A program made the translations under genes and the position numbers. A stretch of 64,000 nucleotides of DNA from Octopus vulgaris (Eukaryota): the NCBI GenBank assembly GCA_951406725.2, contig OX597821.1:25792001-25856000 (forward strand). The letters run 5' to 3'. The notes under the pieces are model-generated. The model ran no database searches. It saw nothing but the letters and a program-made list of their open reading frames with translations, and had not been told where the DNA came from. Numbering within the stretch: position 1 is the first letter of the stretch; each line of letters starts with the position of its first letter. Below are positions 1 to 64,000 of this stretch, in pieces.

Positions 1-619
1 ACCTCTTGCTATTATAATTATTCAAAGGTGGATGAGAGTGGCAGGCATGATCCAAGTGAACGACATGCTCTGAGCATGTGTCTGTTAATTAGAGCGAGAT
101 AACTGGATGAAAGCTCTTATCTCAGTATTTAGGGTGACCGTGGTTTTGTAGGGTTTGCACGAGTAGCCCTCGAAGTTTTCTCTCTCTCCCTTCTCTTCCA
201 ACTGATGGAGAAATTCCTTTGAATTTTTTTCTCTTGTTTACACATTCTTTATATAAATTCCGCACTACATCATCTGTATTGCGGTAAGGTGGCGAGCTGA
301 CAGAATCGTTAGAGCTGTCACGAATAGTGTTTGGGTGTTTCATCAAATGCCATGGTAGCTGTTGAGCTAGTGAATGAAAACGTATTTCTCGGGCTGCGTG
401 AAGAAGTGATTGACAACAATCGCAAAGAATTAATAGAAGATTTTATTATTACACATAGAGTTTTAATTGTTGGTCTTTTACAAATAGCAATAATTACATG
501 CTAAGAGAGATGGAAAACCACGCCGCGTTAAAAGAAGTTGTTTATGAGATATTGTATGAATGTTTAATTCGGTCTGTCCAAGAAGCTGGTGATGTCTGTG
601 CAAATGTCCCGAGTAAATA

Positions 620-860
620 TGGAGGCGCATTCCGCCCAAACCGCCTTCAGCACCCTGCCTAGCGAGATGCGCGAGCCGTGTGATTGGGTCAGCAAGTCTC
701 AACACTCTGCCTGGAGTTTAGGCGCCAAAAGTGACTTTTATATAGGGCGCAGAGAGAAGATTCAAGAAAATTGAATCACGCTGTGGCTTGACGCTGATTG
801 GTTGTTTAATAGACCGATCACGTGAAACTCATGTGGTTTGCTCAGGATGTTTGACTGGCT
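620..860 (-). promoter_or_regulatory. Candidate Pol II core promoter firing leftwards
   Basis: Locally CpG-rich. On the minus strand, TATATAAAA (736-744) is preceded by CCAAT (797-801) and an E-box CACGTG (819-824). No downstream CDS was identified in the window. Confidence 0.35.
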
Positions 861-896
861 ACCTAGCTCGGATTCGAATCGCCGATACAGAGCTTC

Positions 897-1080
897 AGGC
901 AAAATGTCATCTGATATTTTCCCAGCTCTTTTCACGTTCTGATTTCAAATTCTACCGAAGTCACTTGTGCCTTTCATCCTTTCGGGGTCGATGAAATAAA
1001 GTACCGGTGAAGAACTTGGATCGATGATATCGGCTAAGACTTCCTTTCAAAATTGCTGGCCTTGTGCCTGACTCAGAAAC
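897..1080 (+). mobile_element. tRNA-derived SINE family A' (decayed)
   Basis: B-box-like gatttcaaattc, central gcctttcatcctttcggggtcgat, tail aaattgctggccttgtgcc shared with many copies. Confidence 0.75.
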
Positions 1081-3180
1081 GATTCTTTGATATCCTTTAG
1101 CTCCAGCCTCTTCATAAACGTTTTTTTTTTTAATTGGAAAAAGAGAAATAGGAAAATGTGATGTCCTTTTTTTTTTTTAGAAAAAAAAAAGGGAAGACAT
1201 TAGTGATATAAGAGAAGCTGTTTCAGCAGAGGTCGGGGCTGAGACCAGTTTTTCTTTGGGAACTAACGGCCTCAGCATTGCTTTTACTGCTGTTATTACT
1301 GATGATGAGATTGATGATAATGATGATGATGATATAAGAACAAGAACAGTTATGTATTTTCAACTAGGCGCATAGCAGTATAACCGTTTGATCTCAGTAA
1401 TAACAACCCCAGCGAGATTTGAACTCATACAACACGAGGCCACAATCCTCGAGAAGCAAGAGAAGGAAAGAAAAAGGGAGTATTCACATGGCTGCTGTTG
1501 TGTGAGAGAAAGAAGTGGCGGGGGGGGAGGAAAGTAAACCAGAAGAGCGGGAGACTGGTGGATAGGTGAGAGAAGACAGGTGAATGTAGGAAACGGTGAT
1601 GTGAGAGAGGGGAAGGAAGAGAAAGAGTGAAGAACATGGGGGAAGGAAAAAAAAAGGATGTGAGAAGGAGAAGAAGGGGTGGGGGGAGAGGTAATAAGGT
1701 AAGAAAGATTTAAAGCTGCGATGGAGCTCTAAATCGCAAGCACTGCCGCCTTCCTCCTCCTCCTCTTCTACCTCCTCCTACTCCTCACACATACGTACGC
1801 GCACACACGCACGCACACGCACGTACGCGCACACACGCACAAACCTCCGTTACACATGGAAAGTGGTTTATTTTCCTTCCTGATAAGTTCCAACTCCTTG
1901 CTAAATTCCACCAAATTTAACCAATCAACATTGAGTTTCAAACATTTTCCCGTTCTCTCTGCTACTTTCTTCTCTTTGTTTTCTACTATCGTCTTTTTTT
2001 TTTTTTTTTAATTATTTCATCCCCCCACCCACCGTTTCTCTCGTTCTCTCAGCCTGTACTGAGCAGCAAGAATGTTTTCCATTTCTCGTTATTCATTTAT
2101 ATTTCGCCTGTATTCTTCTCTCATTTCTATTTTTTCTACCTCTTTCATTCTCATCACAACAATTATTTCATTCTCTTATTTTGTTTTCATCTTTCTTCCT
2201 TCTGACACTTTTATCTTGCTTTTTTTTTTTGCTTTTTCATATCATTTAACTCTCGCATAATTTTCGTCCCTAATTCATTCTCTCATTCCTAATTCCCCGT
2301 CTCTTCTTTGCCGTCATCTCTCTTTCATCCCACAATTTCTGTATGAAATATCAGTCTTTCCACTACAAACACAACCGCTGCTCATCTATTTTATTCTTGT
2401 TAATATTGCATCTGTAAGAAATGAGTCGCAACACATCTTATCTACTTCAGTCTCATTTTTCATCATTTAATTTGTGTTCCCTTTCTTTAATTCTTTCTCG
2501 TCTTTCACCACATGTCTGTCTGTCCTTCCCTTGTCTTAACATTTTTCTCTTTTATAATTCAAATACATTCTATTTACATCATACGCGCATATCCATCCAT
2601 GCGTGTGTGTGTGTTTTATTTCAATCGAGTCAGTCTCTTGGTTCTCTGAGTTTCGCTTGTGGAACTTGCCTAATGACCCCTGTATACCCATAGGCAAAAC
2701 TCAAGAGTAGCAAGAAACTGACTGTACCCAAAATAAAACATGTTGTTAGTCTATATTATGATATTGAGTATTCTTGCTTCCGACAGTCGGATATGTATGT
2801 GTGTGTGTTGCATATCTTATTGCATTGTGCAGTTTTAACGTAAAAGAAAATTCATTCCAGTTGGGAAATTGAAACCAAGCCAGTGGTCTAGAAGTTATCG
2901 CTGGACCACCGCTTGATAGACGCACCCAGCAGTGTCCATCGGTGCACATGTATTTAAGTAAACCTACAGTCGAATCTTCTTCCAAAGTTGGTCTTTTAAA
3001 GATGCATAATTTTGTGGCTGTCAGACCCAGTTGCCCAGCGTATCATGATTTTATCTCCTTTAAATCATTTTTGACAAAAACTATAGTTCCACATCTTATC
3101 TATGAAGATTCATTATCCTTCACTAGAAATTCTACTTCCGAGCAGTTTTCTCTAAGTTCCTGTAATATTTTACTCTTTAT

Positions 3181-3524
3181 TTTCATGATTGAACTGCGGT
3201 CATGATGAGGCATTAAAGAGTTTAGTCAAACAAATCGATCCCAGCACTTTATTTCTTTTTTGTAAGCCCGGTACATATTCTACCGGTCTTTTTTTTTTAC
3301 CAAACCGCTAAGTTATGGGAATGTAAGCAATGGTGGATGACATACACAAATTTATATCCGACAGTTTTCTTTTCGGTTTCTGCTTGGCAAACCCACTGAC
3401 AAGGCTTTTGGTCCGCCCATAGCTATAGTAGAAAATACTTGACCAAGGTGCCATGTGGTAGGACTGAACCCGGAACTATGTGGTTGGGAAGCGAACTTCT
3501 TATCACACAACCACGCCTGCACCT
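3181..3524 (-). mobile_element. SINE family B (tRNA head plus CORE-like domain)
   Basis: Reverse complement matches the full copy at 32852-33249. Confidence 0.75.
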
Positions 3525-3568
3525 AACTATTTGAATTATCCACTTGACATTATAATGATTTTATATTC

Positions 3569-4252
3569 TGATCTAGAACAACCCAGAGGGGGAAATATTT
3601 GTCACCAGCTATATAAATTCACAGGTTTTCGGCCTGCAACTAGTTTGATAAGAGCCAACTCTCGGACCTTGAATCACTTTGTTACTTTTGCTAAATATTA
3701 ATAAAAATACACATATACTCATGTTTTGAGTTCTGTTTTCCCTGTTTGCATCAACATACCTGTACATCCATCCATCCATACGTACATGCATGCATGTATG
3801 TATGTATGCGATAGGACGACATTGTCCAGTATACTTTTTCTTTAAGATAGTAAAGAGTGAAATTGCTGGAAATTTGCAATTTAGCTGCTATTTCTAATAG
3901 GTTGAGCAACTGCGTAATGATCTCTTGTTAAGCTCGAAGTAAACGTTACTATTTTTAAGCTCTAGATCAGCCCTGATTGAACGGAATTGATCTTCGGCTT
4001 AAAAACATGATGCAAGACGTCCCAGCTATGGCGGAGCCGTCTTTTTGTATATCAGGAACTATACTATACAAAATTGATCTAGAACAACCCACAGGGGAAA
4101 ATATCTGTCACCAGTTATATAAATTCACAGGTTTTCGAACTGCAAACTAGTTTGTTAAGTGCCAACTCTTGGACTTCGAGTCATTCTTACTTCTGCTAAA
4201 TATTAATAAAAATACACATATACTCATATTTTGAGTTCTATTTTTTCGGTTG
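3569..4252 (+). repeat. About 180-bp direct repeat pair (3569-3748 and 4075-4252)
   Basis: Both copies start tgatctagaacaaccca and share tatataaattcacaggttttcg and gctaaatattaataaaaatacacatatactcat. Confidence 0.9.
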
Positions 4253-4489
4253 ACCATGTAGAAAATCCCTTGTCGAATACGAAGACCTGCTGACTGACAT
4301 TTATTGAGTCGCCTTTCAGGATGGAAAATGTTTAGTAACAAGACGATACCGTTGTCTGCCAGAGAATCTCTGTATCTGTCTGTCTCCCAACTTCTTTCTT
4401 TCAATTTCAATTACATTCTTTCAGAGAAAGAGTTGGTGCAAGACGCGGTATAAAGTATCTGATCTACCTGTGTATTATTTCATTGTAGG

Positions 4490-4696
4490 AAGGCAGCGAG
4501 CTGGCAGAATCGTTAGCGTGTCGGAAATAAAATGCTTAGCCGGCATTTCTTTCAGCTGTTGACGTTCTGAGTTCAAATTTCACCAAGATCATCTTTGCTT
4601 TCATCGATACAATTGGTATCAGTGAAGCATTGCGGTTGATGTAATCGTCTTACTCGCTCCCCTAAAATTGCTCGCCTCATACGAAAACTTGAAACA
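4490..4696 (+). mobile_element. SINE family A' with a TSD of about 16 bp
   Basis: Head aaggcagcgagctggcagaatcgttagc, B box gagttcaaattt; flanks attatttcattgtagga / attatttcaatggaaga. Confidence 0.8.
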
Positions 4697-6349
4697 ATTA
4701 TTTCAATGGAAGAAGCGGTTATGAGTTATTGGAGGGTATGAAAGATGCTGAGAAGAACTGGAAGTATCTTGATCGCATACATTGATATACTTACATACGT
4801 TCCATTGTAACAAGGATTCTCTAACCCATATTTCCTGTATCACTGTCTTTACGCGACAGAAATTCCTTTTGATTATAGATTTGTTTGTTCAGAAGACGGT
4901 GGCAACAATAACACACACTCCATACTAACATCTCATTTTATGAACATCCTTCGTACTCCATATATTGTTTTACCCTTCCTTATATATTATCTCATAATCG
5001 CTATAACTTTGACTACTCGTTCAGATGTTCAGTAATTCTCTCAGCACTCACGAACAACATACAGCTAAGGAAATAGTTGTTACTTTTTAAATAAACGCTC
5101 AACATTACAAACACACCAATAAATAATATCCGTGTGCCTTCAAAAATATTTTGAAAATATACGGACATTGACGAGGCAGACTTTGCTATATACACCTACA
5201 CACACTCACCACAAACTTCGATTTCTGTACCTGGGTCTCAACTACTGCCCATAATTCCGCACAACTTTCATGAAAAGAGGCGCTTCGGTACCTTTAGTAG
5301 CCTAGAATGTTGCAAGCATTCTGTCACATCTTCATCTTTCCGTCATATATCACCTTCCACCCCACTTAAGGGGAAGGCTGTCCGTAATCCTCTGACAAGG
5401 TTTATTTTATCATTAGTGTTTCTAATTTAAGTAATAAATTTGGGAAAACGAGGTCAGACAATTACATCGACCCAATACTTGACCGGCATGTTATTTTACA
5501 GATCCTGGTGAGATGAAAGGTAAAGCTGACCTTATCAAGACTTGAACTTAGAATATAAAGAGCTGGAAGTAACCGAGAGTCATTTTGCCCGACTTTTTAA
5601 CGATTTTACCAATCCACCATCCATTAAAATATCATAATGGCACGCATGTACCAAAAAAGATTACCCAAGAAAAGCTGGATTTGTTTTCAGAACTAGAAAA
5701 CCAGTCTTCAACAGCAGTGACATTACAGTCTACAAAAGTATAAACACGTTATATACAGGAGAACCACTAAATATTTCTCGTGTAACGGGACCAATTATTC
5801 TGTCAAAAGTACATGTTCAAGCCATCTACCTGATCTTTCTACCATCACAAACACAAGGCCTTACATTGGTCTCTTTGGCCAATAAAGGAACGGTTGTATG
5901 GTTGTTTGATCTGTTAGAAATAGCAGTCCATACCTCATTCAACTTACATCCGACCAACTTGGAAAACGAGAGTTATGTTTGAATAAACAATGCCCGAAAA
6001 CGGAACAGGATGGCCATGGTTTGAGAGTCTATACTTATATCAGCGACCTTACTCTATCACTCGGTTCTTCTTCCCAACTCATTAAACAGAAAATGGTTTT
6101 AAATTAAGAAGGGCACAAAGAAAATGACAGAATATAAAGTGATTGGTGTGGTGTTATTTCGCTCCGAGTCAACCCTTTACTGATGGTTGGAATAACGACG
6201 CCCGGAGCTAAATAACAACACCACACCAACCAATACTTTATACTAACTTAACCATTACACACCACTCAACACATCAACTCAATATGCCGCATCACTCAAC
6301 ACTTTACAAGCCATCACCATGCACCACTCACTAAAGTACTTTCATTCCT

Positions 6350-7650
6350 CAACTGTAGAGAAACTACACATTCTCACAACATTCTTTCCATCTCCCTCTT
6401 CTCCATTTTCATCCTCTATCTTTCTTACGCTTTCTTTCTATCTAATTTTATCTTCCTTTCTCTCCACTTCTCTACTGTAACTCACTCTCTTTCTCCTCCA
6501 CTCGTTATTATATGTCCTTTTCTCCTCTCTCTTCTCTCATACCATTTTTATTTCTCTCATTCTGATTCACTTTTACTCTTTCCTCCTCCCTTGTACGTGT
6601 TTTTTGTTTTTTTTTTGCTCTTCCATCATTCATACTTCCTCCCGCCGCAAACTTCACCTCTTACTCTCCTCCTCCTCCCTCTCTAGTTTTACTATCTCTT
6701 TATCACTCCTCTACCTTCTTAATCAATACGTCTCTCTACTCTTTACATCTGTCTTCTCCATTGATTTCCTTCCAATCTGCTGCCTTTTTCTTCCCCCTAC
6801 GCTCTCCTCCCACCCCTGGCTCTCCCCCTCTCACCAGCCTCCTTCCTCCACATTGTTCTATCTCCCCTTCACTCAACCTCTATATTCAGCTACCACCTCT
6901 TTCCTCCGTAATCATTCACCACTTTCTCTTTCTCTCCTCCTCCTCCCTCTGTTTTCCACATCTCCATTCCTTCTTCTTTACTTCCCCACTGCCGTAACAC
7001 TTTATTTCTGGAATTAGTTTCAATTTTATTTTTGTTTTCATAATTTTGCACAGCCTCAATACGTATGAGAACGGCATGAACGACACCACATCATCCTACA
7101 TATCAAACCATTCTTTTCTTCCAGTTTGATCTGTAATAGTTTTAACTTCCCTGATCGGACGAGAACCACCTTCTCCCCTCTTTTTTTACACTCACCCTAT
7201 CCTATTTATTTCATTCCTTTCCTCCACATTTTCGTCCTTTTTTCTGTCTTTAATCTAGCTTGCATTTCCTCTCCCTCTTAAGTCATTCTCTTACTCTCTC
7301 TCTCTCTCCTCCTTGTTTTATTCCCCCTCCCCATTAATACCACTCCTCCACTCGAATACCCTTCTTGCTGCCCCTCAAATTGTTCTGAGTCTTCTTTACG
7401 TCTATCCCCTCCCCCTCTTATACTCTTTCCTATCACTATCTTCCTCTAGTTCTTTACTCACACCTACACCTCTCTTATTTTCTTTCCCCCTCACTCATCT
7501 TTATACATTTCGTCTATATCTCCCTCTCTCAGTTCTCTTACCCTTTCTTTTCTCCTTTTCAATTCTGTTCAATCAGTCTTTATTACTCCCCCCTCTGTTT
7601 CCTCTCTCTCCTCCTCTCGCCACTCAGTATTACCCTTCTCAGTGCCCCTG
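6350..7650. repeat. Pyrimidine-rich low-complexity tract (similar tracts at about 1930-2560, 8700-9320, 16340-16600, 17100-17650)
   Basis: C/T-rich simple sequence; its ORFs are Ser/Leu/Phe/Pro-biased artefacts. Confidence 0.85.
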
Positions 7651-8208
7651 TACCCTCAATGTACCCGACGTCGTGCTGTTTCCTATATACCCCACGCTGT
7701 GCTTACAAACCCACCCCACCTCTACTCGAATACGCTACAACAGTTCTGGGGTTACATCGTAACTGCTGTAATGGTGGTGACGGCAGTGTAGTAGTAATAG
7801 TAGTAGCAGTAGAAGTGCTAGTGCTGGTGTTGGTGGTGCAGCAGCATGAACAGTGATTGTGGTGTTGGTAGTAGATTTTATACTTTTGTTGCAGCTACTG
7901 TTGTTTATGACTTCGTCAATTGGCGACGGTGGTCGTAGTAGTAGCAGTAGTAAAGCGATGGTGGCGACGGCAGTTATAATAGTAGTGGTGGTGGTGGTGG
8001 TAATGGTGTCGGTGGTAGTAGCAACAGTAGTGGATTCAGTCGCTGATTTTTCAGTTACTGTTTGTCTATATCATAAACGTCTTTATAAGCTGTAATAGTA
8101 GTATTAGTACTAGTAGTAGTAGTACGTAGCCATGTAGCGGTTGTGATGTGTGGCGATGGTGGTGGTGATGATTACTGCTGCGTTTAGACTAGATTAGTAA
8201 TAGTTGGA

Positions 8209-8245
<37 letters not shown>

Positions 8246-10380
8246 TTTATGGTTGGTGCTGTTTATGTTGTAGTAGCGATAGTGGTGGTGGTGATGGTCA
8301 AGCATGTATATTTGTTACTACAGTAAATTGCTTTCTTCTCCACTCTGGAGTAAGGTCTCTACCTACCCGGAGTAACCTCTTTCTCTCTCTCTCTCCCCAC
8401 TCCGGGGTAACACATCACTCACGAAGAGCAAAAGAGGAAACTTCAACGTGTTCACTCGAGCCGATGAGAAATACCCAAATCTTTCTCTTACCATACTCCC
8501 TAACATCTAAAATAAAAAAGGTACATGTCGAATAATATAGTCCTGAAGTACACTGTGAATCAAAAAAAAAAATATGCCTTTGATTATAAGTCTGCTTAAT
8601 CAAGGCTCACCTGAATTTAAACTCTCTCTTTCTCTCCAAAGAGAGTAACACATTTCAGCTTTTCGTTCTACCCAGAGTAATACGTCTCATACACTCACGC
8701 TTTCTTTTTCTTTCCACAAACTGTCTTTTCTCACCCGGAGTATCGCATCTTTCACTCTCCCTTTCTCACTAGTAACTCATCATCATCATCATCGTCGTCG
8801 TCATACTCAACATCCATCCCTTCCCCACTGCCAGCATATCACTCAATATTCTTTACTCCTACCACCTCTAGTGTAGTATACTACTACTACTACTGTAGCT
8901 GTACTACATCTAATACTACTGATTTCTCCTCATACCTCAACCACATCAAGCTAACACTCTCACTTTCACTCTTTACTCATATTCCTCCCCCCCCGCCTCG
9001 CATCACCTCTAGCCAACACACAATATTTCCTCACTCAAATACTCTTTTTTTTCTTTCTTTATTCTCTCTCATACTACTGCTCTCTCTTTCTCCTATTCAT
9101 TTCCCCACTCTCACTACAACTGCTCCTTCCGTAACACTTATTCAGCCACCATGCTACATCTCTGAAATTCCACCCCCACCCAGCCAGCCATCCACCATCC
9201 CTACCATACCGATATTTCTCCCACCGCAACTTCCCTCATATGTTCCTCTCTACACTCACTTTTACTCTCCCCACTTTCACTCCTTACTCTCATCACTCCA
9301 TAACTACCCCCCCCCTTCAGAAGCAACAGTAGAGGTGAGATAGGGGTACACTAGAGGGAGTTCAATGTTAATTGTTTCAAAGTTTGCTAATGTTCAGTCA
9401 CTACTTCTTTCCATATTGACTTAGATAGTCGTTTCTTGTTTGTTGTACCTTTCTTCCGAGTTCAAATCTTGTCCAAGCAGAATTTTTTTTTTGTACATCT
9501 TAAGCAAGGATTATAAAATAGCAACTACCAATATTGGTGGACCTCTGAGTTTATCAATCGTACTCCCTAACTTTCTACTTGGTTAATAGCGACACTGGCT
9601 TCTTTCTACTAGTGTTGCTGGTTACTTTCTACAAGTTTCAAAAATCCCTATTTGTAGTTGTATATAGTTTAATGTGACTTCCAAATTTTAGTTCAGCGCC
9701 AATTTTTAGTGGTGCTGGTGGTGGCTATAGCTTTGTTATGCTCGTGGTAGTCATGATTTAATTTTTTTTTTTATAGGTAAAGCTCATTTTATTAATTTTC
9801 TCACTATAAGTATGTCAGCTTTTATAACAGCAAATTCATTTAGTTGTAGCTGTGGTTATTTGTTGTGATGCTCTTTCAGAATCCCTTATGAAAGGGTGAC
9901 TGAATGGTAACTGGACCTAGTTTCGTTCTCTTGTTCAGCGTATGATGTCATACCTGGAAGAATTAATCACATACGCACACATTTATGCATTTTTCACCTT
10001 TTACTTATTTCAGTCATTCGAACTGCAACCATGCTGGGGTATCACACACACACATAATGAGTTTAAAGGGATATAATATCCTGATGGTACCGTCTTTTCT
10101 CTCAAATCGGTTTCAGATGCCCGCTAACCACAACGATCCGTATGTAGTACTCGAGCTAACAATGGGTTGTTAGGCCCTGGTCACTTCTCTCATTGGGTAA
10201 TTTTGTGTCTTGTTCCGGACTGCGATTATTATATGGACTTCATTTGCTTACTGCTGTTTCCAATGTAAGATGCGGTGGAGTGCCTGAGTAACACCTTACA
10301 GTTTTATCAGCCCCACGGTCGAGACTGTAAAGGTGTAATATTGCAGTAATGTAAAAGAAAAAAATCTTTATAACTATTAA

Positions 10381-10599
10381 CCCTTTCGTTACTGTATTTA
10401 TTTTGAGATGCTCTGTGTTTCTTTCAACTATTTTAAATATAACAAAGAGTTTAGTAAAATAACTTAATTATCATTAATCTAGTGTTAGGAACGTAAATTG
10501 TGACTAGGGCTTGGTGGAATATTTAATTCAAAACTTATGAAAACAAGACATTTTACCACAGAGCCAGAGCCGGTTTTGGCCGGGTTAGTAACAAAAGGG
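10381..10599 (+). mobile_element. piggyBac-like MITE
   Basis: TTAA|CCCTTTCGTTAC ... GTAACAAAAGGG; homologous to 60534-60754. Confidence 0.8.
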
Positions 10600-11090
10600 T
10601 TCGTATTGCTGTTGATTGGGTTCTCGAAACTACTCGTGCCGTATTCCATTTAATATTTTATTTTCAGCTTGTCTTCCTTCAACTGCCAGCATTTTTGCTT
10701 CCTTTGGCAAAATAAACAGTTAATATGAAGGCAGTGTAAAGGAAAGCTGTCACCCGATATAAGAGAACTTTGTATGCCCGATCTGCTAGAAATAGTAACC
10801 AATTTTCTCTTAAATTACACCCGACTATCTTCAACATTGAAGGATGCCTCAAACAAAAACGAGAGAGCCTCGACATGGTCAGGTGAACTGTTAGAAATAG
10901 CAGTCAGATTTCCCTCAGATTACATTCCGTTTGGAAAAAGAGAAGTTAATCGTATAGACGTATGAGTAATATATATATGAATGTAACATCAGCATTCTTT
11001 CGGTTAGTGATCACGAATTGAGAGGGGAAATATCACCTCTTAAAATTTTCGTGGACTTCTACGTTTTCAGCAACGGAGATCACGATCTTG

Positions 11091-11501
11091 GGATCTTTTC
11101 GGTTTGAACGGCAGTTTTTTAAAATAATTTCCACGTAACTAAACACTTTTAAACTTCGTATACTGGTAGAATGTGTTTATAAAACATCTTTTTCTCTTGG
11201 CTTTATTGAGAAAATTCTAGTGTTTGTAAGATATTTGTTGTTTTTTCTTCAATTTCTGCAATTTCAACCAATCAATGACCGTCTATTGAGGTGAAAACAT
11301 TCTGTGCCGTATGAATATGTCCCTCGTTTAAGAAACAGATTGGGTTTATTTACATTTGTGAAGAAAAAAAAGATACCCTTCCCCCTACCCCTAACCCTAA
11401 AACAGATTGAAATGCAATAGATCGATACTAGGGTCATAATTATGGGTGACAATTTCATATGACACCGTTAGAAAAAACTGCCGTTCAAACCGAAAAGATC
11501 C
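11091..11501 (+). mobile_element. About 410-bp MITE family M, copy 1 (Merlin-like or MULE-like)
   Basis: TIR GGATCTTTTCGGTTTGAACGGCAGTTTTT; 8-bp TSD cgatcttg/caatcttg. Confidence 0.9.
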
Positions 11502-12039
11502 CAATCTTGCTTTAAAAAAAATTATTTTTCAAATAGTTAATTCCCTTTCGAATCAAATTTTTTTTAAAAAGTAATTTCAGTGGTGAGTGCTTTTCACTTT
11601 GAAATTGTAATCTTAAACCGAAAGAATACAGTGTGTGTGTCTGTGTGTAGACAAAGTACATGTGTAACAACATTGGAAGTAGTCCTCAGTATCGTTGGAA
11701 ACAGGACTAAATTTATTAAATGACTCAAGCATGGAACACTTGCAATCAGGACTCTGAGTTTCTCGATAACACTTTAAATTCCTGTCGTTCTTATCTATAT
11801 TAGTGACGGGAGCCCCATATATAGACAATCCAAGCGCCAACACCACGTGGCCTCTCTCGCTGGGAATGTTCCCCCTTTTTCTTCTTCCTTTTCCAGTGTC
11901 CTCTGGTCTTTCCTCGTCTTTACCAACAATCTGAGAAGGACATTATCTGAATCTTTATAGCCATTAATTCGTTTCCTTCTCTCGCGTGTCAAACTAATAT
12001 CATTGCTTGTCAACTTATCTCGTCTTATACTTTTATACT

Positions 12040-12330
12040 TCACTTGTTTCAGCCATGCTGGGGTACCACCGTGAAGGGTTTTGTCGAATAAATCAACCTC
12101 AGTACTTATCTTTTCAGTGTGGTTCTTATTGGTTCTTTTTTGTCTTTTTTTCTATTGCCTGTTGAGTCATGTGGACGTTAACCAACATGGTTGCTAAGTG
12201 ATGTGGGGAACACACACACACACGGACGGGCTCCCAGTTTCGTCTTCTAAATTCTCACACAAGGCAATCAGTGATCGGTCCAAAGGTAAAGCAGAAAACG
12301 CTTGCTCAAGGTACCACGCAGTGAGCAAGC
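12040..12330 (-). mobile_element. SINE family B (decayed)
   Basis: Tail acttgtttcagccatgctggggtaccacc and internal segments match family B. Confidence 0.6.
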
Positions 12331-12602
12331 CCTTCCTACTATAAGCCTGAGTTGACCAATTCCTTGGGTGAATTCAGTTGACAAACTGTGGGAACCTATG
12401 TTGATGTATTTTTTTTGTTCATCCCCCCACCCATTATAACACAATCCGCCGTATCCTTCGGTCTTCCGGACGGTAGGACATAATTTGAATGAGATATGGC
12501 GACTGTGTGTAGCAGTTCAAGCAACTACACAGAAGCTCGCTCCCTCGTTGGACCATGTTGGAATTATAATGTTCAGAAGGAAACTGGGCGGAGAAAATGT
12601 TT

Positions 12603-13016
12603 GGATATTTTCGGTTTGAACGGCAGTTTTTAACATAATTTCCACGTAACTAAACACTTTTAAACTTCGTACACTGGTAGAATGTGTTTATAAAGCATCT
12701 TTTTCTCTTGGGTTTATTGAGAAAATTCTAGTGTTTGTAGATATTTGTTGTTGTTTTTCTTCAATTTCTGCAATTTCCACCTATCACTGACGTCTATTGA
12801 GGTAAAAAAAAACATTCGGTGCCGTATGAATATGTCCCTCGTTTAAGAAACAGATTGGGTTTATTTACATTTGTGAAGAAAAAAAGATACCCTTCCCCCT
12901 ACCCCTAACACTAAAACAGATTGAAATGCAATAGATCGATATTAGGGTCATAATTATGGGTGACAATTTCATATGACACCGCTAGAAAAAAACTGCCGTT
13001 CAAACCGAAAAGATCC
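12603..13016 (+). mobile_element. MITE family M, copy 2
   Basis: Same TIRs; perfect TSD AAATGTTT. Confidence 0.95.
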
Positions 13017-14482
13017 AAATGTTTACTTAGCCAGACTGACAGAGGAGAGCCTATGGCTATGATGAAAACAGTGGACACAGGTGAATTGAAAAACTGGTTA
13101 TGGTTGTGTAGTCATAACACGTTTGTGCACGTGCGTGTGTTAGCTTAATCCTTGTTGTTTTCGTATTGTTTTCGATATTACTTAGTACGTCTTCAATGTA
13201 GATATATTTCAGCTATTTTACAGCCATGAGCCACCAACAGTGTCTCTAAAGCCAGTCATGAGCAACCTGCGACCCGACCCCTATGACACTGAATGACATA
13301 CCCAACGAAATATTACCTTGAATTTCTTTTAGTAGTGCGGCCTCCCTAATCATGTGACCCGCTTCTCAAAAAATGTTACCCATGCCTGCTCTAAGCTGTC
13401 ATTCGTGTTGCCTACTTGAAGAACAAACTAAATTTCTCTCGAAGTACATTACCTTATTGCCTGAAAAAGAAAGATATAAAGCACGTTGGTCAGGGTACTC
13501 ATAGGTATATAAAAATATGGGATGGTTACGGCTGGAATCCCTTTGATCATATGTCTACTCGGACCAGATTCACATGCGGGCCAAACATGAACGACTGCAA
13601 CCACAAACTCGTTCTTACTATGTTATTGTGAAATTTACGTGTGAACTCGCAAACTTTATTTCTATGGCCGGGTTTCAACATTCATATCTTCTCCATACAC
13701 ATATTCTACTTATATAGCTATGTGAAACCTATTGATTATAGGACTGAATTCAGATAATATTGAAATACACTTGTATTTCTCGAAAATGTTAGCGGCATGG
13801 GCAAAACGATTTCTTCTAAGATTCGAACTACTGACTTAAGCTCATTGACAATTTATCGCCATATCGTATTGGCCAATTCTCATATGCAAATACTATGGTG
13901 GCTTGGAACATTTGTGGTCTTGTATTAATCAGTGCTGCCATAGCAGTTACATCAGTATAGTTATTACAGTTATAGGTGGTTACTCTGTTAACGTCATCTT
14001 CTGTAGTTGCTATGTCTACAAAGCTTATTTATTCTGGTAGGCTGTTGTTTAGCCCCAGGTCAAGTATTTGTCGTGACCATTTCGTCTTTCTCTGTATCTA
14101 AAATGACACTGAGCCAGTGGAGTGGACAAAATGCCTTGCAGTATTTGTTCAAACTCTTTACGAGCTGAGTTCAATTCCTACTGAAGTTTATTTCATTTTT
14201 CATCATTCCAGAGCATCTACTGTGTTGATAACGCCTACTGGGACAGAAGCACTTGTCCTTAGCTCTTCTCTTTCTTGTCTCCAGACAATCAGACTGCCAA
14301 TTTTGGAAAATTCTTCATTCCTGAGATTATCACCCTTTCTCATTTAGAGTTAGTCCCAAATTCCACCATCAAACGATTATTTTACTCTCTTTGGGAGCGG
14401 AGATAATTTCAATAATCCAAGTAGAATTTATTTTTTATGGTATTTGATATACCCTTATATATATACATATATATATTCATAC

Positions 14483-14521
<39 letters not shown>

Positions 14522-14539
14522 GAGAGAGAGAGAGAGTTC

Positions 14540-14935
14540 GAATTTACAGAAAATAAAAGACGAAGGCAAGTGGAGAAACAACAACCAGGTGTATTAGTTT
14601 GACGTTCAGAAAGAATGGAAAAGTCTTTGACATTTTGAGCCTATGCTCTTCGACAGAAAGGATTGGGAGGGAAAAAGAGAAAGAACGAGAAAAAAAATGA
14701 AGAGAAAAAATGTGTGGGGACTAAACGGTTCAACATGATGATTATCCGTCGACAGGCCACTGTTATTTATAGTGTTAAACGCTTTCGGTATGCAAATTAG
14801 GACCCCTTCATAGAGTAACTGCTGCATTTGTTGAGTATATAAATAGTTTGGCTGCTTGTTTCTCTGGAGATTGTCGGAATGATGTAGACGCCTCTGATGA
14901 GAACCCAATAAGGTTCGAAAATCGATTAAAACTAT
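14540..14935. mobile_element. Penelope-associated terminal-repeat fragments with hammerhead-like motifs
   Basis: 14540-14720 (minus) is homologous to 29700-29915; CTGATGA-GAACC-loop-GGTTC-GAAA at 14894-14920. Confidence 0.5.
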
Positions 14936-16032
14936 TCATCATTTTTTTTTTTTTAGTCTGCGGAGAAATGGCTAAAATTTGCCCTCACCAGTGACAAAGG
15001 AAACATCGAAGTCGGATCACGATCTGCTAGAAATTGCAGCCAAGGTGTGTTCTATATACTCCTAAAAAGGCGGTATAGTCGTGGCTGGAATGAATGCCTT
15101 TTGATCGTAGGCATGCTCATTCAGGGTGGACCTGACAAAATCTAAAATATCTAGCTGGTATAACAATGTTCTGTACGCCATAAATTATTGTTTAGCCCCA
15201 GATCTACTCTTATTGAGAAGTCTTGTGATGAACGCGTTCCAGTTGTGAATATACTGTCTTCTCCCCCTCCCCCCAGGTATAAGTGTATCTGTGTGTTTTA
15301 GGTGTAAGTATATCTATTATCAAATGTGTCCTTCGTCTATTATGCTAGTAGTTTGAAGGAGATTTGGCAGCCATATTTAGTTGTAAAGCGACCGCAAAGA
15401 TCATGCATGACCGACCTTTATCGAGAAGCGGTAGACCCGGTTCATCGTCCGGCGGACCGCAAGTTGCCCACGACTGACATAGAAGTTTACTCGTTGGCTC
15501 ACTGCGGATAGCTAACTATATCAATAGTTGTCACCTCGCTGCGATGTCTCCCTTACAGTTGGAATTCAGCATATAAGTCAGCCCCACCACCACCATTCTT
15601 TGCCTTTGTCAGTGTCGTTATCAGACCGCCAATATTTTGTCTCACTAATGTCGGTGAGTTGGCAGAATCGTGAATGCTTAGCGGCATTTCTTCGACTTTA
15701 CGATCTGAGTTCAAATGCCGCCGAGTCAATTTTGCCTTTCATCTTTTCGGGGTTGATGTAATCGACCTACCACCTCCTCTCGAAATTGCTGGCCTTGAGC
15801 CAAAATTTGAAACTAATATTTTTTGTGTCACTGCTTAGTAGTTTCGACCTCATCACACGCCTTACGTGAAATAGAAGTCAAATTTCTATAAAATCACATC
15901 CTTCTTAAAAGAAAGGGATAAAGAGATAAAGACGAGGTGCTTTGATCATAGGTCTGTTTGATTAGGGTTAAATAACAGTAATATCTACATTATACACATG
16001 GTTAAATATCGAGTCAACGCTTGAAGCTTCTG

Positions 16033-16217
16033 GGGTTGCTAGGTTTGTAAGAAATAGTAGTTTAATCGCCTTCAAATCATACCCCATCTTTAAAAAAAAA
16101 ACGGAAGGTACAAAGGACGATGTAGTTGTAGATACACTGTGTCTGATAATAATAGTAGGAATGCCTTTAATATCATAGATTTGTTCGATCATAGCTAACC
16201 TGGGGCTAAACGACATC
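16033..16217 (+). mobile_element. Interspersed repeat family D (SINE-like); other pieces near 3860-4045, 5890-6050, 10770-10940, 15015-15385, 15845-15970
   Basis: Recurrent motifs ctagaaatagcagccaaat and gcctttgatcataggtctg...ctggggctaaacaac. Confidence 0.55.
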
Positions 16218-16623
16218 GTGCGAATTTACACACAGATCGGTTACAGTATGTATATATATATATATATACACCCGCTCAGAAACCGACATACGTGTGCGCA
16301 CACACACACTCACGCGCTGTGATATTTTTATCTCCATCTATTAAAGAGTGTTCTTCCTTCACTATTCTACGTTTCAGTTAATTTCTCCTTTATTTCATCT
16401 TTCTTTCTTCTGTTTTATCCAACTTCCATTAGCTTACCTTCACTTCTCTTCTCTATCTTTACTCTCATCCTTTGCTCTATCTTTTTTTCTTTACTCTTCC
16501 CATCTCTCTTCTCATTCTCTTTCCTCCCTCACTTATTTTGAAATTAGCAATTCTTTTTATTCTCTTTCATTCATCCTTTGTCTTCCTCACATCCTTCCAT
16601 CCTCTCCAGTTATTATTATTATT

Positions 16624-17062
16624 GAGGCGGTGAGCTGGCAGAATTGTTAGCACTCCGGACAAATATGATTAGCGGCATTTCGCCCGGTTTTACGTTCTGA
16701 GTTCAGATTCCGCCGAGGTCGACTTTGTCTTTCATCCTTTCGGAGTCGATAAATTCAGTAAGTCAAACTCTGGAGTCGTAATCAACTAACCCCTCCTTCC
16801 CCTAAAATTTCAGACCTTGTGCCTATAATAGAAAGAAAGGATTATATTAAGGTGGCGAGCTGGCAGAATCGTTAGCAAGCCGGACGAAATACTTAGCGGC
16901 ATCTCTTCCGGCTCGTTACGTTTCGAGTTCAGACTTTACCGTGGTCGACTTTGCCTTTCATCCTTTCGGAGTCAATGAAATAAATGCCAGTTAAATACTA
17001 GTTTCGATGTAATCGACTTTCCCCCTTCCCCCACCGTCAGAATTTCAGGCCTTGTCCCTATA
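16624..17062 (+). mobile_element. Two tandem SINE family A' copies
   Basis: Two ggcgagctggcagaat heads (16625, 16850) with the gcctttcatcctttcgg core. Confidence 0.85.
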
Positions 17063-17780
17063 GTTGTTATGGTCCTTTCAATCCGTCTGCTGCAAAATGA
17101 TTTTCTCGTAGTTCTCTAGACACTCTTTCTCAATCTTTCCATATCTACATTCTCCTCTGTCCCTCTCCTCCTATGAACACCCCCCCTGTCTCTATCTAAT
17201 TCCCCTTCTCATTTAGTCTATTCCTTCTTCCCGCCGTCTCTACACCCATTCTTTCTTTATCCTATCTCTATTTCATTTACACTTTCATTTTCTATCCTCT
17301 TCCCGTTATTGCAACTCACATTTCTTCTCCATTTTCTTCCTACTCCTCTAAATATCCTCTCTTCTCTCTAATCTACATTTCACTCTGACACTACTTACAA
17401 CCCCCTTTTTTCTCTTACTTTCTTCTCTACTCGTTTTCTTTCCCTTTATATATACACTATATTTATACTCACTTATGTATGTATCTATCTATCTAAAAAT
17501 ACACACACATACTCTCTCTTCCCTCTCCTCCACCTTTCTCATCCCTATGCATTTCTTCTCCTTTCTGTCACTCAACTCTCTCTTGCCCTTCCCCCCTTTC
17601 TCTTCTGTGCTCCTTGATCATTTCACTGTAACCCACTGTATCTCTCGTCCATTTCACAGTGCTCGTTGTTTTAGCTCATTTTATGAACTTTTCCGCACAT
17701 CCTCTAACTCTTAAAGTTAGAGATCTTCCATGCCCCACATCCATACATTTACCATGTAGGTGTGTCTGTGTGTGTTTCTG

Positions 17781-17821
<41 letters not shown>

Positions 17822-17962
17822 TCAACTATCAACACACCTCACCTTTTAGAAATATCGATTTCTTTCTGTCACATTAGCCACAGATATCTAGGTGAGGCAT
17901 ACTGTGACGTTTAATCCCTTTGTTAAAGAGTGTTGTAGACAGTTCCTCTTCACACACTCACT

Positions 17963-17993
<31 letters not shown>

Positions 17994-20154
17994 GCACACA
18001 CACACACACACAATATGCAGGCACACATTTTAAAAAAAAATCTTTTTTGGTTAGTAGGACAGGCAGTGCCTATGATCCTTTATAAGAATCTCTAAGACTA
18101 GCTGGAAAGAGGAAGGTATCCTCAAACCAGACTGCCTGGCCTGAATGCTTGCAACAAGATAGATTCCGATAAAGGCATCCTATGTAGGTGCTAGGTGGTG
18201 GTGTTAAACTAGGCGTTGGATTAAGGTTTTCTAATCAACTTAATTAGGAAGATAGATATTCCAGCAAAAAGTTTGAAGGTTAGTGGTTATTTATGCAGGA
18301 GTAGGCTTTGTCACTACATCGGAAAAGCTTTGACCCAAAATATATATCTCAACATGGAAAACATGCTAATCATCATCGCCAGCTACAAAAATAGGGGACA
18401 CAAATCACTTCTATCCTATACTGGAGAAGGTCTTGGTCAAACTCACACTCAACAGACTGGACCAATCTATATCAGAAACCATCACTCCAGAGTCACAATG
18501 CAGCTTACACAGGGATTGAGATACAATCAATATAATGTGCATTATAAATGCAGCTTCTAAGAAAATACAGAATGCAAGACCAGGACCTGCTCACTGGGTT
18601 TGTGGATCCGGCAAAGGTCTTCGAAATAACCAAGAAAGAAAGGGATCTTCTCTGAAACTTTAGTTGCTCGCCCTAGTTTGTGACTAGTCTTACATTTCTA
18701 CATTGCTATAATGGCTTAAGTTACTGTTGTTGAAGGGCAGAAATCTGAACCCAGATTCGGGTATAACTCTGTGCTGGCTCCTGTCTTGTGAGTCACTCAC
18801 TCCTTCCTCATTCTCTTGTGAATCAATGTTAAGCAGATGGATAGAAAGGAGAAATGCTAGTCACTTGTAACTACTGACTCGATGGAAACTTTTTCAATAT
18901 CAGAAAGCTGCCATCATCAAGTTCAGATCTGAACGTGTCATTGAATAACAGTTATTGGCTAAACTGGCAAAATGACCATTCCGAAATACAACAATATATG
19001 TTGATGACTGCTCTCTATAGCCTTCACTCAGGAAGACTTTCAAACCATAATTTCATTCACGCACAGCTTCGATATTCAGAGTGGTCTACCTCCTGAAAAT
19101 GTCGATCGTATTATAAATTTCTAACTAAAAGATTCAATTTTGCATTAATATCTGGTCCTAGATAGATAGAGAGGGCGGGGCAGTAAATAGTAAGAGAGAG
19201 AGAGAGAATAGTATTAGGTCATCCCTTAAATAGTCCAGCTTTTAATACTTCTTTTATTTTTCAAAATTAAGATAAAGTTATTTTTTTAATCTAAAATACA
19301 CACTCCTTCATTTTCTACAATGCTCTTCAATCTATCTTGTAGACTTGCAAGGCCCCTCTTCCAAAATTCACTTGTCTGTGATGAAAAATCTCCTCCAGTA
19401 CTGTCCTGATATTGAAATCAAAGATGATCGTTTTTCTTCTAGTGCTGACTTAAGCCGCTCAAGCTGCTCGCAGTAGATCTCCTTTGTTATCATTTGGTTT
19501 GGGTTTAAAAGTTCAAAGTGGACTAAACCTTTCATATCCCACCAAACAGAAAACAACACCTTACATGGGTGAAGACCTTCTTTAGCCTGGGGGGTGCTGG
19601 TGTTTCTCTTTACCAACCTACTGTCTTAGGTGCTTGACATTTTTATAGAGAAGCCATTTCTCATCACCAGTCACTATTCAGTCCAAAAAAGGTTCATTTG
19701 TGAGACGTGACAGCAAAGTAGAGCACACATTCACTCTCTGCGCACAATTAGACTTGGAAAGTTTGTGAGGAACCTGTTGACCCAATTTGCTGACTTTTCT
19801 GATGGCACGCAGGTGTTGATGAATGGTTGAATGACCAAATCCAAGCTTCTCTGCTAGTTCCCCAACAGTTTCAATGGAATTTTGTCCCACCAGGGTTTGC
19901 AGGACGTCCTCGTCGAGCTCTACAGATCTTCCAGGACGAGGCTTGTGTTCTTGGCTGTAGTTCCCGGTTTGGAATTTCTGGAAACACCATTGACACTAGC
20001 TTATGCTTATTATGATCCCCATGTACTGCATTAATATTCCTCGCACTTTCCGTTGTAAAATATGCCGAATATGCCCCTTTGTCACTTCCTTTATAGTTTT
20101 GAAAAAATAACTGAAAATCGAATAGCACTGTTCAAAACTTGCACTAAGAATAAG

Positions 20155-21752
20155 TAACTTTTAATTACCCACAAGGGGCTGGTATAGAGGGGACAACACA
20201 AAAACGTGGGGACACATAACATGAAAAAAATGAAATTAAAAAAATAAAATTAAAAATATGGTAACATGAATGATACATGAAAATGAAACATGAAAGTGAG
20301 TTGCTTGCCTCACCTCAAGTAGCAAAACTTATTTCCTTCTGAATCCCAAGTCCTTCAAAATGTCCAATCCGAATTTTTCTCAGTTCTTCATATTCTACTT
20401 TTACCGGTATCCTTTACAGGTTCACATCAGTTCTTCCTATATTTACAACCTTTTTTTGTATATTTTGCAATCACTTCCTTCAGGCTCTGAGACACGAGTA
20501 CACACATGTGCCAACCCACAACATTCGTGTATCCCTCCACATCCACAAATTTTGCTGTCTTCCTCCTTGTTACCTCATTTATTAGTTCCTCGTCTACATC
20601 CTCTCTCAACACACATACATAGCTATTTTCACAGGGGTGGCGGTGTATTTTGTGTGTTTTGTGATGTCTGTTTCTCTCTTTTTTTACATTGTGAAGGCAG
20701 GGAATGGGTGGGTTTGATGTCTGTGGGGAGAGGGTGGGTCTGAGAGGTTATGGATGGGGATGGCTTGGAGTTCCACATCACACTGTCCTTTCTTCCTTCT
20801 GCCACTGTCCATAATTCTTCCTTTTTCCTTTCTTCCATCTGTACCTCCTCTTGCTTCTTCTCCAACTCTTTATCCACTTTTTCCAGACTATGCTTCTGCG
20901 GAGGGCAGTGTGCTCTAATGTGGGCCTTTTGGCCACATTTAAAACAGCGAGGGATTCTTCTCTCCACTCACACTCTCAAGATTATGTCTCCCACAGTCAC
21001 CGTCTCCACTAAATCTTCCAAGGATTATACTTCAGCCTGAACAAGAAGTTCTAATGTTTTTCCTTTCCACATCATCTCCTCCGTTTCTGTGACTTGGAGG
21101 ACAGCCACTTCCTCCTCACTTCTGAGGAGGACAGCCGCCGCAACCCAAGCCATATCTGTGTCTGGCAAGATTCCCTCTACCCTGATCTTGGATGTCCTTC
21201 TTCCAAGATTCATGAGTAGAAGGACCACTTTATTCGACTTCACCGTGTTTACAGCCAGCCTCCTTGCTACTTCCTCCATCTTAAACTGGACCACCACCGT
21301 CCCATATTTGCTTCGTCTTGCCAAAAACACCATATCCTTAGATACCGCGCACAATGCCTTCTCAGTTGTTTCAGCTTCTACTAGGTCTACCTTTTTCTGT
21401 TCCACTAAATGAACATGCTTCATCATGTCCTCCATAACTTTCAGTGGAGATGATGACTTCATGTCACCACCTACTTTATGTGCCATTTTTTGATGTTCTT
21501 CCATTTCAGACAAGTCTATTTCATTCCTTTTTAACTCCAATTCCTCAGTGAAGCTCTTTTTTTTTTCCCCAACACATCTGTCCATTCTGTTTACTGCCTT
21601 TACTAATTCCTTCTCTGAAGTGGACAATTCCAACATGCTAAAGTCCAAATAGAACATTTTTCAATTAGCCATCGCTACCTCTCTGGGTAAACAGCTGCAA
21701 AGCAGCACAAAAATCGACACTTCAATACAACTCGATACATGTTAAAAAAATA
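20155..21752 (-). mobile_element. ORF1-only non-LTR retroelement 1 (L1/Tx1-type gag-like ORF1, no RT)
   Basis: ORFs 21657-21025 and 20967-20629 are in the same frame, split by one stop. The protein contains the zinc knuckle CFKCGQKAHIRAHC. The 3' end is gtcccctctataccagccccttgtgggtaattaaaa. Bounded by 20-bp direct repeats. Confidence 0.8.
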
Positions 21753-21772
21753 CGACTTGTACAAAGAATAAG

Positions 21773-22921
21773 TTGATTTTTTTATTACCCACAAGGGGCC
21801 AACAAATAGGGGACATATAAAAACGGAAAAAAAAGGAAAAAATTATAAATTAAAATGTATGAGATACATGAATGATACAATGAAAATGAGCTACTTGCCC
21901 CACCTCATGTAGCCTCACTTGCTTCCTTTCATCTTTTAAATTCCGTGGGGTGGATATGGTTTGGGGTTCTACTTCATTCTGTCCTTTCTTCCTCTTCCTT
22001 TTTCTTCCTTCAGCCACCATTCACTGTTCTTTGTTTCTCTTTTCTTCCTGCTGCACCATCTCCGGCTCCTTTCCAACTTCCTCCTGACTTCTCTGCTTCT
22101 GTCAAGGGCAGTGTGACCTTTTTTTGCCACATTTAAAGCAACGAGGGGTCCTGCCCTTCACCCACACTCTCAACACTACATCTCCAATGGTCACCATTTC
22201 TACCACATTTTCTAGTGTTTCTGCAGTGCTCTGTATTATCAGGTCCAATGTTTGGCCTTTCTATACTGAATTTTCTGTTTTTGTGGCTTGGAGGATGGCT
22301 ACATCTATTTCCGGTGGGATTCCCTCCACCCTAATCCTTCTTCGAAGATAAGTGGGTAGAAGGACCACTTTATCCAACTTTACTATGGGTACCGTGTGTT
22401 TTTTTGCTTTCCCTTCTGTCTTGAAATGGACCACAATTGTTCCATATCTGCTTTTTCTGGCAAGGTATGTTATGTCTAGCCAGACGGAGCACAACAACTT
22501 TTCTATTATTTCTGCCTCAACATTTTCAATTTTCCTTCCTTCCACTGAGTACATCTTGTATATTACTGTCTTCTTTTCCATTTCTTCCAATACTTTCTGT
22601 GGCGGTGACAACTTAACGTCACCACCTATCCTACATGCCATTTTCTTGTATTTCTCCATGTTTGTCAAGTCCACCTCCCTTTTTGTGACTTCTGTCACTT
22701 CCACAAAACTTTTCTCCCTTAAGCACTTGTCCATTCTATCAACTGCTCGTATGAGCTCCTCCTCCGAAGAGGACAATTCGGACCCACTAAAGTCCGAATA
22801 GATCATGTTTCTTACTGTTGACATTGCTGACCCTCCTCACGGCGGAGAGAAAGCACAACCAGAAAACCTCTTCAAAGCAGCACAGCACACTCCTCAACAA
22901 AAAAAACAATCCTCACAGAAC
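21773..22921 (-). mobile_element. ORF1-only non-LTR retroelement 2 (diverged paralog of element 1)
   Basis: ORF 22824-22261 is homologous to element 1 and continues past the stop to RTPRCFKCGKKGH. The 3' end is gtcccctatttgttggccccttgtgggtaataaaaaaaa. Confidence 0.8.
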
Positions 22922-23099
22922 AAACTTGCAGTGAGAATAAGGACAAGGTAAAATTACTGCCTTCTTTATAGCAAGTTGATACAGGTAGTTTATCCCGTCC
23001 CCCTCCGAATTTTAGATCATGCAATATTTATGGGACGACCCGATATAAGAGACATCCAAGCACTATAACAAATGTAAAGAATTCACTCTTGTGGCACAA

Positions 23100-24020
23100 T
23101 ATTTGATGGGTCTTTGCAATGCCTATTTTCAAAATAAATTAGTTGAATTGCGTGGTTTTGACAACTGTACACATTATGAAGCATCTGAGGTGGAGAGTAA
23201 CAAATCCGCTGACTGCAGTTCTGCGAATTGACAGTGGTGAGCGACACGGAGCCAGAGAAAGAAAAAGAGTATTGTACGAAGTGTGAAGGAAATTTGAAGG
23301 TGTCTCAAGCTTAAAGCGTAAAATTTGGTGTAAGAAAACTTAACACTAATCTAGCATTTATTGCTATGAAATATTAGAATAATATATTTCGATCGGAAAA
23401 GAAGAAAAGAAAAGACGCAACATTTCTCCGAATGAAATATCATTTGATAAAATATCATTTCAAATGAAACCTTTTTCAAAAAAATTTGTTCTGAAATTAT
23501 GTTTCTTTCTCCTTTGTTTTACTTGCTTTGTGGGTGTGTATTTTTTTTTTTATACCTTTCAAATAGATATCACAAAGCAACTGTATCTATAGCAAGCCAT
23601 CCATTAAAACCTCGTATTGATTCTCTAGCATTGACTAGCAACATTGCCTTGCAGTCTTCTATAGCAAGTTGTTGAGTGAGATTTTAATTTAAGAAAAATT
23701 CATGTTTAATGAATGATAGTAGATGAGCAGAAACGACCTGTTGGAAAGTATCAGTGGGGCTGAAAAAGTAATTCATCTACGGCATTATATTCCTTAATTT
23801 CAGTGAACAGTGAGCGAATGAAATATGAATATTATACAGACTATGTAGTATAAACTGATATTGTAAAAATAGACACAGTCATTGAAGAAAGGAGGAACAG
23901 TCATGGTTTGGTAATAATATATGAAAGCGACAAAACTATTCCGACATGCATCTCTCTTAAAATTATTAGTGCTGTAGATGAGGAAGGAAATATAAATGTA
24001 TTTAACACTGTTATCTTAAT
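23100..24020 (+). pseudogene. Decayed coding relic, copy 1 (paralogous to about 50790-52332)
   Basis: Alignable to copy 2. Plus-frame peptides IVDEQKRPVGKYQWG*KSNSS and ISAVDEEGNINVFNTVIL are conserved with many synonymous changes. Confidence 0.45.
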
Positions 24021-24238
24021 TCATAACTGTTTGTTTTTGTAATACTGTTTATTTTGTTAATCTTCAGAAATTATTGTTTTACTCAGTGTAAAGCTATGCA
24101 ATACGTTACAGATTATTTGTTTAAAAAAAATCTTTTCGTTAACATTTTGTGCCAATGTGACCCTATAATACATCATTCTACACAATCCTCCACCATTGTA
24201 AAGTGGCTCAGAATGTTCCCAGAACTAAGATTTGGCAA

Positions 24239-24651
24239 TATATGTGTGTGTGTATATATACACACATATATATACATATATATATATACATATATATGTA
24301 AATATATGCATATATATATATGTATATACATGTGTATATATATATACATATATATGTATATATATGTGTATATATATATATACATATATATATATTAGTA
24401 AATGTATATATATATATATATACATATAAATATGCATATATATGTGTATATATATATACACACATATAAATATGCATATATATGTGTATATATATATATT
24501 ACACATATAAATATGCATATATATGTGTATATATATATATATATACACATATAAATATGTATATATATGTGTATATATATATACACACATATAAATATGT
24601 ATATATATGTGTGTGTGTATATATATATATATGTATATATAAATATGTATA

Positions 24652-24731
<80 letters not shown>
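24239..24731. repeat. Degenerate (TA)n/(TATG)n microsatellite
   Basis: Visible simple repeat. Confidence 0.97.
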
Positions 24732-24734
<3 letters not shown>

Positions 24735-24882
24735 AATGGATGAATGAATTATCCTTTGTTTACAGTTAACACAGAAAATTCAGTAAACAATTACCAGGTT
24801 AGCAAAATTCACACAAGTAACAAGGATGTATCGACCTATTCAAAGGTAGAAACTCCAGGTTAATTTGCAGTAATTTGTATAG

Positions 24883-25042
24883 TATAAGTAAATAAATGGA
24901 GTTGAATGCAGGTGTTATTCAAATTCTTTTACTTTCGACATATGTTTCGAAGACAACATTGGTTTTATCCCAAAGGAATAAAACCAATGTTGTTGAAAGT
25001 AAAGGAATTTGAATAACACCTACGTTCAATTTCATTTATTTA

Positions 25043-25048
<6 letters not shown>
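24883..25048. repeat. Long imperfect palindrome
   Basis: Arms 24883-24940 and 24991-25048; inner stem caacattggttttat/ataaaaccaatgttg. Confidence 0.85.
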
Positions 25049-25952
<904 letters not shown>

Positions 25953-26053
25953 CTTATTCTGATTATAATCACCCCACTGATTTTTATGGATAACACCATT
26001 CAAAATTCTGGTGCATCTAAATTTAAGTACCATATTCATTTGAATCTAAATTT

Positions 26054-28918
26054 TTGCTGAACTTATATATATACCTGAAACCGGACATAGCAGATGCGGA
26101 GTTACACATACCACAGTATGCTGTACTACGGACCGACAGGAAAGAAAGGAGTCATGGAGGTGTTGCTATGTACATCCGTGAGGACCTCACACCCCAGGTC
26201 CTCTTGTCATACTCAAACTCGGTGTGTGACACACTAATTGTACATATTAGGCAACTTGATGTAGTTGTGTGTGCTACATATCGCCCTCCAGATGCCCCAA
26301 GCCATGTGGGCAAGTTCGAAGACTGCCTTATAAAAATAAAAGAAATTCTAACCACATTAGAACAACACATAGGTGTGCTTCTTATGGGAGACTTCAATCT
26401 GCCCAATGTCAGATGGCCCGAGGGCCTTTCTCTCCCAGGAATGACAAGATGTGAACGAGGACAGGCGAGGTCCCTCCTGAACCTCATCAACACCCTGTAC
26501 ATGGAGCAGGTAATACTCCAACCAACCAGGGCAGGTAACACACTGGATCTCTGCTTCACAAATGACATGGATCTCATCCATAATGTGAAAGTGACACCGA
26601 CACTACTCTCGGATCACAACATGATAGAGCTGACCATGTACGGGCCAAAAGAGAGCACGGACATGCAGCCTACAAGAAACCCTCAAAATCTTTCCAGCTT
26701 GAACTACCATAAGGCAAACTGGAAACAAATTGAGAAAGAGATCCTCAAACAAAACTGGCCTGAATGTCTCTCCTCGCCAGACATCGACGTGAAACTTCAA
26801 CAATTCATGTCTGTAATGCAAGCCATATGCTACAAATGTGTCCCAGAGAGAAAGGCCACTGTACACAAGAACAAAATCCCCAGAGAGAGGAAAATTTTAA
26901 TGAGACGGCGTACGAAATTTTCAAATCGCCTAAACAAACAGATTGAAAGCAGTGAAAAGTCCCACCTAAAAATAAAACTGTTGGAAATCGAAAAATGTCT
27001 GCAACTCTCCCATGAAAAAGAAAGAGCAGACAAAGAAGCCTGGGCTATAGAAAACATAAAATCTAACCCCAGAGCTTTCTACAGGTATGCCAAAGAAACA
27101 GCTACAGTGCACTGTAGAATAGGGCCACTCCTTGAAAAGGATGGCACACTTACAGGAAAACCAATGAGGGTAAGTGAAATACTGAATGAGCAATTCAAGA
27201 GTGTTTTCACTCCACCCCTTGGGCATCTCCAAATCACCAATCCAACTGACATTTTTACCACTGCAGATATAAAATCAGAGGCGGCGACGATAGATTACAT
27301 CGATATAAAGGAAGACGATGTAACCAAGGCTATAGATGAAATGAAAACAGACTCAGCTACGGGCCCCGATGGATTCCCGGCAATCCTCCTAAAAGCATGT
27401 AAGAGAGTCCTAGCAAGACCACTGCAGTTCCTCTTTCAGAGCTTCCTTGCAGCTGGCAAACTTCCAGGAAAACTGAAGGAAGGTAAAATATGCCCCATTC
27501 ATAAAGGAGGTAGCAGAGCGGAAGCCAAGAACTATAGACCTATCTCTCTGACCTCACACATCAGCAAGGTCATGGAACGAATAGTCAGAAGGAAGCTGAT
27601 CACCTTCCTTGAAGAGAATGACTTGCTGCCCGACACCCAACATGGTTTCCGACCAGGGAGAAGCTGTTTAACTCAGCTCCTACAACACTATGACTGGGTG
27701 CTGAAACGGCTGCTCAACCACTCAAATGTGGAAGTGATATATCTCGACTTTGCAAAGGCCTTTGATAAAGTCGATCATGGAATGATATGTCACAAACTGC
27801 GTGATCTCAACATAGTTGGAAAACTGGGAGAATGGCTTCATAACTTTCTGAAGGATAGAAGTCAGGTGGTAGTAGCCAATGGGGCCACCTCCATTAACAC
27901 ACAAATAGTGAGCGGTGTTCCGCAGGGCACTGTTCTGGGACCACTACTGTTCATAATGGCCCTCTCAGACATGCCCTCAGCCACGCAGAGAGCCACGATC
28001 ACAAGTTATGCAGATGATACAAAAGTCTCACAGGCAATACAGAACCCTGAGGACACTAAACACCTGCAATGTGAGCTGGACGAAATATACAAGTGGGCTG
28101 AAAAGAATAGCATGCAGTTCAATGCTGGAAAGTTTCAAGCTTTATACTATCAGCATGCAAAACTGAATGCAATACCCAATGAATACACTGGACCCGGAGG
28201 GATTGCAATCCCAGAGGCACAATCAGTGCGTGACCTGGGTATTCACATGAGTGATGACGCGACCTTTCATGTACATGTTGCTAAACTGACAATGAAATGT
28301 AGACGGCTGGCTGGATGGATTCTTAGAACCTTTAGAACAAGAGAACAAGAAACCATGATGGTCCTCTGGAAGACACTTGTCCTAAGCCACTTTGACTATT
28401 GCTCTCAGCTATGGTCACCATCCAGTGTCAAGTTGATCACAGAACTTGAGGTGATCCAACGAAGCTACACAAAGAAGATAGCCTCTATGCAGAATGTAAG
28501 CTACTGGGAAAGACTCAAGAGATTAAAATTATATTCCCTGGAGCGTAGGCGGGAAAGATATGCCATAATATACATCTGGAAGATCCTGGAGGGAAGTGTC
28601 CTGAACTTTGGCATCGAGAGTTACGCAAATGCCAGAACTGGGCGCCACTGCGTGGTGCCTAGGACTCCAAACCTGCCATCAAGATGTAGGACAAGATACT
28701 GTGATAGCCTGGGCTTCCGAGGCCCACAGCTCTTCAATATCCTCCCGAAGAACCTGAGAGACCTGCATGGGGTGGATACAGATGTCTTTAAAATGAAGCT
28801 GGATCTCTTCCTGTCAGGTGTCCCAGATGAACCAACTTCACGGCAGGAGGGGCAGATGAGGGCAGCTGCATCGAACTCTCTCATGCACCAAATAGCAGCT
28901 GCTAGAAAGCCTCCATGA
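26054..28918 (+). CDS. LINE ORF2 (N-terminally truncated APE endonuclease plus reverse transcriptase); the first ~7 codons are flanking DNA
   Basis: Motifs GGVAMYI, YRPP, GDFN, LDL, SDH (APE); [28 protein letters not shown] (RT); LERRRERY C-terminal motif; no stops over about 950 codons. Confidence 0.93.
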
Positions 28919-29009
28919 AGTGAAACCAAGTAGCAACACAAAATGGCGGTGCCCCAGCATGGCCACAGCTCATAAGCTGAAACTAGAATCAATCAATCAA
29001 TCAATCAAT

Positions 29010-29012
<3 letters not shown>
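26073..29012 (+). mobile_element. 5'-truncated CR1/L2-group non-LTR retrotransposon with an (AATC)n tail
   Basis: APE+RT ORF, short 3' UTR with a hairpin, (AATC)n tail at 28987-29012; TA runs on both flanks. Confidence 0.93.
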
Positions 29013-29049
<37 letters not shown>

Positions 29050-29053
<4 letters not shown>

Positions 29054-29265
29054 AATGTGACCATGTGTGTACCGTTGGTGATTTTTTTCCCTCCGTCTTC
29101 CCTTCTCTGGATCTTTCCTTTTCTTAAGTTTCTGACGAAGAGCTCCACTCGAAACGTTAAACCCTCCTTCTTCCCTTCCTTCCTGAGCGTCCAATAATAC
29201 TATATTTGTTCCACGTCCTCGCGTTGTTGTGTTTTCTCTTTGTGTTTTCATGTTTGGATTAACTA
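29050..29265 (+). mobile_element. Penelope-associated short repeat with a minimal hammerhead-like motif
   Basis: gttt-CTGACGA-a-gag-ctcca-ctc-GAAA-cgtt-aaac at 29128-29163; embedded in TA repeats next to a PLE. Confidence 0.55.
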
Positions 29266-29379
29266 TATATATTTTTATATATATATATATATATGTATAA
29301 GGGTGGAAAGGAATATATATATATATAGGTTAGGGTTAGGGTTAGGGTATATATATATATATATGTATATATGTATATA

Positions 29380-29421
<42 letters not shown>

Positions 29422-29699
29422 TATATATATACATATACATATATATATATGTATATATGCATATATATATGTGTGTGTGTGTGTATATATATAACCGAGT
29501 TCATATTTTCTTCTCAAATTTCTTTACGCACTAATACTCTCTCATACACACACACACACACTCTTCTCATACACACACACACACTCTTATGTTGGAGGGA
29601 GGTCATTTAACCCTATTATCTCCCCTAATTTCGCTCTTGCATCTCACGTTTGATCTTTGACTTCTGGCCGAAATCAAATCGCCATGTTGATTCGCTAGC

Positions 29700-29915
29700 C
29701 TCTGCACGCATTTTTTCTCTCCTTCTTTCTGTGTTTCTTCTCTGTGTATCTTTCTGTTGAAGAGCGTAGGCTCGAAACGTTAAAGACTTGTTTTATTTAT
29801 ATTTCCTGAGCGCCATACTAATACAATTGTTTGTTTGTATTCCACCTGCCTTCGTCTTTTGTTTATTTCCGTAAACCTGCCTTTGTCTTTTGTCTATTTT
29901 CATAAAGCTTCCCGT
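29700..29915 (+). mobile_element. Second Penelope-associated repeat with a hammerhead-like motif
   Basis: tcttt-CTGTTGA-a-gagc-gtag-gctc-GAAA-cgtt-aaaga at 29749-29787. Confidence 0.55.
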
Positions 29916-29931
29916 TATATATATGTATATA

Positions 29932-29962
<31 letters not shown>

Positions 29963-29965
29963 GTA

Positions 29966-30007
<42 letters not shown>

Positions 30008-30239
30008 AAGATATATATATGTATATATATATATATGTATATATGCATATATATATGTGTGTGTGTGTATATATATATATAACCGAGTTCATATTTTCTT
30101 CTCAAATTTCTTTACCTATATTGTGTCATGTCTTCGCTATGTTATGAAATATGGAGTTCCAGGCAGGAGAAGGTAATCAGGGATTTTTTCCGCTATATGG
30201 GAGATGATCAGAGATGTTGGGAATGAGTACGCTTGATTA

Positions 30240-32070
30240 ATATAACATGATTTGGTTTAGAAGGAACAGAATGTTACAAGTAGTTTGGTTTTGCTTTATA
30301 TTTCTTTCAATGAGGTGAGTTTTCTTATTTAAAAATGTTAGAAATGATTAAGTTTTGGCTTATATTTTTCAATGAAGTAGGTTTCCTTATTTACTCTAAC
30401 TTGTGTTGGTGTTCCAATGGCACATTGATAGAATGGACAGATTACAAATTTTGGTAGCAGTTGCTTTGCGCATTTCTCAATATGTTCACTAAAGGGTATC
30501 ATTCTGTATTCTGGGAATGCAATCTGTTGTCGATGCAGAGTGCATCTGCATCTGAGCAATAATCCCGTGGACCCTATGTAGTGTTGGCGGCAGCCTGAGC
30601 ATCTTATGACATAAATCAGGTTTTCTGAAGTACAAGTAAAGTCAGATTTGATTTTGAATTTTTGTCACTCCTTGAAGAGGAATTCTGATCCTTCTAGAAG
30701 GTTTGGGCATGTTGTGCAATTTGGTCTACCACATTTTTAAACTTTTGCGTCCGTTATTTTAGAAAACAATTTTGCCTTTGTGAGGATCTTTTTTAGTGAT
30801 TTCGGTTGTTTGTAGCTTTTATTGATTTTATGTGTGTGTAAAATTTCCTTTAATTTGGAGTCCATATGTAGCATTGGTAAATTTTGGGTGATGATGGTGA
30901 AGGCTTCTTTGTTTCTGGGGTTGTATGTCGATATGTACGGCAGTATTTTCAGGGAAGGTGTGTTGCTGTGTTGAACTTTTCTTAAAGTTTCTATGTCGAT
31001 TTCTGTTGCATGTCTGATTCCACCCTCTATGAGTTGAATTGAACTGGGTAGTGTCTGTCAATTAGGGTGTTTTTGAGTTCTTGCAGTCTAAAGTTTCTGG
31101 TATTTTGTTCTGACACTATTGTGCATATCCTTCTTGCAAGGTTGAAGGGGATGTTTGTTTTGGTGTGTCTTGGGTGGCATGAATAAATAGTAGATATTGT
31201 TTGGCGTCTGTGGTTTTGTAAAATATGTCCGTTTCTATTTTTAGGTTTATTTTTTTAATTAGTATATCTAAGAATGGAAGCTCCTTTTGGTTGTACTCCA
31301 TTGTGAACTGTTTGTTTTGGTTGACGCTGCTCAATAGTCTTTTGAATTTCAGGAGTTTATCTGTGTTTTCATTCCAGAGTATGAAACAGTCATCTAGGAA
31401 TCTTTTCCAATTTTCTTTTATGTATTGGGAAAGGGGGTTTCCAAAGGTAGATAGAGATTCCTGATATATTATTACCTCCAGGTAGCCCATTGTTAGGTTC
31501 GCAATGACTGGTGCTGCCCTAATACCCATAGCAATTTCGGATTTTTGTTGGTAAAGCCTATTATCAAACATGAAGTGATTATTTTGTAGGATGAATTTAA
31601 CCAATTTAGTTGTGAATTCTTTACTGATCCTTTTTGATATTTCTTCCAGAAATTGGTCCAGCCAGAACTGAATTGCCTCTAGCCCATAATTATGAGGTAT
31701 ACTGGTATATAAATTAACTACATCAAATGAAACCATGATTGTTTCTTCCTTGACTTTTTTGGAAGGTGATTTAACATATCCAAGTCATATCTGATATGGC
31801 TATTGATGTGTTTAAGGAAGGGTTTCAGGATGATGTCCATAAATAGACAGTCTGTGTGTTTCACAGGCTGCGCCAGCTACAATGGGTCGTAGTTTTAGGT
31901 CCCCCGGGTTTTGTGTATGTATGTACATCTTTGGTGATTTTTTAATTGTTTTATTTATAATCTGGCTTTTGTGTATTTTTGGTAGACCATAGAAAAGGCT
32001 AGGTTTGCATTTAAAGTTTGTTAGAAAGTCTGTCTTTTTGGTTGTCAGTTCATTTCCATGGGTTTAATTA
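30240..32070 (-). pseudogene. Decayed Penelope-like element (RT plus GIY-YIG endonuclease)
   Basis: FYGLPKIH, LRPIVAG, SFDVVNLYTSIP, IAMG, RFLDD, LPFLD; CxxC linker; NLIYVIRCSGCRQHYIG at 30568-30622; frameshifts and stops. Confidence 0.9.
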
Positions 32071-32851
32071 TTTTTTGCGGGATCTAGTTTGTGATTTTTT
32101 CATAATGTTGACTCTCATTGAGCATATGAAATAGATTACACCAAATCTAAAGATCACCCATACACTAAGAACAGAACACACCAACAACGTCCCAATACCA
32201 GGCATAACCACCCCATGACAACATAAAACAACACTAGGATAAGAAACACACCACATTTCAGTGTCTTTTCTTTAATTTTTTTACCACCATGCTGACCATG
32301 ATTGTTTTCTTATCTCCATTAGCAAAAGAGTTATATACCTCTGGCCAGCAGGTTTGATGAGTTGCCTATATTGCCAAGAGCAATAATAGATGTGAAACCA
32401 ATGGTAACTTTCTAACTGGTTATTGCCATTGTGTATGTCCGACACTGCTTGATAACCAGCGTTAGCTTGTTTACATCAGCATAACTTAGCGGCTCAGTAA
32501 AAGAGACCGATAGAAGAAGTACCAGGCTCTTAAAAAATGAATACTGGGATTAATTTGTTCGATTAGAAGCAACTATAAGAAATCCAAAAGCTTTTTATCA
32601 AAATTTTACAAAAGAGAAAAAAGAATAGCACATACAACAACCACGAGCAGATTATTGTTTGAATTTATATCAAAAATTTTGAGTTAAATATGTAATCTTT
32701 ATATCTGCAAAATTTTCTTGAGTCCAAATATATGTTTGTTTGTGGTATCTACAAATTTTTGTGAAAAATAATAAATAAAATAATTGTCCAGCATTGCGAT
32801 CTGATTGTTATCTAATGTTATGAACTTTTCTTCTTGAATTAATATATATAT

Positions 32852-33249
32852 AGGCGCAGGAGTGGCTGTGTGGTAAGTAGCTTGTTTACCAACCACATGG
32901 TTCCGGGTTCAGTCCCACTGTGTGGCATCTTGGGCAAGTGTCTTCTGCTATAGCCCCAGGCCGACCAATGCCTTGTGAGTGGATTTGGTAGACGGAAACT
33001 GAAAGAAGCCTGTCGTATATATGTATATATATATATGTGTTTGTGTGTGTGTTTGTCCCCCTGGCATTTCTTGACAACCGACGCTGGTGTGTTTATGTCC
33101 CCGTTACTTAGCAGTTCGGCAAAAGAGACCGATAGAATAAATACTGGGCTTACAAAAGAATAAGTCCCGGGGTCGAGTTGCTCAATTAAAGGCGGTGCTC
33201 CAGCATGGCCGCAGTCAAATGACTGAAACAAGTAAAAGAGTAAAGAAAG
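32852..33249 (+). mobile_element. Full-length SINE family B
   Basis: tRNA-like head with B box ggttcagtccc, CORE-like catcttgggcaagtgtctt, internal microsatellite, tail ggcggtgctccagcatggccgcagtcaaatgactgaaac. Confidence 0.9.
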
Positions 33250-33387
33250 TATATATATATATATATATAATCATTACAGATATAGGGTGAAAGATAATTA
33301 ATTTAATAAAATCAACGAATTTCACCTAGTAGTATTTCGGTATGGAAAAGGACCATAATCGGTAAAAACTTATACAAAAAGTTTTTT

Positions 33388-33596
33388 TATATATAAATAT
33401 AACAATAAGGGTTTAGCAACAAGTTGCTTGACCACATACCGAAAAAATTTTAGAAATAGCAGCCAAAGGACTACTATTTCCTTTTCCCACAAAAATATGT
33501 CTCCACAGACAACAATATTTCTGCTATTTCTAAAATTTTTTTGGTATATGGTCAAGCAACTTGTTGCTAAACCCTTATCGTTATATTTATATATAT
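33388..33596. repeat. Foldback inverted repeat (arms about 75 bp, spacer about 58 bp)
   Basis: 33388-33462 is the near-perfect reverse complement of 33521-33596. Confidence 0.9.
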
Positions 33597-33629
33597 ATAT
33601 ATAAAAGAAATTCCATTGTAAAATATGTG

Positions 33630-33965
33630 TCATGCACAGACATAGCTGTGTGGTAAGAAGGTTGCTTCCTAACCAAATTGTTCTGGGTTCAGTCCCCTTA
33701 TGTGGCACCATGGGCAAGTGTCTTCTACTATAGCCTTGGGCCGATGAAAACCTTGTGAGTGGATTTGGTAGACAGAAACTCAGAGAAAAAAGCCTGTCGT
33801 ATATGTGTGTGCTTCTTTCGGATTTATGCTTTTTACATCCACCACATTGTTCCGGGTTCAGTCTGACTGCGTGGCACCTTGGGCAAGTGTCTTCTACTAT
33901 AGCCTCGGGTCGACCAAAGCCTTGTGAGTAGATTTTGTAGACGGAAACTGAAAGAAGCCCATTGT

Positions 33966-34056
<91 letters not shown>

Positions 34057-34540
34057 TATAGATATATATATATATGTATATGTTTCTGTCCCCCCAAAAT
34101 CGCTTGACAACTGATGCTGGTGTGTTTACGCCCCTATAACTTAGCGGTTCAGCAAAAAAGACCGATAGAATAAGTACTAGGCTTACAAAGAATAAGTCCT
34201 GGGGTCGATTTCCTCAACTAAAGGCGGTGCTCCAGCATGACAACAGTCATACGACTGAAAAGATATATATATATATATATAAAGATATATCTACACACAC
34301 ACATATATATATATACACACGTGTGTTTTTGTCTATGTTCGTCCCCACCACCGCTTGACAACCAGTGTTGGTATGTTTATGTCCCCGTAACATAGCGGTT
34401 CGACAAAAGGGACCTATAGAATAAGTACCAGGCTTATCAAAAAAAAAAAAAATGAAGCACCAGTGTCGATTCATTCGACTGAAAATTCTTGAAGGTGACC
34501 CAGCATAGCTGCAATCGAATGACGAAAACAATTATAAGAA
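33630..34540 (+). mobile_element. Cluster of nested or partial SINE family B copies
   Basis: Heads at about 33630 and 33840; tails at about 34220 and 34500. Confidence 0.8.
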
Positions 34541-34792
34541 TGAAAAAATTATTTCTTAGAGTGGTGCGTAGATCGACAGAATTGCTACATCAGTATTTTT
34601 TAATTTTCTGGTTCTTTATGTTCTGAGTTCAAATCCTAGCGAGATCAATTTTATTAGTCATCCTTCCAAATATTGTTGAACAAACTTTCAGTTTTAATAT
34701 ACTTTCCCCGAAAGATTGCCGGAAATAACAAATCACTAAATTTCCCAAACAAACAAAATATTGCTTCGAAAGACATAATTAATCATATTCTT

Positions 34793-35208
34793 GGATCTTT
34801 TCGGTTTGAACGGCAGTTTTTAACCATAATTTCTTGGTAACTGAAAAATGTTAAACTTCGTATACTGGTAGAATGTGTTTATAAAACATCTTTTTCTCTT
34901 GGCTTTATTGAGAAAATTTTATTGTTTGTAAGATATTTGTTGTTTTTTTTCTTCAATTTCTGAAATTTCAACCAATCACTGACGTCTATTAAGGTAAAAA
35001 ACATTCTGCGCCGTATGAATATGTCTCGTTTAAGAAACAGATTGGTTTTATTTACATTTGTGAAGTAAAAAAGATACCCTTCCCCCCAGCCCTAACCCTA
35101 ACCCTAAAACAGATTGAAATGCAATAGATCGATACTAGGGTCATAATTATGGGTGACAATTTCATATGACACCGCTAGAAAAAACTGCCGTTCAAACCGA
35201 AAAGATCC
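34793..35208 (+). mobile_element. MITE family M, copy 3
   Basis: TIRs; perfect TSD ATATTCTT. Confidence 0.95.
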
Positions 35209-35714
35209 ATATTCTTTTTTTCTGTTTTAAGTATAAAATAGGTAATTGCATTATATAGGTTTTATGCAATACAGAATGTTGGGGCGAAACTTCTTAAACA
35301 GTTTCGGGCAGTACACGGTACATCAAATATTTTTTTGAGTCAACCAATATTTCCTTGTTTACGTTGCCTATGCAAAGTCATTACTATATTGAATCAAACA
35401 TTACTATATCACATAATTTCATAATTTATACAATTATATATTTTATTGGTTGAAGATATTGAATAAATATACATATTTGGAATATTGTTTGTTTAGAAAA
35501 GTTTAACGACGTTCGTTTTTCGTAAATTAGTAATATTCTCTCATTCTGGTTCATGCGTTTTCTTTTGAGTTTACAGCTATAGTAGGAAGGATCGCCTTTG
35601 TTCTTTTATCTTCTCATTGTTCAAAATATTTTGTATTCGGTTCTTCTGGTTTAAAAACTATATTTTCTTTTAATTCTGGTTTCAAAAGAATTCATATTCT
35701 TAAAATACAACATA

Positions 35715-36033
35715 TATTTCTTTACTACCCACAAGGGGCTAAACACAGAAGGGGACAAACAAGGACAGACAAACGGATTAAATCGATTATATCGACCACA
35801 GTGCGTAACTGGTACTTAATTTATCGACCCCGAAAGGCATGAAAGGTAAAGTCTACCTCGGCGGAATTTTCTCGGAGTACAACAGGGGTGTCCCCCCCCC
35901 TGCCGGAGGCTAGTAGAGCTCTTAGGTGTTTTCGCTCAATAAACACTCACAACGCACGGTCTGGGAATCGAAACCGCGATCCTCCGACCGCGAGTCCGCT
36001 GCCTTAACCACTGGGCCATTGCACCTCCACCTA
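35715..36033 (-). mobile_element. Chimeric SINE: tRNA-Arg-like head of a third family joined to a family A 3' half
   Basis: Head ggtgcaatggcccagtggttaaggcagcggactcgcggtc...ggtttcgattccc; single 13-bp TSD aaaatacaacata. Confidence 0.75.
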
Positions 36034-36744
36034 AAAATACAACATAACAGAATCAATAATTACGTTAGTTGTTTCCAAGCATTTTTACCCTCTAGGATCT
36101 TTTAAATTAGCCGTGATTTTTGGCTTATTTTATTAATATGTAAATAATTTCTGAGTGTATCGTTAACTCAAAACAAATATATGAACCCACTATTTTACAT
36201 TTCCGAGATCTAACAGGACGAACTTAGGCACTGGAGGTCAATGTAAATGGAAAACTACCTTATCATACATAATTATAACTACAGGGTCTTCGTTTTTCAA
36301 AGTTAATCCGTTGATATCTTGTTAAGCTGTATGAAAGTTTACAGCGCATGGCCCTACTTTGTTCTGGCTATTTAATTAAATATTTTAATCAAAGGATCTG
36401 TTTTTATCTGAATGTCTGCAGCAACAGTAAATTCCATTTCAATATTTTTTTGCCAGAGAGTAAAATCAGAAATTCGTCAGCGCCTTTACAGTTATTGCTG
36501 AGATCAAAATACTGATTTTTTTCCCGACTACTCCGATCGATAAATTTGTACTAACACCCCCACCATTCTTTACGGTCTACAAGTTTGTTTGATTATTTCA
36601 TGCATGGCGTTCAGTAACGCGTTCATATTTTTCGTTCTTTTTCTGTTTTTCTGGAAGAAATTGGGAGTTTTTCTCTTCCACTGTCCGTGAAGGTGATAAC
36701 TGAATGTTAGTGTTAACCTGTTTCACACATATCAGTTATAGATG

Positions 36745-37204
36745 CTATTTCTTTACTACTCACAAGGGGCTAAACATAGAGAGGACAAACAAGGACATAC
36801 ACACGGATTAAGTCGATTACATCGACCCAGTGCGTAACTGGTACTTATTTAATCGACCCCGAAAGGATGAAAAGCAAAGTCGCCCTCGGCGGAATTTGAA
36901 CTCAGAACTTAACGACGAGCAAAATCCCTATTTCTTTACTACTCACAAGGGGATAAACACAGAGAGGACAAACAAGGGACAGACAAACGGATTCGACCCC
37001 GAAAGGATGACAGGCAAAGTCGCCCTCGGCGGAATTTGAACTCAGAACGTAACGATGAGCGAAATCCCTATTTCTTTACTACTCACAAGGAGATAAACAC
37101 AGGGAGGACAAACAAGGGACAGACAAACGGATTCGACCCCGAAAGGATGACCGGCAAAGTCGACCTCGGCGGAATTTGAACTCAGAACGTAGCGGCAGAC
37201 GAAA
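36745..37204 (-). mobile_element. Trimeric SINE family A array
   Basis: Units 36745-36927, 36928-37067 and 37068-37204. Confidence 0.9.
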
Positions 37205-37220
37205 ACACACAAATAGTTAC

Positions 37221-38102
37221 ATGTACGCTATGTTATTAATTTTATCTTTATTATTTTCCAACATGTTTTCTGCCTTCGGTTGGTCCTATGACCATCCCGA
37301 GCTTTGGGCAGACATATTTCCAAATTGCAATTTGTCTGCTCAAAGCCCCGTCAATATCGAGGTGGACTATGCTACATATGTTGACTGGTGGGGAACTGTA
37401 ACGTATTTTAATACGAAGAACAACAGTAAAGTGGAATATTTTTTGTTTATCAGCGAAAGTGTTTTGAAAGTACAAATATATGGGAATTTGGTATTAGATA
37501 GCAGAAGTCTTCCGGTGATTTTTCAAACTCTTCAGCTCCATTTCCACTGGAGGAATAACAATATCACACATGGATCTGCACATTATATTGATGGCAAAGG
37601 ATTTCCACTCGAAATGCAAGTTATTAATAAAAATTCCTACTACAGAGATTTAACCACCGCAGTACATTATCCGGATGGTTTCGCAATAATGGCATTTTTC
37701 TTTGAAATAGAATTTCATGATAACCCCTTGCTCAATAAAATTATTGACCTTCTTCCTAATTTAGGTTCAAGATCAATGCAAGTGGAAGGCTTCAATCTAA
37801 GTGAATTAATGCACGAAGGACTCAGAAAAAACCATTTCTTTCAGTACAACGGTAGCATACCAATTCCTCCTTGCAACGAGTGTGTCATCTGGATCATTGT
37901 TAAGAATCCTCTTTCGATATCACCAAGACAACTCGAGAAAATCTGGAAATTGAGCAAGAGAGTTGATATGTTTGATACTAACGTCCGTCCAGTTCAACCA
38001 ATTTACGAGCGATTAGTTTGGAAGAATTTCTCAGCGGCTGATAAAGCCATCAGTTCTTGCTTTTTGTCTCTTATTTCTTACAATATCATGTATTTAACTT
38101 GA
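37221..38102 (+). CDS. Intronless alpha-carbonic-anhydrase-related protein (293 aa), with signal peptide and possible GPI signal, probably non-catalytic
   Basis: Hydrophobic N-terminus; WSY, C..QSPVNI, QLHFHW, GSAH, PLEMQV, YNGSIPIPPC, NVRPVQP motifs; hydrophobic C-terminus; AATAAA at 38406. Confidence 0.88.
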   Translation: MYAMLLILSLLFSNMFSAFGWSYDHPELWADIFPNCNLSAQSPVNIEVDYATYVDWWGTVTYFNTKNNSKVEYFLFISESVLKVQIYGNLVLDSRSLPVIFQTLQLHFHWRNNNITHGSAHYIDGKGFPLEMQVINKNSYYRDLTTAVHYPDGFAIMAFFFEIEFHDNPLLNKIIDLLPNLGSRSMQVEGFNLSELMHEGLRKNHFFQYNGSIPIPPCNECVIWIIVKNPLSISPRQLEKIWKLSKRVDMFDTNVRPVQPIYERLVWKNFSAADKAISSCFLSLISYNIMYLT

Positions 38103-38620
38103 AAATATTTAATATCTTTGCTTTCCAATGTATTCACTTCTTGTGGAAAAAGGAATATGAAAAAAGAATAACATTTTTTTTTTTTTTACATTGGGCAAGT
38201 TAAAAAAAAAATCATTTTATGTTTTAAAAAAAGTTTTTCCATTCTTTGATGATGACTTTTTGAATTTTCTTCTTGTTGAGTAAAAACTGTATTTGTATTT
38301 TGTTCATTTTAGAGATGGTTATTCATAGCCAAAGCTGTATATAATTACTAAATTGGTGTAATTTGAAGTTGTTTTTGTTGTTAGTTTTACCGCTAATTGT
38401 AAAGTAATAAAAAGATATTAAAGGAAGAGATTTGCAATCGACATTCATTAATCAAGATGTTAATGAAGACTGAAATATTTCTGGGACCACTTACTTTTTT
38501 CTATCAGTTATAACTTCTCTTTTTTTTTTTAATGTTATTTCAAAATAAGTGTATGTGAGGCATGGATGGATCTTAGGTTGTTAGAACTTACTTCAAATTT
38601 CAATATTAATCCTTATGTCA

Positions 38621-39692
38621 GGGCGGCGAGCTGGCAGAAACGTTATCATGCCGAAGGCGGCGAGATGGCAGAATCGTTAGCACGCCGGGCGAAATGCTTA
38701 GCGGTATTTCGTCTGCGTTACGTTGTGAGTTCAAATTCCGCCGAGGTCGACTTTGCCTTTCATCCTTTCGGGGTCGATAAATTAAGTACCAGTTACGCAC
38801 TGGGGTCGATGTAATCGACTTAATACCTATGTCTGTCCTTGTTTGTCCCCTCTGTGTTTAGCCCCTTGTGGGTAATAAAGAAATAGGTATTTCGTCTGCC
38901 GCTACGTTCTGAGTTCAAATTCCGCCGAGGTCGACTTTGCCTTTCATCCTTTCGGGGTCGATAAATTAAGTACCAGTTATGCGCTGGGGGTCGATGTAAT
39001 CGCCTTAATCCCTTTGTCTGCCTTTCCTTGTTTGTCCCCTCAGTGTGTAGCCCCTTGAGGGCAGTAAAGAAATAAGAATCGTTATCATACAGGGCAAAAT
39101 GTTTAGTGGCTTTTCATCCGTCTCTTCGTTCTGATTTCAAATTTCGCCGACGTCCACTTTGCCTTTCATCATCCTTTCAGGGGCGATAAAATGAGTACCT
39201 GCTGAAAGCTGTGGTCGAAGTAATCAATTTACTAACTCCCTAGAAATTGCTGGCTTTGCGCCTAAATGTGGGATCTTTTCGGTTTGAATGGCAGTTTTTA
39301 ACATAATTTCTAGGTAACTAAAAAATTTTAAACTTCTTATACTGGTAGAATGTGTTTATAAAACATCTTTTTCTCTTGGCTTTATTGAGAAAATTCTATA
39401 GTTTGTAAGATATTTGTTGTTTTTTTCTTCAATTTCTGAAATTTCAACCAATCAATGACGTCCATTGAAGTAAAATGCATTCTGTGTCGTATGAATATGT
39501 CCCTCGTTTAAGAAACAGATTGGGTTTATTTACATTTGTGAAGAAAAAAAGATACCCTTCCCCCCAGCCCCAGCCCTAAAACAGATTGAAATGCAATAGA
39601 TCGATACTAGGGTCATAATTATGGGTGACAATTTCATATAACACCGCTAGAAAAAACTGCTGTTCAAACCGAAAAGATCCTAAATGTGAAAC
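38621..39692 (+). mobile_element. Older SINE A' containing a dimeric SINE A (38654-39075) and MITE M copy 4
   Basis: Inner TSD gaaacgttatcat/gaatcgttatcat; outer TSD caatattaatcct/cagtattaatcct. Confidence 0.8.
39271..39680 (+). mobile_element. MITE family M, copy 4
   Basis: TIRs; perfect TSD TAAATGTG. Confidence 0.95.
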
Positions 39693-39980
39693 CAGTATTA
39701 ATCCTAATGGACTATTAGAAAACCTTACACCTTCAGAAGACGGTTTAAAACTTGACCAAAATCCAAAGAAACTAGTCTGATAGAATATTAGTGATGGAAG
39801 TTCACATAGATAAGTGCGTGTATGCCAGTAGCAAGAGTTATGTTTGTCATATTGTCTGAAATGGTTAAAAAATTTTTTTTTTTTTAATGGCAGCTTCCAT
39901 TTTATGAAGCTCCAAATGTTATATATTAAAACTAAAAGAGTTGCTGGGACTGGTTCTGGGGACAGTGTAGAGGAACCACT

Positions 39981-40383
39981 GGATCTTTTCGGTTTGAATG
40001 GCAGTTTTTTCTAGCGGGGTCATATGAAATTGTCACCCATAATTATGACCCTAGTATCGATCTATTGCATTTCAAACTGTTAAGGGTGGGGGAAGGGTAT
40101 CTTTTTTTCTTCAGAAATGTAAATAAACCCGATCTGTTTCTTAAACGAGGGACATATTCATACGGCACAGAATGCTTTTTACCTCAATGGACGTCAGTGA
40201 TTGGTTGAAATTTCAGAAATTGAAAAAAAAAAAACAAGAAATATCTTACAAACTATAGAATTTTCTCAATAAAGCCAAGAGAAAAAAATGTTTTATAAAC
40301 ACATTCTACCAGTATACGAAGTTTAAAATTTTTTAGTTACCTAGAAATTATGTTAAAAACTGCCATTCAAACTGAAAAGATTT
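39981..40383 (-). mobile_element. MITE family M, copy 5 (inverted)
   Basis: TIRs; perfect TSD GAACCACT. Confidence 0.95.
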
Positions 40384-41122
40384 GAACCACTTAATCTCCA
40401 ATAGCAATAAAACAGTCTATTTCCCTCTTATGATAACTTTTGTAATTTACCCATGTATACCTTCGTCATATTCTCAGTATGAAGCTAGTGCAGAATTTCA
40501 CCTATGAAATCTCTTTTGAACCAAGAAATACTTCAGCTTCTAACAACTAGTAACTCTCTATAAAGTTCGAGTGAGACTCAGAATGGCTTAGTCTTGTTGT
40601 TTCACATTCTGGAGCCCCTTCCAAAGAAAAACCCTCTTGATTGATTAGCATTAATTCTTTCAGAAGCACACACTAACCTTTAGTTCAAAAGACATCCTGT
40701 TTTCTTTCTCTGTCTCTCCCCACTCTCTCTCTCTTCCATGACCACTATTGTAGCATCATATCTTTGGTCATATGTCTAGTCTCTAGTCAACAACGCTTAG
40801 GCATTCCTGACACACCTGTGCCTCCTTCTCTCAATCACACATATTGTGTTTCCACAAGTTTTTCTCTCACCACTCTTCTCAGGACCCAACTACACAGTAC
40901 TTCGGTCTGGTGCACGGAGAATCAAAGAGAAATCTGTAATATAAAATGTCTTCAAATTTGAGGAATTAGTTGATATTTCAGATATTTGGGACTTCTGTGA
41001 ATTTTATTTATTTGTTGGTCTCTTTATATTTTTAAAATTATCTTTACCAGGAATTAACATTTTTACTTTAGAATGATAACTTAGCATAGGATTATCAATT
41101 TCACTGAGATAACACATTTTTC

Positions 41123-41536
41123 GGATCTTTTCGGTTTGAACGGTAGTTTTTAACATAATTTCTAGGTAACTAAAAAATTTTAAACTTCGTATACTGGTAG
41201 AATGTGTTTATAAAACATCTTTATCTCTTGGCTTTATTGAGAAAATTCTATAGTTTGTAAGATATTTGTCGTTTTTTTCCTTCAATTTCTGCAATTTCAA
41301 CCAATCAATGAAGTCTATTGAGGTAAAAAAAAATATTCTGTGTCGTATGAATATGTCCCTCGTTTAAGAAACAGATTGGGTTTATTTACATTTGTGAAGA
41401 AAAAAAGATACCCTTCCCCCCAACCCTAACCCTAAAACAGATTGAAATGCAATAGATCGATACTAGGGTCATAATTATGGGTGACAATTTCATATGACAC
41501 CGCTAGAAAAAACTGCCATTCAAACCGAAAAGATCC
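41123..41536 (+). mobile_element. MITE family M, copy 6
   Basis: TIRs; perfect TSD CATTTTTC. Confidence 0.95.
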
Positions 41537-41563
41537 CATTTTTCTACCTTAAAAATTGATTAA

Positions 41564-43069
41564 CTCCTTTAATAACAACCTGCCTGTCCTTGGTTCTATA
41601 ATACAAAAACTTACTGTTTTAAAGGAATCTAAATTAAAACTTTCCATCAAAACTTAATGTTAATTTATTTTACAAACACTAGCTTAATAACGACATTGTT
41701 CATCATCGTCATCGTTTAACATCCGCCTTCCATGCTAGCATGGGTGGGACGGTTTCACAAGCCAGCCAGGCAGTAGCCTGCACTAGACTTCTGTGAGTGT
41801 TTTGGCAGGATTTTTACAGCTGGATGCCCTTCCTGACATCAGCCACTCAGCAGAGTGGACTTAGTGATTTTAGATGCTACAAGCACAGGCGAGGTCAGTT
41901 TTGGCAAGGTTTTTACAGTTGGATGCCTTTCCGAACACCAACCACTTTACAGTGTGGACTGGATGCTTTTAAGTGGCACCTGCATTGACAGGGTCACCAA
42001 GTAGTTGCAAGACAAGAAAAAAAAAAACTTTCAAGAGAGGAGGAGGTGATCTTGTGTTGGATGATGAAATGTTATAGTGAGACAGATACAGGTGCCTTGC
42101 TATAAAGGAAGTACAAAGTTACTTGGATAGAGAGAGAGAGAGATCAGGAATGAAGACAGATGTGCTACTGCAAAGGAAATAGACGGTTACTCAACCCGAG
42201 GGAAGTGCAGGAGAAGGAGAGAGAGAGAGAGAGAGAGTGGGTTACAGCAGGATAGAGATGGTGGCAAAATGCTAGGATTACTCACAAGGGATGGGGATCA
42301 GAATATAAATGAGATATGAGAGAGATACAGGTGATGGCAAGTGCCTTGACGGTCAAATGTCCTAAGTGGCAGGATATTGCAAAGGAAGTGTGATTAAAGA
42401 ATGTGGATGTGGGGGAGTGAGTGGCAAAAACCTGGGTATATATATAGAGTTGGGGAGGCTACTGGATGGCAGTGATACAGAAGAACAGAGCCGTGAGGAC
42501 AGGATTGGGGAGTGAGAGTTAGGTATAGTGTATGAAGGAGGAAATGTGAGAAAGAGAAGAAATGTGGAGTTGTAGATTGGGTTGTTGGGGTAGGGTGAAG
42601 GAAAAGTTTACTTGTTACATGTGGGTGGAACACACAGTTTGGGGGCTAGCAGAGAGCAATAATATCGTGAGATAGGGCGTGCGGCTAGAACACTGGTTAG
42701 GGGCAAGCAGAGAGCAGTGGTACAGTGACACAGGGCCAAGAGGACAGGATTGGAGAGTGGGAGGTAAGCATAGTGCATGAAGTGGAAATGTGAGGAAGAG
42801 ATTTAGAGACGTAGTTTGGTTTGTTGTTGAGTGTGTGAGAAGTTTTCTTGTTAAGTGTGGGTGGGACACACAGCGCTTCTGGAACTCAGTTTTGCTGACG
42901 TAGGTGGGTCTCTTCAAGAACTTCATATTGCCAGACATCACGGTCCATTGTCATTTCCACTGTGAGGCCCAACTTCCTGAGATTTGTTATTTTACTAAAT
43001 TCTTCATTGTTTTGAAAATTGAAAACAAAGGCAATGTATTATCTCAACAAAAATATGGTCACAAAAGGC
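41564..43069 (-). mobile_element. Old piggyBac-like MITE split by an RTE insertion
   Basis: 41564-41700 and 42986-43069 align to the reverse complement of 60534-60754. Confidence 0.6.
41701..42985 (-). mobile_element. 3' fragment of an RTE-clade LINE with a long 3' UTR and (GAT)n tail
   Basis: ORF end LRKLGLTVEMTMDRDVWQY at about 42985-42890; pyrimidine-rich UTR with a diverged tandem duplication; tail aggaagggcatccagctgta...catgctagcatggaaggcggatgttaaacgatgac. Confidence 0.65.
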
Positions 43070-43873
43070 TTCATCATTAGGATAAATTATCACATGTGAA
43101 CAACAATCATAATGTATGTCAGAGATCCACCTTGGTTATAAATGTGTTTTTTTAATGAGATTTTTGCTATTTAACGATACCATTTAACTAATATTTGTTT
43201 TTATAATTCAAGATACATTTATTTCTTCAGCACATTATAAAAGTGAAGAATTTAGATTGAATGAATAAATCAGCTTGTAATATGGCACCTATTTATGACA
43301 AGGCATAGTCAAGTCATCGTCATTGGTAGAATTTAGCTTGAAATGAAATGAAATGTGTCTTGTACTCTCTTCAGTTTTATTTGGTCACTATTTACAAATT
43401 CTTCCTTGAATGTTTTTGAGAATGTTTCAAGTTTATTATATTTACTGAATTTTAAATTAAAATATTTTTCACTTTGAATTCTTTCCGTTATTTTTGTTAT
43501 TGTTTAATTTTTTGAATAGTCTAAAAACTGTCATTTATTTTTTTAATTTTTAATTAATAATTTAAAGTCTGCGATATTCATAGTTAAATAGTTTCAAAAA
43601 TGTCTATGTGACACTTCTACATTTAACAACCATTGTTTCATATGAAATTCACTGTTAGGATTAAATTGGACAAAAGACAATATTTTTTTTAATAATTTCT
43701 AATTTCGTTTGGCTATTTCTAATTAATGGCTTTGGAATGGATAATAAATATTAGGAATTATTATTATTGATAATAGTAGAAACCTTACTTTATGGTCAGA
43801 TTAATTGTGTCAGATATAAAGTTGGTGCTTGTTCTCTCCATGTATTTGTCAACCTTCAATACATAATCTAAAG

Positions 43874-45335
43874 CAGTGGTTCTCAAACTGAGGTCTGTGG
43901 TCCCCTAGGGAACCACAAAGTGATTTTAGGGGGATTGCAAAGGGATGCTGAAGTATCATGAAAACAGGTAGCTTGAGACAGTTAAAAAAATTCAAGACTT
44001 CCAGTTTTTTGCATGCTATCATCCTTTTTTGCTGTTGACTTTACAACTCCATGCCACTCATACACACTCGTTTACTAATCAAACTTGGTGTACTACAAGT
44101 GTGATTGGTTGATGGAAAAAATGCAGGTATAATGGTTGATTGTGCATATGCTGTCACTATTCTACACTCACATGATTCACCACTCCACTACTACTATCCA
44201 TGCATTTGCATGTCTCTCATTGTCATTTTCCTTACTGGTGCATGTTCTTGCGTGACCTTGCCCTTTGCCAGACACATTTGCATCCTGCATGTTGGCAGGG
44301 ATTTATAAGCCATGGTTGTTTTTCGTGGCAATGTATTCTGACAGAACTGTCATCTTAATGGTTATCAATTTAGAGATTTATATACAAAAAAACAAGCTTT
44401 GGATTTCTTCCACAATTAATAGTGAGAGGTAAGCTTTATTGCTAATTGGTACACCCAAAAAGCTAGCTACAATAAGGCATATATGCACACCTATAGTATA
44501 TGATAAATGCAAAATAAATATTCAATGTAGTTATATTAAATTTGTTTACTGAATTTTATCTTTGTTTCTCAATGTCTCTCAAAAAAAAAATGTGATATGA
44601 CAAATCTTATTTGAATTTCAATTTTACTGTGATAAAATCTGGTAGAGAAGAGAAACCACAATATGTTTTGTGCTCTGAAATTTTGGCATCTACTTCACGA
44701 AAGCCCAGCAAGTTAAAGAGGTACTTTGAAACAAAGCATCCCAGTTCAATAGAGATGTCAACTTCTTCAGACATGAAGCTGACAGATTGACGACATCCAG
44801 ACTTGATGACACAGGAATGTTTTTGCTGGACATTACAACTGGTTTGAAAGCATTCTACAAGGTTTCAAGGAAAATAGCTGTTGCCAAAAACCCCCACAAT
44901 ATCAGCAAAGAGTTGATATTGCTTTGCTGCAAAGATACCATATGGAATGTACTGAGAAGTTCTAAACTTCAGAAGCTGAAGTATGTCTCTCTCTCTCTCT
45001 CTCAAACAATACTGTAAGCAGGTGAATACCATTAGCTGTTTGATAACTTTCTGTCGCAAGTGGTCTCGAAGATTCACAATTCACTTTTTAACTTTTTCGT
45101 GATTCAGCTTGATGAAATGACAGATGTTGCCGACTTAGTCCAACTTTGCGTCTATGTACATTATGTACAATAACAATCACCTGGAAGACAAGTTCCTGTT
45201 TTGCAAAACCCTCAGCACCAAAACAACAGCAAGGGAAATATTAAACAAAGTGGACAAATTTTTTGAGGCACACGATATCAACTGAGAACATGTCCCTGGT
45301 GTGTGCACCAAATGGCACTCTGGCAATGCTGCTGT
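43874..45335 (+). mobile_element. Decayed hAT (Charlie/Buster-type) transposon
   Basis: TIR start cagtggttctcaaact; fragments KPSKLKRYFETKHP, KNPHNISKELIL, IQLDEMTD, FLFCKTL. Confidence 0.8.
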
Positions 45336-45380
45336 TGGTACACACAATTGATCAACCCATATTTTTATGTGTATTTATTG

Positions 45381-45517
45381 TTAGGAAGGGCATCCAGCTG
45401 TAGAAACACTGCCAGATCAGACTGGGCCTGGTGCAGCCTCCTGGCTTCCCAGACCCCAGTCGAACCGTCCAACCCATGCTAGCATGGAAAGCGGACGTTA
45501 AATGATGATGATGATGA
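45381..45517 (+). mobile_element. RTE-type 3' tail element (family C); also at 50357-50524(+), 51024-51324(-), 53508-53690(-), 59450-59670(-)
   Basis: aggaagggcatccagctgtagaaac...ccaacccatgctagcatggaaagcggacgttaaa(tga)n. Confidence 0.8.
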
Positions 45518-45599
45518 TTGTATCGCTATGGGGTGTTGCATGAATTAAGTTGTGGTTTTCAGGGTTGTGGGTCTATGGGTAGTGTGGTTCATAGTCTGG

Positions 45600-46030
45600 A
45601 AAACACAGTATATGAATGTGTGTCATTTTTTCCAAGTTAATTATCCTACATTCTATGAGATTCTTAGAAGCTGTCTGTAGCATCTCATCTTCATTGCTCC
45701 TACTTTTTTTTTCCAGTTCCGTTGTTAATGTCCAAGCCTCAAAGGTGTATAGAAAAATGGAAATCACGAGTGATCGCATCACTCTGACTTTTCTACAGAG
45801 CCTAATGTTCCTATCTTTTCAGATTTGCTTAGGTTTTGCAAGCACTGCCTTTGCCTGTGCAATTCGTGAAAGGATTCCTTGCCTGAATCCTTCATTGGTG
45901 ATGATAGCTCCTTGGTATTTGAGCTTGCTGACAGTTTCTGTGTTTGTCCGTTCACTGTGGTGCATTCTGTGTTATTGTTGACCATGTTTTTGGTTTTCTC
46001 TGCTCTTATTTCCATGCTGTATGCTTTACA
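45600..46030 (-). pseudogene. RTE LINE post-RT fragment
   Basis: MEIRAEKTK, SRIAQAK, RSLVISIFLYTFEAWTL. Confidence 0.75.
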
Positions 46031-47379
46031 CAGTTAGCCTGGTCATAATATCAAGTTTTTAGTATTATCAATAAGTTATTGATCCTGATACAACAAATTC
46101 TGACTGATTCCAGGAATAAACTGGAAACTTGAAATCAATGTAAAGATTTCAACAACAGGTGGGCAGTACTTTGACATTTGTCCATTACTTAAGCCAAAGC
46201 TTTTTCAAATTGAAATCATTATGAAATCTTAATGTAAATATACTTAAATAATTAAAAACTTCATAAGATGCAAGCATGGTTGTGTGGTGAGTTGTTCACT
46301 TCCCAAACACATGGTCCTGAGTTCAGTCCTGCTGCATAGACAAGTGTCTTCTATTATAGCCCTTGGCCAACCAAACCCTTTTGAGTTAATATGGTGGATA
46401 GAAACTGAAAGAAGCTCAGGATCCTTTGACAACAATGTAAACTTCATTTGATTGAGGTATCTTTGGCCTAACGAGTAGCTAGCAGATTACCCAGGTGTGG
46501 TCATCACTGAAAAATAAAAAAGAGTTCAAAGTCCTATGAATATGCATAGTCCTTTATACTTGTATAGTCAAGATCCATATTCTGTCTGATTCCTTGAACA
46601 AACATGAAATATTAGTACAACATTCATAAATTAGGAAAATAAAGTCAGAATATAAAAAACTGATTTGGTACTGTTTATAATTCAATCTTTTCTCTATGTA
46701 TATTTAATCAAACATCATAAATGAGTTTTGTATTAATGAGTATATTGTATATTTAGCTGGAGGTCACTCTGTAGGATATATTTTTCTTTTTCTTGCTTGC
46801 TTGGATACAATAATTCAAAAGAGATCTTTTTCACCAATTACTTTGCTAAGTAGCTACATTAGATATCTTTCCTAATCAGTGGTAAAATGGTTCTAGTATT
46901 CTTTCTTGGCTATATGTAAGTTCTATAAGAACAATTGTTGTCAAAATCCCTATGTTATATATATATATCTGATCATTTATGGAGATGAGTATCACATTAT
47001 TAACATTGGAGCCACATACAGAAACGACAGTAACAGTGTACTGCAAATGTCTTCTCTTCATCCGTCATCGTTAGTATTAAAAAAAAATAATAATAAAATG
47101 GTAAAATGATCATGAAGAAGCCTTTTTGACAGACACCAACATCATCTAGCATACATTGATATCACTTTACATGGTATGTGAATATGGTTAGATAGCAATA
47201 TAGTCTTCATTGGAGCATTCATTTGCATTATTTTTCCCTAGTCGTATTAGCTGGGTACAGCGTTTGTGTGAGTTAACCATGTAACGTTCATAGTTTGTTT
47301 CATTTGGATGGGTGTTCATGTATACTGTCTTCGTTTCTATTCCCCCTTTCTTTTTTCTTTTTTTTTTTCTGACAAAATG

Positions 47380-49170
47380 TAGTTCCTCTACTTCTCTTTC
47401 AAACATTTAATTTTGGAGAGAATTTTTTGATGAAGTGTTGCTCCATTGCTTTTCGGAATTTTGGGTCATCTCTTGAACATTTGTAAAAAGGAAAGATTTT
47501 GAACTTTCCTTCACCACATATTTCTAGATTCTTGCTCAGTGGAATCTTCTGCAATTCCTATGGTCAGATGTGTTGTCTGTGGATTCTTGCATGTTGGTAG
47601 AGGGAATTGTTAGTTTCATCAATGTAGTTTTCCTTGCAGTTGGGACAACAAATGCAGTGTACAAGATTCTGTGTCTTGCAATTCATATTCGCATTCACTT
47701 TGAACAAGAATCTATTCTTGAATTTTATGTGGAAACAACTTTCTAAATATTTGAAGTTGTTGTTGTTGCATGTTCCACATCTGCTTTCTCCACAGTCTTT
47801 TACAGACAATCCTGATTCATTCTCTGATGTGAATTTTATTCTTGTGGGGTGTTTTTGAGATTTTTTGGTTGACATCTACTGTTTTGTAAGTGGTTTTTTA
47901 TCAATCAGAATTTTCATTCTGCTGCTTTGTCAACGTAAAGGTAGGTTTGATTTTATGGCATGAAAGATGTTGGCTACCCCAGGATTGTGCATATTGATAA
48001 ATGGAATCGTGTGTTCATTAATTTCTTCCTTTGCTGTCCTTAGTTGTGTGATGCTCAACTTCATCACCTTTTTAATTCCATCATTTATTAATTCTAAGGG
48101 GTATTTCTGTTTTGTTAAGAAGTCTTTGAGCTCATTGAGTCAGATTTTGGTGTACAATCACTATACTACAGATACATCTTGCCATGTTGTATGGGATGCT
48201 CCTTTTGATGTGTGAGGGATGGTAAGAGTAGAATTTCAAATATTGGTGTGTATGCATTTTTTTGTAAAATATGTGACTGTGGAGTTGTGTATTTTCATGT
48301 GAATATCCAGGAATGGTAATTCATTGCACCTGAATTCTGTCATGAATTTGATGGATGAGTGTGTTGAGTACATTATTAAATATTTGTAGGTCCTCATTTG
48401 ATTTGTCCCAAAAGATGTAGTCATCAAGGAAATGTTTCCACTTTTTAATGATGTATTTCTTCCAATCATGATTAAAACCTCTCTCTACCTCCCCATAAAG
48501 CTTTTCTTCCAAGTATCCCATGACTAGGTTAGCACATGCAGGTGCAAACCATGTCCCCATAGCCATGTCCTTTATCTGTCGATATGGTTTATTATCGAAT
48601 CTGAAGGCATTTTCTTCTAGTACCAGGTATGAGACCTTGGTAATGAAGTCAGTTTTGAAGCATTCATTTATCTGTACTCTGTGTTTCTCTACCCTGTGTT
48701 TGACTGCTTCCAGGCCCAAAAATATGAAGTATATTGGTATAAAGATTGGTGACATCAAAGCTTGTAACTATAGTACCTTCTGGGACAATGGATGGAATGT
48801 GCTGGAGGGAATCTATGCCATCCCATATATATCTGGGTATCAATGGGCATAGAGGTTTTAGGAGTATGTCAAAAAAAATGTCTCACTTGTTATGTTGGTG
48901 CTTGAGGTCCAGCAACTATTGGTCTCAGTTTGGAGTCAGTAGGTCTTAGTAGTTTTATGTATTTGTTCTCTGCTCATTTATGGCTCTCTGTATTTCAGAG
49001 CTTTTATGGGTTTTGGGTAATTCAAAGAAATTGCTTTCTTTGATTATAGAGTTGCATAAATAATCTTTCTCCTTGTCTGTGAAGGAATCTTGGTACTCAT
49101 TTTTTTGTGTTTTGATTTTATTCCTTATTGCTTTTTCCTGGTGTCTTGGTTCTTCCTTGTAGTACGTTTG
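47380..49170 (-). pseudogene. Second decayed Penelope-like element
   Basis: LRPIVAGP, MAMGTWFAPACANLVMGYLE, HFLDD, LPFLD, CGESRCGTC, NLVHCICCPNCKENYI. Confidence 0.88.
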
Positions 49171-49179
49171 GTCTCTTTA

Positions 49180-49350
49180 CTCTTTACTCTTTTACTTGTT
49201 TCAGTCATTTGATTGCGGCCATGCTGGAGCACCGCCTTTTAGTTGAGCAACTCGACCCCGGGACTTATTCTTTGTAAGCCCAGTACTTATTCTATCGGTC
49301 TCTTTTGCCGAACCGCTAAGTGACGGGGACATAAACACACCAGCATCTGT
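49180..49350 (-). mobile_element. SINE family B 3' half
   Basis: Near-identical to 33075-33245. Confidence 0.85.
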
Positions 49351-49488
49351 CACTGTACTTCTCTCTCTCTCTCTCTCTCCACAAACACACTCCTTCACTC
49401 ACCAACTCCAACATATCAACCCCACCACCTTTTCACATTTACTTACACCCTTTTTTTTTATTCTACTGCTCTCCACTTTTTCTATACT

Positions 49489-49720
49489 TATTTCTTTATT
49501 ACCCACAAGGGGCTAAACATAGAGGGGACAAACAAGGACAGACATAGGTATTAAGTCGATTACATTGACCCCAGTGTGTAACTGGTACTTAATTTATTGA
49601 CCCCGAAAGGATGAAAGGCAAAGTCGACCTCGGCGGAATTTGAACTCACAACGTAACGACAGACAAAATACCGCTAAGCATTTCGCCCGGCATGCTAACG
49701 TTTCTGCCAACTCACCGCCT
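49489..49720 (-). mobile_element. Full-length SINE family A
   Basis: Head to tail intact; TSD tctatact. Confidence 0.9.
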
Positions 49721-50789
49721 TCTATACTGCCACACATCACTGCTCCCCCCCCTTCCTGAGCCTCTTCTATTTCATATCCCTTCCCCGCTCAACTCATATT
49801 TACCTTTTACCATACTGTCACTCTTATTCACCATTCACTATATTCACCTTTACTCCTATCTCTAACCAATTGTCCTGCTCTTCTCACACTCTCGTGAACT
49901 TATCTACACAACCTTTTCTACTTTCTGACACCTTATCATCATCATTTTTGTCTCTCCTGCTACTCCTGTTCACTATTGTATTATGATATTGCTAGCTATC
50001 TTGCTTGACCATCTAATAGTTCTATCAATCCACTGCCCAGGATTGGTACTATGAGGCTGTGAGTAAAAATCTATGATGATATGATTATGTGTGTGTGTTT
50101 GTTTAGTAGTTTCTGAATACAAAGCAGACATAGATACAGAAAATTCTCTCATTCATTCTCACACACATAAATATATTATAGACTGATCTTGACTTCCTAG
50201 TCATTATGTCTTGCTGGACATGTAGTGATTGTTGCCCCGGATCAGACTACAGATGTACTATCTGCTCTCTCTCTCTCTCTCTCTCAATTCTACATAGGTT
50301 TCTTTTTTTACCAGAATCAGTTGATCACATGTTACCTCCACTTGGGTTAGTCAAAGCACCCACTGCACTCATGGAGTGGTTGGCGTTAGGAAGGGCGTCC
50401 AGCTGTAGAAACACTGCCAGATCAGACTGGAGCCTGGTGCAGCCTCCTGGCTTCCCAGACCTGGTCGAACTGTCCAACCCATGCTAGTATGGAAAATGGA
50501 TGTTAAACGATGATGATGATGATGAACTCACTTCCCTTCATCAACCATCTTTTGTACATCCCTGCCACATAACCAAACTTACCAAGAAGCTTGATCCTTC
50601 CGCAACAGAACATCAACCCTTTGGAATTTTCTCCCGGCTATTTATCTCCTGCAATCTTTAATATGCAGATTTTGAGATGATGGTTACAGCCTATAACCAA
50701 ACCTGTAACCCAAACTTCCAGCCAATGCCATTAAAAATGGCAGAGGGCCAAACAACTATGCAAGACTTACTTTCAGTTATGCCATGGTT

Positions 50790-52332
50790 TCATTTAACCA
50801 AGGGTCATACTGCGTATTCCAGCAAGCTTTATTGAAAAGAATGAGTGTGTTTGACAGTCTTGACATTATTTTCTTACCACAAATGACAGAATACAAAGTT
50901 GAAGACAAAGGGATCAATGAGTGTAACATACATTTGTTGAAAACAGCAATACCAAACAAAGTGTTACAGGCCTAATAGATGTGATAAAGATTTAATGAAT
51001 GACACACTGCTAAGGAGCTAATGTCATCATCATCATCTAACGTCTGCTTTCCATGCCAGCATGGGTTGGACGATTTTGACTGAGGGCTGGCGAACCAGAT
51101 GGTTGCACCAGGCTCCAATCTTGATTTGGCAGAGTTTCTACAGCTGGATGCCCTTCCTAATGCCAACCACTCCGACAGTGTAGTGGGTGCCTTTTACATG
51201 CGACTGGCACGGGGGCCAGTCAGGCGGTACTGGCACCGACCTCGCTTGAATCCTTTTACACATGCCACCAGCACAGGTGCCAGTAAGGCGACTTTGGTAA
51301 CGATCATGCTCGAATGGTGCCACGTAAAAAAAAAAAAATCAGTTGTACTCAAGCAGTATGCCAAAAATTTTAAGTTGATGTTTCAAGCTTAAAGCTTGAG
51401 ATTCAATAGAGAAAGACTTAACACTGATTCACTGCTCTGAAATACTAAAATAATAGATGTTGATCAGAAAGGAAAGAAAGGAAACAACATGATTTGATAA
51501 AGGATATTGATCAAATATATAAACATATATATAATTTGATAAAATCTCATTTCAACTGAAACATTTAAAAAAAAAAATAATCTTCTGAAATTAGGTGTTT
51601 TTTTTTTCTCTTTGTTTTACTTGCTCTGTGGGTGTCTATTTTTTTTTATACCTTCCTAATAGATATCACAAAACAACTGTATCTATGGCAAGCTATCCAT
51701 TAAATCCTTCTAGTATTGATTCTCTAGCATTGACTAGCAACGCTGCCTAGCAGTCTTTCATAACAAGTTGTTGAGTGAGATTTTTATTTTTAAAAAAATT
51801 CATATTCAACGAAAGATAGTAGATCAGCAAAAATTACCTATTGGAAAGTATCAATGGGGTTGAAAAAGTAATTCATCTATGGTACTATACTCCTTATTGT
51901 GCAATGAGTTGGTGAAACGTGTATTTAGGTTGTTTGTATGATGTTGTAATAATTCTTTCTGCTGTAGGCATAAGGCCTGAAATTTCATGGAAGGGACTTA
52001 GTAACATTGACTTTGTTACTCAACTGGTAATTATCTTATCAACTCTGAAAGGCAAAGTTAATCATGGTAGAATTTGAACTTAGAGCATAAAGCCAAATGA
52101 AATGCTACTAATTTTCTTTTTGTCTGCTGTGCTAATGATTCTGTTAGCTTGCTGCCCTCATTGTTCTTTTAAAAACATATAGAGACATTGGTTGGGAAAA
52201 GGAGGAATAGACATGGTTTGGTAAATGATGTATAAAAGAGACATAGTTTTTCAGATATGTATCTTTCTTTTGGACTCATTAACGCTGTAGATAAAGAAGG
52301 AAATAAACCTAAAATGTTTAACTCTGTTATCT
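50790..52332 (+). pseudogene. Decayed coding relic, copy 2 (interrupted by repeats at 51024-51324 and 51965-52160)
   Basis: KIHIQRKIVDQQKLPIGKYQWG*KSNSSMVLYSL and LINAVDKEGNKPKMFNSVIL match copy 1. Confidence 0.45.
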
Positions 52333-52334
52333 TG

Positions 52335-53045
52335 GAGAGAGTCAGTTTAGACGGAGAGGGTCATAGCCCAACTAATTAGGGAGAGAGTCAGTTTAGATGA
52401 GATGCAGTTTGGGTTCGTGCCAGGGAACAGCACCACTGATGCTATATTTCTGGTAAGACAGCTGCAAGAGAAATACCTAGCCAATGATAAACCTCTGTAC
52501 CTGGCTTTCGTTGATATGGAGAAAGCCTTTGACAGGGTCCCCCGATCCCTTATCTGGTGGTCAATGAGGAAACTAGGTATAGATGAACGGTTGGTGAGAG
52601 TTGTGCAAGCCATGTACAGAGATACTGTCAGTAAGGTGAGGGTTGGCAATGAGTACAGTGAAGAATTCCGGCTAGACGTAGGGGTCCACCAAGGTTCAGT
52701 CCTCAGCCCCCTCCTTTTTATCATAGTTCTCCAGGCAATAACAGACCTTGCTCTAATTGCTGAGTCATTATGAGAACCAGACGAGAAGTTTCAGGTGTGG
52801 AAGCAAGGATTAGAATCAAAGAGCCTTAGAGCCAACCTAGCTAAAACCAAAGTCCTAGTAAGTAGGAAGGCAGACAATCCACAAATCCCTTCAGGTAGAT
52901 GGCCTTGCTCGATCTTACCTCTGCTGGTGATAAAGAACCTCTCCCTCAGAGTAAAAGGTAGACTGTATGACGCATGCTACATGGCAGTGAAACATGGGCC
53001 ATGACTGCTGAGGACATGCGTAAGCTTGCAAGGAGTGAAGCCAGA
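52335..53045 (+). pseudogene. RTE-clade LINE RT fragment with internal deletions
   Basis: QFGFVPG, AFVDMEKAFDRVPR, GVHQGSVLSPLLF; the YADD region is deleted. Confidence 0.9.
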
Positions 53046-53505
53046 TATGGTGACAACTCTCGGCAAGCTTCCGTCTTATTAGACCCCTTCAGTGAAGTAT
53101 AGTTATTCATGTGTCAGCTAGGTTAGTAGAGATGAAGGAATATTTATGCATATATGAAGATTGTATATATGTTGGTTTAATTAAATGGCATTCAACTCAA
53201 GGGAAACATTGTGATTAGCATGATAGCTTTAATATATTGAGATTGTACTCATATTCAGGGTATGTGCGCACATTTAGTGGAATTTTACAGGGTGGATGTT
53301 TAACTTCAACCCTTGTGTACAAGAGGGTTATGGGAAAGATCATGTATGGAGAGAGCAAGAGAAAGAGAGAGGGTAAGAATAAACAAAGAGAAACAAAGCA
53401 TGTGAGAGAAATGATGACAAGGGAAAGGAGAGAGAGAGAGAGAAAGGCAGTTGGTCGAATGTGAGTGTGCGATGTAGAGAGAGTGAGTGATTGAGTCTGA
53501 GTGTT

Positions 53506-53536
<31 letters not shown>

Positions 53537-54929
53537 TATATCCATTTTCCAACTGGCATGGGTTGAACAGTTTGACAGGATCTGGTGAGCCACTGGGCTA
53601 CTTCAAGCTCCATTATCAGCTTCGGCATGGTTTCTGTGGCTAAATGCTCTTCTTAAACCCCAACCACTTTATGATGTGTAACTGGGTTCCTTATTTAAAT
53701 TTTTTTTGTTTGTTTGTGACTGGTACTAGTGACATCACCAAATAACATGCAAGACAGGAAAAGAACAAAGAAAGGAAAAAAAAACACCCTCGACTAAGTG
53801 GGGTGGGAGTATTTAAGAGGGCCACTGGTGATTTTATACTAGATGTTGGGAACTTAAAGTACGATTGGGGGATAAGTGTAGCTGTCTTACTGTAGAGAAA
53901 ATACGTGGCTACCTCTCATTATACAAGGATGTGAATATGGGGTGTAAGTGACAGTGTGCATGTATGTGTAAATATGTGTGCACGTGCACACACATACACA
54001 CACACAAGTGTTCTATGTAAACATCTACATGGAGACTTCATAACAATTTAGATTTTACAAAGTGCTTTGTTTTTGCTCCTAATAAATATTTAGATTATAT
54101 TTTAGCATGGAACATAATGTCTTGGGGTTTTTTTTTATTTTCTCATTATTCTTTATCAGTGCTTCTAAATCTTCTTTACTTTGTAGCACAATGGAGATCA
54201 ATCAAAAAAATTACTGGTAGTCTATATATGGAAAGTTTAAAATTGCTGGCTTATTTTGCATAGAAAGTGTAAACAAAAGCCATTGAAATTTAGGTGGGGT
54301 GGGGGAAAGAAACTTATTACTTACTTAGTTTTATTAATCAGGCATGGGTGTGGCTATGTGGTAAGAAGCTTGTTTCCCAACCACATGGTTCCAGGTTCAG
54401 TCTCACTGTGTGGCACCTTGGACAAGAGTCTTCTACTATAGCCTTGGACCAACCAAATCCTAGTGAGTGGATTTTTGGCTTTGTTTTGGTAATTTGTAAG
54501 TCATTCCTCCAAGTTTGCTGTGGACAGATTGTTTATCAAAATAACTATATGAATCATCTTATTTGATATTCTATCATCTTTGAGGATCACAGAAAGACAG
54601 AACTTGTAAGCTAAGAAAAATTTTCCATCATTCCATTGTACCTACCTAAAACTAGATATTCTTGATTGCTCAAAGTTAATTTGTTGATTTTCTTACCAAA
54701 CTATATGCAAGTTTACAATGTAGAAGCCTATTTTGTCATTTTTATCAATTAGTTTACTCATCTAAAAACCATCTTTGCTTTCTAACTTTCCAGTAAATAT
54801 GTTAATTGATGGATCCATTTTACCACAATGTCTGCAACTCACACAATGTAGATACTAAAACATCACACACAGCAAGGAGAATTGTCTCAGTATTTTCATT
54901 AGAATAAAATCCAGAGATTTATACATGGC

Positions 54930-55243
54930 TAGGTGCAGGCATAGCTATGTAGTTAAGAGTTTGCTAGTGAAGCACATGGTTTCGAGTTCAGCCTCATGGC
55001 ATGGCATCTTAGGCAAGCATCTCTTACTAAAGCCTTGGGCCAACCACGGCCTTGTGAGTGAAAAATGCCTATCATATATGTATGTGTGTGTGTGCATGAG
55101 TGTGTGTATGTTTGTGTCTCTTTGTCTTGATGTTGCATAATGTCAATGAATGTCATTCATTTCTGCAAAAATATGTCTGACCAAGAAGAAATATTACTTT
55201 TCTGGGAACAGGTAATGGTTGACAACAGGAAGGGCATCTGGCT
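54930..55243 (+). mobile_element. SINE with a family B head and family C (RTE-type) tail
   Basis: Head gcatagctatgtagttaag...ggcatcttaggcaagc; ends caggaagggcatctggctgta. Confidence 0.6.
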
Positions 55244-55244
55244 G

Positions 55245-55290
<46 letters not shown>

Positions 55291-58200
55291 CATATACTCA
55301 TTAAGGCCAAAATGTAAACTATTGTATATGTACTGGTACCAAACACCATATGTGCTGGTGTCACGTTCTATAGCAAAGTACCTTACACACGCACACACAT
55401 GCACATACACACACATTGATGTATATATATATGTGCTGCTATCGAGATTTATGTACATTCTTATAAGCAGAACAAGCTAAATCTTTAGATATGGTCTGCA
55501 CTAGACAGGATAATCAAGACCTTGTACTATGCGAGATAGTCAAGTTTTTACTTTAGACTAAAGAAACAAATCGCAGTAATGCCTCGAATGTAAACTTGCT
55601 GTTCTTCGTTAACAGTTTCTATTATTATCATTTGAGACAAACTGTTGGATGTAGTCAGCTATTTATATCTAAAGCTGAAAAATAAGTTTTATGCTGTTGA
55701 TAAAAATAATTGCCTTTGCATAATTTAATTTATCAAAAATTAGTATCAGCTGTGTGAGTAGATTTATTTCTAAAATGTTTTTAAATGCCATATCAGGGGA
55801 ATGTTCAGTACCAACTGAGCCTAACAAACACACCAGACTTTTCCATGTTCACCAAAACTGCCATGATGATACCATAACATTTTAACAAAATTGCTTCACA
55901 AACAAATACAGTTAATATTGCTATCTTCATTACGTCCTGTTGTTTCAAGAGGTGCTTCTTTTGGTCTTTTTGTTTTGTAAATGAAAGCTATGTTGCTTCT
56001 GGTTTGACTCACAAGGTTTGTTATTCCCAGACTCAAACCATTGTATTTTTTATGCTGCATGTACCCATGGATGGAATAAGATGTGGTCAAGAGTGTATGT
56101 ATCATTCTTTACCAATGTAGAAAAACTTGGTCTGTTGTTAGCATGAGGAATTAACTGAAGGCTGAGTAAAAATAACCCAATTTTTCTCTCTGGAGTGGGA
56201 AGCATTCCTGTAACCTCTTTTAGTTGTTCATGCTATTTATTCTAGTATTCTATTTCACCATCGGTAATATAGAAACATTTTGAAAAACATTTTGAAAGAA
56301 ACATAGCTAATTTTCTGTAGCCAAGAACAAAAAAACCCCCAAAAAAACCATCATTGTGAAATTAAAAAAAATGTCTGACTCCAAAATTTTGGCATACCAT
56401 TTTTAGAGAAATATACTTGAAACAGTTTCTTTATGGTTGAGCTCTTCATATCAACACTTCTTGGCTAGTCTGTAAAAGAATCCACAATAACAAGCTGCAC
56501 TCCAGTGACATTAGCAAGGGTATGATCCATGTATAGATGACTTGAGGAATCTAATCTCTTTGGAATGTGAGTGAAGCTTGTTACCTTGAAATTTCTTTTT
56601 GTCTCTACACATTTAGGATATCTACGATTGTAGTTTTTGACATAGCATGAAAACCAAACCAACATTTCTCAAGCTTTAGATGCTTGCACAATGGATATCA
56701 TTATGAATACTTCAAATAATTAACCTTTTAGGTAATTCAGACAATGAGATCACAATTTAATTTGCATATAAGGTGTCTCAGTATTGAAGCAGTTATTTCA
56801 GATTTTTTTGTTTTTACTTTGAGAAATGATTTTGCTTTATGTCAGATCACACAATGTTTTTCAAACTAACATAAAAAAAATCAGTTCCTCTCCAGTGTAT
56901 GAAATTATAGTCAACATTATTCAAATTAATATCTTGGAATGGTTTTAAATTTAGTGGAGAAATAGCTTCCAAATTAAATACTGTCAGCTATAAGGCCTAC
57001 CCCAGTAACATAACCCTTGAGAGTTTATTGTATACAAAATTCCTGAAGTTTCTATCTCAATAGCTGAATAATTAAATGCAGCTGCAGTTAACCTCCTCAA
57101 TAAATATAGCATTGGGTGGTTATCCTGCAATAAAATTCTTGATATATTGGCTACTAACATCATTGTCAACATGACATTTTTGTTGACATCAAATATACAC
57201 CCAGCAGTAACATAACTCCCTTCAGTAATTGTTCCACACATCCCACACTTTTCATTTTAAAACCTCAAACCAACTAAAAGTGTTTCCTTTTGCCATACAA
57301 CTAGCATATCTTTCAAAATGCTGGACCATTCACTTTAATATATATGTGTGGGTGTATGTTTGTGTTGATGTTTGTCCTCCCCACCACTTGATAACCAGTG
57401 TTGGTTTGTTTTCATCCCCATAACATAACAGTTTAGCAAAAGCAACAGAATAAGTAAATAAGTATTGAGGGTTGATTTGTTCAACTAAACCCTTTAAGGC
57501 AATGTTCCAGTATGGCCACAGTCCAATGAGTGAAACATGCAAAAAGATACTATTTAACAATGACTCCTATAAGGAACATTTATACAACAAAGAAATCCTG
57601 ATATCTAACTGAAGGTTCAATACGCTGTATATCAGGCAGGGGAAACCTTTTCTGAGAAGCAGGCTGCATGAGATATAATTCATCGTCAGGCTGCACTACT
57701 AAAAGAAAAAAATATTCAAGTAAGGTAATTGTTGGTGTACAATTCAAAAAGTGTGCTGTTGTTTGCTCATGACTGCTGAATGTCAAACAGTCTCACTAAC
57801 TATTTCAAGTTAATTAATCAATTTACCTGTCAATCTGTACACCTTTCTATCTTCATGGCCACTTAACATTAACTGTTCAAGGTACACTATTTGCTACATG
57901 CATACACACATGCAGTGAAGTATAAAGAGGAGTTTCTTCATCACAATAGTTTCATATTTTTACTATGACATTATATAACACCAGTGTCTTTACAGTTTTG
58001 TTATATTAACAGAAAATTAATACCATCTGTCAATCTAATAGCTATCTGTAAACAGCTCACCCCTCTCTCGCTGACGACAATCAATTAATATCTATTGTGA
58101 CTGACACTGATTGCAAACCAAATATGATTAACGATTGATTTTGTCTTGTGTGTAAATCATCAGTTAAAGACAAGTCGACATTGCTCTATGAGCAGAAGAC

Positions 58201-58810
58201 AGTGTGCTGTGAGAGTATAATTAACCTCAACAGGGAGTAAAATTATTTTATTACAAGCTCGTACTAACAGACCAATTAAATTGCTGTCGACTTTAAAACA
58301 ATCAACTTTTCCCAACTTAAATGTTGAACAGCTTTTATTGTTGGGCAATTGATTCTTTTTTGTTGAGTTAGTGTGATATTTTCTTTAATTATTGTTATGG
58401 CAAAGTAACAAACACAAAACAAAAGTAGAAAAAGAAAAGGCAATTAAAAACAATTATTGTATCTGATTCATCAATAACTCCTAATGAAGAGAAAATTGCA
58501 CATAATTTAATTACATCAAATAGCAATATCTTATTTGTTTGTTTAAAAGTATTCATTCTCTGAATTTTCATTTTTTTTTTCATTTTTTTTTATCAGTCTT
58601 TTGATCAATCATTAATTTCTTGAGATTCCCCATAGATTGCTATTTGGTATATTTGTCTTAATCTTGTAGCTAATATTACTTATGTTCTTTTATTATTTAA
58701 ATTTTTGTCTTTATGTAAAATAATGCATTCACTGATAAGTTTCTGAGTAAGTCCACTTGAGATATACATGTGAATTTGGAATTATTTAATCGTAAACTGT
58801 TTGATATATT

Positions 58811-58875
<65 letters not shown>

Positions 58876-59066
58876 ATGTACGTACATGAAGCCATGGCTA
58901 TGTACTGGCATGGCTGCATATTCAAGAAGTCTGCTTCTTAACCAACCACATGGTTTCAGGTTCAGTCCCACTCCAAGGCACCTTGTGCAAGTATCTTCTA
59001 CACCAGCCTCAGGCCAACCCAAAACCTTGTGAGTGGATTTGGTAGAAAGAAATTGGAAGAAGCCTG

Positions 59067-59108
<42 letters not shown>

Positions 59109-59999
59109 ATGCATGTGTGTGTGTGTGTAAACCCAAATATCTATGCTGAAGATTGGTCTGGAACCCTGACAACAGAGGAAAGCCATCAAGAAGTTAACCA
59201 TGGCAACTGAAACCAGTTCAAGGTGACTGGTTGACAAGAGACCATAGGTAGGATCCTTCTTCCATCAAAGACTAATCGAGTCCTTGCTGCCCCCAACAGG
59301 AATGGTGTACAGATTAAGGGATAAAATGCTTTTGACCTTTGGATACCATTTCTGCTGATGATACAGAAGGGTTCCAACAATGTGATGGATTCAGAAGAAA
59401 ATGCCTCTGAGTAGCTCCTGCAGTTTCTGCATGATGAAAAGCATTTTTGTTTTCCATGCCGGCATGGGTTGGATGATTTGACCAGAGCTGACAAGCTGGA
59501 GAGCTGCACCAAGTTCCGGTCTGATTTGGTTTGGTTTCTACAGCTGGACACCCTTCTTGATGCCAACCACTTCACAGGGTGTGGTAGGTGCTTTTTACCT
59601 GGCATCAGCACAGGCACTTTTACATGATGCTGGCTTGGGTGCTTTTTATGTGGCACCAGCACAGGTGCTTTTGATAAGGCAGGAAGTAGCTTTATACTGC
59701 TTTTATTGCTGACACAAGTCAGCATTAGGTATCAGTATCAGGGACCTGCTGTTGTATGTCAATGAAATGTAGGCAGTGGATGTCGAAGATGGAGTAAAAT
59801 AGATGAAGATAAATGAGGTTTAGCGGTAATTTAATGCCTGAGAGTCAGAGTCAGAAGAGTAGTGATAGATCTGTTCAAGAGTCATGACTGATCTATGTAA
59901 CTTAAATAACTGAACTAGTAAAAAGTTATGCTGTGAAATGATAGTAGAGAATGGCAGGGTTGCTGTATGGAAGAGATGCGGGATGATGGTTGTCATTGC

Positions 60000-60831
60000 C
60001 CCTTTTGATACCACTCCCCAATGAAACCACCCCTGGTTCTATGGCATAAGTTCCCTGTTTTAAAATGATCTGAATTAAAACTTTTCATCTAAATTCCATC
60101 TTTTATCTTGTACTTGTTTCAGACATTTGACTGTGGTCGTGCTAGGGCACCGCTTTGAAGGGTTTTAGTTGAACAAATTGACCCTAAGATTTTTTTTTTT
60201 TTGAGCCTAAAGTTTTTATTCTGTCAGAAACTTCAGCTGAACTGCTAAGTTATGGGGGACATAAAGACACCAGCACTAGTTGTCAAGTGGTGGTGAGGGA
60301 CAAAGACATACACACATAGATATATATACATATATATATGATGGGCTTCTTTCAGTTTCCATCAACGAAATTCACTTGCAGGGCTTTGGTCAGCTCGAGG
60401 CTATAGTAGAAGACAGTTACCCAAGTTGCCATGCAGTGGGACTGAACCCGGAACTGTATGGTTGGGAAACAAGTTTCTTACCACACAGCCCATGCCTGCA
60501 TCTTGTTAATTTATATTCCAACTACCAGCTTAACCCTTTCGTTACCATATTTATTTTGAGATGCTCTGTGTTTCTTTCAATTACTTTAAATATAACAAAG
60601 AATTTAGTAAAATAACTTAGTTATCATTAAGCTGGTGTTTGGAACATAAATTATGACTAAGGTTTGGTGGAAGATTTTAATTCAAAACTTATGAAAACAA
60701 GACATTTATACTACAGACCCAGAGATGGTTTCAGCCGGGTCGGTATCAAAAGGGTTAATAATCACCATTATTTTAATAAATTCTTTATTATTTTCAAAAT
60801 TAGTTCAAGCAGAAATATGGTAACAAAAGGG
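60000..60831 (-). mobile_element. Old piggyBac-like MITE containing a SINE B (60103-60498) and a younger copy of the same MITE
   Basis: Starts cccttttgatacc; ends gtaacaaaaggg|ttaa. Confidence 0.7.
60534..60754 (+). mobile_element. piggyBac-like MITE with intact TTAA TSDs
   Basis: TTAA|CCCTTTCGTTACC ... GGTATCAAAAGGG|TTAA. Confidence 0.9.
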
Positions 60832-61423
60832 TTAAGTAAGACTTTAAAAACTTGGGCTCCCTACAACTGAAATCACAAAATGCAACCACAAAGGGTAATA
60901 ATTCTTCCAACATACTTCATCACAAAAATTGGACAATAAGTATGATGATGATGATGATGATGCATCTGGTAGTGATGGCACCATAAAAAAAGAAAAAAAT
61001 ATTTATATTTTTCTCTTATTATTTATTCCTTTTTAATGTAATTTCTTAAGGTACAGATTTATGGTGAAAAATTGATAATTTCTGTGTGCAAATACAAAAT
61101 CAATCAGTGCTTATAGGAATCTTAATTTAAGGATCAATCATGGAAAATTTCTCTTTCTCTCTTTCCTTCTCATATATATATATATATATATATAAAGTGA
61201 TGTGTGTAAAATATTTCACTATGTTATGCACAGAGCTTGAAGTATTAAAACTGCAATATTGCTGAGATTTCTGCAGCATATGCAACTAGTTTGAAAGAGG
61301 AAATGATCATTAAAAGGACTACTGCTACATTCTACTTTGCTCTTGAGAATCTCATAGCTCACCTTTCACAGTTTATATATATATATGCACATGCACACAT
61401 GCACACATGTGCACACACACACT

Positions 61424-61662
61424 AATAATAATAATAATAATAATAATAATCCTTTCTATTAAAGGCACAAGGCCTGGAATTTGTAGGGAGGAGTTTAATC
61501 AATTCCATCTGCCCTAGTGTTTTACTAGTACTTATTTTATTGACCCTGAAGGGATGAAAGGCAAAGTCAGTCTCAGTGGAATTTGAACTCAGAACATAAA
61601 GACAGACTAAATGCCACTGAGCATTTTGCCCAGCATGCTAACGATTATGCCAGCTCATTGCC

Positions 61663-61703
<41 letters not shown>

Positions 61704-61736
61704 TCTTTTTATTGGCCACAAGGGCTGACACACATG

Positions 61737-61778
<42 letters not shown>

Positions 61779-62743
61779 CTTTTCTCCTATCAGCACAAAG
61801 CCTGAAATTTGTGAGAAGGGGGCTAGTCGATTACATTGATCCCAGTGTGAGACTGGTGCTTATTTATCGACCCTGAAAGGATGAAAGGCAAAGTTGACCT
61901 CGGCAGAATTTGAACTCAGAACGTGAAGACAGATAGAAAGCTGCTATGCATTTCGCCCAGCATGCTAACAATTCTGCCAGCTCAATTTCATCTGAATCCA
62001 TCCTGTGGTTCTTGAGATATCTTGTCCAGACAAACACAACTGAAAACAATACCTCCATCTTCACTAAGGCAGAGGTAATAATGTTAAAAGTAGTAATAAT
62101 TGTTTCAAAAATTCTTGCAATGCCAGTGATTTTTTTTTTTTTTTTGTTAGGAGAGAATGGTAGTCAATTGCATCCACTTCAGTACATGACTAATGCTTTG
62201 TTTTATCTCCTTTGAAAAGATGAAAGGCAAAAGTTGATCTTGGTAGTGTTTGAACTCAGAATGTAAAGAACTGAAAGAAATTCTCTGTAAGCATTTCGTC
62301 TGATGTCTTAATGACTCTGCCATTTTGCTACCTTAATAATAATAATAATGGTTTCAATTTTTGGCACAAGGCCAGCAATTTTGGAGGAGGGATAAATCGA
62401 TCACATCAACCCCAGTGTTCAACTGGTACTTGCTTTAACGACTCTGAAAGGATGAAAGGCAAAGTCGACCTGTGGTGGAATTTGAACTCAGAATGTAAAG
62501 CCAGAAGAAATACTGCTAAGTATTTTGTCTGACATGCTGAGAATTCTGCCAGCTCACCACCTCAGTCATTTGACTGTGGCCATGCTGGAGCACCAACTTG
62601 ACAAAGTTTCGTCAAACAAATCAATCCCAGTAGTTATTTTTAAAGTCTGGTACCTAATCTGTTGGTCCCTTTTGCCAAACTGCTAAGTTACAGGGGCATA
62701 AACAAATCAATACCAGTTGTTAAGCACAGAGATAAACACAAAG

Positions 62744-62777
<34 letters not shown>

Positions 62778-62840
62778 ACTCTCTCACACACACAGTGAGC
62801 TTCCACACAGTTTCTGCTTACCAAATTCACTCACAAGGCA
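61424..62840 (-). mobile_element. Cluster of four SINE A' copies with (AAT)n tails plus one SINE B
   Basis: Repeated gatgaaaggcaaag...tttgaactcagaa at about 61552, 61880, 62220 and 62451; B tail at 62563. Confidence 0.8.
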
Positions 62841-63049
62841 TTGAGCTCCCTTATAACATATACAATAATATAATATATTATATGATAATATATAATATAA
62901 TAATATATAATATAATAATAATATATAGATGGTGAAATCTAATCAACAGTGGCAAAAAAACCCACAAAGAACCAACCAGAGATTTCATTACCTTTGTGTA
63001 CTCAGATCCGTTTGAAGAAGAAGAAACTTCCTGTGAGTGATGAAAAGTA

Positions 63050-63663
63050 GAACAGTTACTGGGAGGCGGCTGCAGATATGCCAGGGTGTCAAGGATTCTT
63101 TCCCATTCTAGTTATGAAGAAACCAGATATCATCATGTGTGAAAAAGAAAGTGGTAAATCTAGTTAACTAAGGCAGCGAGCTGGCTGAAACGTTAGCACG
63201 CCGGGCGAAATGCTTTGCGGTATTTCGTCTGCTGCCACGTTTTGAGTTCAAATTCCGCCGAGGTCGACTTTGCCTTTCATCCTTTCGGGGTTGATTAAAT
63301 AAGTACCAGCTATGCACCAGGGTCGATGTAATCGACTTAATCCGTTTGTTTGTCCCCTCTGTGTTTGGCCCCTTGTGGGTAGTAAAAAAACAGGTAAATC
63401 TAGTTAACAGTTGCTCATGAAGATAACGTAGATGCTACTTGGGCTCGAAAGATTGAGTGTTATGGAAACTTCCTTGAGGAATGTGAATATGCAGGCTGGA
63501 AAGCAGAGTATTTTCCAATGGAAGTCAGATGTAGAGGTAACTGTTGTTATCGTTACTCCTGACTCATTGTAAAGTAAATACCACCATTAGTGATATTCAG
63601 GCTCCAGTGGAAAAGGCAAGCCACTGGATCTGGTTAAAAAGAGATGATGAGCAATGCCTAGAA
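63050..63663 (+). pseudogene. C-terminal restriction-like endonuclease domain relic of a HERO-like non-LTR element
   Basis: KPDI ... LTVAHEDNVDATWARKIECY ... GWKAEYFPMEVRCRG ... EKASHWIWLKR. Confidence 0.65.
63169..63392 (+). mobile_element. Full-length SINE family A with a 16-bp TSD
   Basis: TSD ggtaaatctagttaac at 63153-63168 and 63393-63408. Confidence 0.92.
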
Positions 63664-63882
63664 CAGTGGTTTTCAACCAGGGTTCCGCGGAACCTTAGGG
63701 TTCCGCCAGTACAGTCCAGGGGTTCCGCAAGAAGTTACAAAACTGCTAAAATCAGCAGTAATTTTTAATTCTCCTGTGCAGATATTTGTGCATAAAACTA
63801 TTAAATTATTGCACAGGGGTTCCTCGAGCCTGTGGAATGTTTCCTTGGGGTTCCGCTCCAGCAAAAAGGCTGAAAAGCACTG
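63664..63882. mobile_element. hAT (Charlie-type) MITE
   Basis: TIRs cagtggttttcaacc / ggctgaaaagcactg, internal gggttccgc repeats, perfect 8-bp TSD GCCTAGAA. Confidence 0.92.
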
Positions 63883-64000
63883 GCCTAGAATATTGAGTGA
63901 AACCTGGTAACCAGTTGATCTAGCAAGTGGGGCCTCATTGCAGTGAGTGGGGCCAGCGCACAATGATGCTATCAAGAGGTACGCCCCGAAATGGTACAAA

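What the first reader, a model, noticed from the sequence alone, without database searches (positions are those of the whole stretch)
37221..38102. Intronless, catalytically dead, surface-type carbonic anhydrase
Seen (human CA II numbering): His94 and His96 are kept (QLHFHW), but His119 is Gln (EMQV), Glu106 is Ala (GSAH), Thr199/Thr200 are Pro/Ile (GSIPIPPC), and no His64 is evident. The signal peptide, the disulfide cysteines typical of secreted CAs, several N-glycosylation sequons, the hydrophobic C-terminus and the full reading frame are retained. A-to-I recoding cannot restore these codons (CAA, GCA, CCA). Established: acatalytic CA folds act as binding modules (CA10/CA11 with neurexins; PTPRG/PTPRZ1 with contactins). 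Inference: an independently inactivated retrogene repurposed as an extracellular ligand or adhesion protein.
Basis: partly seen in the sequence, partly recalled or inferred. Interest (0 to 1): 0.75.

Follow-up and report, generated by a model that had tools for sequence, protein, structure and literature searches.

The report
Octopus dead carbonic-anhydrase retrogene
An octopus genome holds an intron-free carbonic anhydrase gene whose catalytic residues are replaced but whose frame and fold core are kept in three octopus-like lineages; it is likely transcribed and likely makes an enzymatically dead surface protein, a lineage-specific repeat of a familiar evolutionary trick whose partner is unknown.

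Summary
Observation confirmed. Window 37221-38102 is one open 293-codon alpha-carbonic anhydrase frame (Pfam 1.9e-54; predicted fold pLDDT 91) with H94/H96 kept and H64S, E106A, H119Q, T199P and T200I. The 11 other CA loci found in this genome match exon by exon, so a retrocopy is likely. The best parent candidate is a spliced gene with an intact site on contig C1 (34-37% identity; trees weak). Only two relatives turned up among 1.84 billion representatives: Octopus bimaculoides (70%) and an unnamed protein (60%). All three share the H64-loop change, E106A and T199P, but zinc ligands were lost separately (H119Q here, H96Y in the unnamed one, none in O. bimaculoides). Catalysis was therefore probably lost through second-shell residues first. 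It is not a simple pseudogene: frames stay open at 30-40% divergence, fold-core columns are kept, and 4 of 6 coding variants are silent. Three transcriptome-sized runs of one study cover about 36000-43490 unspliced. Corrections: H119Q alone does not kill activity; the anchor tail is truncated and unstable; the old cleft shows no new constraint; no binding partner is shown. Dead CA folds have arisen repeatedly. Modest interest.

The parts
37221..38102 (+). Single-exon ORF, 293 aa, alpha-carbonic anhydrase fold, likely pseudoenzyme
   Evidence: one contig spans it without a joint in each of five laid runs (X3-X7)
37221..37280 (+). Predicted signal peptide (residues 1-20, cleavage likely after AFG)
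   Evidence: by eye; predicted helix 2-18; similar in both relatives; no SignalP run
37281..38033 (+). CA domain W21-S271 with the C36-C218 pair and six sequons
   Evidence: pLDDT mostly over 90
37449..37460 (+). ISES replaces NNGH (N62, H64 proton shuttle lost); identical in all three orthologues
37539..37547 (+). HFH: H94 and H96 kept here (H96 is Tyr in the unnamed relative P0003)
37578..37580 (+). E106A (GCA), shared by all three orthologues
37617..37619 (+). H119Q (CAA), only in this lineage; both relatives keep His
37860..37865 (+). T199P (shared by all three) and T200I (Val in the relatives)
38034..38099 (+). Predicted GPI-type tail (small residues after S271, spacer, moderately hydrophobic end)
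   Evidence: the rule for GPI signals is recalled; no NetGPI run
38103..38141 (+). Remnant of a longer tail behind the stop codon, like the last residues of P0003
36750..37205 (+). Array of a dispersed high-copy repeat (SINE-like; label recalled) just before the ATG; apparently absent in P0003's source, whose N-terminal extension matches window 36603-36745 and runs straight into the start
   Evidence: ends approximate
35995..43489 (+). Likely transcribed span (about 1.2 kb leader, ORF, about 5.4 kb 3' part); strand inferred, not shown
   Evidence: contigs of runs X4-X6 at depth 30-496 inside; long unique pieces outside at depth 2-4 or none; the genome-sized run X3 goes on at depth 36-50

Best explanation
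This is an intron-free carbonic anhydrase gene with replaced catalytic residues, likely a retrocopy of a spliced membrane-type CA, that likely encodes an enzymatically dead but folded glycoprotein predicted to sit on the cell surface and likely acting there as a non-catalytic binding or scaffold protein. Steps: (1) shown: single exon, CA fold by sequence, residue changes, three orthologues. (2) Inferred: an mRNA of the C1-type GPI-tailed CA was reverse-transcribed and inserted in an octopod ancestor. (3) Inferred: on the long stem branch it lost the proton shuttle (H64), the gatekeeper pair (E106, T199) and the polar wall of the cleft; zinc ligands then decayed separately per lineage. (4) Supported: selection keeps the frame, the fold core, the disulfide pair and two sequons. 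(5) Likely: it is transcribed as a long unspliced RNA. (6) Predicted: secretion and a GPI anchor, or release if the shortened tail fails. (7) Untested: it binds a protein or glycan partner through its surface, not necessarily through the old cleft.
For: Retrocopy: 1 of 12 CA loci found matches the whole Pfam profile in one frame; the other 11 match only in exon-sized pieces (36 matches of 51 candidates). Best paralogue is C1:98.52-98.54 Mb, with 7 coding exons joined in script, an intact site, 34-37% identity and 155-177 bits. The other 10 paralogues, only partly recovered, score 90 bits or less. It shares a 1-residue insert after HFHW and a 2-residue insert before YFRY, and is sister or in the sister group in two trees (82/78; 87/85). 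Dead site: E106, T199, T200, H64, H119 and V121 are 93-100% conserved in 106 family rows and all changed here. E106A alone cuts the CA II rate constant 110-fold (PMC4420525, passage). Two different zinc ligands were lost in 2 of 3 orthologues. Constraint: neutral simulation keeps the core stop-free in 1.1% of runs at the O. bimaculoides distance and 0.3% at the P0003 distance (20000 runs each). Identity among the three rises from 28 of 72 in variable columns to 45 of 60 in family-conserved columns (rho 0.31, p 7e-7). Six coding variants against related runs are 4 silent and 2 replacement (p 0.016-0.045); coding divergence is 0.68% against 1.9% in three unique flank pieces (p 0.009). Transcription. 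Fold.
Against: No activity, localisation or binding data. His-to-Gln/Asn zinc-site mutants of CA II are said to keep activity (PMC6639325 section 29; title of Lesburg 1997 in a reference list). O. bimaculoides keeps all three His. The former cleft is not more conserved than background (10 of 18 versus 126 of 249, p 0.81). Constant-but-different columns (8 of the 23 family-conserved columns that changed) are no more frequent than identity in variable columns (28 of 72). Parentage is unresolved: an open polytomy, and pairing with a long-branch snail protein P0241 (94/84); P0241 was among 13 rows left out. AU tests do not reject grouping with the CARP-like genes (p 0.354, 0.149). No poly-A remnant, target-site duplication or DNA similarity to the parent is left; the blastn hits printed were all repeats. 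The tail differs in all three orthologues. Runs X4-X7 are of unrecorded kind and from one study; strand is not shown. The variant test rests on 6 sites.
Confidence: 0.55

Rival explanations
1. The protein is dead as an enzyme but works as a non-catalytic helper in acid-base transport (a proton antenna or CO2/bicarbonate-sensing partner of a transporter), not as an adhesion ligand.
For: [quoted passage not shown] The likely parent is a membrane-type CA. The hydrophobic pocket residues V121, V143, L198, V207 and W209 are kept or conservatively changed.
Against: No transporter link was tested. H64 is gone. Fast change (70% identity between two Octopus species) fits a conserved transporter partner less well than CARPs do (98-100% human-mouse for VIII and X, PMC2873310 passage).
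Confidence: 0.15
2. It keeps weak CO2 hydration or esterase activity, or binds zinc for another purpose.
For: H94, Q92, E117 and W209 are kept in all three; O. bimaculoides keeps the full His triad. Single His-to-Gln changes are reported as tolerated.
Against: Four or more lesions stack in one site. E106A costs 110-fold alone and T199P about 3000-fold (recalled; paper not held). Different zinc ligands are lost in two lineages, so the triad is not maintained.
Confidence: 0.12
3. It is a transcribed processed pseudogene, or a gene now decaying, carried along in a long RNA.
For: 30% protein divergence within one genus, a nonsense truncation and a frameshift in the tail, and a repeat array just before the start. 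No peptide of it was among the 32 of 36 CA mentions seen in a skin-mucus proteome table that was cut when stored.
Against: Open core frames in three lineages (neutral chance 1.1% and 0.3% from stops alone), conservation that tracks the fold, an excess of silent variants, and coding DNA less divergent than flanks with no coding indel listed.
Confidence: 0.07
4. Its function is as in the best explanation, but it is an older molluscan dead-CA lineage that lost its introns, not an octopod retrocopy of the C1 gene.
For: A Physella acuta CA-like protein (P0241) with its own H64-loop change and H119Q joined the clade at 94/84 in one tree. The stem is long (0.9-1.2 changes per column) and identity to C1 is only 35%.
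Against: P0241 keeps E106 and T199, has the longest end branch in that tree (1.5) and is not among the ten best BLASTP hits. The best outside hit in that BLASTP is P0216, the C1 orthologue (36%, 181 bits). No member was seen outside the three.
Confidence: 0.11

Closest known systems
Membrane-type alpha-carbonic anhydrases (CA IV/XII-like; Pfam PF00194), here the spliced C1 paralogue
   Same: Fold, signal peptide, C23-C203-type disulfide pair, short hydrophobic tail directly after the last strand; two shared inserts with C1.
   Different: No introns; H64, E106, H119, T199 and T200 replaced; only 34-37% identical to C1; weaker, unstable tail.
CARP VIII, X, XI (CA8, CA10, CA11) and invertebrate CARP X-like genes
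   Same: CA fold without a full zinc triad (the CARP definition in PMC2873310, passages); signal peptide as in the secreted CA10/CA11.
   Different: Not grouped with the five CARP-like genes of this genome in four trees (not rejected by AU test); fast evolving rather than ultraconserved; lacks the about 25-residue Cys tail that links CA10 to neurexin (PMC8024894, passages); shared lesion is E106/T199/H64, not the His ligands.
CA-like domains of PTPRG and PTPRZ1
   Same: Extracellular inactive CA-like domain; contactin binding is recalled, not read here.
   Different: Stand-alone 293-aa protein without fibronectin, transmembrane or phosphatase parts; the contactin-binding surface was not tested.
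Molluscan alpha-CAs with substituted zinc ligands (for example mussel MgNACR)
   Same: His substitutions in secreted molluscan CAs are already reported (PMC6639325 section 29).
   Different: That paper found no cephalopod sequence in the nacrein group; this gene is single-exon, with a membrane-type tail.
Vaccinia D8 surface protein (recalled, no call)
   Same: A dead CA fold anchored at a surface and used as a glycosaminoglycan binder: a working model only.
   Different: Viral and transmembrane; no comparison was run.

Membership tests
alpha-carbonic anhydrase fold (PF00194) | Full-length profile match and CA fold | tested here: met
   185 bits against cut-off 27; model pLDDT 91, TM 0.72-0.78 to the 50 listed CA structures
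active alpha-CA | Zinc triad H94, H96, H119 | tested here: not met
   H119Q here; H96Y in P0003; intact in O. bimaculoides
active alpha-CA | Gatekeepers E106 and T199, shuttle H64 | tested here: not met
   A, P and S in all three orthologues
active alpha-CA | CO2 hydration and zinc binding | not testable with these tools
   needs an assay
CARP (VIII/X/XI) clade | Missing at least one zinc His | tested here: met
   H119Q in the window protein; not met by the O. bimaculoides orthologue
CARP (VIII/X/XI) clade | Orthology to a CARP clade | tested here: inconclusive
   Apart from the five CARP-like own genes in 4 of 4 trees; AU p 0.354 and 0.149; those rows are only about 40% filled, no vertebrate CARP was in the trees, and the CARP-like label is recalled from motifs
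CA10/CA11 neurexin ligands | Conserved C-terminal tail with the cysteine that bonds to neurexin | tested here: not met
   Tail is hydrophobic and differs among orthologues; P0003 has no tail Cys
GPI-anchored CA IV type | Signal peptide plus C-terminal GPI signal | tested here: inconclusive
   Pattern fits by eye; hydropathy 1.86 against 2.7-3.0 in comparison proteins; no predictor available
retrogene | No introns, with a spliced parent elsewhere | tested here: met
   single exon on C8; candidate with 7 recovered coding exons on C1
retrogene | Nested in or sister to the parent lineage | tested here: inconclusive
   82/78 and 87/85 in two trees, other placements in two
retrogene | Poly-A remnant and target-site duplication | tested here: inconclusive
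   No DNA similarity to the parent beyond repeats; too old to expect these marks; no dedicated search
functional gene (not pseudogene) | Purifying selection and expression | tested here: met
   small counts, RNA nature of the runs inferred

The most novel reading that the evidence does not exclude
An octopod-specific, fast-evolving cell-recognition protein (for instance on gametes or a specialised epithelium) was born from a retrocopied GPI-type carbonic anhydrase. It was switched off through the gatekeeper residues before the zinc site decayed, so the three species capture successive stages of pseudoenzyme birth.
Probability: 0.2. Interest if true: 0.6.

Novelty: new variant of a known kind. 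Interest (0 to 1): 0.36.

Why it matters
It adds an independent and apparently young origin of a dead carbonic anhydrase. Unlike CARPs, the shared lesion is in second-shell residues, and one species still has the full zinc triad. Databases call that orthologue a carbonic anhydrase, so a 'three His present' rule would mislabel it. With the likely active parent in the same genome, it is a neat test set for how an enzyme becomes a pseudoenzyme, and a candidate octopod novelty gene. It does not change what is known in principle: inactive CA folds have arisen many times.

Tried and rejected
No listed holder in the run search was on record as RNA (8 of 24 rows held the stretch or part of it, 0 recorded as RNA). 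Two RNA-guess runs held only short low-depth pieces (217 and 261 bases). The tissue could not be determined. A first fold on 9 sequences was poor (pLDDT 53) and was replaced. The idea of a new constrained ligand site in the old cleft was tested and not supported. ATTAAA at 43456 near the end of coverage is weak: 13 such hexamers lie in 38100-44000. No host gene was found: of 162 low-repeat frames of 70 aa or more, 141 were scanned with Pfam; 5 had a match (2 reverse transcriptase, 1 transposase, 2 weak), and short exons would be missed. No spliced leader was seen among the joints shown, but 1533 joints were not shown. The ESM Atlas gave only generic chordate CA clusters. Codon-based dN/dS against O. 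bimaculoides was impossible (no DNA held). Paper searches for the orthologue's accessions and for carbonic anhydrase + cephalopod + retrogene returned 0; searches listed nothing on this gene. The O. bimaculoides gene ids in the supplement of PMC6639325 could not be mapped to the orthologue, so it may be listed there. The two primary mutant papers are not held. No complex prediction was run, as no partner is claimed. Three look-ups of earlier findings were empty.

Full report
Observation. The window holds one open frame of 293 codons at 37221-38102 on the + strand. Pfam PF00194 covers residues 25-270 at E 1.9e-54, and the best solved relatives are human CA XII and CA II. A model built on 109 sequences has mean pLDDT 91 and matches CA structures at TM 0.72-0.78 in the 50 rows listed. 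In 106 family rows these positions are E 106 of 106, H 105, T 104, T 104 and H 99. CA II numbers were assigned from motifs. The genome is an octopus: the closest named protein is from Octopus bimaculoides, and peptides labelled Octopus vulgaris in a published table match exons of two paralogues letter for letter.

Relatives. Three word-based searches and one full HMMER pass over 1.84 billion representatives gave only two close relatives: O. bimaculoides A0A0L8GUI8/XP_052826225.1 (69-70%) and an unnamed assembly protein P0003 (60%). The next single-domain hit scores 204 bits against 577-581. The three form one group at 100 support on a stem of 0.9-1.2 changes per column. P0003's N-terminal extension matches window 36603-36745 read across frames. 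This supports orthology and suggests that the repeat array at about 36750-37205 came later. All three share ISES, E106A and T199P. The zinc ligands differ: Q119 here, Y96 in P0003, all three His in O. bimaculoides. The simplest order is loss of the gatekeepers and shuttle first, then separate decay of the ligands (inference). That no squid or cuttlefish member was seen may reflect what the collections hold.

Retrocopy. A Pfam search of the genome gave 36 matches among 51 candidates, which group into 12 loci. Only this locus matches the whole profile in one frame; the other 11 match in exon-sized pieces. The protein search found one full-length copy. The closest paralogue lies on C1 at 98.52-98.54 Mb. 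Its seven recovered coding exons give an intact catalytic site and a strongly hydrophobic tail, 34-37% identical to the three. It shares two small inserts with them, which its likely kin P0216 and P0235 also have. Trees are weak: sister to C1 at 82/78 (39 rows); sister to C1+P0216+P0235 at 87/85 (30 rows after 13 were left out, P0241 among them); unresolved (quick tree of 68 rows); or paired with the long-branch snail protein P0241 at 94/84 (43 rows). Five other genes of the genome form a tight group that I label CARP X-like from recalled motifs. The finding never joined them, but AU tests did not reject the join (p 0.354, 0.149), and those rows are only about 40% filled.

Selection. Under a neutral model the core would stay free of stops in 1.1% and 0.3% of 20000 runs at the two observed distances; assumed indel rates lower this further. 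The three orthologues are identical in 28 of 72 variable columns and 45 of 60 family-conserved columns. Related runs differ from the window at six coding sites, 4 silent and 2 replacement (binomial p 0.016-0.045). Coding divergence is 6 of 882 against 54 of 2785 in three unique flank pieces of run X4 (p 0.009; a fourth, more divergent piece was left out as possibly repetitive), and no coding indel was listed. Against a new ligand pocket: the 18 cleft positions are identical in 10, the domain overall in 126 of 249 (p 0.81). The tail is labile. The window stops where P0003 has Trp, and the O. bimaculoides tail corresponds to another frame of the same DNA (read by hand). All three tails remain hydrophobic to some degree. 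Two sequons (N37, N67) and the C36-C218 pair are shared by all three.

Expression. Runs X4-X6 are of unrecorded kind, from one study, and assemble to 62-68 million letters against a 2.8-billion-base genome. Their contigs cover about 35995-43489 at depth 30-496, with one contig across the whole ORF and no joint in it. The long unique pieces listed beyond 43500 have depth 2-4, and the bin 35242-35697 has none. The genome-sized run X3 has pieces at depth 36-50 inside and outside; X7 also spans the ORF. This pattern is what RNA would give, but contigs show no strand, no ends and no level, and one study is not independent confirmation. The tissue is unknown.

Mechanism. In CA II, zinc is held by H94, H96 and H119; T199 orients the hydroxide and bonds to E106; H64 shuttles the proton; E106A lowers the rate constant 110-fold (PMC4420525, passages; PMC12069641 and PMC12205326, passages). 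H119Q alone is not fatal (PMC6639325 section 29; Lesburg 1997 seen as a title only). T199P costing about 3000-fold is recalled. With all of these together I put inactivity near 0.88. A kept signal peptide, disulfide pair, glycans and CA IV-like tail point to the cell surface (predicted). A constrained fold without catalysis most simply means a binding or scaffold role (inferred); no partner is shown, and a transport-helper role as reported for CARPs (PMC6609565, abstract and start of introduction) remains open.

Comparison and novelty. It works like other dead CA folds but is not filed as a CARP or a neurexin ligand. Orthology is unsupported, CARPs are ultraconserved (PMC2873310, passages), and the CA10 cysteine tail is missing (PMC8024894, passages). 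His-substituted CAs are already known in molluscs (PMC6639325, passages, section 29 and supplement hits). Eight paper searches (listings only unless named above) showed no account of this gene. The library lacks most subscription journals, one supplement was cut when stored (PMC10138644; passage and 32 of 36 table places seen), and preprint supplements are closed. Verdict: a real, likely expressed, independently inactivated octopod CA retrogene; a new variant of a known kind; interest 0.36.

Noticed in passing
window 26168-28918 (+): Open 916-aa frame with endonuclease and reverse transcriptase domains: an apparently intact LINE ORF.
   Followed up: no
window 19371-19625 (-), 31119-31784 (-), 52351-52770 (+): Transposase and reverse transcriptase fragments; no cellular gene domain elsewhere in the frames scanned.
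   Followed up: partly
window 21025-21657 (-) and 22261-22824 (-): Two similar-looking ORFs of 210 and 187 aa without a Pfam match, perhaps remnants of a mobile element.
   Followed up: no
L024, L017 (G000:C11 about 72.57-72.59 Mb): A second, spliced CA paralogue with H94 replaced by Ala and T200 by Phe: another likely damaged catalytic site; its neighbour at 72.46-72.49 Mb has T200Y.
   Followed up: partly
L007, L008, L009, L011, L012: Five CARP X-like genes (label from recalled motifs) on four contigs form one strongly supported group, which suggests an expansion of dead CAs in this genome.
   Followed up: partly
protein P0241 (Physella acuta XP_059162362.1): A snail CA-like protein with its own H64-loop change, H119Q and T200Y: either another independent inactivation or a distant relative.
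   Followed up: partly
L035-L038 (G000:C1 98.517-98.541 Mb): The parent candidate carries a peptide listed under A0A6P7SNP5 in an octopus skin-mucus proteome, so that protein is made.
   Followed up: partly
window 36603-36689 (+): Upstream ATG with a short frame that matches the start of P0003's N-terminal extension; a possible upstream ORF in the leader.
   Followed up: no
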